The notes beneath the pieces were generated by a model. That model was not told where the DNA came from and ran no database searches. It worked only from the letters and a program-made list of their open reading frames with translations. From positions 13,075-77,074 of the forward strand of contig JAHQWH010000226.1 of NCBI GenBank assembly GCA_029856105.1: a stretch of 64,000 nucleotides of DNA, read 5' to 3'. Both the position numbers and the translations under genes were made by a program. Positions 1-64,000 of the stretch are shown in pieces. The stretch is from Promethearchaeia archaeon. GTDB taxonomy: Archaea; Asgardarchaeota; Lokiarchaeia; Sigyniarchaeales; SOKP01. Position 1 is the first letter of the stretch. Each line of letters begins with the position of its first letter.

Positions 1-1
1 A

Positions 2-196
2 GTGAGTACGGGTTTAAACCCAACATTTCAAAACGCTTTATATTCGCCTACTATTACACCTGTAATCGGAGCTATAATGTGGGTTTATTTTATTGTTGTT
101 GTATGTAGTATTTTGATTTCTGGCTTGATTTTTGGCGCAATTGGTCTTCAATGGATGCTCCTTATTCAAAATGAAAAAGCCTCTCAAGAACAATAG
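2..196 (+). CDS. 3' end of a membrane protein (truncated by window edge)
   Basis: Open frame from the window edge, hydrophobic helix, stop at 196 followed by a T-rich tract. Confidence 0.6.
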   Translation: MSTGLNPTFQNALYSPTITPVIGAIMWVYFIVVVCSILISGLIFGAIGLQWMLLIQNEKASQEQ

Positions 197-298
197 TAAC
201 TTACGAAAATCCTTAATTTATTCTCTTTTTTTTGTAATTAAATAATCAAAAAAAAAAGAAAATAGGATAGTTTAACAAAAGAAATAAAAAACCTAATT

Positions 299-1426
299 TT
301 AAAACAAACCTAAGTTTCTTGTGATTTTCTCTCGGTTAGGATCTTGATTAATTTGTTTTCGCACATTCGAAAGGAGTCCTTCTTTACTTAATCCAATTTT
401 TTCTAAAGTAAAATTTACTCCCGATTCGTTGAATTTTCCATCTCGAATCATCGGAGTTAGGCGCTTCAGAGTGATTAACCATTTTTTCCTAATGCTCGGG
501 TCTTGACGGATCAATTCAGCGAATTGTAGGGCGTATGGAAGAGCCCCAAATCGATTCAAATCGTAGAAAAGAGCGGCGGCGATAACATGACAGCTAGTCT
601 TGAGAGTATTTGAGTTCCCTTTCTTTACTAAATTCTTGGATTCTATTAGCTGAATTATGTCTTCCTCGTTATAATCTATTACATGATATGGCAATATTAT
701 TCGAGGAACGGTGTGATTTTCGAAATCTTCAGGCGTAAAGTAACGCTTTCTATCTTCTTCTGTAAAGGACTCTCTATTAATAAAGCTTGGTTTCCAATCG
801 TGCTCTATTTCGTGTTGTGGAATTTCGTAAAAATACCTTCTAATCTCGTCGGGGGAGTATCCGAATAGAATAATAGCTATTTCGCGTTCCATCGCCTCTC
901 GTACAACTAAGCTATGAACTAAATCACCACAACTATCGCATAAATTTCTTGTCAAGGTCAAATCATTTGAATCTTGATTCGTAAATACCCATTGATATAA
1001 TTTCCTAAATGTTTCTTTCGCACCATCGATTATAATGTGATCTACGCTTATCTTTTTGAGAGTATCTTTCATGTTTTCGAAAGCAGTATCTGGGATAAAC
1101 CCTGAGTCAATAGTTACTGCGAGCGGGTTAAACCCATAATCGTGTACCACTGTATATAAAAGAGCAGTCGAATCCTTTCCTCCCGAATAACCCACAATAC
1201 AATCGTACTTATTCTCTTCTTGGCGTGAACGCATAAGTTCAATGGTAGAATTCCAATCCTTTAAACCAGTTTCCTTCATTTTCTCAGTTATTTGAGTCTT
1301 CCACCAATTTGTAGTTCTGTAAGTTGGATTTTCACAGTAATTACAAATTCCTTCAGAATTTAACTTAATTCCAAAAGAACCGTCAATCAAAATACAATTT
1401 TTGCAGATATAATGTTCATGTATCAT
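299..1426 (-). CDS. PP-loop (adenine nucleotide alpha hydrolase) protein, N-acetyl-sugar amidotransferase-like
   Basis: SGGKDS PP-loop; N-terminal CxxC...CxxC; internal CDSC. Confidence 0.7.
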   Translation of the reverse strand: MIHEHYICKNCILIDGSFGIKLNSEGICNYCENPTYRTTNWWKTQITEKMKETGLKDWNSTIELMRSRQEENKYDCIVGYSGGKDSTALLYTVVHDYGFNPLAVTIDSGFIPDTAFENMKDTLKKISVDHIIIDGAKETFRKLYQWVFTNQDSNDLTLTRNLCDSCGDLVHSLVVREAMEREIAIILFGYSPDEIRRYFYEIPQHEIEHDWKPSFINRESFTEEDRKRYFTPEDFENHTVPRIILPYHVIDYNEEDIIQLIESKNLVKKGNSNTLKTSCHVIAAALFYDLNRFGALPYALQFAELIRQDPSIRKKWLITLKRLTPMIRDGKFNESGVNFTLEKIGLSKEGLLSNVRKQINQDPNREKITRNLGLF

Positions 1427-1539
1427 ATTATTTCTCCTACAATCATAATTTACAAAGTTTATAGGATAAAATATTGGATGTATTTAAAAGAAAAAGTATA
1501 AAAAAAATAAAAAAAGATAAAACAATTTAAGAGATCAAG

Positions 1540-2487
1540 TTAATTTAATTTCTCTTTGATTTGTTTTGCCCTACTTCGTAGAGTTACCTCAGTGATCTTT
1601 GCTACATCGGCTACCAAGGATTGAGTTTTTTTAATCGCTCCGTCTTTAGCTGCGATATAAATACAAGCCGCGGCTAAACCTTTTGGATCTTTTCCAGTTC
1701 GCGCTAACCCATTTTTAGATGCGGTTCTCAACATTTCTATAGCTACTTTTTGAACTTTCATGGGTAAGTCTAACTCGTTCCCAAATCGAAAAACAAGCTT
1801 CTCTGCCGTAATTGGCTGATATCTTAGGCCCAATTCGGGTAGAATTTCGCGAATAATCATTGAAAGGCTTCTATGTACCGTTCTTCGCGGCGTGAGGGAC
1901 GCTTCACAGACTTCGTCTAATAATCGAGGGAAATCGTGAACCCTTATCGCGGCGTATAAAGAACCTGCTATAAACCCATTAATAGATCTTCCCATTGTTA
2001 GCTTCTTTTTAGCTACAATACTATAAATCTTCCATGCCGTTTCTGAAATATATTCTGGAATGTTTAATTTTGAGGTGAGCATCTTCAACTTAGGTTTTGC
2101 TTCCCAGAAGTTCCTTTCAATACTTGATATTAAAGAATTTTGAATTTTTGATAAGCGAGAAAATAAAGCTTGCTCTTTAGGACCTATTGATTTTCCTTTT
2201 GAGTCTGTCTTTGTGGTAGGAAGCATTGTTCGAGGGCCAAAATCCCTCCAACGGGGCTCTGTTCTTCTTCTATTCTGTATTTCTTCCACAGTATATGCCC
2301 TTCGCTCATTCCCTACGTAAGTTCGTTCTGCAATCATACCACAGTTAAGACATACTTTATTCCCATCACGTTCTTCAATAGATGGATTATCACAACACTT
2401 AATACTACTTGTAGAGGACAAATTATCTTGATCTGCATTCTTAGTTTTTATTAGATCACGGTAATTACTATTCATATTATACATCAC
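1540..2487 (-). CDS. tfb: transcription initiation factor IIB
   Basis: N-terminal Zn ribbon (CC...CLNCG), two cyclin repeats (MGRSI..IAGSLYAA; GKDPKGLAAACIY), C-terminal ITEVTLRSR. Confidence 0.95.
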   Translation of the reverse strand: MMYNMNSNYRDLIKTKNADQDNLSSTSSIKCCDNPSIEERDGNKVCLNCGMIAERTYVGNERRAYTVEEIQNRRRTEPRWRDFGPRTMLPTTKTDSKGKSIGPKEQALFSRLSKIQNSLISSIERNFWEAKPKLKMLTSKLNIPEYISETAWKIYSIVAKKKLTMGRSINGFIAGSLYAAIRVHDFPRLLDEVCEASLTPRRTVHRSLSMIIREILPELGLRYQPITAEKLVFRFGNELDLPMKVQKVAIEMLRTASKNGLARTGKDPKGLAAACIYIAAKDGAIKKTQSLVADVAKITEVTLRSRAKQIKEKLN

Positions 2488-2808
2488 AAAAATTTATTGA
2501 TAAAATTGCCATCTAACGCAAATTTAATACAAAAATTAGATCATATTACGACTTTAATAATACTAATAATATCATAATATCCAAGTCATAAATTTAAATC
2601 TTTGTCTTCAAAATTGTAGAAGTGATAAAAGGGGAACGTAATGGGAAGCAGAATATAATGTTTTAGTCATTTCTTCTCCTTTTATTATTAATAAGGATAA
2701 CACTTTAAAGTTTTAAGTTCAAAAATTAAAATAAGATAAATTATTAAATTTTTAAAAAAACTGTATAACCAATAATTTCTTTTAAATTATATTAGAGTTG
2801 GTGTATAA

Positions 2809-3324
2809 ATGGATTTTTACGAAGTTGTGAGAAAAAGAAGAAGTTACAGGGTTTATAAGCCTGAAATGCCTGAAGAAGAGAAAATTACTCGTATCTTGGA
2901 AGCAGCGAGATTGGCTCCAACTTGGGCAAATAAGCAAGGTATGCATTATATTGTTGTTAAAGACTCAGAAGTTGTGAGAAAGATATGGAAGGCCGTTGGA
3001 CAAGCACAAAAGTTTGCCGCAGCCCCAATATTTGTTGTAGGCGTAATCTCCGAATCAGGATCAGGAGCAAACGCAAATGGTATAAAATATTTTCCATTAG
3101 ATTGTGGAATTTGCTTCGAACATCTAATCTTAGCCGCAACAGCGGAAGGTTTGGCTACTTGTTGGATTGGTTGGTTTGACGAAGTTAAAATAAGAGACAT
3201 CCTTGAAATACCAAAAAAATATAGAGTCCTAGCTTTAACCCCATTAGGATATCCTGTAAAACAGAAGGGGGATGTTGAGGAGCGTAAACCGCTCGAAAAG
3301 ATAGTACATTACAACAAATTTTAA
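2809..3324 (+). CDS. nitroreductase family protein
   Basis: RRSYR, ARLAPTWANKQ, AEGLATCWIG, LGYP motifs. Confidence 0.92.
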   Translation: MDFYEVVRKRRSYRVYKPEMPEEEKITRILEAARLAPTWANKQGMHYIVVKDSEVVRKIWKAVGQAQKFAAAPIFVVGVISESGSGANANGIKYFPLDCGICFEHLILAATAEGLATCWIGWFDEVKIRDILEIPKKYRVLALTPLGYPVKQKGDVEERKPLEKIVHYNKF

Positions 3325-3404
3325 TTAAATTTTTAAAAATCTTTCTTTTTTTATTTTATTAATTTGTAAGTAAAGATAAAATAATTTCGAATTTTACTTT
3401 ACTT

Positions 3405-5126
3405 ATGAAAATTGTAAGAATCGATGTTAATTCGAACGAAATTGATTACGAAGAAATAACTAGTGATTCAAAATATCTTCTTTTAGGAGGTCGTGGATTG
3501 ACATCCCAAATCGTTCACGACGAGGTTCCACCGAAATGCGATCCACTTGGACCAGAAAACAGGTTTATTTTATCAAATGGTACACTTGCTGGAAGTCCAT
3601 TCCCAAATTCTGCTCGTACTTCAGCAGGGGGTAAAAGTCCTTTAACCAATGGTATTAAAGAAGCGAATGTCGGAGGTAGAGGTGCAATGATGCTCGCTAG
3701 GCATGGAATAAGGGCGTTAGTATTGCAAAATAAATCCCCCGAGCTAAAAATCGTTTTAATTACCGACGATGGAATTGAATTACTACAAGGCAAAGAATAT
3801 AAAGGATTAGGAAACTACAAGCTTCATCGAAACTTAAAAGAAAAGTTCGGGGAAAACATAGGTATTTATTCCGTTGGACCTGCTGGTGAATTTATGATGA
3901 AATCAGCTACTATTGCAGCTAACGATTTAGAAGGATATCCTAGCAGGCACGCCGCACGTGGTGGTTTAGGGGCAGTAATGGGTTCTAAAGGAATTAAAGC
4001 TATAGTAATTAAACCCACAAAAGAATCAAAAGTCAAAATTCACGATTTAAAAAAATTTAGAGAAACTTCAACGCCATTTGCAAAAAATTTGGCAAAAACT
4101 AAAGAAGTGTTTTCAACCTTTGGTACGCCTTTAATGATGAGAGCAATGAGTGAATATCGCGGAATTCCTACCAAAAACTTTCGAATGGGTTCATTTGATA
4201 AAATCGCAAATATCACTGGAGAAAAACTCCATGAGCTTATAATGGCTCGAGGGGGAAAAAATCGATTGGCGTGTTCTCCTAACTGCGTAATAAAATGCTC
4301 TAATTTAGTTGTGGATAAGGATGGCAATCACTTAACTTCGAGTCTTGAATACGAAACAATGGCGTTAAATGGTTCTAATCTAATGATTGATGATCTAGAT
4401 AGTTTGGCTAGGATTGACCGTTTATGCGATGATAATGGTGTTGACACGATAGAATTTGGTGGTTCTGTGGGGGTTGCTATGGATTGTGGAAAAATTGAAT
4501 GGGGCAACGCTCAAAAAGTCTTTGAAATCTTGGATAAGGAAATAAGGAATAATACGGAATTAGGAAAACTGTATGGAAATGGAGTTAAGAATATTGGCGA
4601 AAAATTAAATGCAAAAAGAATTCCTCAAGTAAAAGGCCAAGGTATTTCTGGTTACGATCCAAGAGTGTTTAAGGGAATGGGGGTAACATTCGCCACTTCA
4701 CCACAGGGCGCTGACCACACCGCTGGAGCAGCAATAGCGGGTAGAAATGCAAACCAGGCTAAAGATTACGGTGAATTAACTGAGAACGAGGGTAAATTCG
4801 ACTTATCATACGAACTACAATTGTATACGATTGTCATGGATTCGATGGGTTGTTGTTATTTTATTGGTCCCAGTTACGAAAACATGGAGCTTATTGCCCA
4901 TGCGATTAATGCTATGTATGACCTTAATTTAACGAGAGACGATGTAATCGATATTGGGAAAAACATATTAAAAACGGAAATTAAATTTAACGAAAAAGCA
5001 GGCATCACGAATAGTACGAATGACGTACCCGAATTTTTCAGACAAGAGCCATCAGAACCTACTGGTTTAAAATACACTTTTTCTAAAGAAGATTTGAAAT
5101 CATTCTGGGATAAATTGAGGGAATAA
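3405..5126 (+). CDS. aor: aldehyde:ferredoxin oxidoreductase family (W/Mo-pterin)
   Basis: GGRGL, KSPLT, GPAGE, AARGGLGAVMGSK, EYET, CDDNGVDTI, GADH motifs. Confidence 0.92.
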   Translation: MKIVRIDVNSNEIDYEEITSDSKYLLLGGRGLTSQIVHDEVPPKCDPLGPENRFILSNGTLAGSPFPNSARTSAGGKSPLTNGIKEANVGGRGAMMLARHGIRALVLQNKSPELKIVLITDDGIELLQGKEYKGLGNYKLHRNLKEKFGENIGIYSVGPAGEFMMKSATIAANDLEGYPSRHAARGGLGAVMGSKGIKAIVIKPTKESKVKIHDLKKFRETSTPFAKNLAKTKEVFSTFGTPLMMRAMSEYRGIPTKNFRMGSFDKIANITGEKLHELIMARGGKNRLACSPNCVIKCSNLVVDKDGNHLTSSLEYETMALNGSNLMIDDLDSLARIDRLCDDNGVDTIEFGGSVGVAMDCGKIEWGNAQKVFEILDKEIRNNTELGKLYGNGVKNIGEKLNAKRIPQVKGQGISGYDPRVFKGMGVTFATSPQGADHTAGAAIAGRNANQAKDYGELTENEGKFDLSYELQLYTIVMDSMGCCYFIGPSYENMELIAHAINAMYDLNLTRDDVIDIGKNILKTEIKFNEKAGITNSTNDVPEFFRQEPSEPTGLKYTFSKEDLKSFWDKLRE

Positions 5127-5134
5127 TTCTTTTT

Positions 5135-5713
5135 TTAAATATAGTTCAGTAATCCTTTTTTTTTCATACTTAATTCTGCTACTATTATTAACAGTATTCC
5201 TATTAAAGCGAGGATTAATGGTAATAAAATATTAACAATTAAGTAATGAAATAACAACGAATAAGTAAATATATTCAAAATAAAATAGGCAAACCATAAA
5301 AATAATTTTATAATGCAGTACCCTAAACCACTAAAGATGAAGATTATTCTGTGTTTCTTATAGAGCGATAACGAAAAGTGCCAACAACTAACAAGTAAGA
5401 GGTTAGAACTAACAACTAAAACGAATAAAATCATCAAAGATGAAATAAAATAAATAGCTGTTATGATGAGACTTATAATTATTGTTGCTATTATTAATAA
5501 GATCTTCGACGAATATTTAACGATAAAATCTTGTTCTAATTTTAAGAAAATACTCAATATAAAAGGAGGAATACAAATAAAAATAAAGAGTAGATACAAG
5601 AAGGGATTGTTAAGAATAAAATAATCAAAAGATATTGATATAATAATAACTAACAAAAGCATGAAACTACCTTCTAGTCTACATTTTCCTTCTTTTTTAC
5701 CTTGAATACTCAT
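5135..5713 (-). CDS. hypothetical multi-pass membrane protein
   Basis: 192-aa ORF with about 6 hydrophobic segments. Confidence 0.7.
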   Translation of the reverse strand: MSIQGKKEGKCRLEGSFMLLLVIIISISFDYFILNNPFLYLLFIFICIPPFILSIFLKLEQDFIVKYSSKILLIIATIIISLIITAIYFISSLMILFVLVVSSNLLLVSCWHFSLSLYKKHRIIFIFSGLGYCIIKLFLWFAYFILNIFTYSLLFHYLIVNILLPLILALIGILLIIVAELSMKKKGLLNYI

Positions 5714-5883
5714 ATTTTAATTATAATTAGTTCTCTAATTAACATTCTGAAATTTCTTTTAAACTCTCATAAATTAAAAACTTAAATAGAAAAAAAAGTA
5801 TTCTGAATTAATACTAAAATATTTGAATTCTTATTCAAATTAAATAAAAAGAATTAATAATTACTAGCAACGAGCTATAAATC

Positions 5884-7254
5884 TTGAATGATAAAAACAT
5901 TTTAAAAGAATTGGAAGATATTGTTGGGAAAGATTTTGCTTCGAATAGTTCGGGAGATTTATATATTTACTCCCAAGATCCGGGAGCATCAATCCCCCGC
6001 CCTGCAGATTTTGTAGTAATGCCAAATACATCTAAAGAAGTCCAAGATATAATGAAACTAGCAAATCGAGAAAAAGTTCCAATAGTTCCGATGGGTGGTG
6101 GTTTAACGTTAAGTGGACTTGTAATTCCCGTAAAAGGAGGCATAGTTATGGATATGAAACGCATGAATAAAATAATTGAAGTTAACGAATTAAGTCGGTT
6201 TGCCCTTGTAGAAGCGGGTGTAACTTCAGGCCAACTTTTAGCGTATTTAAATGAAAATCATCCAAAGCTACAACCCCCAATTCCTGATGCACCTCCTTCA
6301 GTTACAATTGCGGGTAATGCGTTAATTCATGGTTCTGGTTACTTATCTCAAAAATTTGGAGATCACGGCGCTATGATTAATGGATTAGAAGTTGTACTCC
6401 CTGATGGAGGACTATACAAATTAGGCTCTTGTGCGGTTTCAGATTATTGGTTTACGAGAGGACCCATTCCAGATTTTATAGGTTTATTTACTAGCTCATT
6501 TGGTACCTTAGGAATTGTTACAAAACTCTCTATTAAACTATTTCCAAAACCCAAGATGCGAGATATAGTATTTGGATTATGTAAAGACCCAAATGTACTC
6601 CCAGAATTAATTTCAAACATAACATTTACGGATGTAGCCGAAGATATTTTACTAGGGATTCAAGATAAACCCGATTGGATGAAAGGCTATACATTTATTA
6701 TCGTTTATATCACTGGTGAATCAGAAGAAGAATTAAATAATAAAACAAAAATCCTTAAGAAAATGTATCGCAAAGCAAAGTCTAGATACATGAAAGTTCC
6801 AAAAAGAATTGAAGATATATTTCTCGAAAAACCACAATTTGCAGCGAAAGCGGCAGACTTTAGGAAGGGAGGTGGCTTTGAATACGTTGGGGCCTTCATA
6901 CCGCTCCAATTAATCCCGGAAATAATTCAAATTGGCATAGATATTTCTTTAAAACACGGAATCGTACCTACCTTGGGCGCTAGACTTATAGGACAAGGTC
7001 ATTCTGCGATGTTTTTTATATCCTATTCTTTTAATCGGGCAGATCCAGAAGATATGAAAAACGCGCGAGAGGCATTACACGATACAGATAAAGCTGTGCT
7101 TGAAATTGGAGGAATTCCATGGAAAGCAGAAATAGTAGGGCAACAACTAATACTAGAAAAGATGGACCCTAATTACAAGAAACTTCTAAAAAGCATTAAA
7201 AATTTATTAGACCCAAATGGGATTATGAATCCAGGAAATTGGGAGGTTAAATAA
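5884..7254 (+). CDS. FAD-linked oxidase (GlcD / D-lactate dehydrogenase-like)
   Basis: PMGGGLTLSG FAD loop, VEAGV, GTLGIVT, C-terminal DPNGIMNPG. Confidence 0.9.
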   Translation: MNDKNILKELEDIVGKDFASNSSGDLYIYSQDPGASIPRPADFVVMPNTSKEVQDIMKLANREKVPIVPMGGGLTLSGLVIPVKGGIVMDMKRMNKIIEVNELSRFALVEAGVTSGQLLAYLNENHPKLQPPIPDAPPSVTIAGNALIHGSGYLSQKFGDHGAMINGLEVVLPDGGLYKLGSCAVSDYWFTRGPIPDFIGLFTSSFGTLGIVTKLSIKLFPKPKMRDIVFGLCKDPNVLPELISNITFTDVAEDILLGIQDKPDWMKGYTFIIVYITGESEEELNNKTKILKKMYRKAKSRYMKVPKRIEDIFLEKPQFAAKAADFRKGGGFEYVGAFIPLQLIPEIIQIGIDISLKHGIVPTLGARLIGQGHSAMFFISYSFNRADPEDMKNAREALHDTDKAVLEIGGIPWKAEIVGQQLILEKMDPNYKKLLKSIKNLLDPNGIMNPGNWEVK

Positions 7255-8436
7255 ATGACTTTAAAAGTTGAACAAGATTGGAAAGACATAGTTCATAGGT
7301 GCTTCAGATGTGGATATTGTAAATTTACCTATGATTATTCCGATTTTAATTGTCCTAGCTACAAAAAATTCCGATTTGAGACTTATTCCACAGGTGGAAG
7401 GTTGTGGTTAATTTACGGATTGATAACTGGTGAAATCTCGTGGAGTCAAGATGTAGCCAATGTTCTTTACGCGTGCCCTACTTGCGGAAATTGTTCTGAA
7501 AATTGCAGATTTGATAAATTTAACGATCTTCTGGTAGACATTATAGAAGCTGCTCGGGCAGAAGCAGTGGAAAAGGGTTTTTGTCCTGAGAGGCAAAAGG
7601 CTTTAATTGAACGCACAGATAACCCTGAGATGTACAATCCATATGGCGAACAAAATTCAGATAATGAAGATTTGAAGAAAGAATACGATTTACCAGATAA
7701 AGCAGAATGGGTTTATTATATCGGATGTACATCTAATTATCGTCAAAAGAATTTAAGAGACGCTACTTTGAGATTCTTGAAGAAAGCTAATATCGATTTT
7801 ACTTTAATCGACGAACATTGTTGTTGTAGCCCCGTAATGCGAACTGGTCAAATTAATTCTGTTAAAGACTTCATTAATTTTAATATTACTCAAATAAACA
7901 ATGCGGGCGCGTCAAAGGTCATTACATCATGTGCGGGCTGTTATCGTACGTTAAAAAAGGATTGGTTAAAATATGGTGCTGATTACAATTTTCAGATATA
8001 TCATACAGTAGAATTAGTTAAGGAGCTATTAGACGACGGAAAATTAAAGTTTCAATCAGAATACAACAAAACAGTAACTTATCACGACCCCTGCCACCTT
8101 GGAAGACACATGGGTATCTACGAAGTTCCAAGAGAAGTGTACAAACAAATTCCAGGAATTAAACTTGTAGAAATGAAAAGAAATCGGGAAAACGCTTGGT
8201 GTTGTGGCGCTGGAGGTGGCGTAAAAATAGGTTATCCAGAGTGGTCAGTTGAGATCTCAAAGGAAAGGCTAGAGGAAGCAAATACGACGGGAGCATCCGT
8301 TATATCGTCAGTATGTCCCTTTTGTAGAACGAATTTGAGCGACGCAAACGATAAATTCGATATGAATTTTGAAGTTATCGACTTAATTGAGATAATAGAT
8401 AAATTAGACTTCGAAATTACCAATACAAAACATTAA
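7255..8436 (+). CDS. Fe-S oxidoreductase with two CCG domains (GlcF/HdrD-like)
   Basis: CFRCGYC, CPTCGNC, YHDPCHLGR, CCGAGGG, CPFC; start abuts the upstream stop, suggesting an operon. Confidence 0.9.
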   Translation: MTLKVEQDWKDIVHRCFRCGYCKFTYDYSDFNCPSYKKFRFETYSTGGRLWLIYGLITGEISWSQDVANVLYACPTCGNCSENCRFDKFNDLLVDIIEAARAEAVEKGFCPERQKALIERTDNPEMYNPYGEQNSDNEDLKKEYDLPDKAEWVYYIGCTSNYRQKNLRDATLRFLKKANIDFTLIDEHCCCSPVMRTGQINSVKDFINFNITQINNAGASKVITSCAGCYRTLKKDWLKYGADYNFQIYHTVELVKELLDDGKLKFQSEYNKTVTYHDPCHLGRHMGIYEVPREVYKQIPGIKLVEMKRNRENAWCCGAGGGVKIGYPEWSVEISKERLEEANTTGASVISSVCPFCRTNLSDANDKFDMNFEVIDLIEIIDKLDFEITNTKH

Positions 8437-8509
8437 TTAAAAGAATTTATTACCTCTTTTTGTTTTAAAATTATTATTAATTTTATTAGTAAATCATTAA
8501 TTTGTAGAT

Positions 8510-9385
8510 GTGATTGAAATGAGGTTAGGTGCTCACATGAGCGTTACAGGAGGTAAGTACATGGCTCTTGAAAGGGGAAAGGAGCTTGGATGCGAATCTA
8601 TTCAAGTATTTATAAGAAGTGTGCGCTCTTGGGCGGCAAAACCTTTAGTCCAAAGCGATATCGACGATTTTCTTAAAAAAAAGGAAGAATTAAAAGAAGA
8701 GATTTGGCCTGTCATCTCTCACAATAGTTATTTAATAAATTTAGCAAGTATCGATAATGAAAAATTGGAAAAATCTTATAATGCTATGCTAGATGAGCTT
8801 ATTAAAGCTGATCAACTCAGTATCGAATACGAAAACATACATCCTGGAGTTATTCCTATAAGCGATAAAAATGAAATCTCCAAAAAAGAAGCGTTAACTC
8901 AGATTACTAATCAATTAAATCAATTGATGGTTGAAACTAAAGGTTCAAAAGTTATAATTTTGTTAGAAACTACCGCTGGGCAAGGTAAGGGTTTAGGTAA
9001 TAAATTTTATCACTTAGCTACGATTATAGATAAAATTAATGATAAAAGTAGAATTGGAGTTTGTTTTGATACAGCCCATTCATTTGCAGCAGGCTACGAC
9101 TTTACTACCAAGAAAAAATATGACGAAATGTGGAATGAGTTTGACGATATTATTGGATTGAAGTATCTATTTGCTTTTCATTTGAACGACACTGAAAAAG
9201 ATTTAGGTTCTAGAGTTGATCGTCATACTCACATAGGACAAGGAAAGATTGGCAAGGAAACCTTTGGATTCTTGTTAAATGATGATAGATTTAGAGATCA
9301 TCCCGGAATTCTGGAGACGCCAAAAGGCAAAGATATGAAAGAGGATATTATGAATTTGAAAGTTCTTAGATCCTTAGTAAAATAA
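8510..9385 (+). CDS. nfo: endonuclease IV
   Basis: LGAH, HNSYLINL, LETTAGQG, CFDTAH, HLND, DRH, LETP metal-binding motifs. Confidence 0.95.
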   Translation: MIEMRLGAHMSVTGGKYMALERGKELGCESIQVFIRSVRSWAAKPLVQSDIDDFLKKKEELKEEIWPVISHNSYLINLASIDNEKLEKSYNAMLDELIKADQLSIEYENIHPGVIPISDKNEISKKEALTQITNQLNQLMVETKGSKVIILLETTAGQGKGLGNKFYHLATIIDKINDKSRIGVCFDTAHSFAAGYDFTTKKKYDEMWNEFDDIIGLKYLFAFHLNDTEKDLGSRVDRHTHIGQGKIGKETFGFLLNDDRFRDHPGILETPKGKDMKEDIMNLKVLRSLVK

Positions 9386-9396
9386 AATATCTTTGA

Positions 9397-9804
9397 TTAA
9401 TCAAGAACATTAAACCATACAGGACTTTTATCGTTAACCAGACCATTATAATTTACTGTGAGTTCCTCACCTTCTTTAATCTCTCTAATAGCAGAGAACT
9501 CTATTGCTTTTATTTCATAATCATATAAATATTTAATGTTAGGTTCAAAAGAGTGATTAATGAACTGAGATATACTGAGCGTTATAGCATTATCAAATTC
9601 TGGTTTGTGCTTGGGATCTTCCCAAATATAGCAATAATCATATAGGACAGTTTTTTTAATTTTCTTATACTCCTTATTGGGAATTAAAATTACATTTGCT
9701 ACATCAATTATAGTATTCTTTTTAATATCTTTCTTAGCAAACGCGCCTTTTCCTTTCCATTTTGAGATATTTCTTATCTTAATATACTCGTTCATAAAAT
9801 ACAC
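9397..9804 (-). CDS. stand-alone SET-domain methyltransferase
   Basis: KGKGAFA, FINHSFEPN, GEELTVNY SET motifs. Confidence 0.9.
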   Translation of the reverse strand: MYFMNEYIKIRNISKWKGKGAFAKKDIKKNTIIDVANVILIPNKEYKKIKKTVLYDYCYIWEDPKHKPEFDNAITLSISQFINHSFEPNIKYLYDYEIKAIEFSAIREIKEGEELTVNYNGLVNDKSPVWFNVLD

Positions 9805-9821
9805 TAATAAAATTTATTCAA

Positions 9822-10409
9822 TTATTCAATCGAAGCATGACGCTTATCGATATCTTTCTCAGTGACTCCCAATAATTCCATTAATGTAGCTCCAATTGAA
9901 TCTAATACTGTTAGCGTTGAGATGTCGAATAGAGTTGTGTAAGGTGCAAGTGTTTCCTGAGAAATCGCCTTATCCTTACTTTTACCTTCAATTTTAATTA
10001 TAATATTTGATATTTTTCCTATAGTGCTTTCAGGATTATTTGTTAGGACCGCGATTTTTCCACCTATTTCTTTTGCTTTTCGCGCTATAGCAACGGGAGA
10101 AGTTGTTTCACCACTTCCACTTATTATAATAAGTAAATCTTCTTTACTGTAACGATGAGTAATCGCATCGGAGACAAAACAAGAATTAACTCCTAAATGC
10201 ATTAATCTTTGAGCAAAACAACGACCAATAAAGCCAGACCGCCCAGCCCCATAAATAAAAATCGTTCCATCGTTAGAATTAACTTGAGTAATCAAATCAA
10301 TTAATTTTAAAACATGTGAAGCGTTAATTGTTTTAGAATTTTTTATAATCTGATTTGCTATTTCAAGAATTGTATTTAAAAACCTTTCGCTTCCTTTATC
10401 GTAATTCAT
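9822..10409 (-). CDS. hxlB: 6-phospho-3-hexuloisomerase (SIS domain)
   Basis: GAGRSG, FAQRLMHLG, SGSGET, C-terminal RHASIE; start moved to ATG at 10409 to remove overlap with the upstream gene. Confidence 0.88.
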   Translation of the reverse strand: MNYDKGSERFLNTILEIANQIIKNSKTINASHVLKLIDLITQVNSNDGTIFIYGAGRSGFIGRCFAQRLMHLGVNSCFVSDAITHRYSKEDLLIIISGSGETTSPVAIARKAKEIGGKIAVLTNNPESTIGKISNIIIKIEGKSKDKAISQETLAPYTTLFDISTLTVLDSIGATLMELLGVTEKDIDKRHASIE

Positions 10410-10423
10410 ATTTTCACCTCTTT

Positions 10424-11695
10424 TTATTCTCCTTTCGAAGATTCTGGACGTACACATCTTCTCCATTGCTCTACGCTCTCTTTAGGTCCTAAACTAATTA
10501 GTAAATCACCTACTTCAAAAACAAAATCTGATTTGAAACTATATATCCATTTGTCTTTTCTTTTTAGAGCAATTATATGGAACCCTCGTTTATATCGTTG
10601 ATCTTGTAATTCATCGTATGTTTTGCTTTTAAAGTAAGAATCTGCAGACAGTGTTTCTCGAACTACAATCTCAGCTGTTTCTTTAATCGCTTTCTGAATA
10701 ATTACGTGTGGTTCAAACCCTTCTAAGATGGTTTCAGCTAAGTGAGCCGCAGCATCGGCTATTAATTCGCATGAAAAAACTATGCGCATAATTCCCGTCA
10801 GATTCCTTGGACTACCAACTAAATGCGCAAAATCTAGAAGATTCTTCTCGAAATTTATATTAAGCCCATCCATTAAGGCTTCCATTTCGATTACATCTTC
10901 AGCTAATTCATAGCTGTTAAAGAACAATGCTGCAAGTGCCAATTCTATCATTGTTTCAGAAATATCTGTGATTATTACATAATCTCCTTTAAGTTCTTGA
11001 ATCTCCTCAAATATTTCAGGGTTTGTGAGATCAAATTCAGGTTCCTTTTCTTCCTCATCAATATCGAAACAAATCTCCTCTTCGTCAAGAGTTAATTTCT
11101 TCAATTCTTTAATCGGTTCAAGCTCGCCTTTAATAATTAAGATGTCTCCTTTTTCAATTATGTCATTCTTATCAAATAACCAATTTTCGTTTCTTTTTAT
11201 AGCAATTAAGTCGACTCCATGTTGTGATCTAAAATGTATATCTTGGCGATTCATACCTATGAGTCTGCAATATTCTTTAACATTTATTTTTACTATTGGT
11301 TCAGGAACTTCGTCCCAAAAGAGTTGTGTAAAGTCAGATATATCGCTATTTATGTAAACTACACGGGCGATATCAGCAAGAGCGTCCGACATTTTATCAA
11401 TTGAATAACCCATTACAACAATTGGCTCTAATCTCTTGGCTTCTTTAAACCCCCCAGTTTGTGTTTGAGTAATTTGTAAATTTAATAGAAAAGTTAACTC
11501 ATGGATACGCTTTTCGATTTTAGTAGTTTCGTCTGCTATCTCTTTACTACCGAATTTAATCGCGCTATAGGCGAGATCAATCATTAGATCAATCTTTTGT
11601 TTCATCTCTCTCAAAATATCTTTTAGAGATATAGGTTGATATTGGAATTCTTTCTTCTTTCTTTTTTTTTCATGCGGCTTAATTGAATTTCTCAC
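10424..11695 (-). CDS. tandem PhoU + TrkA-C (RCK-C) regulatory protein
   Basis: Two repeats of MI[DE]LA..A...A.E/D PhoU helices, each followed by IA[IL]KR...W...GD[IL]LI TrkA-C. Confidence 0.85.
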   Translation of the reverse strand: MRNSIKPHEKKRKKKEFQYQPISLKDILREMKQKIDLMIDLAYSAIKFGSKEIADETTKIEKRIHELTFLLNLQITQTQTGGFKEAKRLEPIVVMGYSIDKMSDALADIARVVYINSDISDFTQLFWDEVPEPIVKINVKEYCRLIGMNRQDIHFRSQHGVDLIAIKRNENWLFDKNDIIEKGDILIIKGELEPIKELKKLTLDEEEICFDIDEEEKEPEFDLTNPEIFEEIQELKGDYVIITDISETMIELALAALFFNSYELAEDVIEMEALMDGLNINFEKNLLDFAHLVGSPRNLTGIMRIVFSCELIADAAAHLAETILEGFEPHVIIQKAIKETAEIVVRETLSADSYFKSKTYDELQDQRYKRGFHIIALKRKDKWIYSFKSDFVFEVGDLLISLGPKESVEQWRRCVRPESSKGE

Positions 11696-11711
11696 TCTCG
11701 TTTTTATATAT

Positions 11712-12263
11712 TTAAATAAATATTTGTATAAAAATTATAATAAACATAGGCGTTAGAAAATCTGCTAAAGATGTAACCATGGGGATTAAAAAATTATTGG
11801 GATCTTTACCTTTTTTAAAAATAAAAATGGAACTAATAAATAATAACACAAACATCAAGCCGAAAAGGATCAAAATAGTAATAATTATAATAGATATTAT
11901 CAACAACGGATTTACAATTTCTATTCCAGTTACTATTCCAAGTAAGTAACCTAAGCTTATTAATGCAACTAGGCTTAATAAAATTGTCATAAGTAAACCA
12001 TAAAAATCTTGCTTTAATCTATCAGAAACTTGTATTTTTGGAGATAAAGTACCTAAATATAAGTGAGAAGTAAGGTGCGAAATTAAAACCGTAGAAATAT
12101 CACCTATTAAAGAATTTAAAGAAGGTAAAACTAACAAAATGATTGGAAAAGAATATAAAATCTTTTCGTTATTGGATAAAAGCGTGCCGGAAAAAAGACC
12201 CATAATAGAACTAATAATAACGATTATTATAGATTCTTTAAAGATCTTTTTGAAGTAATCCAA
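11712..12263 (-). CDS. MgtE/SLC41-like Mg2+ transporter half-subunit
   Basis: PSLNSLIGD and DPNNFLIPMVTSLADF motifs; about 5 TM; TTG start. Confidence 0.82.
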   Translation of the reverse strand: MDYFKKIFKESIIIVIISSIMGLFSGTLLSNNEKILYSFPIILLVLPSLNSLIGDISTVLISHLTSHLYLGTLSPKIQVSDRLKQDFYGLLMTILLSLVALISLGYLLGIVTGIEIVNPLLIISIIIITILILFGLMFVLLFISSIFIFKKGKDPNNFLIPMVTSLADFLTPMFIIIFIQIFI

Positions 12264-12265
12264 AA

Positions 12266-12820
12266 TTACGGCACCCCCAGCATAATAATTGCTAAATAGA
12301 AGCTAATAACAGTAAGAAAATCATCAATGGCTGTCATTATAGGATTAACAATGTTATTTGGGTCTAAACCGCGCTTAAACGCGAAGATATTTAGGAGGGT
12401 AGAACAAGGAATTGAAACTGATAATGTTAGTAAAATAGAAATTATTGGTATAACAATTAACAAACCAATATGAAAAATAAAGAGTCTAATTAATAAGAAG
12501 TTTAAAATAATACTTAGAATTCCAATGGCGATCGCAGTTATTAAGGCTAGTGCATATGTTGCTATTACATTTTCAAACCAAGATTTTAAGTTAAACTCTC
12601 CAATAATTAAGTCTCTCGAAGTCCTTGCTATAAAAGGACCGCTTAAATTTCCCCTTAGCGAAAGCAAAGCAGGAATAATTAGAATAAGTATTAGAAAGCT
12701 CTCAAAAGAGACTATTAAAATAGAAAGAACGATTCCCGCGAAAATGTCTCCCACAATCGAAACCATCTCAGATGGAAAAGTTTCTTTAACAATTTTACCT
12801 TTTGTATCTCGAGCTTCCAT
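12266..12820 (-). CDS. MgtE/SLC41-like Mg2+ transporter half-subunit
   Basis: PALLSLRGN and GLDPNNIVNPIMTAIDDF motifs; about 5 TM. Confidence 0.82.
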   Translation of the reverse strand: MEARDTKGKIVKETFPSEMVSIVGDIFAGIVLSILIVSFESFLILILIIPALLSLRGNLSGPFIARTSRDLIIGEFNLKSWFENVIATYALALITAIAIGILSIILNFLLIRLFIFHIGLLIVIPIISILLTLSVSIPCSTLLNIFAFKRGLDPNNIVNPIMTAIDDFLTVISFYLAIIMLGVP

Positions 12821-13062
12821 ATGTCATCATCGTCGTCAGATGAATTTAAAGATAAACTTTCGTTCATATTCTTAATAATTAATTAAGATTCTAAAATATT
12901 TAAAATTTTTTGAATGATTCTTTAAAATTTGTAAGTATATAAAAATCTAAATAAAGAATTTAATCAATTTAGTAAAAAAATATAGAATTCTATCTTTTTT
13001 AAATAGGAAATTAGTTGCAACTAAATTGATATTAAAAAAAAATAAAAAAAAGATTGATTAGG

Positions 13063-15489
13063 TTATTGAAATTTCTTTGTTTTTTTTAGGTAAATCATTA
13101 CTAAACCGATCGTACTCATTGAGAGAATTCCAAGAGTTAGTAATAGAGGGTATCCGGGGATACCTCCCGGAGTTGTATCGCTGCCTATATATACGTATGA
13201 CATCGCCATAATAATTGAGATCGCACCTGAGCTACCTTCTACTGGAAATTTGATAGTCAAAGAATTATCAGCGTAATCATAAACAAACATATCCGCTGCT
13301 TCCGGAGGAGCTGCTTCCCATTGGTTATTACCACTCATGTTCCATGCCCAAAAGGTAAGGTTATAGTTATTTAGGTCAAAAGTATCATCAAATTTTATGT
13401 AGAATGTTAAGTTCTCTAATCCCGTACTGTTGCTAATTAAAAGATCGTTATAATAAAGGACCGTTCCATTGGTGATCGAAGTATTTGTAGGATTATAAGC
13501 TAAAAGCGCATTTATTACTTCTATACCGGTATTGTTAGTAATGATTTCAATATTATTTACTGCTATTTCACTTACAGCATCACTGTTGACGGAAATACTG
13601 TTTGTTCCAGAATGGAGCGTTTCGTTATGCATTGGATATAATGTCATATACATCCAATCAGTGTCGTCTCCACCAGGCATGTTCATCCAGCCTCCCATAA
13701 ATGTTATTTGACCTGTAGATATGTCTATATATGTATCATATTCTTTGTCAAGCGTTGAATTTCTAAGATTAGCGCGACCTTCAGTGAATGTCATCTCATC
13801 AAACACGCTGCTTAACATTCTTAAGAGATCCTCAAAATCTTCTCCCGTAAAACCTAGAGGTATAAATAATGGAGGAGATGTGCCCCCAAACATAGCGGTA
13901 GGTGAGATCGGCCAATATGTATTTGCTTCAAGGAACAAATCGTCTCCTTTATATTGCCAAGTTCCTGTTTCTTCATCAAATTCTTCAAAATCAGCAATGA
14001 CTACCTTAAAGAATTGCAATTCAGGTTGTCCAGGTATTGTCATGAAGAGTCCACCGCTATCCTGTTCCCATTCTGTCAAATTAGCGAATTCACCATAAGT
14101 AGCGATAATTGTTGCTCTCAAATATATCTCACCGTCTCGAGAATTTTGTTTATAATAAATAACATCGCCTATTTCAACATCCCATTCGACTAACGTCATG
14201 TTTTTTATCTCGTAATATATTAAATCTGAACCATCCTGCATTAAAAATGATTGAGTTATTCCAGTTGATTTTTCCATTACAATTTTAACTATAGAATTAC
14301 TCGAAGAATTTTGCATTATAAATTCAAAATTACCATTCTCAAGTAAAATAACCTCAGTAAATGGCATTTCCATGATATGTAAGGTGTCAAGGTTCCACAT
14401 AAATTCTATGTCTTCTCTAAGTGTATTATTGGGAACGAGTAAGTTGAACATCGAGGATCCAGATCCAAAATACTGGGGATAAAAATTATTTGCAATCCCA
14501 ATAGGAATATCAGAATCTTCTAAAGAATATTTTGTTCCGTCCCATTCTGAAATGTTAGCATAAACTACTTCGAAAATCATTGGAATCGTTTCTTCAGAGA
14601 AACTGTTATATGTTTTCGGGAGCATTATCTCTGTAATATCAGTAATATAAAATTCGAGATCGTAATAATTACCTTCTTCTGTAAAATCGTAGTGTATAGT
14701 GTCTCCAATATTTACGCCCCATTCAATTTCGTCTATGATGTCGTAATCATAAACTCTCTGCATTGTGAAGTTAAATAACATTGGATCTGGCATGTAGACC
14801 ATAATATATCCATCAGCATATTCTGCAACGCCATTTGTTGAACCAAATTCCACATAGACATAAAAATCATCAGTCGTATTTGTAAATGTAATGCTATCAT
14901 CCCCCGTATTGGATGAATAACTATCAAATTGATTGAATGGTCCCATAGAAAGAGGGTTATATAACGATTCGTTAAGGATATCTGCTAGTACATCGACTTC
15001 TAAATTGTTTGATCCATTTAAGGGAAGTATGTATGGAGCTGCACTCATCCATGCTCGGTATTTATGATGAATGGAATCTGAATTATTATATCCAAAAAGA
15101 GCGAATTCCTCGGGAGAACCATACGGTTCTAATTCGTCGGTTGTAAGATTATAATAACATTGAGCAGCGTTTACCCGGGAAAATTCGTTTAAACCTAAAT
15201 AATCTATAGTAACATTTTCAATATAGGTTATGTTATAAATAAAAATGTCTCTAAACATCATGGTAACCTCTCCGCTTGACGCGTTTGTCATTACAATCTC
15301 AATTTCCCAATAAAGTTCCTCTCCAACATCTACGCCCCAATGCCAACCGTTATTTGCGTGTTCTTCTGGGACATATGGTCCAGCTTTAATCGTCGTAACC
15401 AGAAAGCTCAAATTTATAGCTATAGTTAATCCTATAAGCAAAACTAAGATTGCGTGTTTTTTTGTTCTAAAATTATTCATAAATTTCAA
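13063..15489 (-). CDS. large acidic surface glycoprotein with Loki-CTERM-like anchor
   Basis: Signal peptide, three W[GD]VxxG[ED] domain starts, many NxS/T sequons, C-terminal IPGY-TM-basic tail. Confidence 0.85.
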   Translation of the reverse strand: MKFMNNFRTKKHAILVLLIGLTIAINLSFLVTTIKAGPYVPEEHANNGWHWGVDVGEELYWEIEIVMTNASSGEVTMMFRDIFIYNITYIENVTIDYLGLNEFSRVNAAQCYYNLTTDELEPYGSPEEFALFGYNNSDSIHHKYRAWMSAAPYILPLNGSNNLEVDVLADILNESLYNPLSMGPFNQFDSYSSNTGDDSITFTNTTDDFYVYVEFGSTNGVAEYADGYIMVYMPDPMLFNFTMQRVYDYDIIDEIEWGVNIGDTIHYDFTEEGNYYDLEFYITDITEIMLPKTYNSFSEETIPMIFEVVYANISEWDGTKYSLEDSDIPIGIANNFYPQYFGSGSSMFNLLVPNNTLREDIEFMWNLDTLHIMEMPFTEVILLENGNFEFIMQNSSSNSIVKIVMEKSTGITQSFLMQDGSDLIYYEIKNMTLVEWDVEIGDVIYYKQNSRDGEIYLRATIIATYGEFANLTEWEQDSGGLFMTIPGQPELQFFKVVIADFEEFDEETGTWQYKGDDLFLEANTYWPISPTAMFGGTSPPLFIPLGFTGEDFEDLLRMLSSVFDEMTFTEGRANLRNSTLDKEYDTYIDISTGQITFMGGWMNMPGGDDTDWMYMTLYPMHNETLHSGTNSISVNSDAVSEIAVNNIEIITNNTGIEVINALLAYNPTNTSITNGTVLYYNDLLISNSTGLENLTFYIKFDDTFDLNNYNLTFWAWNMSGNNQWEAAPPEAADMFVYDYADNSLTIKFPVEGSSGAISIIMAMSYVYIGSDTTPGGIPGYPLLLTLGILSMSTIGLVMIYLKKTKKFQ

Positions 15490-15627
15490 CTCTTAATTGT
15501 TTTAGATTTTTGTTAAAAATACTTACTAAGCTTTAATATGGAAACTTAAGTTTAAAAATTCTTGCACAAAAAGCATGAATTAAGAAATTGTACAATCTTG
15601 TTAATAATAAAAAGATAATAAACTCAA

Positions 15628-17142
15628 TTAAATTAATTCAAACCAATTAGGGTCGATCGAGTTAAGGGCAAACTCAATTTCTTTCTTCACTTTCCAATCG
15701 TCGTCCCATAGCGATTTAGCTAACCATTTTAAAGCTTCTTTATCTCCTATTTGACCCAAAGCTTTTGCCACAGCAATCCGCATCTTAGGGTCTTTGTCTT
15801 CTAACAGTGTTATAAAGGGAGTTATATCGCTAATATTTTCCAGTTTTCCTAATGACATCGCGATCCAACTTCGGATAAATATATCTTTATCTCCCATTAA
15901 TCCAATTAAAGATTCGGTAGACTTATCATTACCAATTTTTATTAAAAGTTTAACTGCTGCTCTTCTTGTTTTCCAGTTTAAATCGTTTGTTAAAATTTTT
16001 GCGCTTTCAATTACCTTTTCGTTCCCAAACTTTGATAACGCTTCAATTACTGCGTCCCTTACATTATTATCATTATCATTTAATAAACTAAAAAGCGGTT
16101 CGATTAAATTTTCGTCACCAATTTCTCCGATAACCCTTGCACAAAAACTCCTAATTTTCCATTCTTTCGCGTTCAAACCCTCGATAATTTGAGTTGGAAT
16201 AGTATCATTATAAATATTTAAAATTGCTTTATACGCTAACCTTCGCAATTTCGCGTCTTTACTGTTAAATGTTCTTATAAGATAATCGATAGAATTCTTA
16301 TCCTCTAATAAGCTCAACAATTTTATCGCTTCCCTTCTAGAGATAATATTTCGTTGGTTTAAAATTTCGTAGATTTTATCGTATGGTGGTTGGTTTGAAA
16401 AAATTGAGAATAAAGTTCGCACAGATAATTTTCGAATTTCAGGATTTTTTTCTTCTAAAAATTTAATTAAATGTGGAATAGCCCTTTTACTTTTTATAGT
16501 GCCTAATGCTTTGATTGCTGATTTTTTTACGCGTAAGTCTTCGTCGCTTAAAGCGTTCAGAATAAACTTTGCGTCTTTTAATTGAAGTAAATTTTCTAAC
16601 CCTTTGATTGAATTCTTACGGATTAATGAGTCTTCGTGTTTTACTAATTCTTTTAAGTTCTCAATGCACTCTTCACTGCCAATCTTTCCTAATATATATG
16701 GGATCGATCTTTTAATATGAATATTTCCTTCGTTTATGTACTCTAATATTGAATCAAGGTTATTTTCTTTCCCAATTTTAATAATAGAAGCAAGCACGAT
16801 CCCTTTGATCTCTAAAGAGGGGTTCTGAAGCATGTCTAACAAAGGGTTTAAGGCTATGGTTGCTTTTGCTTTTCCCAAAGCTATCACAGATGCTTTTCTT
16901 GACTCAATATTATTGTCTGTAAGAGCTTTGATTAATAATTGGATGGAAATGTCGTTTATATTTTTCCCGGCAACATCGATTATTTTTTTTCTTACTTTTC
17001 CATCGCTTTCGCTTTTATACTGAGATAATAGAAATTCTAGCCCTTCTTTTTTAAAATGCAGAGACACCGATTCGATTAATTGTATTTTTTTCAGAGGAAC
17101 TGTCTCTTTTAGGTATGAACTTTTAAGTTCTTGAAAATTCAT
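15628..17142 (-). CDS. HEAT (PBS-lyase-like) repeat protein
   Basis: Recurrent ~31-aa L.D....[VI]R..A..ALG.IG units along the whole length. Confidence 0.9.
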   Translation of the reverse strand: MNFQELKSSYLKETVPLKKIQLIESVSLHFKKEGLEFLLSQYKSESDGKVRKKIIDVAGKNINDISIQLLIKALTDNNIESRKASVIALGKAKATIALNPLLDMLQNPSLEIKGIVLASIIKIGKENNLDSILEYINEGNIHIKRSIPYILGKIGSEECIENLKELVKHEDSLIRKNSIKGLENLLQLKDAKFILNALSDEDLRVKKSAIKALGTIKSKRAIPHLIKFLEEKNPEIRKLSVRTLFSIFSNQPPYDKIYEILNQRNIISRREAIKLLSLLEDKNSIDYLIRTFNSKDAKLRRLAYKAILNIYNDTIPTQIIEGLNAKEWKIRSFCARVIGEIGDENLIEPLFSLLNDNDNNVRDAVIEALSKFGNEKVIESAKILTNDLNWKTRRAAVKLLIKIGNDKSTESLIGLMGDKDIFIRSWIAMSLGKLENISDITPFITLLEDKDPKMRIAVAKALGQIGDKEALKWLAKSLWDDDWKVKKEIEFALNSIDPNWFELI

Positions 17143-17342
17143 AAATCACAACTCCTAATTAGTTTAACAAAAGTTTAAAGATTTAGATAAAAAAGTCTAA
17201 ATGGATTATAGGTTAAGGATTTTTAATATTAATGAAATACAAAAGTTTGTTTAAATTAATCAACTTAAATTTAATTTTAGTAAATTAAAATTAAATATGA
17301 AAGATTATAATAAAACATTCAAATTAACGATTAGAATTAATC

Positions 17343-18107
17343 ATGTCGAAGAATCTAGCAATATATACTAAAAATCTTACGAAGAATTATGGAAAATTAT
17401 GCGCTGTAAATAATATAAACTTAAAAATCCCTTATGGAACAACTTACGGATTACTAGGTCCAAATGGAGCAGGCAAAACTACAACTGTTAAGATGTTAAA
17501 TTCAATAATAAAACCTTCATCTGGAGATGCTGAAGTTATGGGGTTTAACATCGTATCGCAAAGACAGAAAGTAAAATTAAATTGTGGGTTTTTATCAGAA
17601 TCGCCAAGTATATATGAAAAATTAACCGCAAGGGAATTTTTAGAATTTGTAGGTGAATTATATAACTTACCTAAAAATTTAATCAACTCGCGAATTGATG
17701 AATTCTTAAAAATATTTGATTTAAAAAAAAGAGAAAATCATCTTTTAGAAGGATATTCTAGAGGAATGAAACAGAAAGTCTGTTTATGTGCTACATTAAT
17801 ACACGATCCCAAAATTCTATTTTTTGATGAGCCTACAGCAAATTTAGATCCTATTGCAGCTAGAATTGTTAAAAATATTATTTTAGATTTAGTAAAAAAG
17901 GCAAATAAAACCCTCTTTATTTGTACTCACTTACTCGATATTGCTAAAGAACTATGTGACGTTATTGGAATTATTGATAAAGGGGTTTTAATAATTGAAG
18001 GAAGTCCAAAAGAGGTGATAGATTCGGTAAATGCTAGTAATTTAGAAGATGCATATATAAAAATAATGAAACCCGTTGATAATAAAGATTACTTAGCATG
18101 GAGATGA
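17343..18107 (+). CDS. ABC transporter ATP-binding protein
   Basis: GPNGAGKTT, YSRGMKQK, FFDEPT, H-loop. Confidence 0.95.
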   Translation: MSKNLAIYTKNLTKNYGKLCAVNNINLKIPYGTTYGLLGPNGAGKTTTVKMLNSIIKPSSGDAEVMGFNIVSQRQKVKLNCGFLSESPSIYEKLTAREFLEFVGELYNLPKNLINSRIDEFLKIFDLKKRENHLLEGYSRGMKQKVCLCATLIHDPKILFFDEPTANLDPIAARIVKNIILDLVKKANKTLFICTHLLDIAKELCDVIGIIDKGVLIIEGSPKEVIDSVNASNLEDAYIKIMKPVDNKDYLAWR

Positions 18108-18157
18108 AAACTCTTGATACCTAAAATAAATTATACCAAAAGTTAAGAAGGAAAATT

Positions 18158-19810
18158 ATGAGCCTTTGGATAATAATAGCAAAAAATGAGATTAGAATAA
18201 AAACAGCTAAATTTAGATCTCATAGAAACTTATTTTTCGTCATAATTTATGCTATCTTCATTTTTTGGGCAACATATTTGGGACCTGTGATTTTTGATGC
18301 TATATTACCAGACTTTTTACTAGCACTTTCAGGTGTTCTTGAATTTGTTCTTCATTTTGTAATTGAAGTTTCTTTAACGACTATTTTTGTAATGATGATA
18401 CTATATCCCATTTTTTTACTTTTTAGAAAATCGGAAATTGGAGTTAAAGATGTAATATTAGCTTCACCAGCAAAATCGGGTGATATCTTCCTTGGAGAAT
18501 TTGTTGGGCAGTTGCCATTTTATTTTCTAATTGTTTTAGCAATAGGACCTGCGGTAGTAAGCTTATTAGGGCAAGCAAACCCCCAATTGACAATCCTACA
18601 TTACCTTATTATCTATTTAGTAATCTTTTTAATGATGAACTTTAGTTTAATAATTGGAACCATTATAGCTAATTGGATTGAATTTAAATTATCATCAAAC
18701 AAAAAAATTAAAGATTCAAGTAATTCTGTACTTCTATTGCTTTCATTTATTGTAATCATTTCCTTTTATCTATTCCACTATATATTTTATTTTGTTTATG
18801 AGGATCCGGTTCTTAAAAATTGGATATCGATTTTCCCTTCTTTTTGGTATTCAAATATAATTTTATATCTTGTTAATCCATTGCTTATTGAATCTTACGT
18901 AATAAATATATGGTTAAGCGTAGGATTAGCAATCGGAATTCCTATGCTCATACTCTATTTTTCATACAAAAAAGCTGAAAAATTTTATAGCATTGATCTT
19001 CAATCTGAAAAGAAACTATTGGTTGTTAAAACAGAAGGATTTATTTTAAAATTTATAAAGAAGATTACCTTAAAAAAATACAAAGTATTGGTAATGGTTC
19101 AATTTAAAAATTTCTTAAGAAAAAAAGAAAATATTACAAAACTAATCTATTCAGTTGCATTTACTGGCGTATTGGGGCTTTTCATTTCTCTATCTTTAGA
19201 TAATCCAATTACAGAAATAGAAGAGTTTCCATTACTTGGAATTGTTTCAATACCAGTAGAATATTTTAGCGTATTAGTAATTATCATTATAGCGTGGATG
19301 GGTGGTTTAATCTTTGGTATGATGATGGGGATTAGTGTCATATTTGATTCAAAAAACATTCTTTATCTCTATAAAAAGTCAATAAGAGGCGTCCATGCTT
19401 CAATATTTGCCTTTTTATACCAAATGGCGTTTTTAATATTATTTTACGATATTATTTTAACGATTTTTTTCACTTTATTATTTGCTTTCAATATCTACAA
19501 TGTTGTTCTTTTTTTCTGTATATATTTTATTTATTGTTTCATAGTTCTTATCCAAGTAGTTGGATTACAGTGCATTAGACCTTTTTTTGACGAACGTGGG
19601 AAACAAATATACTTTAAAATCTATTTTATTTTTGTCTTACAATTTATTTCATTACTTATTTCGCTATTTATTAACATTCCTTTATTGCCTATTGTTGTTG
19701 ATTATTCTCTAGGATTTCTGTATATACTCTTAACCAATATTGGAATATCATCGATAATTGCATTTCTCATGCTTTCCATAGGAATCTTTAAATTAAATAG
19801 AACCGATTAA
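18158..19810 (+). CDS. ABC-2 type exporter permease
   Basis: About 12 TM in two halves; follows the ABC ATPase. Confidence 0.75.
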   Translation: MSLWIIIAKNEIRIKTAKFRSHRNLFFVIIYAIFIFWATYLGPVIFDAILPDFLLALSGVLEFVLHFVIEVSLTTIFVMMILYPIFLLFRKSEIGVKDVILASPAKSGDIFLGEFVGQLPFYFLIVLAIGPAVVSLLGQANPQLTILHYLIIYLVIFLMMNFSLIIGTIIANWIEFKLSSNKKIKDSSNSVLLLLSFIVIISFYLFHYIFYFVYEDPVLKNWISIFPSFWYSNIILYLVNPLLIESYVINIWLSVGLAIGIPMLILYFSYKKAEKFYSIDLQSEKKLLVVKTEGFILKFIKKITLKKYKVLVMVQFKNFLRKKENITKLIYSVAFTGVLGLFISLSLDNPITEIEEFPLLGIVSIPVEYFSVLVIIIIAWMGGLIFGMMMGISVIFDSKNILYLYKKSIRGVHASIFAFLYQMAFLILFYDIILTIFFTLLFAFNIYNVVLFFCIYFIYCFIVLIQVVGLQCIRPFFDERGKQIYFKIYFIFVLQFISLLISLFINIPLLPIVVDYSLGFLYILLTNIGISSIIAFLMLSIGIFKLNRTD

Positions 19811-20097
19811 TTCCTTTCTAAATCCCTTATAGACTTAAAGTACTTACTTAAGAATCTATAGATGTAATTTATTATTAAAGGTATAAATATAATCGTAAAA
19901 CCAATAGGATTTAAAAAGATAAAAGATACGACCGAAAAAAGGATTTCATATGGGCCCATGAGAAACAGTGAAATAACGACGTAGAATAAAATAACTAAAC
20001 CAAATATTATAAAAAAGAAATCTGCTTTAATTGAGACTAGAAGCATTAAAAGAATAAGTAAAAAAATCAAGGAATTAAAAAAGTCCATATTACTCAA
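19807..20097 (-). CDS. small hypothetical membrane protein
   Basis: 96-aa hydrophobic ORF filling the gap between genes. Confidence 0.5.
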   Translation of the reverse strand: MSNMDFFNSLIFLLILLMLLVSIKADFFFIIFGLVILFYVVISLFLMGPYEILFSVVSFIFLNPIGFTIIFIPLIINYIYRFLSKYFKSIRDLERN

Positions 20098-20146
20098 TTT
20101 TTATATTTGATAATAATAAAATAAAAAAAAGTTAAAATTTTAAATT

Positions 20147-21016
20147 TTAAATATGCTTCTTTCGTTTTATGTAAACTATCGCGAGAACGGTTACAATCGA
20201 GACGCCTATAATAGTGACTATTTCATATCCAGGTATTAAGTCATTACTTGGTACTAATTGGATGGATACAAGTACTAAACCACCATATACTAACGAACCA
20301 TATTCAAAAACACCATTACTGTTCCATCTAACATTGAATTCAACATCACTCAATGTAAAATTAAAAGGCATTTCGGTCATATTTATCGAGGCTTCTAAAT
20401 AGCTCGTTTTAAGCGTAACCTTGAATCCAGTCCCTTGAGTTTGAACGGTTATGTTCCCATTCAAATACGGATCAGCAGCAATGTTTGTACTCACCCAATT
20501 GGTAAACATGGTATAATTAAACCCTTTAGCCATTATTAAAGGTACTCCACCAAAACCAGCCATTATGGTAGTTTCGTTTAAGCTATTAGGATCGTATATC
20601 GTTACTGCTGTACTATTAGCAACCGATGTCCAATTGTTATGTCCTGCAGATGTATAAATATCCATGGTTAAACTTGATCCAAATATTCCGGGTGCGAATG
20701 TTATCTCATCAGAAACATTTTTGACGACAGCTTTTATGCCAGCTCCTGCAAAAGAACCTAAATCCATTCCTGTGTCATTTTCATACAGTTCTACAAGCAT
20801 GTTATATGCAATTGTCCAATTTTCTTCGCCAATTAACGCAATAGCAGTTGTATTTACATTTACCATATTAACTGAAGGGACCCATACAAATTCGTCTCCT
20901 TTTGCCACTCCTACATAACTAGGAGGAGCTGCCATAGAAGTATTTACAAATGATAAAAGGATCAATGTACTCAATAATGCGAAAGCTAATTTCTCTTTTC
21001 TTTTCATTTTTACCAC
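20147..21016 (-). CDS. surface protein with Loki-CTERM-like anchor
   Basis: Signal peptide, YVGVAKGD start motif, NxT sequons, IPGY-TM-KRKK tail. Confidence 0.85.
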   Translation of the reverse strand: MVKMKRKEKLAFALLSTLILLSFVNTSMAAPPSYVGVAKGDEFVWVPSVNMVNVNTTAIALIGEENWTIAYNMLVELYENDTGMDLGSFAGAGIKAVVKNVSDEITFAPGIFGSSLTMDIYTSAGHNNWTSVANSTAVTIYDPNSLNETTIMAGFGGVPLIMAKGFNYTMFTNWVSTNIAADPYLNGNITVQTQGTGFKVTLKTSYLEASINMTEMPFNFTLSDVEFNVRWNSNGVFEYGSLVYGGLVLVSIQLVPSNDLIPGYEIVTIIGVSIVTVLAIVYIKRKKHI

Positions 21017-21167
21017 ACAAATTATTAATTTTTATAGTTGAGTAAAAAAACTTTTTATAAAACATATAATAAATGAGCTATATAAACTTCTAGATTAGCA
21101 ATAAAAAATATTAAGCTAATTGGCTAACTTCTATCCATTATAAAAGAAAAGTAAAAAAAATAAAGAT

Positions 21168-21434
21168 TTATGAGCTGATCAATTGAAAGAGAATGTTTGC
21201 GTGTGGTATAAAGAATTGGTCTTTGGTTTTTATCACCACAGTATGAAAGTATTCAGCCAAACCTAAGAATCCACGAATTACAGATTCGTCTTCCTCAAAT
21301 TTAAACACAACCTTCGCTATGGCCGCACTACCACTAAAAGTGACTTTATCGTAAACCCGCTCATCGATCAATGGAATTTTTAACTCATTTACAATTTCAT
21401 AAACTCGTTTAATAAAGAGTTCTCGCTTTGGAAT
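21168..21434 (-). CDS. small hypothetical protein (88 aa), probable ATT start
   Basis: Frame stays open upstream of the called TTG (21371) to a TAA at 21438-40; AGGTG lies 7 nt before ATT at 21434; gives (M)PKRELFIKRVYEIVNELKIPLIDERVY... Confidence 0.7.
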   Translation of the reverse strand: MPKRELFIKRVYEIVNELKIPLIDERVYDKVTFSGSAAIAKVVFKFEEDESVIRGFLGLAEYFHTVVIKTKDQFFIPHANILFQLISS

Positions 21435-21729
21435 ACTTTAACACCTATGCATTATTAAATAATAATTATTAAATTTTCAAATGAAATATGATATATAATA
21501 TTATAAGATTTGACACTTTTAATTGTTTTTTTTTTATAGAGTTCAAGAAAATCGAATAAATAAATCTAACAAAAGAAAGTTCAATCATTTATATTTTTTC
21601 GATATACCTATATTCAAGTATTATAAAAAATTAAAAATAAAAATATAAATTAATATAATACAATTACTACTTTAATAATAATAAATTATTCTACTTATAA
21701 TAGAAAAAAATTAGAGGAATGATTGAATA

Positions 21730-22431
21730 TTGGTTTCTAAGGAATACAAAAAGATAGAGCGCGTCGTTAATTTTATGAAAAAAGGTTTACAATCATTAAG
21801 TGACGATCTAGAAGACACAGTTAGCGGAATAAACGATTTTATAAAATCGTTAAATAAAGCGTTAAAGGATTTGAAAGATGTTTCATTAAAACCAGAGGTT
21901 CAAACTGTTAGTAGTTCCTCTAAACAAATTGTTGCTCCAGCAAGTGGAACGGCAAAGACTGCTGCTGCGAGCACATTATTTAGTTTACTTAGCGGTAGTT
22001 CCGGACCCGTTCAACAAGCACCCGCTGCTACTACAGCTAGCTTAGCTCCTGCAATTGGTGTCCCTCCCAAGAAACCAGGAAAAAGGAGTCCTCCAACAGC
22101 TCCAGTAGCTGGAGGACCTCCAAAGAGACCCGTAAAGGGTGGCCCTCCAAGGGCTCCAGTGGGCGGCGCCCCTCCTAAGCGTGCTAATCTACCACCCGCT
22201 CCAAAATTACCTCCAACATCTGGTGGACCTCCACAAGCTCCTAATGCGGGAGTTGTTCAAGCACCATCATTTGCTAAAAGACCTGCACCTCCCGCCGCGC
22301 CCGTAGCAGGTGCCCCCCCTCGACCCGCAGTGCCCGTAGCAGCACCTAGCGCAGGAGGCGGCTTGAGTTCTTTACGTGATGAAATGTTAGAAGAGTTAAA
22401 TCGCCTGAAGAAAATAATGAGAGGCGAATAA
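21730..22431 (+). CDS. coiled-coil / Pro-rich / C-terminal WH2- or VASP-like helix protein (candidate actin regulator)
   Basis: N-terminal heptad helix, ~160-aa stretch with no D/E containing G[GA]PP[KRQ] repeats, C-terminal GGGLSSLRDEMLEELNRLKKIM; GAGG upstream of TTG. The CDS is secure; the function is inferred. Confidence 0.8.
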   Translation: MVSKEYKKIERVVNFMKKGLQSLSDDLEDTVSGINDFIKSLNKALKDLKDVSLKPEVQTVSSSSKQIVAPASGTAKTAAASTLFSLLSGSSGPVQQAPAATTASLAPAIGVPPKKPGKRSPPTAPVAGGPPKRPVKGGPPRAPVGGAPPKRANLPPAPKLPPTSGGPPQAPNAGVVQAPSFAKRPAPPAAPVAGAPPRPAVPVAAPSAGGGLSSLRDEMLEELNRLKKIMRGE

Positions 22432-22513
22432 AAACAATTAATTTCTCATAATTTTTTATTCTAACCACTATAATACGCAAAATTTTTAATCCTAAAACAA
22501 GAAGACATTACTT

Positions 22514-23260
22514 GTGGAGAGAAAAGATTTTCTTGTAACTGAAAATGAAATTCCTATTGTTGTTCCTAAACGTTTAATGGTATTTGCGGGTCACCCAGAT
22601 GACGAAATTGTTTCATGTGGTGGAACAATTCTTAAATATCAAGCATTAGGCTCTGAAATCATTGTTGTAGTAGCTACAAGTGGGTTGGGTGGATACGCTA
22701 AAACGGCCCACAAGGAAGATATCTTAGAACAGCGAAAGCAAGAACTTGATTTAGTCCGAACTGCTTTAAAATGTAGAGTTATCGAATTAGGATACTCTGA
22801 TTTGGAGGTTAAAAGAGAAATTATCTCTGAAGTGACAAATCTTATTAGAGACATCCGCCCTCAAGTGATTCTATTACCTCACTTCTCGGATTTTCATAGA
22901 GTTCATAGAACATTATCTTTAATTACAAGAGAAGCTATTTATCATTGTTCGACGGGAAAAGCTTATGGAGGACACGAGAGGAACTGGACTCCGCTAGGAG
23001 CGTATTATTACGAATCTCCTTCTTGTAAATTTCAATATATAGAAGGTTCTGTCTTTATAATAGTCAATATTGAAAAATATTGGGTAGAAAAGAAAGAAAT
23101 TTTTAATCGAGTTTATAAATCTCAGAAAGAAGTGTTAGAGCGAGTTTTGGATTGGGCAGAAGATACGTCAATTTTACGAGGTAACGAAATTAATTCAAAG
23201 TATGGAGAAGCTTATATTCCTATGACAGAATACACTCCTTTGAAGATTTTATTAGTGTAA
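22514..23260 (+). CDS. PIG-L / LmbE family N-acetyl deacetylase
   Basis: GHPDDE..CGGT motif; RxxE; DFHRVH as a variant of HxDH. Confidence 0.9.
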   Translation: MERKDFLVTENEIPIVVPKRLMVFAGHPDDEIVSCGGTILKYQALGSEIIVVVATSGLGGYAKTAHKEDILEQRKQELDLVRTALKCRVIELGYSDLEVKREIISEVTNLIRDIRPQVILLPHFSDFHRVHRTLSLITREAIYHCSTGKAYGGHERNWTPLGAYYYESPSCKFQYIEGSVFIIVNIEKYWVEKKEIFNRVYKSQKEVLERVLDWAEDTSILRGNEINSKYGEAYIPMTEYTPLKILLV

Positions 23261-23329
23261 AAATAGATAGGTTAATTGGAGAATTCAAATAAAGTTATAT
23301 TAATTAAATATTGTATAATAATAGAAATA

Positions 23330-24445
23330 ATGGGCAATCTTACTGTTGTTTTGGATATTGGGCAGTTCTCGACTAAGGCCGGGTATGCTGGGGAAGATAT
23401 GCCAACTCAAATCTTTTTTACGATAGTAGGAAAACCTAAGTATAGACAGATCGATTACGAATACGCGGGTATTAAACAAGACGAATATTATGTAGGAGAC
23501 GAAATCCAATCAATAGGCTTGTATAAAGTTTTTTATCCAATTGATAAAGGAATAATCCAGGACTGGCTGTCGTTTGAAAAAATAATTGATTACATTTTCT
23601 ACAATTTGAGAGTTGATCCAAGTTTAGTCAACGTTTTATTCGCCGTCCACCCATTGTTTCCACACGGGGATATAAAACGGCTATTTGAATTATTTTTAGA
23701 AAACTACCAGTGCAACGCGTTTTATCCCGTTTTAGACTCTATGCTTACTTTATACGCGGGAGGATTTCAAACAGGGTTAGTGGTTGAAATAGGGGATAGT
23801 ATCACGAGAATAGTGCCAATTTACGAGGGATACAAGTTAGATCATGCAGTAAGGATACTTGAGATTGGTGGAAGAACTTTAACCAAGTATATGGAAAAAA
23901 TATTAGGTGAAAGTGGCTTTTCAGCTGACTCTTCAATTAGAAAAGAACTGGTAAGAGCCCTCAAAGAAAAAGCTTGCTTCGTCTCGCTCGATTATAAAGA
24001 AGATTTAAAAAGAGCTGAACAGTATGAAAAAGAGTATTCTTTACCGGATGGTTCTACCATTTCTTTGAGTAAAGAAAGATTTGCCGTGCCTGAGCTTTTT
24101 TTTAATCCATCATTAGAATTGGAAGAAGATTCTTTAACAGAGGCTATTATGGATGTAATCGACATGTGTGACGTCGATATCCGAGCAGACTTATTGAACA
24201 ACATTTTTTTATCGGGAGGATCGTCTCTATTTCCGAATTTCAAATCTAGAATGTATCAAGAATTAGAATTTGAATTAGCACGGAGGAAAAAAAAGAACCA
24301 AATTATCAAAATAATAGCACCTAGGGAACGAGTATTCTCTGTTTGGGTTGGTGGTTCAATCTTAGCTACCATTCCTGAATTTCAAAGTAATTGGGTAACG
24401 CGTGCAAAATATTTTAAAGATGGTATTCCTGAGAATCTTTTATAG
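23330..24445 (+). CDS. actin-related protein (Asgard actin family)
   Basis: LDIGQFSTKAGYAGED, IVPIYEGY, KEKACFVSLD, YSLPDG, LSGGSSLFP, IKIIAPRER.FSVWVGGSIL are collinear with actin; start placed at ATG 23330. Confidence 0.95.
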   Translation: MGNLTVVLDIGQFSTKAGYAGEDMPTQIFFTIVGKPKYRQIDYEYAGIKQDEYYVGDEIQSIGLYKVFYPIDKGIIQDWLSFEKIIDYIFYNLRVDPSLVNVLFAVHPLFPHGDIKRLFELFLENYQCNAFYPVLDSMLTLYAGGFQTGLVVEIGDSITRIVPIYEGYKLDHAVRILEIGGRTLTKYMEKILGESGFSADSSIRKELVRALKEKACFVSLDYKEDLKRAEQYEKEYSLPDGSTISLSKERFAVPELFFNPSLELEEDSLTEAIMDVIDMCDVDIRADLLNNIFLSGGSSLFPNFKSRMYQELEFELARRKKKNQIIKIIAPRERVFSVWVGGSILATIPEFQSNWVTRAKYFKDGIPENLL

Positions 24446-24494
24446 TCGATAGTTCAAGATAGTCTGTACTCTTTTTTAATTGTATTTTTATGAT

Positions 24495-24546
24495 AAGCGT
24501 ATTACAAGCGTATTACAATTTATTAAAACTATTACTTGGGTATTAT
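24495..24546 (+). promoter_or_regulatory. phased direct repeats upstream of wHTH gene (putative operator)
   Basis: AAGCGTATTAC x2 (24495, 24506); TATTA at 24500, 24511, 24521, 24530, 24541. Confidence 0.5.
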
Positions 24547-24569
24547 ATCTTAGTATAATATAATCTTAA

Positions 24570-24953
24570 GTGGTGTTTTTAAATATGGAATTAGGTCCTC
24601 CAAATAATAGTTTTGAACAAACTAAAATCCTGAAAAAATATTACAAACCAGATTACTCTCAATTGTTTAATAAAATTAAAGAAATTAAAGCCCCTATCAA
24701 AAAAGAAATATTAATCGGGCTAATTGATGGCGTTTGGCATTCGGAATTAGATTTAATAAGGATCGCAAAAAAACAACAAAGATACATGGGTGCCGTTACT
24801 CTTGGAACGATGATCCATTCTTTAAATAACAGTTTAAAAAACGACTATGTTGAGAAGAAAGTCGTGAATGGAAAACTATTTTACAAAATTTCTGACAATT
24901 ACGTAGGTCTAACTCGAGCTGCTTATAACAAATATAATTTCAAAATGGATTAG
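24570..24953 (+). CDS. putative winged-helix DNA-binding protein
   Basis: Basic 127-aa protein; helices followed by YVEKKVVNGKLFYKIS wing hairpin. Confidence 0.6.
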   Translation: MVFLNMELGPPNNSFEQTKILKKYYKPDYSQLFNKIKEIKAPIKKEILIGLIDGVWHSELDLIRIAKKQQRYMGAVTLGTMIHSLNNSLKNDYVEKKVVNGKLFYKISDNYVGLTRAAYNKYNFKMD

Positions 24954-24994
24954 TAGTAGTAAAATCTTTTTATCCTTATTCTTTTTTTTGATGC

Positions 24995-27184
24995 TTATCT
25001 TTTCACGCACTGTTCATTTAAAATTTTATGAGTTTCGCAATTAGAACAAAACCCATTAAAAACAGAAGCGTTCTTAAAGCTATCGTTCCAACATTTTGGA
25101 CAAATATAATACGGTAAAGGTTTACCGTTCTTTCGTTTCACGATTTTAAAAGTATTAAAACCACATATTGAGCAGAATGAGGCTTTTAATATAGTAATTC
25201 TACCCGTTTTGGGAACGGAAAGGTAAGTTTTGCAATTTGTATCTGAACATACGAGAAATCTTTTCTTTTGTGAGGTCGTAATTAGCTTCATTGGATATTT
25301 TTTACAGGTTGGGCAATTAGCAGTAGTTTGTGGAAACTTTTTTTGTTTAAACTCCTGTTGCATTGCCGTTTTTAAATTTGTTTTAACGCTATCAAATCTT
25401 AAAGTAATAGCATTTCTGTTGTTAAGAAATTTATCAAACAATTCAAGAAAAATTTTTTTAACAATTTTTATCACTTCTTCTTTAGTCTTTCTTTGTTCCT
25501 TTATGTCTTCGAGTAATTTTTCCACAAATCGCGTAAATTCAGGTTTTAAGAAGGGCAGCCATACTTTTATTAACTCTATTATTATAAATTTGCCCCACTC
25601 CGTAGTTTTGAAATGATTTTTGTTAGTTCGCAAGATTAATTTTCGATCTATAAGAATTTTAATTATAGTTGGACGAGTCGATTTGGTTCCTAAATGTTCT
25701 CTCTCCATTAATTTCAAAAGAGTAGTATCAGAATATTTTGGGGGGGGCTGAGTTTCCTTAGCGTTTAATTGAATATTTTTAATTGGAAGTTGTTTTGCTT
25801 CGATTTCTATCGTTGGTTGATAGCTTTTCTTTAAAAAGGGTGCGATTTCGTAAAAACCACTTGAGACTAACGAAACCAACCGCGATGTAAATGGTTCTAC
25901 TTTTATTGATATTTTTAAAATTGTCCTCGATTCTTCTGCTTGTTCTCCGAAAAGAGCTAAATAATGTCGAGCTAACAAGTCGTAAACTCTTTTTTGAATG
26001 TTATTTTCAAATTTAGAACTATTTTGTTCCAAGCTCTCTAAAGGAGTAATGGGAGGATGATCTCCGGCGTCAACTTTCCCAATTGTAGGCATTAGGCGTT
26101 TTTTAGTTAGCAATTTTAAAGTGTAAGTTCCATAGTTAGTGTGAAGTTTGAGCTTATCTAAGTATTGAGTATGGTTAAAGTTTGCTTGGTATTTATCGCT
26201 ATCAGTCCTAGGATAAGAAATTATCTTATTTAAGTAGAGCGCGTTCATGGCGTTCATGGCAGCATTTGCGCTAATCTTTAGCCTCCTAGTTAATAAAACT
26301 AGCGCCTTCGAAGTATTTAAAGGCGTCGGAGGGTTTATAACATTAGTATTTTTACTAGTACTCAAAACTACAGCAATTTTTTCATTTCTTATTTTCTGAT
26401 GGATATTTTTTGCTTCAAGTTCTTTCTCTTTAATAAAAGGGTTCTTATCGTGGAAGGCTTTTATTATATGGGTTTTATGGCTTAAATTCGCTTCTATTGT
26501 CCAATATGGTTCAGGTACAAATCGCTCTATTTCTTGGTCCCTTAAGAATATTAAATAGAGCAAAGACGTCTGTACCCTTCCTATCGACACAAATTTAGCG
26601 TTAATCTCGTTTAATAAAGGTCTAAACGTATTTGTGACCTCTCTCGTGCTTGAAAACCCGATTACTGCGTCAATAATGGCTCTTGCCTCGCCTGTTTCAC
26701 CCCAACTCCACTTGGGATTTATCAAATTAGAATATTTAGAAACAATCTCTTTTTTTTGTAACGAACTTAACCACAGCTGACGCACTTTAATAGCTTTATT
26801 AGCTTTCTTTACAAACGGTAAGGCATCAAAAAGCCCAATGTTACATCCCTCAATATCCGCATCGGTACCGATTACGCATTCGTCGCATAATTTAGCATAT
26901 TCTTTTAACGCGCTAATATATGGTCTAGCATAACTTATGGATGCTTTTTCAATCGAACTTGGATTAGTAATTATTTCCCTAGGATTAGATTTCGTCCAGC
27001 TTTTAAATTGATCGGTGTTTTTATACTCTAAAATATGTCCTCGAAGAGGAACAACGTAAATATCTTTAGAATTTACCCGATATACTTTCAAGAATTTTGT
27101 TTTGTTTATAATCGTTACAGGACCTAATGCTTCAGCTATAGCCTTTGCTGCTTTATTTTTTTCCGATATTATTAAAATCGTCAT
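24995..27184 (-). CDS. topA: type IA DNA topoisomerase with C-terminal Zn ribbons
   Basis: ISEK, TDADIEG TOPRIM, SIGRVQT, catalytic ISYPRTD, DHPPITP, LGTKSTR, multiple CxxC. Confidence 0.95.
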   Translation of the reverse strand: MTILIISEKNKAAKAIAEALGPVTIINKTKFLKVYRVNSKDIYVVPLRGHILEYKNTDQFKSWTKSNPREIITNPSSIEKASISYARPYISALKEYAKLCDECVIGTDADIEGCNIGLFDALPFVKKANKAIKVRQLWLSSLQKKEIVSKYSNLINPKWSWGETGEARAIIDAVIGFSSTREVTNTFRPLLNEINAKFVSIGRVQTSLLYLIFLRDQEIERFVPEPYWTIEANLSHKTHIIKAFHDKNPFIKEKELEAKNIHQKIRNEKIAVVLSTSKNTNVINPPTPLNTSKALVLLTRRLKISANAAMNAMNALYLNKIISYPRTDSDKYQANFNHTQYLDKLKLHTNYGTYTLKLLTKKRLMPTIGKVDAGDHPPITPLESLEQNSSKFENNIQKRVYDLLARHYLALFGEQAEESRTILKISIKVEPFTSRLVSLVSSGFYEIAPFLKKSYQPTIEIEAKQLPIKNIQLNAKETQPPPKYSDTTLLKLMEREHLGTKSTRPTIIKILIDRKLILRTNKNHFKTTEWGKFIIIELIKVWLPFLKPEFTRFVEKLLEDIKEQRKTKEEVIKIVKKIFLELFDKFLNNRNAITLRFDSVKTNLKTAMQQEFKQKKFPQTTANCPTCKKYPMKLITTSQKKRFLVCSDTNCKTYLSVPKTGRITILKASFCSICGFNTFKIVKRKNGKPLPYYICPKCWNDSFKNASVFNGFCSNCETHKILNEQCVKR

Positions 27185-27397
27185 TAAAGTGTTTTTCTTT
27201 TGCTAAATTCGCTTTTATCTTAATGTAATTTCATTCTATTATAAAAGTTAACAGAAACTTAAATTACTAATTGCTTGATTGTTTATAAATGAAAAGTTTC
27301 AAGAGAAATAAGATGACTTACCTTATTATAATTTTTTATTATGTATTTATTATTTTCACTACTTAGCTATCAATAACCAGATTAGGGTTCAAATTTA

Positions 27398-30300
27398 TTA
27401 CTTTGGTAAGGTAAAACTAATCTCGGCTCCCTTATCCCTTCCTTCTGATTCCACCCAGATTTTACCACCGTGTACTTCAATCATTCCTTTACAAATATAA
27501 AGACCTAATCCACTCCCTTTCTCAAAAGCAGAATAGCTTTCAGTAGCTTGACCAATTGTAACAAATTTACCAAATAATTTCTCAATTTCTTTTAGAGTTA
27601 ACCCTTTTCCGTGGTCCTTTATTTTAAAAAGAAAATTTTGGTTTTCTTCCAAAACCTTAATGTTAATTATACTATCGTTAGGAGAAAATTTCACGGCATT
27701 TGATAATATATTCGAGAAAACTTGCGCGATTCTAAATCGATCCACTATTAGTTCAAGATCCTCGGAGACATTTAAGTTTATAGCTATTTTTTTTTGATTT
27801 ATTTGGTATTCTAATTCAGAAAGACAATCTCTTATTATATCGTAAATGTTCTCGACTTTCTTAATTATCTCTATTTTGCCCGCATCAATTTTCATTACAT
27901 CCAATAACCGATTTATGTAATTTTCCAAACGAGCTACGTTGCTTAATACTCGATTTAAATCTTCTTTAATATCATCTTTTAAATCTTTCTCTCTTAATAA
28001 TATTAAATCGATATAACCCCCAACAGAAATTAACGGTGTTTTTAAGTCGTGAGCGGCGATGCTAATAAAATCGGTTTTTAATCTATCTAATTCTTTTAGT
28101 TCTATATTTTGCTGCCTTAAGATTCGCTCGGATTCTTTTAATTTCTCTTCTGCGATTTTTTTATCGTTTATATCTTGTATTATGGCCTGAATCATTAATT
28201 CACCACCAATTTCAATAGTGGATAATTCAGATTCGACCCAAATCATTTTGTTATCTTTATTAAATATTTGTATGGCTGAAGGTTTCATCACGATATTCGT
28301 CGGGTCTCTCTTACGATCTAGTTCTTGAAGCGTTCTCAATCCTGGTTTTGTTTCTGAAGGAAAAATGTTTGAAAGTTTTAAATAATTCTTACCTATAAGA
28401 TCATCTTTTTTAAAACCGAACAATTTAGAAGTTGTAGAATTAATATCAATAATTTTACCATTAGTGTTTAAGAGCGCAATACTGAACGGTGAGTTTTCAA
28501 ATAAATGCCGATATTTCCGTTCAGATTCTCTTAACTCCTTCGTTCTTTCAAAAATTATTTTCTCAAGTTCTCTATTTAATATTTTTAATTCTTCTTCAGA
28601 CTTCTGTAATTTTAAGGCAGCTTCTTTCTTTTCTGTAATGTTCTGAATTAAGACTTGTATCAAAGTTTCATTTCCTAACTTAATTTTAGACGCTCGTATG
28701 TTAATCCATTTTTCTACTTTATCTGCGCGAGTCATTTTAAATTCCAATGGTTTTACTCTCTCGTTCTTGATAAAGCTTTCAAGTTTGCTTTTTAAAAGCG
28801 GAATAAAATATTCTGGACGATCGAATAAAGTTAAAAATTCTATAAAATTCTTTCCAATAAGGTCATCTCTCTTGTATTCTGAGAGTAATATATTCATAGT
28901 CGAATTACAGTCAATTATTACTCCCTTTAAATTCACTATCCATATGGAAAACGGAGAGCTTTCAAACAAGTGTCGATATTTTTTCTCCGACATAATTAAG
29001 TTTTGTTCCGCTTGTTTACGGGCGGTTATATCTCTGGCAAAACTTATAGCTCTATTAATTTTTCCGTCTTTTTTCAAAGGAACCGCATTTATCTCATATT
29101 CATAAATTTCACCTAGAGTGTTTTTTGCAGTAGTTTCAAGATCTTTTATTATTTTACCTGCTCTCAGTTCATTAATTTTAGCCTTTAAATCTTCGAGATT
29201 TTCTCCAGCAAAAAAATCTAGAACTTGTTTATTTTTTGCATCGTTTAAACTAATTTTTGTTTTCTCTAGAAATGCTTGATTGGCATCTAATATGTTTCCT
29301 TTTAAATCAGTGAGATATACTAAATTAGGGCTGGCATTAAAAATTGTGTGGTATTTTTCTTCTGATTCTTTAATTCTTTTATCGGCTTCTTTGCGTTCTG
29401 TAATATCCCTTCCGATAATTATTCCTTTAATCTTACCATCTTTATCTTTAAAAGTGTTTCCTTTAACTTCTATCCATATCCAACGATTATTTTTATGTTT
29501 AATTCTTACCTCTAAAACGCCTTTGCCCGTATCGAGACCTTCAACCATCGTTTTAATCGCAATTTTTTTATCGTCAGGATGAATTATTGCTAGAACTGAT
29601 TTTCCAATAATTTCCTTATAGGTATAACCTAATGTCCTTTGCCACGGTTGTTCGTTTACGTATTCAAATTGAAGGTTTTGATTTAAAATACTAATCAAAT
29701 CATAAGCATTCTCTGATATCAATTCGTATCTTTCTTCTGAGCGTTTAAGTTTTTCTTCTAAAACAATTTTCTCGGTAAAGTTTTGCACCATTCCAAAAAA
29801 ACCAGATTTAGCACCTTTAGCATCGTATTTCAAATATCCTGATGAATTTACTACGATTTTTTGGCCATTTTTGTGAAAAAACTCAAACTGGAAATTGCGT
29901 TGCCCTACCTCTGTTTTATAAACTTGGTTATAGAAGTTAAGCACTTTTTTCCTATTGAATTCATCTGACATATTTTGATAACTTTTCCCAAGTAATTCTT
30001 CTTTTGAATAACCCCCCATTTCGCAAAAGGATTCATTTAAAAATGTAAAATTTCCTTTTAAATCAACTTCATAATATCCTTCTTTAATGTTTTCTAATAT
30101 GTTCCTATATTTAATTTCGGATTCTTTTATCTTTTGCTCAGCTTTCATTCTATTAGTGATATTGTTATAAGTGCATAAAATTCCTCCTACGATATCCCCT
30201 TCGAGATTATGAAGCGGTACTCGATTTATCTCAAACCACGCTTTGCTTCCATCGCTTAACATCCACGATTCAATCTTCTCTTCACTTTGATTATTTTTCA

Positions 30301-30982
30301 TAACTCTTTTTTCATTTTCTTGAACAGATTTTAAGTTAGCTTTTGCCCATGGTAAGTTTTCATCTTCATCAGTTTTTCCGACAATAAAATCAGGATCTTC
30401 AATATTATTTACTAAAGCAAAATTTTGGTTACAACCCAGATATGTTAGATTTTTATCTTTCCAATAAATTAATTGAGGGATATTATCGATAACAGAGTCT
30501 AACATCTCACGCGATCTTTGAAACGATGTTTTTTCATCTTTAGTTTGCAATAGTTTCCAGAATCGAAGCTCTGGCATGGTTTCTGCTAATCTCCTTAAGT
30601 TAGATTCCCGCTTAAACCAGTCTTCTTCTTTTTGTTTAAATTTAGAGATGTCTCGAGAAATTATTAATATTTTAGCTTTTTCAGTGTCGCTAATAAATCG
30701 TTTTCCTTTTAATTCGTAATAAACATATCCTTCATCTTGACGAATCCTTATCTGCTCGCTTGCTTTTCCCGCTTTTAAGATGTTTTGAAGAAAATTCAAA
30801 CCACGATCTAAATCGGCGTAATAAAAATTATCTAATATTTTTTGAGCTAAACAGGAGTAGCCTAATTTCTTCAAATGGACTTCTTCATTAACGTATTCAC
30901 ATTCAAAGTTTTCATTTAAAATAAAAATTAAATCATCAAAATTTTCTATAAGAATATCTCCAAAATCGGAAACTGATGCCAT
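27398..30982 (-). CDS. cytoplasmic multi-PAS sensor histidine kinase
   Basis: About 7 PAS/PAC repeats (DITERK-type linkers), AHDLKTPL H-box, NAVKF, DHGKG, GSGLGL. Confidence 0.95.
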   Translation of the reverse strand: MASVSDFGDILIENFDDLIFILNENFECEYVNEEVHLKKLGYSCLAQKILDNFYYADLDRGLNFLQNILKAGKASEQIRIRQDEGYVYYELKGKRFISDTEKAKILIISRDISKFKQKEEDWFKRESNLRRLAETMPELRFWKLLQTKDEKTSFQRSREMLDSVIDNIPQLIYWKDKNLTYLGCNQNFALVNNIEDPDFIVGKTDEDENLPWAKANLKSVQENEKRVMKNNQSEEKIESWMLSDGSKAWFEINRVPLHNLEGDIVGGILCTYNNITNRMKAEQKIKESEIKYRNILENIKEGYYEVDLKGNFTFLNESFCEMGGYSKEELLGKSYQNMSDEFNRKKVLNFYNQVYKTEVGQRNFQFEFFHKNGQKIVVNSSGYLKYDAKGAKSGFFGMVQNFTEKIVLEEKLKRSEERYELISENAYDLISILNQNLQFEYVNEQPWQRTLGYTYKEIIGKSVLAIIHPDDKKIAIKTMVEGLDTGKGVLEVRIKHKNNRWIWIEVKGNTFKDKDGKIKGIIIGRDITERKEADKRIKESEEKYHTIFNASPNLVYLTDLKGNILDANQAFLEKTKISLNDAKNKQVLDFFAGENLEDLKAKINELRAGKIIKDLETTAKNTLGEIYEYEINAVPLKKDGKINRAISFARDITARKQAEQNLIMSEKKYRHLFESSPFSIWIVNLKGVIIDCNSTMNILLSEYKRDDLIGKNFIEFLTLFDRPEYFIPLLKSKLESFIKNERVKPLEFKMTRADKVEKWINIRASKIKLGNETLIQVLIQNITEKKEAALKLQKSEEELKILNRELEKIIFERTKELRESERKYRHLFENSPFSIALLNTNGKIIDINSTTSKLFGFKKDDLIGKNYLKLSNIFPSETKPGLRTLQELDRKRDPTNIVMKPSAIQIFNKDNKMIWVESELSTIEIGGELMIQAIIQDINDKKIAEEKLKESERILRQQNIELKELDRLKTDFISIAAHDLKTPLISVGGYIDLILLREKDLKDDIKEDLNRVLSNVARLENYINRLLDVMKIDAGKIEIIKKVENIYDIIRDCLSELEYQINQKKIAINLNVSEDLELIVDRFRIAQVFSNILSNAVKFSPNDSIINIKVLEENQNFLFKIKDHGKGLTLKEIEKLFGKFVTIGQATESYSAFEKGSGLGLYICKGMIEVHGGKIWVESEGRDKGAEISFTLPK

Positions 30983-31128
30983 ATTTCGTAAAAACCTCTT
31001 TAAGATAGTAGAAACTAAATACTTATGTTATATTTTAGTAAATATTTCTAATAATGTTAACCTTTTAGTAAAAATATAAAAGAGATTTTTCTAATCTGAA
31101 ATTATAGAAAGGAAATAAAAATTACATC

Positions 31129-31722
31129 ATGACATTTATTGAACCTTCTTTTGAAATCGACGAGAAAGGTAGAGTTATATGTCAATCTCATTCAGATTAT
31201 CCTCAATTAATTAAACCTGAGAAGACCACATTTGAAGACATGCAGATGGAAACCCAATTAACTTGTAAGACTTGTTTACATTACAAAAACGACGATTGTT
31301 ATTTTCCTAAGGCTGATATAGATAAAATTGAATTCGATAGAATCAACAGAACTCGCTTTGAATGCAATTTTTGCGGTAATAAAATCGATCGCATGTTAAC
31401 CATCATGCAAAAAATTTATTTAGAGGAAAAATTTCGAATGAAAATGCCCTTAATTTGCTGTAGTTGTTATGAAAGCTTAAAAATAAAGAAATTCGATGAA
31501 TATTATAACAAAAGAATTTGGGAGGCTTTACTTTTTTATACGCCAGTTTTATTTTCATTCGGTAGTCCCTATCCAACCAATTTAATATTAGCTATCGGTT
31601 CTTTTTTCGTAATTATCCTTTTAAAGTTTATTATTAAGCAATATTTCCATTATAGTCTCTTTTTGATAGATTTATTAAAAGGAAAGAGATTCTACGATAA
31701 AAATTTCCGAGATAAATCTTGA
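31129..31722 (+). CDS. Cys-rich (Zn-binding) membrane protein
   Basis: CQSH, CKTC..C, CNFC, CCSC followed by two C-terminal hydrophobic helices. Confidence 0.75.
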   Translation: MTFIEPSFEIDEKGRVICQSHSDYPQLIKPEKTTFEDMQMETQLTCKTCLHYKNDDCYFPKADIDKIEFDRINRTRFECNFCGNKIDRMLTIMQKIYLEEKFRMKMPLICCSCYESLKIKKFDEYYNKRIWEALLFYTPVLFSFGSPYPTNLILAIGSFFVIILLKFIIKQYFHYSLFLIDLLKGKRFYDKNFRDKS

Positions 31723-31756
31723 TAAAATGGGTTTATTTCCAATTACCGTTTCCGTT

Positions 31757-32866
31757 TTATGCTAAGTTTCCTGCCCATCCTCGGACTTTTTTTCTGAATT
31801 TTTCTTGTTTTAAAATTATTAGATCGAGCTGTTTTTTAGTTTTATTAGATAAATTCTCAATTTCGGGTACAAATTTGTACTTAATAAAATAATTTTTAAC
31901 TTCTTTTGATATTAATTTACTCGGTATTTTTTCAGGGTTATTTTTAAAGCTACTATAAAGCTTTTCCCAAGAATCGAGAAAATTTTCAATGTTATTTTTA
32001 GATTCGAAAATTGCTAAAGTTCCTAAATTGTTTGGTGTAGTAATCGCAACATTTGATCTATCTACAGTAAATCGATTGCCATTAAAGGAAACCGCAATTC
32101 CTCCTTCGTCTTTTAATCTTTGGAGCATATTAATATCAGTAATCGAGTCTCCAAGCGCTACCATTTCAGATATTGGAACTTGTGTAATTCTAGAGATTCT
32201 TTCAACTGCCATTTCTTTTCTTTTACCGCCCCTAACTTCAATAAAGTTCATCGCTTTAACATAATCAGATTCTTTATTATTCCAAAAAAAATTATTTAAA
32301 TCTTCTATAACTAAATCCAAATTTTTATCGTTATCTATGTAGTTTTGGAATATGATGTTAACTAAGTTTTTTAGGTCTCCTTCAATATTATAAATAGTTT
32401 TATTTGCTTCTTTAATATTTAAATCTGTGCAATAGATGTGATCAAGCGGAATATTCAAGCTTTTTGCTATGTTGTGCGCAAAATGACGATAACTCGTAGA
32501 AATAACGAATATATCCCAATTTTTGTGTAATACTTTCATTAAATCTTTACAACCGGGTAATAAACCAAGATTATTATTAGCTAGTTTAACTAATTCTTTA
32601 TCAGAAAAACAAGACATATATAATGGAGCCATTAATCTCAAAGTGTCCCCTGGTTGATAATTTGGTATGTTTAACCTTTTTTTTACGCCAGGAAAATCGA
32701 TAAGGTAATCGTCATAAATAGAAATCATCTCAAAAAATTCGCCCATATTAAATTTTTGTAAATCAAACTTGGTTTTTTTACTTAATAAGCGGCCTAATTC
32801 AGCAGCAAAGTCCAGTGTACTTATAGGACCTTCTAGATCCCAACAGCATACATTTTTTGGAGTCAA
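31757..32866 (-). CDS. HAD-superfamily hydrolase (EhaR-like)
   Basis: WDLEGP, YQPGDTLRL, ISTSY, GDSITD, AVSFNGN. Confidence 0.8.
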   Translation of the reverse strand: MTPKNVCCWDLEGPISTLDFAAELGRLLSKKTKFDLQKFNMGEFFEMISIYDDYLIDFPGVKKRLNIPNYQPGDTLRLMAPLYMSCFSDKELVKLANNNLGLLPGCKDLMKVLHKNWDIFVISTSYRHFAHNIAKSLNIPLDHIYCTDLNIKEANKTIYNIEGDLKNLVNIIFQNYIDNDKNLDLVIEDLNNFFWNNKESDYVKAMNFIEVRGGKRKEMAVERISRITQVPISEMVALGDSITDINMLQRLKDEGGIAVSFNGNRFTVDRSNVAITTPNNLGTLAIFESKNNIENFLDSWEKLYSSFKNNPEKIPSKLISKEVKNYFIKYKFVPEIENLSNKTKKQLDLIILKQEKFRKKVRGWAGNLA

Positions 32867-32987
32867 ATTAAATTGCCTATCTTAATGTGATATTATTAGT
32901 ACAAGAGAAATTAGATAAATTGAATAACAAGAGATTAAAATAACTTTTTATTAAGTACTTATTATTTTTTTATAGATATAGAGTTAG

Positions 32988-33479
32988 CTACATATTAACT
33001 TTAAAAATATCTTGAATTGATCTTTCTCTGCGAGCTTTTTCAACGATTCTACGCCAATCCGGTTCGATTTTATCAAAAGTATTTTCAGTAAGTTGTCGTA
33101 ATTTGTCGTCAGACGATTTAAGAAAATGTCCTATGTATTCTAAAGCCCTTTTATCTTTTATTTTAGCAAAACTTTCGATGATAAAAATCACTTTTAACTT
33201 ATCCAACTCTATTTCTGGTTTTTCAATTTCTTCTTTTAATTTCTGTAATATTCTTAGCGTTGCTCTTCCATCTGCTATTTGTCCTAAGGCTTCTATAATT
33301 CGATTAACAACCATCGGTTCATCTTCGATATTTAACGCTCGACACAATAAATTGACGGCCCTTCCATCTTTTAAAAACCCAAGTTGTCTTGCAGCTTCAG
33401 CTCTTTTTTCGGCTTCTTTTTCGTGAAATAATTGTTTGATTAAGTTATTATAATTAGCGTTTCTAGCATTCCAATCCAT
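32988..33479 (-). CDS. HEAT-repeat protein
   Basis: RAEAARQLG, IIEALGQIAD repeats. Confidence 0.85.
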   Translation of the reverse strand: MDWNARNANYNNLIKQLFHEKEAEKRAEAARQLGFLKDGRAVNLLCRALNIEDEPMVVNRIIEALGQIADGRATLRILQKLKEEIEKPEIELDKLKVIFIIESFAKIKDKRALEYIGHFLKSSDDKLRQLTENTFDKIEPDWRRIVEKARRERSIQDIFKVNM

Positions 33480-33580
33480 AATCCTATTTAAAATAAGAGC
33501 TACAAATATTAGAATGTAATCTTTATAAAATATAATTAAAAAAAAGGTTAGTAATAGCTTATTTTATTCCGTGTATGATG

Positions 33581-33612
33581 GAATTCATGTGATCTATTCT
33601 TTTTTGCAGTAA
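33581..33612 (-). repeat. displaced copy 3 of purD 3' end
   Basis: 31/32 nt match to 34868-34899; the frame reads LLQKRIDHMNSIIHGIK* to a stop at 33559. Confidence 0.9.
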
Positions 33613-33685
33613 TACATCAAAGAAAAAACTTATAAATTAATTATGTATAATTTTATATTGAAATTCAAAATTATTTTGTTTAAGA

Positions 33686-34330
33686 GTGATAATAATGAGT
33701 TCGCAAATAAGCTGTCCAAATTGTGGTAAAGTAAATAATATTAAAAATACATATTGCATTGAATGTGGATTTCAATTTGAAGGAAATAGTTCTATTGAGT
33801 TTCAAATTATTGAAAATTTAAAAGTAGATCTCTATGGAAGTATAATATGCATCATAATTTTTGTCGCTTTTATGATCTTAATAACTGTTGGAATTATATC
33901 TGAATATGGCCTATATGGATGTATTTCAATTGTAATAATTTGGCCACTAACAATAGGGTTTATAGTTTGGGCAAAAAGTTATTTTAAAGGGCTTTCAAAG
34001 TCTAGGAGATTTACAATTACTAAAGATTTTATTGAAATAATTGTTCCTCATAAGCCTGCCTTTCAAATTAAATGGTCTGAATTTGATTCTCTCGAAATTA
34101 CCAGACGAGACTCAATGACAACAATACCAACAGGAGGCGGAAATATTTATGGTCCTAGATTTGTATACTTTAACTTAATTTTTAAAGGAAGAAATGAAGA
34201 ACGTAGCTATGAATTTGAGTCAGGAAAAGATTTTAAAGTGAAATCGAGAAAAAAAATACAAATTGCTTTAGAGCAATATTCTAAAGATAAAGGAAAAGAT
34301 TTTACAGGATGGAAGCAGAAGGATAGTTAA
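33686..34330 (+). CDS. zinc-ribbon membrane protein (cargo between purD repeats)
   Basis: CPNCG...CIECG, two TM helices, soluble C-terminal domain. Confidence 0.8.
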   Translation: MIIMSSQISCPNCGKVNNIKNTYCIECGFQFEGNSSIEFQIIENLKVDLYGSIICIIIFVAFMILITVGIISEYGLYGCISIVIIWPLTIGFIVWAKSYFKGLSKSRRFTITKDFIEIIVPHKPAFQIKWSEFDSLEITRRDSMTTIPTGGGNIYGPRFVYFNLIFKGRNEERSYEFESGKDFKVKSRKKIQIALEQYSKDKGKDFTGWKQKDS

Positions 34331-34336
34331 AAAAGG

Positions 34337-34384
34337 TATTATTTTAGTAGAGAATTCATGTGATCTATTCTTTTTTGCAATAAC
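34337..34384 (-). repeat. displaced copy 2 of purD 3' end
   Basis: 45/48 nt match to 34853-34900; encodes LLQKRIDHMNSLLK* with only synonymous changes. Confidence 0.95.
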
Positions 34385-34585
34385 AATTCTCAGGTTTGGT
34401 TGTGACACTTATCAAGCGATTAAATATCGATTTCATGCTTTCTCCCTTAATTAGATATGACGAAAAAATTCTCCTTTGTATAAGATTTTTTAATATCTGA
34501 AGACTCTAGACTCGTCTCTTTTTTCAGTATTTTGTATAATTTTTCGTGATTAAAATTCTGGAAAAAAAAAATGATCGATTCTCCA

Positions 34586-34780
34586 TCAATTTTCTTTTTT
34601 AATTCTTTTATAATCGGCAGTACAATAATGCCAGATTGCTTCAATTAAAAAGAATAAAGCTAGATAACCAAACACAGAAGACCACCATTCCAACTTAAAA
34701 TAAGACCAAACTAAAACCAATATCATACCTGTAACCAATAAAATTGAGCCATGTATTTCTAATTTCATTATTTTATCCAT
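34586..34780 (-). CDS. small 2-TM protein, possibly a truncated or frameshifted remnant
   Basis: 64 aa, GAGG upstream; an overlapping frame continues to 34447. Confidence 0.5.
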   Translation of the reverse strand: MDKIMKLEIHGSILLVTGMILVLVWSYFKLEWWSSVFGYLALFFLIEAIWHYCTADYKRIKKEN

Positions 34781-34827
34781 TTTTAAACCTCAAGATTAAA
34801 TTTAATATTCAATATGTTCCATATAAT

Positions 34828-34849
34828 AAATATGCACATATGCATATTT
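34828..34849. repeat. inverted repeat just downstream of the purD stop
   Basis: AAATATGCA-cata-TGCATATTT, perfect 9-bp arms. Confidence 0.6.
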
Positions 34850-34854
34850 TGATA

Positions 34855-36174
34855 TTATTTCAAAAGAGAATTCATGTGATCTATTCTTTTTTGCAATAAC
34901 TTTAAGGTTCCAACATCTTTTCTATAAAATAGTTTTCCACTTATACATCCAATTCCTTGTTCAGCAATCTTTTCCGCACTTTCTAAATCGTTCGCAATGC
35001 CAACCACTCCTATAGCTCTTGATGTTGTAGTATAAATATCGTCACCTTTTCGGTAAATCGAAGCGTAATAATATTTCGCACCAATCTGTTTCAACTTATT
35101 TTTATCGATTTTTACCAGTTCATCTTTCTTAGGAGCGCCGGGATATCCTTCGGGAGCTAAATATTTACATACCGTAGCCTTGTTCTCAAATTCAATATTG
35201 GATTTTAAGTTGCCATTTATTATTCCCATACAAATATTAATGAAATCAGTTTTTAATATAGGCAACATGTTCATTGCTTCAGGATCTCCCAACCGAGAAT
35301 TAAATTCAATTAATTTAATGCCATTTACCGTTTTCATGTACCCTCCGTATAAAAATCCTTTATATTCAACACCCGTCTCTGCTTTAACTGCGGCTACAAC
35401 CTTCTTCATATCTTCGAGAGCTTCATCCACATCATTTTGAGTGATAAATGGCATTAGATGGTTCTTCATAGAGTAACTTCCCATACCTCCCGTATTCGGA
35501 CCAGTATCGTCTTCGTAAGCTCTCTTATGATCTTGAACTAAAGGAGTACCAACGACATTTTTCCCGTCAACGAATGTCTGAAGCGTGAATTCTTCTCCTT
35601 CGATTTTTTCTTCAATTAGAAATGGCGATTTTTGTTTAACTATTGATTGACAATAATCTAAAATATCTTGTTTCGAAAAAAGATGGTCACCATAAACTTT
35701 TACACCTTTTCCTCCAGTTAGACCATCTGGCTTAACTACGATGTTTTCTAAGCCTAAATCTTTAAGATATCTTTCTAAGTTCTCCATAGATTTGAAACTT
35801 TTACTTTTGATATTCGATGCGATTTTATATTTTTCCAGAAGAGCTCGAGTAAATACTTTTGATCCTTCTAATTGAGCAGCCTCAATTCCAGGTCCTACGC
35901 AGGGTATTCCATTCTTTTCTAAAGCATCGACTATTCCGACAACTAAAGGTGCCTCTGGACCAATAACAGCAAAATCTATACTATTTTCTTTAGAATAATC
36001 TATAATTTCCTTAAAGTCACTTTCAGAGTGAATCTGTATTCTTCCTTGGCTTAGGTCTTCTAATCCCGCATTTTTAGAACTCATGAACGCGTATAGAGTG
36101 GCACCATCCCTTACTAAAGTCTCTCCTATTACGTGTTCTCTTGCTCCATGTCCAATAATTAATACTTTAACCAT
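34855..36174 (-). CDS. purD: phosphoribosylamine--glycine ligase
   Basis: GHGAREH, GPEAPL, LEGSK, KPDGLTGGKGV, QDHKRAYEDDTGPNTGGMG, EFNSRLGDPE. Confidence 0.97.
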   Translation of the reverse strand: MVKVLIIGHGAREHVIGETLVRDGATLYAFMSSKNAGLEDLSQGRIQIHSESDFKEIIDYSKENSIDFAVIGPEAPLVVGIVDALEKNGIPCVGPGIEAAQLEGSKVFTRALLEKYKIASNIKSKSFKSMENLERYLKDLGLENIVVKPDGLTGGKGVKVYGDHLFSKQDILDYCQSIVKQKSPFLIEEKIEGEEFTLQTFVDGKNVVGTPLVQDHKRAYEDDTGPNTGGMGSYSMKNHLMPFITQNDVDEALEDMKKVVAAVKAETGVEYKGFLYGGYMKTVNGIKLIEFNSRLGDPEAMNMLPILKTDFINICMGIINGNLKSNIEFENKATVCKYLAPEGYPGAPKKDELVKIDKNKLKQIGAKYYYASIYRKGDDIYTTTSRAIGVVGIANDLESAEKIAEQGIGCISGKLFYRKDVGTLKLLQKRIDHMNSLLK

Positions 36175-36382
36175 TATTTACCAACAAAAATGAATAGAAT
36201 TTCTATTACGTATTAATACCTATCAAAGATAATATATAATTTAATTTGTTTTAATATTAATTTTAAAATAATTATTAATCAAAGATTATAAAGTCTGGTT
36301 AACTTAAAACTCGCTTAAAAAGTATAAACTTTAATATAGGAATTAAGTTAAATAAAATTAAAATTAGGATGATATAATCATT

Positions 36383-39019
36383 ATGATACCTAAAGGGATT
36401 CTCACTCTAATCGGTAAAAAACTAAGATGTTCAGCCATGCCTCTGGGAGGAATAGGTACGGGATCTATTGCTATTGGAGGAGATGGACTTTTAAAGCAAT
36501 GGCAAATTAATAATAATATAAATCATCGCTCATTTGTACCAAATTGCTTTTTTGCTGTAAGAACGCGCCAATTAAACGTTTCAGACGGAAAGGTAATTAC
36601 GCGCGCATTGATTAGTTCCAAACCTCATGAAGAACTTAATTTTATACCGGCTAAATCCATTGGGGACCACGTAATTAGTAAAGAAATGAAAAATTTACTT
36701 AATAAGCTACCTGAAGTTGAGAACATTCAATTTGACGGTGAATACCCCATTTCATTTTTGCAATTTAAGGATTCTCTGCTCCCTATTGAGATTAATTTGA
36801 AAGCCTTTAATCCCTTTATACCTTTAGATCCAAAAAATTCTGGATTACCAGTAATAATATTCCAATTTCAAGTTAAGAACATTTCTAAAGATAATATTGA
36901 AGTAATTGTTTTGGGAAATTTATTAAATTTTATTGGATGGGATGGACTAAAAACATTAAGGGGCGATTCTAACACTCTATTTGGGGGTAATTTAAACCTC
37001 CACAAACATGTAGGTAATTGGAATGCTATTCATATGAAATCAAAATTACTTCTTAAAACCGATAAACGATACGGTGATTTAACACTAGCTATTGATCAAC
37101 CTGATGCTATGGTATCAACTCAATGGGAAGATTTGGAAAACTTCTGGTCTCAATTTTCGCAAAAAGGAGTTTTAATGGAACCAAGTGAGGATGATATGAG
37201 TAAAATCGGAAAAACATATGCGGGAAGCCTTGCTGCGAAAAGAATCTTAAAACCCGATGAAAAAGTATTAATCACGTTTTATTTGGCTTGGAACTTTCCT
37301 AATCGCCTTATGGATTGGCGTTTGAATAGGGCTTTATTTCCCGATACGAAAACGGAATACTGGATTGGAAATCAATATAACGAGTGGTTTAGCAATTCAA
37401 TAAAAGTTATTGAATACGTGAGAGATAATTGGTCCTCTCTATTAGACAACACATTTAGGTTTCACGAAAATTTCTTTTATAGTACACTCCCTTCCGAAGT
37501 TTTGACTTCAATTTCAGCAACACTTTCAACAATTAGGACTCCAACTTGTTTTTGGACAAGAGATGGATCTTTTTACGGGTTTGAGGGATGCAACGGAGTT
37601 TCTACGGGAAATAGATCTGGAGGAAGTTGCCCTCTAAATTGTACACATGTTTGGAATTATGAATTTAGCCTAGCACATCTATTCCCTACGCTCGAAAGAA
37701 CAATGCGTGGGACGGAGTTCAAAACGCAGCATAAATTAGGTTATTTACCTCATCGTGCTGTTATTCCCTTGTACTTGCCACAATTTGAAATGATTCCTGA
37801 CCCAGGAGATGTCCCCCCTGCTATAGACGGAATGTTTGGAATGATTTTGAAGATTTATCGAGATTTTCTAATCTCTGGCGATTTAAAATTCCTAGAGGAA
37901 TCCTGGCCTAATATCCAAAAACTAATGGAGTATATACTTAAAGATTACGACAATAATTTAGATGGCACAATTTCTTGTGCTCAACCCAATACATACGATT
38001 GCTCTCTTTATGGCATTAATTCTTTTATAGGGTCGCTTTATTTAGTAGCACTTCTTGCATGTGAACAAATCGCTACAAAATTAAATCTACGAGACTGGGC
38101 TAAAAAAAGTAAAGGAATATTTGATTCTGGTCGTAAAATTCTTGAAAAAGAATGTTGGAATGGAAAATATTATATCCAAAAATATGACGCAACCAAAATA
38201 AAAGAATATCAATATGGAGTTGGTTGTTTCTCTGACCAATTAATTGGCCAATGGTGGGCATTTCACTTAGGTTTTGGATATATTCTACCCGTTGAACACG
38301 TTAATAAGGCAATAGAGTCTATAATGAAATACAATTTTAAAGAATCGTTAGAAGGAATAACTCAAACTCCACGAATATTCGCATCACCTACGGACTCTGG
38401 ATTATTAAATTGTACTTGGCCTTATGGAAATAAACCTACAGTTCCAACATATTACACAGATGAAGTTTGGACGGGACTTGAATATGAAATCGCCGCACTA
38501 TGTATTTATACAAACCGTATTGATGATGGTTTAAAGATTATTAGTTCAATTAGGAAAAGATACGATGGCTCACATAGAAATCCTTGGAACGAAGTGGAAT
38601 GTGGCGATCACTACGTAAGGGCAATGTCATCGTGGACTTTACTTCACGCGTTAACGGGAATCTCTTATTCTGTAGAACTTAAACAGTTAATACTCGCACC
38701 GAGAATAAATCTATCGGATTTTCAATCGTTTTTTATTACTAATACTGCTTGGGGCAAAGTGAATCAAAAATTAAGTGAAAGAAGATTAAATTTTACTTTA
38801 TGTGTCTCTTATGGAAACCTTAATCTTAATTCAATTCATCTGAAATCCATAGAAAAACTCAAACCTGATAAAATCAAATATTGCAAAATATTAAGCCCTG
38901 AAAAGGAGGATAAAATAATAAACGCAAAATTAATACTCAAAAATTCAAGCATAGAAATCTCCCTTTCAGAAACTATCTCTATTAAAAAAAAACAAAGATT
39001 TCTAATTGAACTAATTTGA
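36383..39019 (+). CDS. GH116 glycoside hydrolase (GBA2-like)
   Basis: MPLGGIGTG, GFEG, NCTHVWNY, NTYD, DQLIGQW, EVWTGLEY, ECGDHYVRAMSSW. Confidence 0.9.
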   Translation: MIPKGILTLIGKKLRCSAMPLGGIGTGSIAIGGDGLLKQWQINNNINHRSFVPNCFFAVRTRQLNVSDGKVITRALISSKPHEELNFIPAKSIGDHVISKEMKNLLNKLPEVENIQFDGEYPISFLQFKDSLLPIEINLKAFNPFIPLDPKNSGLPVIIFQFQVKNISKDNIEVIVLGNLLNFIGWDGLKTLRGDSNTLFGGNLNLHKHVGNWNAIHMKSKLLLKTDKRYGDLTLAIDQPDAMVSTQWEDLENFWSQFSQKGVLMEPSEDDMSKIGKTYAGSLAAKRILKPDEKVLITFYLAWNFPNRLMDWRLNRALFPDTKTEYWIGNQYNEWFSNSIKVIEYVRDNWSSLLDNTFRFHENFFYSTLPSEVLTSISATLSTIRTPTCFWTRDGSFYGFEGCNGVSTGNRSGGSCPLNCTHVWNYEFSLAHLFPTLERTMRGTEFKTQHKLGYLPHRAVIPLYLPQFEMIPDPGDVPPAIDGMFGMILKIYRDFLISGDLKFLEESWPNIQKLMEYILKDYDNNLDGTISCAQPNTYDCSLYGINSFIGSLYLVALLACEQIATKLNLRDWAKKSKGIFDSGRKILEKECWNGKYYIQKYDATKIKEYQYGVGCFSDQLIGQWWAFHLGFGYILPVEHVNKAIESIMKYNFKESLEGITQTPRIFASPTDSGLLNCTWPYGNKPTVPTYYTDEVWTGLEYEIAALCIYTNRIDDGLKIISSIRKRYDGSHRNPWNEVECGDHYVRAMSSWTLLHALTGISYSVELKQLILAPRINLSDFQSFFITNTAWGKVNQKLSERRLNFTLCVSYGNLNLNSIHLKSIEKLKPDKIKYCKILSPEKEDKIINAKLILKNSSIEISLSETISIKKKQRFLIELI

Positions 39020-39099
39020 ATTAGATATGCTGTTCACGAATGCTAAGATGTCCATAAATATAAAGATTTCCTAAGAATATCTGCAAATATCTGATTATA

Positions 39100-39675
39100 T
39101 CATAAAACTTTTTGACCACATTTTGCACAAAATTTTGCTTCATCTAACAATTCTGCTCCACAATTTGCACAATGCTTAGCTACCAAATCTTTTTCCTGTT
39201 TTAGTTTTTCTTCTACGTTCGATCCACAGTGAGGGCAAAATTTTGCGTCTTCGCTTATTTCTGTTTGACAATAAGGGCAACTTACCTTGGAAACAGGTTT
39301 ATCAACAATTGGTTTTGAAAGTAATGATATAGTTTTTGTAGGTGCTTGAGCCGTTCCAGCTTGAACTATAAATGGGAACGTGATATTATGGCCCTTCTTA
39401 GTCGTGAGTGTAGCAGTAATATCGTAAACGCCATTTTCTTTAACTAATATTGTAAATAGACGATTTTTACTATAATGCTTTGCAATTCCACCATACCATT
39501 CTGATTTAACTACTAACCTAACCTGGGGTGGCATGGTTAATCTTACTTTTACTTGGGGCATATAATTTTCAGTAAGATTTTGAACGGTGATATAGAATTC
39601 TTTACGTGTACCTAAACTTGCGTAAATCGCGTCTACGTTTCCTTTTAAACTAATGTTAAAATCTGATTCTGACAT
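39100..39675 (-). CDS. double zinc-ribbon protein with N-terminal beta-rich domain
   Basis: CPYC..AKFCPHCG and CANCG..AKFCAKCG. Confidence 0.85.
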   Translation of the reverse strand: MSESDFNISLKGNVDAIYASLGTRKEFYITVQNLTENYMPQVKVRLTMPPQVRLVVKSEWYGGIAKHYSKNRLFTILVKENGVYDITATLTTKKGHNITFPFIVQAGTAQAPTKTISLLSKPIVDKPVSKVSCPYCQTEISEDAKFCPHCGSNVEEKLKQEKDLVAKHCANCGAELLDEAKFCAKCGQKVL

Positions 39676-39931
39676 TTTTATAATCCTTTTTTTTTAATTT
39701 TGTTTAGATAATTATAATATTTATCTGTTTATGTTATTTTAAAACATTTTTAAAAATTAATATTTCTTATAAAAATTAAATAAATCTTATTATATATAAA
39801 ATTCATAGTCCAATTTTTTTGATATATATTAAATAAAAAATGATCTTTATTCGATTTTGAAACATATAAACTTTAAATAAACTTTAAAGAAAAAAAAGTT
39901 TTCAATGATTAAAATAACATTTTAACCTGTA

Positions 39932-41083
39932 TTGATAAAAATGTCAGAAGAAAAATATAAAAAAGCAGCAAATATAATTATAAAGGCAGGCTCGCTCCCT
40001 TTTCCGGTTAACGATACGTTGATTGAAATTTTAAAGCTACTCCTTACAGAGGAAGAATTAGAATTTATCAACGCTTTTAAGAGAAAAACCTCTCAAACAA
40101 TGGAGCAGCTAACAAAGAGTAGTAAGCTGTCAGAAGCTCAAATCTTGTCGTTTATTAATCCTTTAGCTAAAAAAGGATTTATTTTTAATCAACCGAGCTC
40201 TAAAGGTTTAATGGTCTATAGATTAATGCCAATAGTAATGGTCGGAGTTTTTGAATACCTTTTTATGAAAAAAATCGAATTTTCTGAAACCGAAAAGAAA
40301 ATAGCAAAAATGTTTGAAATCTACTTTGACGAAATTGCAGATTTTATTCAAGGAAATTACGATGTGGTCTTACCTGTTTTTGAGAAAATGCTTCCAATCG
40401 ATAGAACCGTACCGAATCTAAACAAAAGCGTTCAAGGAGCTGAAATAAACATCTCCATCAATGAAGCTATAGAAGTTCCTGAAGAAATAATTTTACCTAA
40501 TCAAAAAATCGAAGAAATCATTGAGAAATTTGATGTTATCGCAGTAGGGCATTGCTTTTGTAGGCACCATAGAGATCTACTAGGAAAACCATGTAAGCAA
40601 ACAGATCTTAGAGAAAATTGCTTTACTTTCGGAAAATCGGCAAAATACGTGAGTGAGCAAGGGTTTGCTCGCTTAATCTCAAAAGAAGAAGCGTTAAAAA
40701 TAATGAAAGCGTCTGAGGAGGATGGTTTAGTGCATAAAGCTTTTCATCCACATTCCGATATAAACAAAGACGAGACTAGCATATGTAATTGCTGTAACGA
40801 TTGTTGTGGGACGATCGAATGGTGGAAATTAGGGTTAGCCGCTATGATTAATTCAACCAACTATCTAGCACAGGTAAACGAAGATTTATGCGTGGGATGC
40901 GGAACATGCGTAGAATATTGCTCTGTAAATGCTATTGAATTGGACGATAATAATATCGCACGAGTTAGATCCGAGTTCTGCATTGGATGTGGAGTTTGCG
41001 CTCATTTTTGTCCAGAAGACGCAATCTCACTCTTAGAAGGTATGAGAAGAGTCTTTGTACCTCCGCCTAGGTTGAGAAAATAG
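39932..41083 (+). CDS. 4Fe-4S dicluster-binding protein
   Basis: CFCR, ICNCCNDCC, two CxxCxxCxxxC ferredoxin motifs. Confidence 0.9.
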   Translation: MIKMSEEKYKKAANIIIKAGSLPFPVNDTLIEILKLLLTEEELEFINAFKRKTSQTMEQLTKSSKLSEAQILSFINPLAKKGFIFNQPSSKGLMVYRLMPIVMVGVFEYLFMKKIEFSETEKKIAKMFEIYFDEIADFIQGNYDVVLPVFEKMLPIDRTVPNLNKSVQGAEINISINEAIEVPEEIILPNQKIEEIIEKFDVIAVGHCFCRHHRDLLGKPCKQTDLRENCFTFGKSAKYVSEQGFARLISKEEALKIMKASEEDGLVHKAFHPHSDINKDETSICNCCNDCCGTIEWWKLGLAAMINSTNYLAQVNEDLCVGCGTCVEYCSVNAIELDDNNIARVRSEFCIGCGVCAHFCPEDAISLLEGMRRVFVPPPRLRK

Positions 41084-41122
41084 ACTCTTATAACATTAAC
41101 ACCAAAAATCTTTATTTTATTA

Positions 41123-41800
41123 CTATCCTTTAATTTTTTGCTTGAATATATCTATTGTATCTGCGATCTCAGTTAATCTTATTGAAAACTCTTTTGGTTT
41201 CAATTTCTTTAAATTTTCGAAATTTTCAATAATTTCTTTAAATTCGTCAACCCAAATTTTCATAAGCAATTCGCTTTCTTTTCCTTGAATTAGTTTCCTT
41301 AAAGATTTGGTTATCGAAATATTAATTTTATCCATGAGTTTTTTTTCGTTTACCGTGTATGATATTTTCAAAACATCCTGTTGGGTTTTAAGAGTTTCAA
41401 CATCTTCTTGCATCTGAGATTTATGTATTAGTAGTTGTTCGTTAAATTTATTAATCATATCCATTATGATTTCTTCTTGTGTTTTAATTGTTTGCTCCAT
41501 CCTTTCTTGATTAAGGGAGATGTCTTTTTTTATTGCTGTAATTATTTCATTTGCAGATTTTAAAGAAGTCTCTAATTTAATTATTTGATTTGTTAAATTT
41601 TGAATAGTTTCAGAGTTTTTTTTTACCGAATCTATTTTATCTTGAGCTTTATCAAATCGTTCTTCTAAATTTTTTACTCTTTTTGGCATGTTTTTCAAAG
41701 AATTGATTGAGTCGTTTAATTTTTTTGTTTGCTCAATTAGATTTTGAAAATCCTTAGGGGAGATTTCTTCTAGTTTATCTTTTTTAGGAATTTTGACCAC
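41123..41800 (-). CDS. coiled-coil protein
   Basis: Heptad pattern over most of its length; overlaps the upstream GTPase gene by 17 nt. Confidence 0.8.
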   Translation of the reverse strand: MVKIPKKDKLEEISPKDFQNLIEQTKKLNDSINSLKNMPKRVKNLEERFDKAQDKIDSVKKNSETIQNLTNQIIKLETSLKSANEIITAIKKDISLNQERMEQTIKTQEEIIMDMINKFNEQLLIHKSQMQEDVETLKTQQDVLKISYTVNEKKLMDKINISITKSLRKLIQGKESELLMKIWVDEFKEIIENFENLKKLKPKEFSIRLTEIADTIDIFKQKIKG

Positions 41801-42797
41801 CCTTTATGACTTTTTCAGCTTTAGTATTACTAACATCTTCGATTGATTGTAGCTCTAAAATCGAGTCGAGTTTTAATTTGAAATCTTCTTTAAAATTTGT
41901 TAGATCATCTAATGTTTTGTCTATATTAACTATAAGTGAATCAATTGGACTTTTTTTTAATTTATTAATTATATCTGAAATCATCGCTATGTTATTACCG
42001 AACGCATTAACAATATTTTCCTTAATTTGGTTAACATCGATGTCGCTTTCGCTAATTTTTTTAAGATCATTGATTTCTTTAAGAGTGACTATATCATTTT
42101 CAGAAGATTTTATATTTTTCTTTATAATTTTAGGAGTTATAATTCTATGAAGCTTACTTGGATCGATTTCTTCTAAATTAATAATTAATTCTTGCAATTC
42201 TTTGTCATTTTTCTTAATCAAGTCAAGAAATTGCTCGGAAACTCTTTTAAATTGTATATCATTGCTTTCTTCTTCTAACTTTTTCAGATAGTCTAATACA
42301 ACCAAAGAAAATACCTCAGAAATATTATCTTGAGACTTCGCTGATACGAAAATAATGGGATAACCTTCGATTTGGTATTGGCGTATATTGTTTAAGAGAA
42401 TCTCAAATTCTTCTGGTTTTATCAAATCTGATTTGTTTCCAATTAAATAGGTGATACAATCAGGAGAAAAATTAGATAAGTTCTTTAGATATGTTTTTTT
42501 GATTTCTTGTAACGTTTCTTTCGGATTGCTTAAGTCAAAAATCAAAAAAGCTACATCTAAATTACTGAAAAACACTGGATTCAGGGGGTTAAAGCTTCTT
42601 TGGCCCCCAATATCCCAAATATTCAACCTAATATGAATATCATTTAACTTATACTCTTTTCTTGCAATATTAGACCCTATAGTTGGGATGTACATCGAGG
42701 GGAATTCTTTACCTACAAAACTATTCACTACTGAGGTTTTACCAATGCCCCAAAGTCCTACGATAGTAAGTTTGATGTTTATCTCAGAGACAATCAT
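41784..42797 (-). CDS. Rab/Ras-like small GTPase with helical C-terminal extension
   Basis: GLWGIGKTS, YIPTIG, WDIGGQ, NKSD, SAK. Confidence 0.92.
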   Translation of the reverse strand: MIVSEINIKLTIVGLWGIGKTSVVNSFVGKEFPSMYIPTIGSNIARKEYKLNDIHIRLNIWDIGGQRSFNPLNPVFFSNLDVAFLIFDLSNPKETLQEIKKTYLKNLSNFSPDCITYLIGNKSDLIKPEEFEILLNNIRQYQIEGYPIIFVSAKSQDNISEVFSLVVLDYLKKLEEESNDIQFKRVSEQFLDLIKKNDKELQELIINLEEIDPSKLHRIITPKIIKKNIKSSENDIVTLKEINDLKKISESDIDVNQIKENIVNAFGNNIAMISDIINKLKKSPIDSLIVNIDKTLDDLTNFKEDFKLKLDSILELQSIEDVSNTKAEKVIKGGQNS

Positions 42798-42876
42798 AAT
42801 TGCTCACTTGATAAAAAATATTTGACAATTTAATAGAATATAACAAGAGGTTTATTTAAATATGCTCAATCGAAAA

Positions 42877-43464
42877 CTACTCATTATTATTTTTTGCTGA
42901 AAACTTCTTGAAAGCGTAAACAATTCGTTGAATTACTGTAATATTAGTCCCAATAGCAAGAATAATCATGGTCCACCAGATAGCGGTGGGAAACCAGATT
43001 TGCAAAATCGAACCTATTAAAATAATTGGGATTCTATCCGTTCTCTCCAATAGTCCTACGCCGTATAAGTTTGGTACGCCTAAAGTTTCAATTTTAGCTC
43101 TAGTATAAGAAGTCATAAAAGCTCCAAAAATAGTTATAAATCCAATATACACTTCGGTATAGCCCCCAAATATAATTCCAAAAAAAATAAAGAAATCTCC
43201 AATTCGATCCAAAGTAGAATCTAAAAACGCCCCTAATGTTGTTGGCCCTTGAAGTCGTGCAATTACCCCATCTAACTGATCAAAGAATTCGACGAGAAAT
43301 AAACAAATTATTATAAAAATTATGTTTTGGAAGATAAATCCAAAAAAAGTTAATAATGAGAAAAAAAGTCCTATTAATGTTATTACGTTTGCCGGTATTT
43401 TGGTTAACTTTTTAGCGAGAGGGAGCAGTAGTTTTTCTGAGAATTTCTTAACTCGTAATAACAT
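42877..43464 (-). CDS. CDP-alcohol phosphatidyltransferase (archaetidylinositol-phosphate synthase-like)
   Basis: DQLDGVIAR...GAFLDSTLDRIGD; SYTRAK; GLLERTDR. Confidence 0.9.
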   Translation of the reverse strand: MLLRVKKFSEKLLLPLAKKLTKIPANVITLIGLFFSLLTFFGFIFQNIIFIIICLFLVEFFDQLDGVIARLQGPTTLGAFLDSTLDRIGDFFIFFGIIFGGYTEVYIGFITIFGAFMTSYTRAKIETLGVPNLYGVGLLERTDRIPIILIGSILQIWFPTAIWWTMIILAIGTNITVIQRIVYAFKKFSAKNNNE

Positions 43465-43591
43465 CTCGTTTTACACCAATATAATTAAAGAATTGTATTA
43501 TTTTTTAAATAAAAGATTTATGGTAATTAAAAATTAATTAGTCCTTAAAATCATGAATAAAAAAATAAATAAAAAGAAATTGAAAAAGAAA

Positions 43592-45085
43592 TTAGAATCC
43601 ATAAATAGGATAAAACTTCTTTTCTATGTATTCTATAAAATAGTTTGGATTTAAATCTTCCCCTGTAATTCTTTTAATTAATTCGTTTGCTTGATAAATT
43701 TTACCGTATTGGTGTACATTTTCTCGTAAGTAAGTAAGTAAGTTTGAAAAGTTTCCCTTTTCGTATTCCTCAGGTAGGGACGGATTTTTTTTAAGAGCGT
43801 CTCTATAAATCTGGGCGCCATATAAATTACCCAAAAAGTATGTAGGAAAATAACCGAAATATCCAGAGCTCCAATGTACGTCTTGCAACACGCCATCGGC
43901 ATCACTTGGTGGAGTGACCCCCAATAGGCTTTCCATTTTTTCGTTCCATAAATTGGGTAGTTCACTAACCTGTACTTTTCCTTCTATAATGTCTTTTTCC
44001 ATTTCAAATCTGAGAATAATGTGCATACCGTAAGTAACTTCATCGGCTTCTACACGGATCAATGAAGGTTGCACCGTATTAATACTACGATAAAAATCTT
44101 CCATATTTTTCCTCTTCAAATTTTTTGGAAACCTTTTTTCCAGTTTAGGATACCAGAATTTCCAAAACTCTTTACTGCGTCCAACCATGTTTTCCCACAT
44201 GCGAGATTGAGATTCGTGGATACCCATCGAACATCCACCTGCTAAAATGGTGTCGTGAATATTTTCCTTAAATCCCATTTCATAAAGACCGTGCCCACAT
44301 TCGTGAATAGTTCCAAAAAGGCATGCTGAGAAGAAATCTTCATTAATTCGCGTAGTAATTCGCGTATCAGTCGACGATAAAGATGTTGTAAACGGATGTG
44401 CTGATTTGTCTTGACGGCCATGTTCGAGATCAAAATTTAGTTTTTTAATAACTTCAATACTAAATTTCCACTGCTCATCAGGGTTCCATTTTTGCGTGAT
44501 AATTGAAAAATCAGGTTTATCGCTTGAAGAGTCTAATTTTTTAATAATTTTGATTAGTTTTGGTTTTGATTCATTAAAAATGTTAGCAATCCAATTGTAT
44601 GTCGCACCTGGTTCGTAAAGATCAATTAGAGTAGAGTATGGGTCCGGGTGGGTCTCCAATTTATTAGCGACTTCTATTTGCAAACCAGTCATCTTTTCTA
44701 AAAGAGGTTGAAAAATTGAAAAATCGTCTTTTTTCCTCGCTTCCACCCATTTACTATGGCCAATAGAAGCGGTTTTTGCGATTTCTTCCACTAATTCAGT
44801 TGGTAATTTAACTTCCAGCTCATATGCTCTTTTGGCTTCACGTAAAGTGGCAGCATCAATTAAATTTAAATCATTTAGTTTCTCAGCTTTTTTTATTAAA
44901 TTTCTAATTTTTTCGGAAATTAATCGTTCGTGCACAATTTTGCTCATGAGTGCGTTTTGCGCGCCTCTCCCCTCAAACGCTCCGTGAGGTAAATTAACCT
45001 GTTCGTCCCATCCTAATAAAGCACGGATATAATTAAGACGAGTTATTTCGGTAAATTCTTTTTTAAGTTCTTTTATAGGATTCAT
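43592..45085 (-). CDS. M32 carboxypeptidase (Taq-like)
   Basis: HPF, DTRITT, HECGH, HESQS, IRVEADE, QDVHW. Confidence 0.95.
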   Translation of the reverse strand: MNPIKELKKEFTEITRLNYIRALLGWDEQVNLPHGAFEGRGAQNALMSKIVHERLISEKIRNLIKKAEKLNDLNLIDAATLREAKRAYELEVKLPTELVEEIAKTASIGHSKWVEARKKDDFSIFQPLLEKMTGLQIEVANKLETHPDPYSTLIDLYEPGATYNWIANIFNESKPKLIKIIKKLDSSSDKPDFSIITQKWNPDEQWKFSIEVIKKLNFDLEHGRQDKSAHPFTTSLSSTDTRITTRINEDFFSACLFGTIHECGHGLYEMGFKENIHDTILAGGCSMGIHESQSRMWENMVGRSKEFWKFWYPKLEKRFPKNLKRKNMEDFYRSINTVQPSLIRVEADEVTYGMHIILRFEMEKDIIEGKVQVSELPNLWNEKMESLLGVTPPSDADGVLQDVHWSSGYFGYFPTYFLGNLYGAQIYRDALKKNPSLPEEYEKGNFSNLLTYLRENVHQYGKIYQANELIKRITGEDLNPNYFIEYIEKKFYPIYGF

Positions 45086-45279
45086 CTTAGATAAGTTAGT
45101 TTTATATATTTTTTAATTTGATATATACGACTTATATCAATGTAACCAAAAAAAATTTCTGTTTTATCAAAAAAATAATTTTTTAAGAGTTCAGAATCTG
45201 TATTAATTAAAGTTTTTAAATTAAGTGATAAATTATTTATTAATCTCTTTCAAATAATTAAAGTTAACGTGAAAAATCA

Positions 45280-45630
45280 GTGTCTTACGACTCAGAGAAT
45301 TTGATAGTTATTTCTTTTGTTGGAATATACATATTAATTGTTCTTATACTTATCATTAGGGGAAAAAAAGAAAACAGAAATTTAGTAATTCAAATTTTGC
45401 TTATTTCTGCTCTTATTTTTATAAACTCGTTTATTCGATTTCCTATATTTAACTTTATTATTTTAATAACTATAGTTGCTTTGTTTTGTTATATATTAGT
45501 AGCATTACTTAAACCATATGTGTTAGTCAAAAAAGAGAAAGATTCGTTCTTAAAATTAGATAAAAGTATAAATGAAAATACTGAAAACTCTAATTCTTCA
45601 AATGAAAACGCCATAAATGGGGGGGATTAA
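45280..45630 (+). CDS. small 3-TM membrane protein
   Basis: Hydrophobic ORF overlapping the next gene by 14 nt. Confidence 0.65.
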   Translation: MSYDSENLIVISFVGIYILIVLILIIRGKKENRNLVIQILLISALIFINSFIRFPIFNFIILITIVALFCYILVALLKPYVLVKKEKDSFLKLDKSINENTENSNSSNENAINGGD

Positions 45631-47116
45631 TATAACAAACATAATTACAGCTTTAGCACCTTTAATCCCTATGTATGTCCTTTTCTTTGGGGCTTTTGTC
45701 GCATATATCTTACAAAGTGATGTTAAAAGGAAACAGGTGATTTTTGGATTATTGTTTTTCAATTTAGTTCTTAATTCATTTTTGTGTGTAATGCACATTT
45801 TTTATTATTTTAATGGTTCAAATTTAAAAGGTACATACATAACAATCGAACTGATACTTATTTTTGGTTTAATTGCAACCCAGTTTTCTAATAATCAACT
45901 AAAAGATTCTCCAAATAAAAGTTTATATGATTTTCTTGTGCTAATCATTATATTTGGGTTAATTGGAATCGTTTTAACGACAAATATAATGTCCACCGTT
46001 TTATGGTTTCTGTTCCTCTCTCTAATTTTTGGCGTAATCTTCTTCATCGATAATTTCAAAAAAGAGTTAGAATTGTTAAAATTCTATTTTATTGTTCTAA
46101 TCATCAGCGCAATTTGCTTGATAGGAGCAACAATTTTAATTTATTTAGCAACTGGAAGTCTAGAATTAGACGTAATAAATGGAATTCAAATCTCCGAAGA
46201 GCTCAATAATTTTATCTCAGTCACTTTATTCTTAGGAATTGGTTTATTATGTGGTTTGGTTCCTTTCTCAATATTTCATTTGAAAAATTATTTTCAAGAT
46301 AATTCATACGCTAACTTGCTTCTTTTTACAATTTTTATTTACATTATCTCTTTTATTGCGATTAGAATTCTTAATGTCTTAAGTTACGAGTCGTTGTTAG
46401 TCAGTTTTGCGCTAATGACTCTTTTAATTCTGGGGATAATATTATCTATGGTTTATATTATAATAGAATTATTTACCCACATAGATGGAAATACATATTC
46501 TATTAAAAAAATATTTGGATATTCGGTTGTATTAGATTTTAACATGGTTTTAATATTCGTTGTGTTTTCTAATCTACTAACTACTCCTTTAAATGAGATT
46601 TTTCTAAATTCTATAATTTATTTCTTACTGACTATTTTTTCGGTTAAAATGTTAATTTTTTTTACTTTCTATCCCGTCACAATTAATACTGACGAAGATA
46701 ACATGAAGTTATTAGGTGGCTTTAAGAACGAGTATAGAAAGTTTGGTACGGCTTTATTAGTTTCGGGTTTAATTATTATTGTTTTATTAGGCTTTTTGTT
46801 TTTAAATAATACTTTACCTATACTATTTAGTTATGAAATTACTTCTAATTCTTTATATTCATTGACAGCAAGTTTTGTCCTAACGGTTTATGTTCTATTT
46901 TTAATAATGGTTCTTATTTTTATATCTATAAATTTCAATCACTTATATAACCAGAATGAACCTCAATATATACAAAGGGATAGTGCGAAAAATATACGTT
47001 CAATTGATTTTATGCCTATTATGATCCTTTTAATTATAATTATTTGTCTCAGTTTAAGCTATATCTTTATTGGCAACTTTTATTACGATTTATTCAAAGA
47101 TTTCTTTTATTTTTAA
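45617..47116 (+). CDS. divergent MrpD/NuoN-like antiporter-type membrane subunit
   Basis: About 14 TM; LKFYFI, ATGSL, CGLVPF, KKIFGYS, MKLLGG echo the proton-antiporter family. Confidence 0.6.
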   Translation: MGGINITNIITALAPLIPMYVLFFGAFVAYILQSDVKRKQVIFGLLFFNLVLNSFLCVMHIFYYFNGSNLKGTYITIELILIFGLIATQFSNNQLKDSPNKSLYDFLVLIIIFGLIGIVLTTNIMSTVLWFLFLSLIFGVIFFIDNFKKELELLKFYFIVLIISAICLIGATILIYLATGSLELDVINGIQISEELNNFISVTLFLGIGLLCGLVPFSIFHLKNYFQDNSYANLLLFTIFIYIISFIAIRILNVLSYESLLVSFALMTLLILGIILSMVYIIIELFTHIDGNTYSIKKIFGYSVVLDFNMVLIFVVFSNLLTTPLNEIFLNSIIYFLLTIFSVKMLIFFTFYPVTINTDEDNMKLLGGFKNEYRKFGTALLVSGLIIIVLLGFLFLNNTLPILFSYEITSNSLYSLTASFVLTVYVLFLIMVLIFISINFNHLYNQNEPQYIQRDSAKNIRSIDFMPIMILLIIIICLSLSYIFIGNFYYDLFKDFFYF

Positions 47117-47146
47117 AGAATTAGCTCAAAATTTAATAAATAACGC

Positions 47147-48658
47147 CTATACAGAGTCGTGTTTCACAAATATTTCAGCTGCGAATTCGACATCCTCTAT
47201 AGTAAGAGGTCTTGCCATGGTTTTTTGTAGCTCGGTTATCAATTGTAGGCATAACTCTAAGCTTAGCGAACTACCTTTCTTTTCGATCGTCCTTTGAAGC
47301 GTGCTTGATAATTCCTCACCAATCTTTCTCTCTTCAAGTATAGGTCGTTTTTCTTCAGGAATAACCAAATTTATATCAAGCGTGATATCTTCTTTGTCCA
47401 ATTCAGCTTCTTTTGACTCAACCGTAGAATCAGATTTTGAAAATAACATTAAATCCTCAGCCTTTTTCTCTATTTTTTGCGATTTTTGAGCTCTATAAGT
47501 AGTTTTTGGTACTTCTGCTGATGGTGGCGCTTTTACATCTGATTTACTTGAAGGTAAAGGTTGTACTTTAATACTTTTAGAGAACTGAATTTTTCCCGGG
47601 ATTTCAAATTTCATTTTCTTATCTGCTTTTTTTCTTAGTTCAGCTTGCTCGGCTACTTTTTTTTGTAACTCATCTAAATTTTTCTTGAGCTTGTTTATGT
47701 AAGTAAAATCTTGATAGTTGTTACATATTTTTATCAATTCTTTATACTTAGAAATAGCGAGTATTAAGTTTCCCTCTCTTTTTAGATTTTCTGCTTCATT
47801 CAACAATTCTGTAAAATAATGAGGTAATAGTTTTTTTAAACTCAGCATTTTAGCAATTAAAGATTTGATTTTTTCTTTAATGTTCGCTTCGATTAAAGAA
47901 ATTTCTTCGAAATGTGGAATGTCTAATTCGTTCTTTATGAGTTTAATATCTTCATCTTCAACTAAGTCGCGCTTAGTTCCGAGAATCAGTAATTTTGAGA
48001 ATTTGCTTTCTTGCTTTTGCAAGTTTAGGAAGTGATTAATCACTCGTAAATGGTAATTTGATAAATCAAATAGTAGGATGACCAAATCGGAGCCTTTTAT
48101 AAATTTTGACCACATGAGCGAGAAGTTATCATTAAGGGCAAAATCCCAAATATCAAATTTCAGGTTGTCAACCATATACTCAGAAGTTCTAGCAAAATTC
48201 ATGATTGCGCGCTCCTTACCACCTCTCAGCATAGTATAAAGCAAAGTTTTTCCTGAATGAGTTGGACCTATTATTGTAATTTTTGAGTGTAATTCGTATT
48301 GCTGTTCTCTTAAAAAGTCTACAAATTCTCGCTTATTTTCACTTGAATTTTTTATATCTATCGGGTTTGGGAACAATTCTTTAAAATTTTTAGCCGTATT
48401 CTCTATCGTGGGACCGACATAATCAAGACTGTCTACCAAGTCGGTTATAAATAAGAATAGTACATTCCCCTCTGATTTGTGAAATATTTGAAAGTGTTCT
48501 GATACCGGTCGATGAAATATTTTACCGGGTATTGGCATTTCGATGAAGGATTGAATAATCTTTGTTACGTTATTCAACTCATCTTCTGCTAAAGCTAAAG
48601 CGTATGTATGATTGTAAATGCACTCATTCATATGAAAAATGTGAATTTGTCGAAGCAA
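47147..48658 (-). CDS. longin-like domain + degenerate small GTPase + helical tail
   Basis: N-terminal alpha/beta domain; GPTHSGKT, WDFALND, TKRD; helical segment AISKYKELIK. Confidence 0.75.
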   Translation of the reverse strand: MLRQIHIFHMNECIYNHTYALALAEDELNNVTKIIQSFIEMPIPGKIFHRPVSEHFQIFHKSEGNVLFLFITDLVDSLDYVGPTIENTAKNFKELFPNPIDIKNSSENKREFVDFLREQQYELHSKITIIGPTHSGKTLLYTMLRGGKERAIMNFARTSEYMVDNLKFDIWDFALNDNFSLMWSKFIKGSDLVILLFDLSNYHLRVINHFLNLQKQESKFSKLLILGTKRDLVEDEDIKLIKNELDIPHFEEISLIEANIKEKIKSLIAKMLSLKKLLPHYFTELLNEAENLKREGNLILAISKYKELIKICNNYQDFTYINKLKKNLDELQKKVAEQAELRKKADKKMKFEIPGKIQFSKSIKVQPLPSSKSDVKAPPSAEVPKTTYRAQKSQKIEKKAEDLMLFSKSDSTVESKEAELDKEDITLDINLVIPEEKRPILEERKIGEELSSTLQRTIEKKGSSLSLELCLQLITELQKTMARPLTIEDVEFAAEIFVKHDSV

Positions 48659-49040
48659 TTTCTTCCTCTTCCAGTCTTTATATTTTTAAGGAAACCTTTT
48701 TATCAATCTTAATAATTATTAGATAACACTTCCTAATATAGTTTACATTACATTCGATTAATTTTAATTTTTAGGATCTTTTTTTTATTTCTTAGGAGAA
48801 TAATGATATTTAGATTTTAACATAAGTGAATATATAATTATTCAGAAGTGGTATATAGTAAAAAGTTATCGAAGATTAAATACAAACATGTTAAATTTTA
48901 AATAATATCGCACCAAATCTTTTTTAAATTATAATTAAAACATCAAATTTGATTATATGACAACAATAAAATATAAGAAGTATATACTATATTACATAGT
49001 GGTAATAGCATTCTTTATTCAATAATTTAAAATCTCGATA

Positions 49041-49997
49041 ATGCCCTTGGAACAAAATCACGTTGAAAATTTTCTCAAGAATAATTCAAATCCTAAACAT
49101 AAATCTGAATTATTCAATCTTCTTAGAGAAAGGATTGATGACTTATGTGATATTTGTTCAAAAGATCGAATCCGAAATGTATTAAACCCAATGTGTTATC
49201 ATCGGTTTTTACTTGCGCTAAGACTCTTGAACGGTCTAGGAATTGAAGATCAACCTGAATTCTGTTACGGTGTTCACAAGGATATAGTTTTTCGGGATTT
49301 TAGGAATAAAACGGTAATCTACAAGCCAAACGATGCGTATTTGTATTTAATAGATTTCTTTGATGTTTTTTTCCACGGTGATTATAGAAAACTCAACAAA
49401 TTCTTTTCTAAAAAAGATTTTAAAGAAACCAATAAAATTTTTGACGATAGAATAAATAATAGAGATGAGCACTTTCAATATCTATTAACCGATGATAAAA
49501 GTTTTATGTTATTCAAATACGATGAAAGGATTCATGTTGCTTTTATTAAGGAGAATTACGCTCTCTGCAACGCTAATAGAGAAAACATTACAGATTTAGA
49601 ACTCTTACTAGGATTATGCAAACTCTTCGCACGAATTTATTTTCCAGAAATAAAGTTAAAATTAATCCCAAATGACTGCGTTGAGATTAAAACCATTATT
49701 CCAAAAGAGGCACTTCAAAAAATTAGCCCTACAGAACCTACAGAAGAAGACTCTAAACGAGATAAATACATATGGAATGTTTTCCCTAGTGAACTTGATA
49801 CGTTAAGTCAATTTTCTAAAGAAATAAACATATATTTAGATAAAAAGAAAAATTTGGCAATAAGATTACATATTGGCATAGAATCTGAGGGCATCTTCAA
49901 TCGATCTAAACGCATGTTATTACGATATCGAGATTTAAGATTAATATTTAACATTCTTTATCGGTTGTACAACGATTTCTATATACTACATATTTAA
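49041..49997 (+). CDS. hypothetical protein
   Basis: 318-aa ORF with an N-terminal Cys cluster (CDIC, MCY, FCY). Confidence 0.75.
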   Translation: MPLEQNHVENFLKNNSNPKHKSELFNLLRERIDDLCDICSKDRIRNVLNPMCYHRFLLALRLLNGLGIEDQPEFCYGVHKDIVFRDFRNKTVIYKPNDAYLYLIDFFDVFFHGDYRKLNKFFSKKDFKETNKIFDDRINNRDEHFQYLLTDDKSFMLFKYDERIHVAFIKENYALCNANRENITDLELLLGLCKLFARIYFPEIKLKLIPNDCVEIKTIIPKEALQKISPTEPTEEDSKRDKYIWNVFPSELDTLSQFSKEINIYLDKKKNLAIRLHIGIESEGIFNRSKRMLLRYRDLRLIFNILYRLYNDFYILHI

Positions 49998-50037
49998 TGA
50001 ATAAAAATTATATAAGTCAAAAAAAAATAGTTTTAAG

Positions 50038-51282
50038 TTGGTTAAAATGAGCGAAAAAGATCAAAAAAATCCCGAAATTACCAAGATAAAAGATTTCGTG
50101 AAAGATGGTAGAATAGACGATGCAGTTAAAATTATTGCACTCTATCTTGGAGATTCAACTCAAGAAAATAATATAGAAAGACTTGAAGATATAATCGAAA
50201 TGCTTTTGTCGCTCCATGGTGGACAAACCGTCTTAAGATCTCTAATAGAGCAATTAGTTATTGACATCCCATCTTTATTAGAGAATCTCTCAAAACGCGA
50301 TTCTGTCTTAAGATATAGCTTTCTTTTGCTCTTGAAGACGATGTGTGAGCAAGAATGTTCTATTTTTCTTCCCTATAGTGAAGATTTGTTAAGTTCTGAA
50401 GACCCAAACGTTAGAGAAGCCGTTCTACAGCTCATAATTTTTATGGCGGGAGGAGAAGAATACATCGAGGACGAATCGTTGATTGGAAAGATCGCTAAAG
50501 CTTTAACTGATGAAAAAGAATTCGTAGTTGAGAAAGCAGTTCAAGCGTTAAAAATTATAGGTGGAAATAATCCATCCTTAGTCACCAAAATGATTACTCA
50601 AAATGTTAAAGAAAATCCAGAAAACGATGAATTAAAAAGAATTGTGGACAATGTGCTAAAATCAGTTGTTACAATTGAGAGGATCGATGAATTAGTAGAA
50701 GAGAGTGAGAAAAGAGAGATTACAGATGAGGAATTAATAGAAAAAGAAGAGTCAGACATAATCGATAAGGAACTCGAACTAAAGAAAAAAGAAATAGAAA
50801 TTAAAAAGAAAAAGTTAGAATTAGAAGAGAAAGAAAAAGAAATAGAAAAAAAAATTATTCAAGAAAAGGAAAAAACGCTAAAATTAAAAGAAGATCTCAT
50901 TGAACAAGAGAGTAAAGAACAACCTGATATTGAAACAGAAGAAATCCCTAAAAAAGTAAAAAAACAATTAAAAAAAGAAGAATCTGAAATTCTCGATAAA
51001 GAAATCCTTCTGAAAAAGAAAGATTTAGAAATTAAAAAAAAAAAACTGGAATTAGAACTTAAAGAACGCGAGATTGAAGAGTTGGCTATTACAGAGAAAG
51101 AGAAAACCTTAAAGCTCAAAGAAGAACTAATAGAAAAAGAAAGCGAATTATCGCAAGTAGAAATCGAATTACATCAAAAGAAAATCGAAGAAAAAGAGAA
51201 AAAAATTATAGACGACGAACTTAAAAAAGCGGAAGATAAAATAAAAGACCTTGAAAAAGAAACAGAAAATGGCGAAGAATAA
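50038..51282 (+). CDS. HEAT/ARM domain + E/K-rich coiled coil with internal duplication
   Basis: EDPNVREAVL HEAT unit; ~57-aa block repeated 77 aa apart. Confidence 0.8.
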   Translation: MVKMSEKDQKNPEITKIKDFVKDGRIDDAVKIIALYLGDSTQENNIERLEDIIEMLLSLHGGQTVLRSLIEQLVIDIPSLLENLSKRDSVLRYSFLLLLKTMCEQECSIFLPYSEDLLSSEDPNVREAVLQLIIFMAGGEEYIEDESLIGKIAKALTDEKEFVVEKAVQALKIIGGNNPSLVTKMITQNVKENPENDELKRIVDNVLKSVVTIERIDELVEESEKREITDEELIEKEESDIIDKELELKKKEIEIKKKKLELEEKEKEIEKKIIQEKEKTLKLKEDLIEQESKEQPDIETEEIPKKVKKQLKKEESEILDKEILLKKKDLEIKKKKLELELKEREIEELAITEKEKTLKLKEELIEKESELSQVEIELHQKKIEEKEKKIIDDELKKAEDKIKDLEKETENGEE

Positions 51283-51298
51283 ATTTTTTAAAAATCTA

Positions 51299-51343
51299 CT
51301 AATTTCTATTCATCTTCTTCATCATAAAATGCATCAAAATTAA
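51299..51343 (-). repeat. degenerate displaced copy of the 3' end of gene 54407-55450
   Basis: 39/45 nt match to 54400-54444 without gaps; NFDAFYDEEDE* vs NLDAVDDEEEE*, plus 7 identical nt past the stop. Confidence 0.7.
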
Positions 51344-51494
51344 ATTTTAATCGTCTCATTTTTTAATTTATTATCAATTCAATCAAGTATTTGAAAGTAT
51401 TCAATATTCTTTCAACAACATATTTGATGAATCAGATATATATACTCAAATGGAACGTATAAGTACTCGACTCAAAAATATAATAATAATTATA

Positions 51495-51618
51495 ATAGAT
51501 GAGATTCACATTCTCCAAGAGAGATTTTATTTTTATTAAGACTTTGGATTCTTTAAATATTGGAAAGGGCACATTCCTAATCTCAACTGCTTTTTCTGTC
51601 AAATATAGCGGCTTTCAT
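51495..51618 (-). pseudogene. 5' remnant of a Zn-dependent alcohol dehydrogenase (MDR)
   Basis: Across frameshifts reads MKAAIF../..AVEIRNVPFP..KVLIKIKS/..GECESH, resembling MKAAV...EVPxP...EVLIKV...GICGSD. Confidence 0.5.
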
Positions 51619-51859
51619 TAATTACTAGCTCAAATAATATATTAAATATGTTTTAAAAAAAAAGATTAATAATAATAAAAATTGTGTTCTAAACACTAAC
51701 TAAAAATAAGCTTTAATTTGTCCCATTTTATAAAATTTTATAGGTACAAATATCAATTATTTTATTTTATTTATAGATCCAAGATTTAAGTTTTTCTTAA
51801 AATTTATTGGACCTATAATTTACTATTAAATTTTTATTTCTATTACTTAAGGTGTTAAT

Positions 51860-52399
51860 ATGAAGACAAAATTACAATCTTTAGAGATTTTAGGAGTTTT
51901 ATTTGTTATTATAATTGGTTCTATATTTCATTTTGTTTTTGAATGGTCTAATCAATGGTTACCACTTGGAGCAATAACTCCTGTAAATGAAAGCGTCTGG
52001 GAACATTTAAAGCTAGTATTTTGGCCTTTAGTATTCTTTTCAATAATAGAATATCTTTTATTAAAAAGAGAGGTAAATAATTTTGTTCTTTCGAAACTAA
52101 TTGCTATTAGTATCGCTGAAACTACAATTTTAATTTCATTCTATTCCTATACTGCAACATTAGGAACAGAAATATTGTTTGTTGATATTCTCAGTTTTAT
52201 AATTGGCGTAGTATTAGGTTATTTAGTTAATTACAAGTTATTAAAATTTAAAAAGACACCTAAATGGGACATGATCATATCTGCTATAGCTATAATTTTA
52301 CTTGGAATTATTTTTGTGTTTTTTACATATTTCCCTCCAGAAATACCATTGTTTCAGGATCCAGAAACTGGGCTTTATGGTATAATTTTAAATTTATAA
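51860..52399 (+). CDS. DUF6512-like membrane protein
   Basis: HFVFEWS, PVNESVWEHLKL, FTYFPP..PLFQDP. Confidence 0.75.
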   Translation: MKTKLQSLEILGVLFVIIIGSIFHFVFEWSNQWLPLGAITPVNESVWEHLKLVFWPLVFFSIIEYLLLKREVNNFVLSKLIAISIAETTILISFYSYTATLGTEILFVDILSFIIGVVLGYLVNYKLLKFKKTPKWDMIISAIAIILLGIIFVFFTYFPPEIPLFQDPETGLYGIILNL

Positions 52400-52437
52400 T
52401 AATATTCTTTTTATTTCCTTTTTTTATAATTCAATTA

Positions 52438-54060
52438 ATGAATAAAGTATTCGATTTTGATAAAGAGACCCAAAAAATATTTAATAGCTTCTTGATTGAT
52501 GTAACTTCGACGGATTGGAAAAGTTGGTTAAAATTGTCAACCATAGAAGAATATGAAAATTACTTATTAAAAAATTCCGGCTTTTCTTCCTTTTCAGAGA
52601 TCATTGAAAAAAAGAATCTTGATTCTAAAGCATTCTCAATTGATATTAATTCATTTATAAAAAATTATAGTTCTTCTGATGCAATAGTATTGTGCCATAC
52701 ATCTGGAACTACAAATAGTAATATTAATGCATTAAAATGGTTTCATATGTCAAAAGATATTGTAATTAAATACTGGATTCCAGGAATGCAAGCTATATTT
52801 GAATCAAGTGGTTTAAACTCAGAAAATTCTGCTGTTATATTTGTACCATCAAGAACTAATCTGGACGGCATAAAAATCTTTAATGATAGGCAATATCTTT
52901 CTCTTTATTCTTCAGAATTTTCGCAAAGAACTATGTTGTCTAGCATTAAACCTAATTCTTATTTACTTTATGAATATAAGAAGTCTAAGGATTTGGATAT
53001 TATTTCTAAAATTTTATCTATGGAAGACATATCTGTTATATCAGCTCCAGCTATAACAATATTAGGATGGGCTGATATTGAGAGGTTGCAAAAAGGATTG
53101 TCCAAATCAAACCTAAAATTCAAAGAGAAATTTAACTCCAGCGATAATGATATTAAAAATTTAATTAAACGAGAAGGTATGAAAAAGGCATCAAAAATAA
53201 TCCAAGAAAAACTCTCCAAAAAATTGAAGGAGGCTACAATAATCTTTAGTATAAGTTCTCTTTCAGAACAAGATTGGATGTTGATTAGAAAATTCATGCG
53301 CTGGAAGAAAGGAGAAGAAAAGTTTACAAATTTATATGTAGCTTCTGAAGTTGGCCCCATTGCTTCGAGTTTAGGTGATTTTCATGTTTCGCGTAAAAAT
53401 AGCATGTATTTATTTCCTTTAACTTTAGATGTCTTAGAATATAAAGGAAAAAAAGATTTGATTTCTCGAACAGAAAATAAAATAGGAAAACTCTTAGTTT
53501 CTCGTTTAAATAATGAACAATTTCTAATTAATATTGATCTTGGAGATATTATAAAAATTAAAACCCAAAAAGGTCTTCCTCAAATTGAAGGTAGGATTTT
53601 ACGAGCAAAATTTGAATTGAAATATCCCCTTTTGATATCAAACAAAATTCCTTTATCTAATCATTATACTACTTATGCGGGTGAATATTTTATCTTTGAT
53701 CATTTTGAAATCTATAATCCTCGTAAATTATTGAATTGTCTAAATTCACACTGCTCGTCTAATTTTGAGTGCTTTTTATTAACTAAGACAAATGATTCTG
53801 TTCTTAAATTAATCTTGCCTCAAGATATAAACTCAAAATGTGCGGATCTTGATTTTGTGAAAAAATTCATTTTTAATTGCTCACAACACGATGGTCTTAA
53901 AACCGCAATTAATAATAACCAAATCAAAATAAAAATAGTAAATGATAAAACTATTGACTTTTTAGCAACAAGATCAGAAATGCTGAATAATGTTAGAAAT
54001 GGAAAAATACCGAAGGGAATTTTAAAGAAGTGGCCCTTATATTATATTGAAATCAATTAA
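52438..54060 (+). CDS. divergent adenylate-forming (GH3/PaaK/LuxE-like) enzyme
   Basis: HTSGTT, LYVASEVG, DLGDII, EGR motifs; start moved to ATG 52438 to avoid overlap. Confidence 0.65.
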   Translation: MNKVFDFDKETQKIFNSFLIDVTSTDWKSWLKLSTIEEYENYLLKNSGFSSFSEIIEKKNLDSKAFSIDINSFIKNYSSSDAIVLCHTSGTTNSNINALKWFHMSKDIVIKYWIPGMQAIFESSGLNSENSAVIFVPSRTNLDGIKIFNDRQYLSLYSSEFSQRTMLSSIKPNSYLLYEYKKSKDLDIISKILSMEDISVISAPAITILGWADIERLQKGLSKSNLKFKEKFNSSDNDIKNLIKREGMKKASKIIQEKLSKKLKEATIIFSISSLSEQDWMLIRKFMRWKKGEEKFTNLYVASEVGPIASSLGDFHVSRKNSMYLFPLTLDVLEYKGKKDLISRTENKIGKLLVSRLNNEQFLINIDLGDIIKIKTQKGLPQIEGRILRAKFELKYPLLISNKIPLSNHYTTYAGEYFIFDHFEIYNPRKLLNCLNSHCSSNFECFLLTKTNDSVLKLILPQDINSKCADLDFVKKFIFNCSQHDGLKTAINNNQIKIKIVNDKTIDFLATRSEMLNNVRNGKIPKGILKKWPLYYIEIN

Positions 54061-54406
54061 TATCTCAATTTTAGGTTTCGCAGCTTAAAAAAATTATAAA
54101 TGATATAATATAACACCGATTCCGTAGGATTTACTTTTTTATTAAATGCTGCAAAAGTTTTATCCAAGAATAATTTCAGATACTTTTTCTCTTTATTTCT
54201 TAATCAAAATAACTAAATCTTCTTTAAGTTTTTCACTTTATCTATTAGAAATATCATTATCCTCATTTTTAGTTATATTTATATAGAATTGTTCAAGGTC
54301 ATTAGAAATCAAGTTTTCTTCTTTATGTTACAAGCAAATTCTCAAGTTATTTCGAATATCTTCTTCTATCCACTCTTTCTAGAGAGATATTTTATTGTGC
54401 TAATTT

Positions 54407-55450
54407 TTATTCTTCTTCTTCGTCATCAACTGCATCAAGATTAATGCTTGAATTTGGTTTATTCTCGCTTATTGGAGCTACATATAATCTTTTCACTATT
54501 GCTCTTATAGTCTCTATTTTTAAGCTATCAGGTGGTAAACCTTTTTGAATATCCTTAGCGAGTTGGTAAGCAAGTTCTATATATTTTAAATCTTCGAGGA
54601 ATTCTACAATTTGTATTTTATAATCGTTATCCTCGATTCCAGATCCATATTCTAACAATTTTTCTTTCAATAATATATCAATTTTTTCAGTTCTCTCAAT
54701 ATAGCGTATTTTTTTAACTAATTGGTTGAATGAATTGAAAATATTGTAGAGTTCCGAACGGGCGTAACCATCGATATTCTTCAATACATAAAATAAAAAT
54801 AGTTCTGCTTTTTCGTAACGTTTGATTTTTAAACTTATTTCTAACAGTTCGAGAAGTGCTTGCTCGTAGAGAAATTTGCTTTCGATATTTGGAACGATTT
54901 TATCAAAAATCCAATCAATTAGGTTTGGTTGGTTAAATCTTTCAGCAACATCAATTAGGAGTTTAATTACAGAAAAATAAAGCTTTGCATTATCTGTTTT
55001 AGTAGCTGTTAGAAACGAGACTAACGCATATTTGATTCTGCCCATAGCATCTTCCAGGTTAATAGGCGTTTCGGCGAATTTATAAAATGCAGATTCTAAG
55101 ATGGGTTCAACTTTTTCTCTATTTTTAAAATCGTAAACAAAATATTCGCCCCAATTTGGACCTACTTTTTCAACTCCTTTTTTTTCTACTATTTTTGTTT
55201 GAACCGGTTTGGGAGTTCTCGATTTACGCTCTTTATATTTTTCTAACTGAATCTTTGCTTCTTCTTCAGATAAAAATTCGAGAATAATTTTGTTTTTCTC
55301 ATTTGGAACAAGGATTTTAAAGAAAAACTCTTCATCTTCGTTAAATAGAGCTTCCCTTAATTCTTTTGGAAATGTTACGCCGGTTTTAGTTTTTTTTATA
55401 ATATCCTCAAAAAAAAAATCGTCGTGAGATTTCTTCTCTTCTTCTGCCAT
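54407..55450 (-). CDS. hypothetical protein; AbrB-like N-terminus and helical C-terminus
   Basis: KTKTGVTFPKELREAL resembles the AbrB/SpoVT hairpin; acidic tail. Confidence 0.7.
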   Translation of the reverse strand: MAEEEKKSHDDFFFEDIIKKTKTGVTFPKELREALFNEDEEFFFKILVPNEKNKIILEFLSEEEAKIQLEKYKERKSRTPKPVQTKIVEKKGVEKVGPNWGEYFVYDFKNREKVEPILESAFYKFAETPINLEDAMGRIKYALVSFLTATKTDNAKLYFSVIKLLIDVAERFNQPNLIDWIFDKIVPNIESKFLYEQALLELLEISLKIKRYEKAELFLFYVLKNIDGYARSELYNIFNSFNQLVKKIRYIERTEKIDILLKEKLLEYGSGIEDNDYKIQIVEFLEDLKYIELAYQLAKDIQKGLPPDSLKIETIRAIVKRLYVAPISENKPNSSINLDAVDDEEEE

Positions 55451-55562
55451 ATTAATTCTTAGGAATTATAATTTTTTAATTATATGATGTAATTCTGATA
55501 AATTTTGTTAAATATTTCTGTACAAACAATGTAGATGAATATTAAATTAGACTCAAACGGTT

Positions 55563-56156
55563 TTACCCCGTTGTATTTACTAATTCTACGCCTCTAACGG
55601 CGTAATTTTTATCTATGAAACAAAGAATCGCATGTCCCTTATGGTTATAGACTATTGGTACAGGATATGAATCAGAGTTTTCAATAAAGCTTCTTTTAAC
55701 TGTAATTGAAAGTACCGTATTACATACTCGGCAGGGGACCATAATTTCATTGACCAAATCGAGTGAATTAAAGTTTTTAATTATTTTATCAATCTCCTCT
55801 TTAAACGAATTGAACACAGTCGTAGAAAAATTTCCATATTTGATGTAGGAATCAATATCATAAGTTTCGTTAAAAACTTTTGAAACTTGTTCTATTAAAG
55901 CTTCTAACAATTGAAATTGAATCTTTGTATTAGAACCCGCGGTATATATTAAATCAATTAACCGTATATGGACAATTTTCATATTTCCTCTAAATATGTG
56001 AAAGAAAATATTACTTACAGGATTTTGTTTAACAATATTTAAATCTAAAATATAACTTTTTAATGATCTTGGGGGTTTCCACTCAAATATAGTAAATTCA
56101 TCTGTACTGATGTTTACGAACTCGAGATTTTGCAGGATTTTCGTGTAGTCTACCAT
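55563..56156 (-). CDS. hypothetical protein with C-terminal CxxC/HxxH Zn-binding domain
   Basis: CRVC...YPVPIVYNHKGHAILCFIDKNYAVRG. Confidence 0.75.
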   Translation of the reverse strand: MVDYTKILQNLEFVNISTDEFTIFEWKPPRSLKSYILDLNIVKQNPVSNIFFHIFRGNMKIVHIRLIDLIYTAGSNTKIQFQLLEALIEQVSKVFNETYDIDSYIKYGNFSTTVFNSFKEEIDKIIKNFNSLDLVNEIMVPCRVCNTVLSITVKRSFIENSDSYPVPIVYNHKGHAILCFIDKNYAVRGVELVNTTG

Positions 56157-56320
56157 TCAAATCAGCTTGACAAAAATTAACTTTTTTTTTCTCGATTTAA
56201 TTGAATAATTATTATTTATAATAATATAAACCATACGCTATTATAATGATTTAAATATTCGTATATTACAAGTAGGGAATGTAATATCTCTAAATGCAAA
56301 GAAACTAAAAAAATAAATTT

Positions 56321-58021
56321 TTATTGAATTGGATATTTTCCGGATGTTTTTAGCGTCCTCATAATAGCCTTCATATTGTCTACGGGTAATTCACGGGGAA
56401 TTTCACAACCAAATGCTAACCAATATCCGCCTCCTTCAGCAGCAATTTTTAATTTTTTAGTGCAGTCTTCTGAAACTTGTTTTGGATCAGCAACTGTATG
56501 TTTATTGTAATTTAGGTTGCCCATTATCGTTACTTCTTCGCGTAAAAGTTCTTTAGCCCAAGCTAGATCGACTTGATAATCAAATTGAATTGCCCCTCCA
56601 GGATTAGTTTCTTTGGAAAAGTGTACGCATTGAGGGACGTAACCACAACAATGAATTAGGGGTATCATCCCAAGCTTTTTAATGGCACGGCACGCTCTTT
56701 TTTCGGGTTCTAAGCAAAATTGCTTAAAAAATGTGGGAGACATAAAATAAGCGGCAGTTTCCCCTACACCGATAATGTCTGCCCCCGCGTCGTACATCGC
56801 TTTCGCGACCTCAATTTCGAAATCCGCATACCAATCTAAAATTTCTTTAAATTCGTCAACGTGATCCAAAACATAGAAGATAGAGAGGGGATCCGCTCCA
56901 GATAACAACGTAACCCCTTGAAATGCTCCTTCTGTCCAACCAATTATTGGAACTTCGTCCCCAACCTCCTTTTTAGCTAACTCTATTGCTTTAATTGACT
57001 CTGTTAACCTTCCAGCTTTCGTTAAGTCTGGCATTTTTAATTTTTGAAAATCTTTATACATAGTTGAGTGGTTAAGTATTGGTTTTACAACTCGAGGGAC
57101 GTCGTCGTAAGGAAAATCGACTTTTGCACCTAAAGCGCCAGCATATATTCCTACATCTGAAGAAAAACATAAAGCGTCCCATCCAAAAGCTTTATATGCT
57201 TTTATTTGCCCTTCTACAAATTTCTCTGCTTTACTTACATATGCCGAAAATGGAATCTCAGCAAATTTTGCTGTGAATGTCTGCGCAAAGGGCATAAATG
57301 GAACTCTATCTGGTTCTTTATGCTTTACAGACGTCATAACGCGATCGTACGAAGTCATTTCATCTTTTAAATCTTTAGAATATTCTTTTGCCGTTTTCAA
57401 CAATTCATTTACATCTTTAACGTATGCATCAACATTGTATTTCGCAGCCATTGCTGGAGAACCCGCCGGTCCGCTCAAAATTGTCCTGATTTTGTGACGT
57501 ACTCCAAGCTTCCACAATTCGTTTTCTAATTTTTCGACTTGACCTTTTGATTGCATAAGATAAATCGCTGACGCTACTATTCTAGCGTTAGATTCTTTAA
57601 CTACTTGCGCAATTTTCTCGGGAGAAACATCCGACCCCGCGTTGATTACTTCAAACCCGTTAGCTTTAAGATTTGCTGATACTATATTAGTGCCAATCGT
57701 CCACGGACCACCCATGACTCCTAAAACTATCTTCTTTTCAGGCTCTTTAGGTTCGTCAGATAAACCTAACGACTGTATCCCTACTTCAAAAGCGCCAGCC
57801 GATTTTATAATGTCGTCAAGATACATCCCTTTAATTTTATATTTTTTACTTACATCAGAAAGACCAGCTGATAAGGCTTGTATAATGTCTTCGCGAGAAT
57901 ATCCTTGTCGAGAAGCTTTTCTTACTAACTTCCCGATACTTTTATAATCGCCCTTTGAAGTTGCTTCCGTTATTTGCTCAAGATTATTATTTGACATACA
58001 TTTCCCTTTTAATTTTAACAA
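56321..58021 (-). CDS. corrinoid-binding-like domain fused to MtaA/CmuA (URO-D fold) methyltransferase
   Basis: Cap helices plus Rossmann domain (NGFEVINAGSDVSPE); EPDRVP, LIHCCG, IMGNL, GCEIP. Confidence 0.88.
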   Translation of the reverse strand: MLKLKGKCMSNNNLEQITEATSKGDYKSIGKLVRKASRQGYSREDIIQALSAGLSDVSKKYKIKGMYLDDIIKSAGAFEVGIQSLGLSDEPKEPEKKIVLGVMGGPWTIGTNIVSANLKANGFEVINAGSDVSPEKIAQVVKESNARIVASAIYLMQSKGQVEKLENELWKLGVRHKIRTILSGPAGSPAMAAKYNVDAYVKDVNELLKTAKEYSKDLKDEMTSYDRVMTSVKHKEPDRVPFMPFAQTFTAKFAEIPFSAYVSKAEKFVEGQIKAYKAFGWDALCFSSDVGIYAGALGAKVDFPYDDVPRVVKPILNHSTMYKDFQKLKMPDLTKAGRLTESIKAIELAKKEVGDEVPIIGWTEGAFQGVTLLSGADPLSIFYVLDHVDEFKEILDWYADFEIEVAKAMYDAGADIIGVGETAAYFMSPTFFKQFCLEPEKRACRAIKKLGMIPLIHCCGYVPQCVHFSKETNPGGAIQFDYQVDLAWAKELLREEVTIMGNLNYNKHTVADPKQVSEDCTKKLKIAAEGGGYWLAFGCEIPRELPVDNMKAIMRTLKTSGKYPIQ

Positions 58022-58191
58022 TTTTTTATTTTAACAAATCAGATGAACAAATATTGCATTAAGATGTTAATAAAGCTATATATGCTAGGCAATTTTTAAA
58101 AAAAGGTGATTAAAAAGCTATATATAAAACTTAGTTCAAAGTATATTTAATTTACATTTTAAAATTTTTAAAAAAACTTAGTGAATAAAAT

Positions 58192-59583
58192 ATGAGTAAT
58201 GAAGAGTTAGATAAATATTCCAAAAAAAAAGGGATATTATTTGGTATTGGACAATTTTCTGATGCTATCGCCTCTCAAATGTTTTCAATTTACGTTTTCA
58301 CTTTTTACTACGCTGTAGTGGGTTTAGATGTTAATCTCATTACGCTTGGATTTATATTATGGTCTATTTGGAATGCTATAAACGACCCGCTATTAGGAGC
58401 ATTATCAGACCGAACGAAAACTAAATGGGGTAGAAGAACTCCTTACATAATTACATCTATTATCCCATTATGCATAATAATAGTATTATTATGGACCCCA
58501 CCCACTGATTCAGCGATCGCCTCATTCATATATTTTCTTGTTGTTATGGCATTATTTGATACATTCTATACTATGTACGATCTAAACTATTGCGCCTTAT
58601 TTCCAGAGATGTTTCAAGGACTACGCAATAGGGCAAAAGCTAGCGCCGTCAAACAAATATTTACCGTACTTGGTTTACTTTTTGCTTTTTTATTACCGAC
58701 ATTTATTATTCCTGATTTAACAGACAGTGCTTATATAACTGAATTTATGTACGCTGGAATAGTTATGAGTATTATAATCTTCGTAGGAGCAATTATTATG
58801 ATAAAATTTGGAATAAAAGAAAGAACAGAATTTTCCGAGGATTACAAAACAGCACCATCAATAATTACTTCCCTTAAATTCTCGCTGAAAAATAAATCTT
58901 TTAGGATATTTATTATAATGAATGTCGCATATTGGTACGTCGTAGGTATGCTTCCAATGGTCGCGCCACTCTATGGGAAATCTGTTTTAGGAATAGATGA
59001 TGCAATGCTATTAGGAATATTGTTAGGATTAGCTTTTATTTCAGCCGCGTGTTTTATGGCACTTTGGCGCTTTATTATTGGTAAGGTAGGAATGAAAAAA
59101 GGAGTAATGATATCTATGGTAGTTTTCATAATTTCGTTAGCACCCTTTATGTTTATTTTCAATAAAGAAACTGCTTTTATCGCGTTTATTTTTGTGGGAA
59201 TAGGAATTTCAGGGGCAATATATTTTGGAGACATCCTTCTTGCTGCAATAATTGACGAAGACGAATTAACAACGGGTACAAGACGAGATGGAGGTTATTA
59301 CGGCATAAACGCTTTGCTAACCAAATTATCTACGATTTTAGTAATTCTTAGCATTAATGTTGTTTTCAATAGCGTTGGATGGGCAACGTTTGACCCGGTA
59401 GGAACGACTGAATACACTATTTTTGGACTTAGAAGTTTAATGTTCATTTTTCCAGCTGTTGCGTTAATAATAGGATTAATAGCAATTAGAAAATTCCCAC
59501 TTACAAAAGAAAAATATGAAGAAATAAAGGTTAAGCTTGAAGAATTACACGATCAAAAACGAGAGAAAACTCGTAGTAATTAA
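58192..59583 (+). CDS. MFS glycoside-pentoside-hexuronide (MelB-like) transporter
   Basis: WNAINDPLLGALSDRTKTKWGRR; DEDELTTGTRRDGGYYG. Confidence 0.92.
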   Translation: MSNEELDKYSKKKGILFGIGQFSDAIASQMFSIYVFTFYYAVVGLDVNLITLGFILWSIWNAINDPLLGALSDRTKTKWGRRTPYIITSIIPLCIIIVLLWTPPTDSAIASFIYFLVVMALFDTFYTMYDLNYCALFPEMFQGLRNRAKASAVKQIFTVLGLLFAFLLPTFIIPDLTDSAYITEFMYAGIVMSIIIFVGAIIMIKFGIKERTEFSEDYKTAPSIITSLKFSLKNKSFRIFIIMNVAYWYVVGMLPMVAPLYGKSVLGIDDAMLLGILLGLAFISAACFMALWRFIIGKVGMKKGVMISMVVFIISLAPFMFIFNKETAFIAFIFVGIGISGAIYFGDILLAAIIDEDELTTGTRRDGGYYGINALLTKLSTILVILSINVVFNSVGWATFDPVGTTEYTIFGLRSLMFIFPAVALIIGLIAIRKFPLTKEKYEEIKVKLEELHDQKREKTRSN

Positions 59584-59648
59584 ACTTTAATTCTTTTTTT
59601 TTTAATTTGATACTAAAACATAAATATCAAAAAATAGAAACTTTGATT

Positions 59649-60477
59649 ATGAAGTTCGCAAAGATTGACAGCGTAAAATTGTCATATCAAATTTACGGAA
59701 CAGGTTTTTCTATTATCTTTATACATGGATATGGCGCAAAAAAAAAATATGGAAAACTCAAGTAGTAGACATAAGTAAACAATTTCAAGCCATCACATTT
59801 AACCTCCGAGGAACTGGAGAGTCTGATCGGCCTAATATTCCATACACCATGAAAATGCTAGCCGAAGATGTGAAGGGCTTAATGGACTTTATTGGCATTG
59901 AAAAAGTTCATGTAGTAGGTCGCTCATTTGGTGGAATGATTGCCCAACATTTTGTGCTAAAATACCCCGAAAAAGTCGAAAAATTAATCTTGATCGCTAC
60001 AAATTTCGGTCGAATTGATACAGATTGGGTTGAAATTCCCAAAAAAGGGCGTCTTGAAGAGATTGAGACGATTAAACACGATCCACTCAAGGCTTTTAAG
60101 CAAAAATCGCCTTGGGTCTTTCACGTAAAGTTCAGAAAAGAGATGGAATCTAATCCAAACAAAAAGTTTTTTGACTTTTTTTCTATGGAAGATTTAATCA
60201 GAGAAAGCACGATTAATCCATCAAGACCCCAAGATGTAATAAATTAAGCAGAGGCTATGAAAACACATTACACTATAGAAAGTTTACATGAAATTAAAAA
60301 CGAGACGCTTCTGATAGCAGCGTCTCACGATCGGCAAACTCCGTTTCTGTTATGACTGAAATGCATAGAAAAATTCCTAACAGCAAATTAAAAGTTATAA
60401 ATGAAGCAGGTCATTTTATGACGCTTTCAAGAGCCTCAGAAGTTAACGATATAATTCTAAACTTTTTAAAAAATTAA
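59649..60477 (+). pseudogene. alpha/beta hydrolase pseudogene
   Basis: IHGYG, LRGTGES, GRSFGG, SHD and AGH motifs split by a frameshift in an A10 run (59738-47), an in-frame TAA (60245-47) and a second frameshift near 60345. Confidence 0.88.
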
Positions 60478-60598
60478 TATTTCTTAATATTCTAATTTAG
60501 GTTAAAGATATTTTTTCTATGTTAAACAAATAGATTTTTATATTCTTAGAATAAAATTGTTTATAATACTATTCTATAAAATTAATTTTGTGTTTTAA

Positions 60599-62293
60599 AT
60601 GAAAGATTATTCAGATTGGGAACCTATTTACGATTATGAAAATGAATCTCCTTATCTCGAAAATCACGATCGTCCATGGTTACAGTTTAGGGAACCAAAC
60701 ATTCCAAAATCGATAAAATTCGACCCTATTCCGGTTCACGAATTTATTAAATTAGCAGCTAAAGAATTTCCTAATAATGTGTGTGTTTATCACAAAGCAA
60801 CTGATAAAAAATACACATATCGCGAATTAATCTATATTTCTGACAGATTAGCGAACGCTTTGGTACAATTGGGTGTAAAGAAGGGAGATCCTGTTGGGAT
60901 TATGACGGGCAATTGTCCTGAATTTTTATTTTGCGTTTTGGGTATAATGGAAACTGGAGCCATAGTAATTCCAATCAATCCGTTACTTAAAGAAAACGAC
61001 GTAGCTCACATTGTTAAGGAATCTGGAAATATGAATACTGTATTTGTGCATAAAGCGAACTTTAGAACGATAAAAAAGGTTCAAAAGAAAATAAAATTAG
61101 ATAATGTAATATTACTACAAGCTGAAGCAGCTAAAGAAGGTAATACAACCTTCGAGGAATTTATAGAAGGTGTAGCCCCAATCCAACCAGATGTAGAAAT
61201 TGATCCTTCAAACGATCTAGCAGCTTTATTGTTTACTGGGGGTACTACTGGATTACCAAAAGGAGTAATGTTAACTCATACTAATTTTGTTTCTTGCGCG
61301 CTTTCAACTCTGTTAATGGCAGGAGAAACTGAAGAAAATGAAAGCACTTTCGGTAAAACTGTTAATTTATCGGTCATTCCTTTATGTCATTCTTTTGGTT
61401 TTCTAGTTTTGATAGCAGCTTCTTTTGGAGCGGCAATGCTTGTGATGTTTCCCTCTTTCAACGCCTCTGATATTCTAGAAGCAATTGAATATTATCGAGT
61501 TACTAATTATATTGGAGTTCCTGTTATGTTTCAAATGTTAATTAACAACCCAGATTTTACAGAGCGAGATCTTTCCAGCCTTGAGGAAGCAAACTCAGGT
61601 TCAGCGGCATTGGCTCCTGAATTGGCTAAAAAATGGGAAAAAACTGTTGGTACCAAAGTAGGTCAAGGTTTTGGCTTAACAGAAACATCACCAATTACAC
61701 ATTTGGCAGCTAATTGGATGCCAGAAATTCGATCAGAGAGCATAGGCGTACCCATTATTGATACGGACGCTAAGATTGTTAATCCCGAAACCTTAGAAGA
61801 ACTTAAACCGAACGAGATTGGAGAATTATTGATAAAAGGACCTCAAGTGATGAAAGGATACTGGAAAAGCCCCGAAGAGACGAATAAAGCTATAATAGAT
61901 GGTTGGTTAAGGACAGGAGACCTCGCAAGAATGGATGAACGAGGATATTTCTATATCGAAGGTCGTACTAAAGATATCATTAAATATAAAGGATACAAGG
62001 TTATGCCTCGTGAAGTCGAAGAAAAATTATACGAACACCCAGCTATTTTAGAAGCTGGCGTTGTATCCGCTCCTGATCCAAATATTGGCGAAACAATAAA
62101 AGCATACGTGGTGTTAAAACCAGAATTCAAAGATGGAAAAGTTACTGAGCGAGATATTCTTGAATGGGCCAAAGAACGGTTAGCAGGATATAAGTATCCT
62201 CGTAAAATCGAGTTTTTAAATGTTTTACCAAGAACTAGTGTAGGAAAAATATTTAGAAGAAAATTAAGAGAAAGAGCGTTCAAAGAAAGTTAA
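60599..62293 (+). CDS. long-chain acyl-CoA synthetase (AMP-binding)
   Basis: FTGGTTGLPKG, GFGLTETSP, GWLRTGD, PRTSVGK. Confidence 0.93.
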   Translation: MKDYSDWEPIYDYENESPYLENHDRPWLQFREPNIPKSIKFDPIPVHEFIKLAAKEFPNNVCVYHKATDKKYTYRELIYISDRLANALVQLGVKKGDPVGIMTGNCPEFLFCVLGIMETGAIVIPINPLLKENDVAHIVKESGNMNTVFVHKANFRTIKKVQKKIKLDNVILLQAEAAKEGNTTFEEFIEGVAPIQPDVEIDPSNDLAALLFTGGTTGLPKGVMLTHTNFVSCALSTLLMAGETEENESTFGKTVNLSVIPLCHSFGFLVLIAASFGAAMLVMFPSFNASDILEAIEYYRVTNYIGVPVMFQMLINNPDFTERDLSSLEEANSGSAALAPELAKKWEKTVGTKVGQGFGLTETSPITHLAANWMPEIRSESIGVPIIDTDAKIVNPETLEELKPNEIGELLIKGPQVMKGYWKSPEETNKAIIDGWLRTGDLARMDERGYFYIEGRTKDIIKYKGYKVMPREVEEKLYEHPAILEAGVVSAPDPNIGETIKAYVVLKPEFKDGKVTERDILEWAKERLAGYKYPRKIEFLNVLPRTSVGKIFRRKLRERAFKES

Positions 62294-62418
62294 AATAAAA
62301 AAATATTTTTATTTATTAATCACACTTTTTTTTACATAAATTCATCAATAATTTATGTTTTAAATATAAAGTCGGCATAATTTGAACTAATAAATTAAGA
62401 TAAATTTAGGCGAAAAAT

Positions 62419-63867
62419 ATGAATAAAGAAGATATCTGTTTTATGTCCGCTTGTGATATGGCAGAAAAAATTAAAACACAAGAGTTAACATCTCAAGAAA
62501 TTTTAGAGACAATCATAGAAAGAATTGAAAAGATAAACCCAATAATTAATGCTTATTGTACTCCGACGCTGGAATTAGCAAGAGAGATGGCAAAAGAAGC
62601 AGATAAAAGAGTAAAGGAAGGTATAAAATTAGGAACCTTGAATGGAATTCCAATTTCTATAAAGGATGAAACTGAAGTAAAAGGAATACGAACCACATTT
62701 GGTAGTAAAATTTTTGAGAATAATAAACCGCGAAGAGATGATATAATAGTTAAAAGAGCTAGAGAGGCTGGTACTGTGATTTTAGGCAAAACAAATACTC
62801 CAGCTTATGGATTCAAGGGAGAAACAGATAATTTAATTTTTGGGGTCACCAAAAATCCTTGGAATTTGGAAAGAACTCCTGGAGGATCTAGTGGAGGGGC
62901 TGCAGCAGCTGTAGCATCTGGATTGAGTCCATTAGCAATAGGCTCAGATGGTGGAGGGTCTATTAGAGTACCTAGTAGTTTTTGTGGTACTTATGGACTT
63001 AAACCTACTTTTGGTCGTGTTCCTCAAAGTAATATGTTATTATTAGGTTATCTTGGCACATTCGTTCATAAAGGACCAATTGTTAGGTTTGTCAAGGATG
63101 CTGCATTATTATTAGATGTATTGGTAGGAGAGCACTTTTCGGATCGATATTCTTTACCTAAACCAAATTACAGTTATTTAGAAAAACTTGATGAAAAACC
63201 TAGAAAATTAAGAATTGGGTATTCCTTAGATTTAGGATTCGCGGAAGCACTCGATCCTGAAGTTGAAAAATCCGTTTTAGATGCTATTCAAAAATTTGAA
63301 CGGTTAAACTGGTCAATTGAAAAAAGTAAGATTAAAGTAAAAAATCCTGAATCGCTATTCTGGACTTTTTGGGCGTCGGGATTTAGTTACACATTTCAAC
63401 CTTTTTTGGATAAATGGAAAGATAAAATGGATCCTGATTTTGTAGAGATTATTAATATTGGATTAAATTTTTCCTTAGCAGACCTAAAAATGGCAGAAGT
63501 CCAAAGAGAAATGATATATATTAATATTTCCAGACTTTTTAAAGATTTTGACATAATTATAACTCCAACTGTTGCGTGCCCTGCGTTTGAAATAGGTAAA
63601 TCTGGAATTTATGATAGAGAAGCATTGAAATCAGATATAATTATAAATGAAAAAAGAGTTTCACTTTTAGGTTGGCTATCATTTACATATCCATTCAATA
63701 TAAGCGGTCATCCAGCAGCCTCAGTTCCTTGTGGTTGGTCTAGTGACGGTTTACCTATTGGAATGCAAATTGTGGGAAAGAGATTTGATGAATTAACTGT
63801 ACTCCAAGTTTCAAAAGCTTTCGAAGACATATCTCCTTGGCAAGATAAAAGACCGACCTTTAAATAA
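62419..63867 (+). CDS. amidase signature family enzyme
   Basis: ISIKD, GKTNTP, PGGSSGG, GSDGGGSIRVP. Confidence 0.93.
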   Translation: MNKEDICFMSACDMAEKIKTQELTSQEILETIIERIEKINPIINAYCTPTLELAREMAKEADKRVKEGIKLGTLNGIPISIKDETEVKGIRTTFGSKIFENNKPRRDDIIVKRAREAGTVILGKTNTPAYGFKGETDNLIFGVTKNPWNLERTPGGSSGGAAAAVASGLSPLAIGSDGGGSIRVPSSFCGTYGLKPTFGRVPQSNMLLLGYLGTFVHKGPIVRFVKDAALLLDVLVGEHFSDRYSLPKPNYSYLEKLDEKPRKLRIGYSLDLGFAEALDPEVEKSVLDAIQKFERLNWSIEKSKIKVKNPESLFWTFWASGFSYTFQPFLDKWKDKMDPDFVEIINIGLNFSLADLKMAEVQREMIYINISRLFKDFDIIITPTVACPAFEIGKSGIYDREALKSDIIINEKRVSLLGWLSFTYPFNISGHPAASVPCGWSSDGLPIGMQIVGKRFDELTVLQVSKAFEDISPWQDKRPTFK

Positions 63868-63947
63868 ATCAGCCCATCTTATTTTTCTCTTTTTTAATTT
63901 TCATTTTAAATAAAATTTTTTATTATTAATTAGTATGCTTATCACGG

Positions 63948-64000
63948 CTACTTTTCCCGAAGTTTTACATATATAAGCGTATAATATACTGCAATCACAA
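63948..64000 (-). CDS. possible 3' end of a membrane protein gene beyond the window
   Basis: Frame reads ..VIAVYYTLIYVKLREK*; very short. Confidence 0.3.
   Translation of the reverse strand, partial: VIAVYYTLIYVKLREK

Follow-up and report, generated by a model that had tools for sequence, protein, structure and literature searches.

The gene at positions 21,730 to 22,431 (forward strand) of the window, i.e., the whole stretch of 64,000 nucleotides of archaeal DNA that was analyzed, encodes a protein of 233 amino acids belonging to an undescribed family that is spread across the Asgard archaea and nearly universal in the phylum. The protein, referred to here as the adaptor, ends in a short helix, and this end helix is a portable module found singly or in tandem on otherwise unrelated proteins. 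Judged by its sequence, the end helix most resembles the ESCRT-III tail that is thought to hold the Vps4 ATPase. It is on balance probable that the members of the family act as flexible adaptors or tethers, in which the head fixes the protein, the arm reaches out and the end helix docks on one hub; this assessment covers the general adaptor mechanism and not the choice of the hub.

The adaptor gene is real. It starts with TTG, its coordinates include the stop codon, and the start codon is right since residues 2-15, upstream of the first internal methionine, are kept in the aligned homologues. Homologues were found in 202 clusters at E ≤ 0.01, and 26 sequences with an overall identity of 66-85% show little or no variation in the head, in four short motifs and over the final 25 residues, so that the gene is more than a chance open reading frame. 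A profile of the window's own taxonomic family matched an adaptor in 117 of the family's 134 genomes; the other families of the class gave 14/14, 3/4, 3/3, 1/2, and 2/2 genomes, and matches also occurred in several other Asgard classes. Orthologues are present in two cultured species. No description of the family was found in family libraries, in a sequence search of solved structures or in the literature searched, and the whole adaptor retrieved nothing from the PDB at E ≤ 10. Contigs from a metatranscriptome library that are at least 99% identical span the whole gene, with carry-over of DNA in the library being possible. Positions 21,517 to 21,669 and most of the downstream PIG-L gene are not covered by these contigs (run X11), which cannot show one transcript, and no conclusion was drawn from the holes.

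The AlphaFold2 model of the adaptor contains three helices, residues 4-50 (pLDDT about 90), 80-87 and 212-230 (pLDDT 79-94), while the remainder is disordered. Together with the amino acid composition, this bears out the layout described in the first-pass annotation, namely an N-terminal helix, an acid-free proline-rich arm and a terminal helix. The head (positions 21,739 to 21,879, forward strand) is one long helix of 47 residues with a heptad pattern, it is near-invariant within the family and 77% of its a/d positions are hydrophobic in a heptad scan. Pfam gave only weak sub-threshold matches to the head, such as DUF948 at E 0.009-0.045, and look-alikes of the head and of a neighboring 88-residue protein in the ESM Atlas were restricted to their own cluster or to unrelated fragments of ParA-like proteins. 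In some other classes a transmembrane helix and a coiled coil precede the arm in place of the head (loci L117, L118, L191, and L192), and reading the distant matches revealed the same tail on soluble-headed and on transmembrane-anchored proteins.

The arm (positions 21,898 to 22,353, forward strand) is basic and disordered. Between E56 and D217 it is free of Asp and Glu over 160 residues with a net charge of +17, and it is composed of 23% Pro, 19% Ala and 11% Gly. Five G[GA]PP[KRQ] units begin at residues 128, 137, 146, 165, and 194, the number of repeats differs among orthologues and the prolines occur as PP pairs only. Short motifs are conserved on the forward strand: a short helix with the core LFSLLSG (residues 75-89, positions 21,952 to 21,996), retained across classes as LF.[ML]L.G or LI.LL.G, the invariant LPPAPKLPP (residues 154-162, positions 22,189 to 22,215) and the invariant PSFAKRP (residues 179-185, positions 22,264 to 22,284). 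LPPAPKLPP has the form LP.[AV]P, like the LP[ST]VP ahead of the end helix of Asgard ESCRT-III proteins.

The tail (residues 209-233, positions 22,354 to 22,428, forward strand) comprises a GGG hinge and then the amphipathic helix 212-230, as judged from alignment and AlphaFold2. The strong conservation noted within the family extends to its key residues throughout the phylum: L215, E218, M219, E222, R225, and K227 are invariant and L226 is nearly so. A search of 1.84 billion proteins with a profile of the tail returned 56 representatives at E < 1e-3, none of them eukaryotic, which include fusions to Ras/Roc-like GTPases (Pfam Ras/Roc), proteins with a Cys-rich domain (CPxCG...CCxC) carrying two to three tandem copies and one LRV-repeat protein; the same genome encodes a second carrier on contig C108. 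The tail is not private to the adaptor, as the same helix is found on GTPases and Cys-rich proteins. A word-indexed search with residues 190-233 for longer tail carriers found none; the full HMMER search did find such proteins. The gene neighborhoods of the carriers P0255 and P0245 contained nothing informative. The end helix may act as a docking motif.

Mechanistically, the head would anchor the protein, either by oligomerizing or, in other lineages, through the membrane anchor, and it perhaps works with the co-inherited 88-residue protein. The disordered proline-rich arm would supply the reach, and the end helix would dock onto a single, strongly conserved hub. The best single guess for this hub, put forward tentatively, is the MIT domain of the Vps4 ATPase, because the adaptor ends in the manner of Asgard ESCRT-III proteins, with an LP.[AV]P motif and then a terminal helix. 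Proteins bearing the motif, the adaptor among them, would then recruit Vps4, or compete for it, wherever their other domains place them.

Since it lacks a Snf7 core domain (no match to PF03357), the adaptor is not an ESCRT-III subunit itself, and the two Snf7 proteins of the genome are located elsewhere. Both of these end in a terminal helix in the register of the adaptor tail, E-hydrophobic-x-x-E-L-N-[KR]-L-K. Among the 4,085 open reading frames of at least 100 amino acids in the genome, [LM]..E[LI].[KR]L[KR] occurs within the last 22 residues of the adaptor and the two Snf7 proteins only, and ELN[KR]LK occurs anywhere only in the adaptor and one Snf7-family protein, both regular expressions having been composed after the sequences had been seen. 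In five other Asgard genomes, 8 of 13 ESCRT-III proteins conform to the class pattern, and 24 ESCRT-III tails from the window's family show a near-constant ELE.EL.[KR]LKS with LP[ST][VA] ahead of it. Comparison of adaptor tails with ESCRT-III tails by hhalign yielded P 6.3e-4 over 19 columns in the same register, at a probability of only 28%, while four control comparisons ranged from P 0.048 to 0.28. Plain HMM cross-searches failed to link both groups of tails, which speaks against Vps4 as the hub: with the adaptor-tail HMM the ESCRT-III reading frames ranked 866 and 1839 of 24,581, and with the ESCRT-III-tail HMM the adaptor ranked 68 of 4,085, neither being significant.

The C-terminal helices and proline motifs of Asgard ESCRT-III were interpreted as ligands of the MIT domain of Vps4 that resemble MIM1 and MIM2 (PMC7240154). 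Helix 2 of this domain is near-invariant across the class. The adaptor shows the MIM1 pattern of hydrophobic residues at positions 0, 4, and 7 and K/R at position 8 in M219, L223, L226, and K227, which are invariant or nearly so throughout the phylum. The full eukaryotic MIM1 consensus (D/E)xxLxxRLxxL(K/R) (from literature cited in PMC7240154) was rejected as a description of the tail, since four of the six positions fit and the adaptor has Arg at -3, where D/E is expected, and Glu at 3, where Arg is expected. Further points weigh against the Vps4 MIT domain. The conserved hydrophobic positions L215, which is invariant, and L/M220 are missing in ESCRT-III tails, and the motif is sometimes internal or in tandem, which is less usual for MIM1. 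In addition, only inherited gene order would account for the adjacency of the adaptor to an actin-related gene in the window's family. Prediction of a complex of the tail with the Vps4 MIT domain, made with no controls alongside, gave no verdict (score 0.01 against a mark of 0.32) and thus counts neither for nor against this hub.

This actin-related gene (ARP; positions 23,276 to 24,445, forward strand; likely ATG start at 23,330; PF00022, E 4e-90, 303 bits) is the second gene downstream of the adaptor. It follows a PIG-L/LmbE-type deacetylase (positions 22,514 to 23,260, forward strand; Pfam E 1e-23), and all three are co-oriented. The gaps of about 80 and 70 nt reported earlier agree with the 82 nt measured between adaptor and PIG-L and the 69 nt from PIG-L to the likely ATG of the ARP (15 nt to a TTG). 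In a genome-wide actin scan the two best genes scored 442 and 427 bits and the ARP 297 bits, which places it third of five actin-family genes, and it is 42% identical to the Lokiactin-like gene of this genome; by sequence, it is a divergent actin paralogue and not Lokiactin. Of 73 loci from the window's family, 72 have a co-oriented ARP no more than 6 kb from the adaptor. PIG-L separates both genes in 45 of these 72 loci and is missing in the rest, so it is an optional insert and not part of a fixed module; without it, the ARP adjoins the adaptor directly (129-617 nt). A protein of 127 amino acids with no Pfam family (positions 24,570 to 24,953, forward strand) is encoded after the ARP in 72 of 72 related loci.

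An actin regulator was the original interpretation of the locus, and it is still the strongest competitor of the Vps4 guess, although we judge it unlikely. In this case, the barbed-end groove of Lokiactin, and in the window's family also that of the ARP, would receive the end helix, and the oligomerizing head together with the basic arm would make the protein a nucleator, an elongator or a linker of membrane and actin. The succession of oligomerizing helix, proline-rich arm and terminal helix has its counterpart in Ena/VASP and WASP, other proteins with the motif in tandem recall tandem-WH2 nucleators and the tail may resemble the F-actin-binding segment of VASP (a Gly run followed by L..EEM...L.RR.K). 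An archaeal precedent exists in arcadin-2, the C-terminus of which binds the hydrophobic groove of crenactin (PMC5173319), Lokiactin is universal in Asgard archaea (PMC9834061) and the adaptor nearly so, and an Arf GTPase was enriched in a Lokiactin co-immunoprecipitation (preprint 10.1101/2025.11.30.690169), GTPases bearing the motif being known, although these are possibly other proteins. The adjacency of the ARP would also favor actin; however, synteny in the window's family extends over the entire block, a topoisomerase gene included, and the adjacency may be mere inherited gene order. Outside this family the linkage did not hold: at 15 loci of nine other families the adaptor has no actin gene, of whatever kind, within about 9 kb, and two closed genomes from a sister family have the ARP orthologue at distances of 45 kb and 263 kb. 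The neighbors in distant lineages are housekeeping genes, i.e., those for a tRNA-splicing endonuclease, adenylosuccinate synthetase and a methylase; one further neighbor was read by eye as ribose-5-phosphate isomerase. The adaptor is found phylum-wide and the ARP paralogue was seen only in the window's order, which is at odds with a dedicated pair of nucleation-promoting factor and Arp, and the ARP is at most a lineage-specific extra client.

The end helix is not recognizable as a WH2 actin-binding motif. WH2 (PF02205) was not matched by the whole protein in hmmscan at E ≤ 0.1 or by 13 phylum-wide tails at E ≤ 10, where a short motif may escape the HMMER filters, and VASP_tetra (PF08776) was matched neither by the whole adaptor nor by the 13 tails (E ≤ 10 for the tails). 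With these results, neither the WH2 nor the VASP identity of the tail, as considered previously, is supported. The EVH1 domain was absent in Pfam scans of the adaptor. The tail profile matched only coiled coils among PDB chains, all above E 0.06, with WH2, VASP, and thymosin chains absent. Geometrically, AlphaFold2 predicts 212-230 including LKKI as a continuous helix without the flexible linker and the extended LKK[TV] of WH2, and the spacing from helix to LKK is three residues shorter than in WH2. The LKK[TV] of WH2 was rejected as well, as the second K varies among orthologues: the conserved L/I and first K of the tail are followed by K, R, E, A, or S and then by I, L, or Y. The adaptor is also devoid of a WASP/WAVE VCA region, the central and acidic segments of which engage Arp2/3 with a conserved Trp, containing no Trp and no acidic stretch and ending three residues past the helix. 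Moreover, Loki and Odin profilins were reported not to bind polyproline (PMC8410842), and the arm offers only PP pairs.

Less likely still is a different hub, the end helix or the head binding the 88-residue protein or another conserved Asgard protein, in which case both resemblances, that to ESCRT-III tails and that to actin binders, would have arisen by convergence among amphipathic helices. The gene for the 88-residue protein (positions 21,168 to 21,434, reverse strand) is divergently transcribed and neighbors the adaptor in six taxonomic families. In the window it has no canonical start, with an ATT at 21,434 and a first TTG that yields only 67 amino acids. In the window's family it adjoins the adaptor at 61 of 70 loci; in loci of five other families it is found next to the adaptor or at most about 3 kb away, in differing orientations. 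It is the sole adaptor neighbor recurring across classes, the remaining ones in distant lineages being the housekeeping genes. The protein, which is present across the window's class and also in several others, has a confidently predicted fold (pLDDT 92) without a clear match (Foldseek E ≥ 0.15, VIA-align Z ≤ 4.4). Its gene lies 24-263 kb from the adaptor in the sister family, and the protein was not found in several adaptor-bearing families (0/3 and 0/5 genomes), so that it cannot be the universal partner of the invariant tail. Its restriction to soluble-headed adaptors was also rejected, as two genomes encode a transmembrane-anchored adaptor together with the 88-residue protein.

Very unlikely is self-association, in which the end helix pairs with its own copies so that adaptor, GTPases and Cys-rich proteins co-assemble without a separate hub, the anchored adaptor serving as a landing pad: a broad hydrophobic face spanning the a, d, e, and g positions, top PDB profile matches to coiled coils including GCN4 zipper constructs with E.ARLKK[LM], the presence of the motif on several unrelated protein types, also in tandem, and the likeness to the VASP tetramerization helix pointed out at first reading are consistent with it, but about 19 residues (2.7 heptads) are short for a stable zipper, R216 falls on a core position in the best heptad register, the invariant charged E218, E222, R225, and K227 suggest recognition by a specific surface, and the lack of a VASP_tetra match and PDB matches that are all above E 0.06 argue against it.

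No known organisms are more closely related to the eukaryotic host cell than the Asgard archaea, and the adaptor family is near-universal in their phylum and under strong constraint. The carriers of the end helix, i.e., the adaptor, small GTPases and Cys-rich proteins, probably converge on one hub. In published work, profilins and gelsolins are the only Asgard actin regulators named and ESCRT-III subunits the only Asgard Vps4 clients. If the hub is Vps4, an MIT-MIM recruitment network wider than ESCRT-III would predate eukaryotes; if it is actin, the adaptor family would be a missing class of nucleators or linkers. It is rather doubtful that the end helix is an Asgard-wide actin-docking motif, a functional counterpart of WH2 common to adaptor, GTPases and Cys-rich proteins. 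If true, Lokiactin filaments would be tethered or nucleated by adaptors that are oligomeric or anchored in the membrane, and GTPases would connect straight to the actin skeleton, constituting a pre-eukaryotic wiring of GTPase-actin signaling.

Among known systems, the Asgard ESCRT-III tails (Vps2/24/46 and Vps20/32/60), described as a MIM1 helix after a proline-rich MIM2-like motif, share with the adaptor a terminal amphipathic helix following a proline-containing disordered segment (Lu et al., 2020; PMC7240154). Both have the same helix register and the upstream LP.[AV]P motif. In contrast to ESCRT-III, the adaptor has no Snf7 core, possesses L215 and L/M220 as extra conserved hydrophobic residues and separates the proline motif from the helix by about 50 residues compared to about 12. 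A eukaryotic parallel is IST1, which carries MIM2 and MIM1.

The crenactin regulator arcadin-2 of Pyrobaculum (Izore et al., 2016; PMC5173319) is likewise a small archaeal protein with a C-terminal segment as its working part, encoded beside an actin homologue, which for the adaptor applies in one family only. Should the adaptor act on actin, its end helix would dock in the hydrophobic groove. However, arcadin-2 has no proline-rich arm and the adaptor family is mostly found away from actin genes; no arcadin was matched in the tail-profile search of PDB chains, and no sequence relationship was detected. Ena/VASP, WASP/WAVE, and WIP resemble the adaptor in having an oligomerizing helix, a proline-rich region and a short L/E/K/R-rich helix near the C-terminus, whereas the EVH1, WH2, VASP_tetra, and acidic-Trp elements of Ena/VASP and WASP/WAVE are absent in the adaptor, which has PP pairs only and an unconserved LKK. 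WH2 motifs and the C helices of WASP dock in the barbed-end groove of actin.

Bacterial division tethers combine a flexible linker with a short conserved end peptide, as in the C-terminal peptide of FtsZ, and ZipA consists of a membrane anchor, a P/Q-rich linker and a binding domain. They are unrelated to the adaptor in sequence, and the docking element of the adaptor is a helix on the adaptor itself. Nevertheless, these tethers and the adaptor follow the same design, in which a long and flexible spacer rich in proline connects an anchor to a small docking element that is conserved, and the transmembrane-anchored versions of the adaptor in other Asgard classes show the order of parts found in ZipA.

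The adaptor gene (21730-22431, +) encodes a 233-aa protein from a TTG start, which is supported because residues 2-15, ahead of the first internal Met, are kept in homologues. The protein represents a new type of flexible adaptor whose end carries a portable, putative docking helix. Between E56 and D217 it has 160 residues without Asp or Glu, containing 23% Pro and carrying a net charge of +17, and it possesses five G[GA]PP[KRQ] units and a head with a heptad pattern. An AlphaFold2 model calculated with a 26-row alignment contains helices at residues 4-50 (pLDDT ~90), 80-87 and 212-230 (pLDDT 79-94) and disorder elsewhere. The ORF and the three-part layout of heptad head, acid-free proline-rich arm and end helix (the tail) described in the first-pass annotation were thereby confirmed.

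The adaptor gene is real and a member of a large, so far undescribed family. A homologue search yielded 202 clusters, all of which stem from Lokiarchaeal or Promethearchaeota assemblies; no Pfam domain was present in any of them. When 26 members with 66-85% identity to the query were aligned, six elements proved invariant or nearly invariant, i.e., the head, TVS.SSK, the short helix LFSLLSG, LPPAPKLPP, PSFAKRP and the last 25 residues, while the number of repeats between these elements differs among the members. Metatranscriptome-library contigs with at least 99% identity span the companion gene upstream, the entire adaptor gene, its junction with the following PIG-L deacetylase gene and the 3' half of the actin-related protein (ARP) gene; DNA carry-over is possible in such a library and the contigs are no proof of single transcripts. 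With a profile built from the window's family only, matches were found in nearly every genome of its class and scattered beyond. The adaptor family is thus phylum-wide, with a variable anchor: the proline-rich arm and the end helix are common to all distant matches that were read, and their N-termini differ, some having a soluble helical head and others a transmembrane helix and a coiled coil. The 13 tails compared, drawn from 11 families, have invariant L215, E218, M219, E222, R225 and K227 and a nearly invariant L226, and LK is followed by K, R, E, A or S. Conservation of the tail among orthologues, named beforehand as a test of the first-pass annotation, therefore held.

The end helix is not restricted to adaptors. 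A HMMER search with the tail profile against 1.84 billion representatives gave 56 matches at E<1e-3. Besides in adaptors, the helix was found in proteins where one or two copies come after a Ras/Roc-type GTPase domain, in proteins where two or three tandem copies stand ahead of a CPxCG...CCxC domain, threefold in one protein, at both ends of an LRV-repeat protein and in a membrane-anchored adaptor fused to an additional domain. Among the matches of this search, the metagenomic protein P0269 (549 aa) consists of a transmembrane helix, a complete adaptor with head, arm and end helix, and ~280 further C-terminal residues that resemble a TIR-like domain by eye; this fusion protein may also be an artefact of gene calling or assembly. 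The window's own genome encodes one more carrier, which is of the Cys-rich type (contig C108, 3212-3700, +, ~157 aa) and in which a single helix copy precedes a CPxCG...NH...IPCCxCFKK domain; many Asgard proteins have this domain, which belongs to no Pfam family, behind the motif. Because the motif is common to very different proteins, the end helix is most simply understood as a putative docking element for one hub, i.e., a single binding partner, and not as a ligand peculiar to the ARP next door.

The first-pass annotation had read the tail as fitting a WH2 motif with a shortened linker, with a likeness also to the Ena/VASP tetramerisation helix, and the protein as WASP/VASP-like. Membership in these families was rejected. 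Neither WH2 nor VASP_tetra was matched in Pfam by the whole adaptor, nor by the 13 tails at E<=10, and when the tail profile was run against the sequences of all PDB chains, no WH2, thymosin, VASP or arcadin chain was returned, only coiled coils, all above E 0.06. In the AlphaFold2 model the end helix runs unbroken through LKKI, and the adaptor sequence contains neither a Trp nor an acidic end. The prolines of the arm occur as PP pairs only, and it was reported that Loki and Odin profilins do not bind polyproline (PMC8410842).

Downstream of the adaptor and co-oriented with it lie a PIG-L deacetylase gene (22514-23260, +; Pfam E 1e-23) and an actin-family gene (23276-24445, +, likely start at 23330; Pfam E 4e-90), with gaps of 82 nt and of 15 or 69 nt, respectively. 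The latter is one of five actin-family matches in the genome, scoring 297 bits vs. 442 and 427 for the top two, and shares 42% identity with the Lokiactin-like gene (contig C74, 18410-19522), so that ARP is a fair label. In another of the five, a 507-aa ORF (L004, contig C12 of the same genome, G000, 47665-48642, minus strand), the actin fold is split close to the C-terminus by a long insert with many CxxC pairs, which look like zinc ribbons. The 80 related loci, taken from species-level genomes, all keep one gene order: adaptor, optional PIG-L, ARP, a 127-aa gene and, on the opposite strand, a topoisomerase. The ARP is co-oriented and within 6 kb of the adaptor in 72 of the 73 loci having sufficient downstream sequence. 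PIG-L separates the two genes in 45 of these 72 and is missing in the remainder, where the spacing falls to as little as 129 nt; this PIG-L/LmbE-type deacetylase is an insertion or deletion within an otherwise fixed gene order. The 127-aa protein (24570-24953, +), which has no Pfam family and a winged-helix look by eye, comes after the ARP in 72/72 loci, and a type IA topoisomerase (24995-27184, -) and a 1,194-aa multi-PAS histidine kinase (27398-30982, -) complete the family-wide syntenic block.

All these related loci apparently come from the same taxonomic family as the window, and within it the entire adaptor-ARP block is syntenic. In 15 loci from nine other families, three closed genomes included, no actin homologue was found within ~9 kb of the adaptor. 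Outside the window's family, the ARP paralogue (50-52% identity) was found only in a sister family within that order, where its distance from the adaptor is 45 kb and 263 kb, and in three more distant genomes the best match reached 44-45%, the level of Lokiactin only. The linkage to the ARP, whose lack of conservation had been named beforehand as a refutation of the first-pass annotation, is therefore not conserved beyond one family. Of the first-pass interpretation the architecture and the tail conservation stand, whereas the WH2/VASP identity and the proposed module of a nucleation-promoting factor dedicated to an Arp do not.

The sole neighbour of the adaptor that recurs across classes is the 88-aa companion (21168-21434, -), divergently transcribed 295 nt upstream; the other neighbours are housekeeping genes. 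In the ORF list it has 67 aa from a TTG, and its homologues have 88-91 aa and begin with M(P/A)K+ELF. In the window, the reading frame stays open and conserved as far upstream as an ATT at 21434, immediately past a TAA stop codon, and no ATG, GTG or TTG is present at the conserved N-terminus in the present assembly (first codons AGT ATT), which reflects either ATT as start codon or an assembly error. Its AlphaFold2 model is confident (pLDDT 92), and neither Foldseek nor VIA-align gave a clear fold match in the PDB. Within the window's family the companion adjoins the adaptor in 61 of 70 loci. In loci from five other families it is adjacent or within ~3 kb, the two genes being arranged divergently, convergently or in tandem; in three closed genomes from a sister family it is 24-263 kb away, and it was not found in several families possessing the adaptor. 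It may work together with the adaptor head. In two closed sister-family genomes (G135, G138), which come from cultured Lokiarchaea with adaptor orthologues, the ARP orthologue and the 88-aa gene are 19 kb and 10 kb apart, with the adaptor 24-263 kb from the latter, which looks like a remnant of a since broken ancestral companion-adaptor-ARP cluster.

As hub, the MIT domain of Vps4 (contig C8, 2326-2568) or another MIT-like domain is a possible, still tentative candidate. Both ESCRT-III proteins of the genome terminate in a helix of the adaptor register; one has E-hydrophobic-x-x-E-L-N-[KR]-L-K itself, and the second a close variant of it. Of the 4,085 ORFs with 100 aa or more, only the adaptor and the two ESCRT-III proteins have [LM]..E[LI].[KR]L[KR] within the last 22 residues, and only the adaptor and one of the two have ELN[KR]LK at any position, but these patterns were devised with the sequences already seen. 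The class form fits 8/13 ESCRT-III proteins from five other Asgard genomes, whose sequences were not used in writing it. A profile-profile alignment of both tail families with hhalign gave P 6.3e-4 over 19 columns in the same register, compared with 0.048-0.28 in four control comparisons, but at a probability of 28%, and plain HMM cross-scores between the tails were not significant. Lokiactin is a rather unlikely hub, and pairing of the end helix with itself is improbable; the remaining likelihood goes to the 88-aa companion or some protein not considered.

The putative docking on an MIT domain would find its closest parallel in the ESCRT-III system. The adaptor tail resembles the MIM1 motif, but it fits the eukaryotic MIM1 consensus at only 4/6 positions and has additional conserved hydrophobic positions compared to the ESCRT-III tails. 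In the window's family, 24 orthologous ESCRT-III tails show an almost constant ELE.EL.[KR]LKS, preceded by LP[ST][VA], which recalls the LPPAP of the adaptor. Across the class, helix 2 of the Vps4 MIT domain hardly varies, and Asgard ESCRT-III elements were read from modelling as MIM1-/MIM2-like ligands of Vps4 MIT (Lu et al., PMC7240154).
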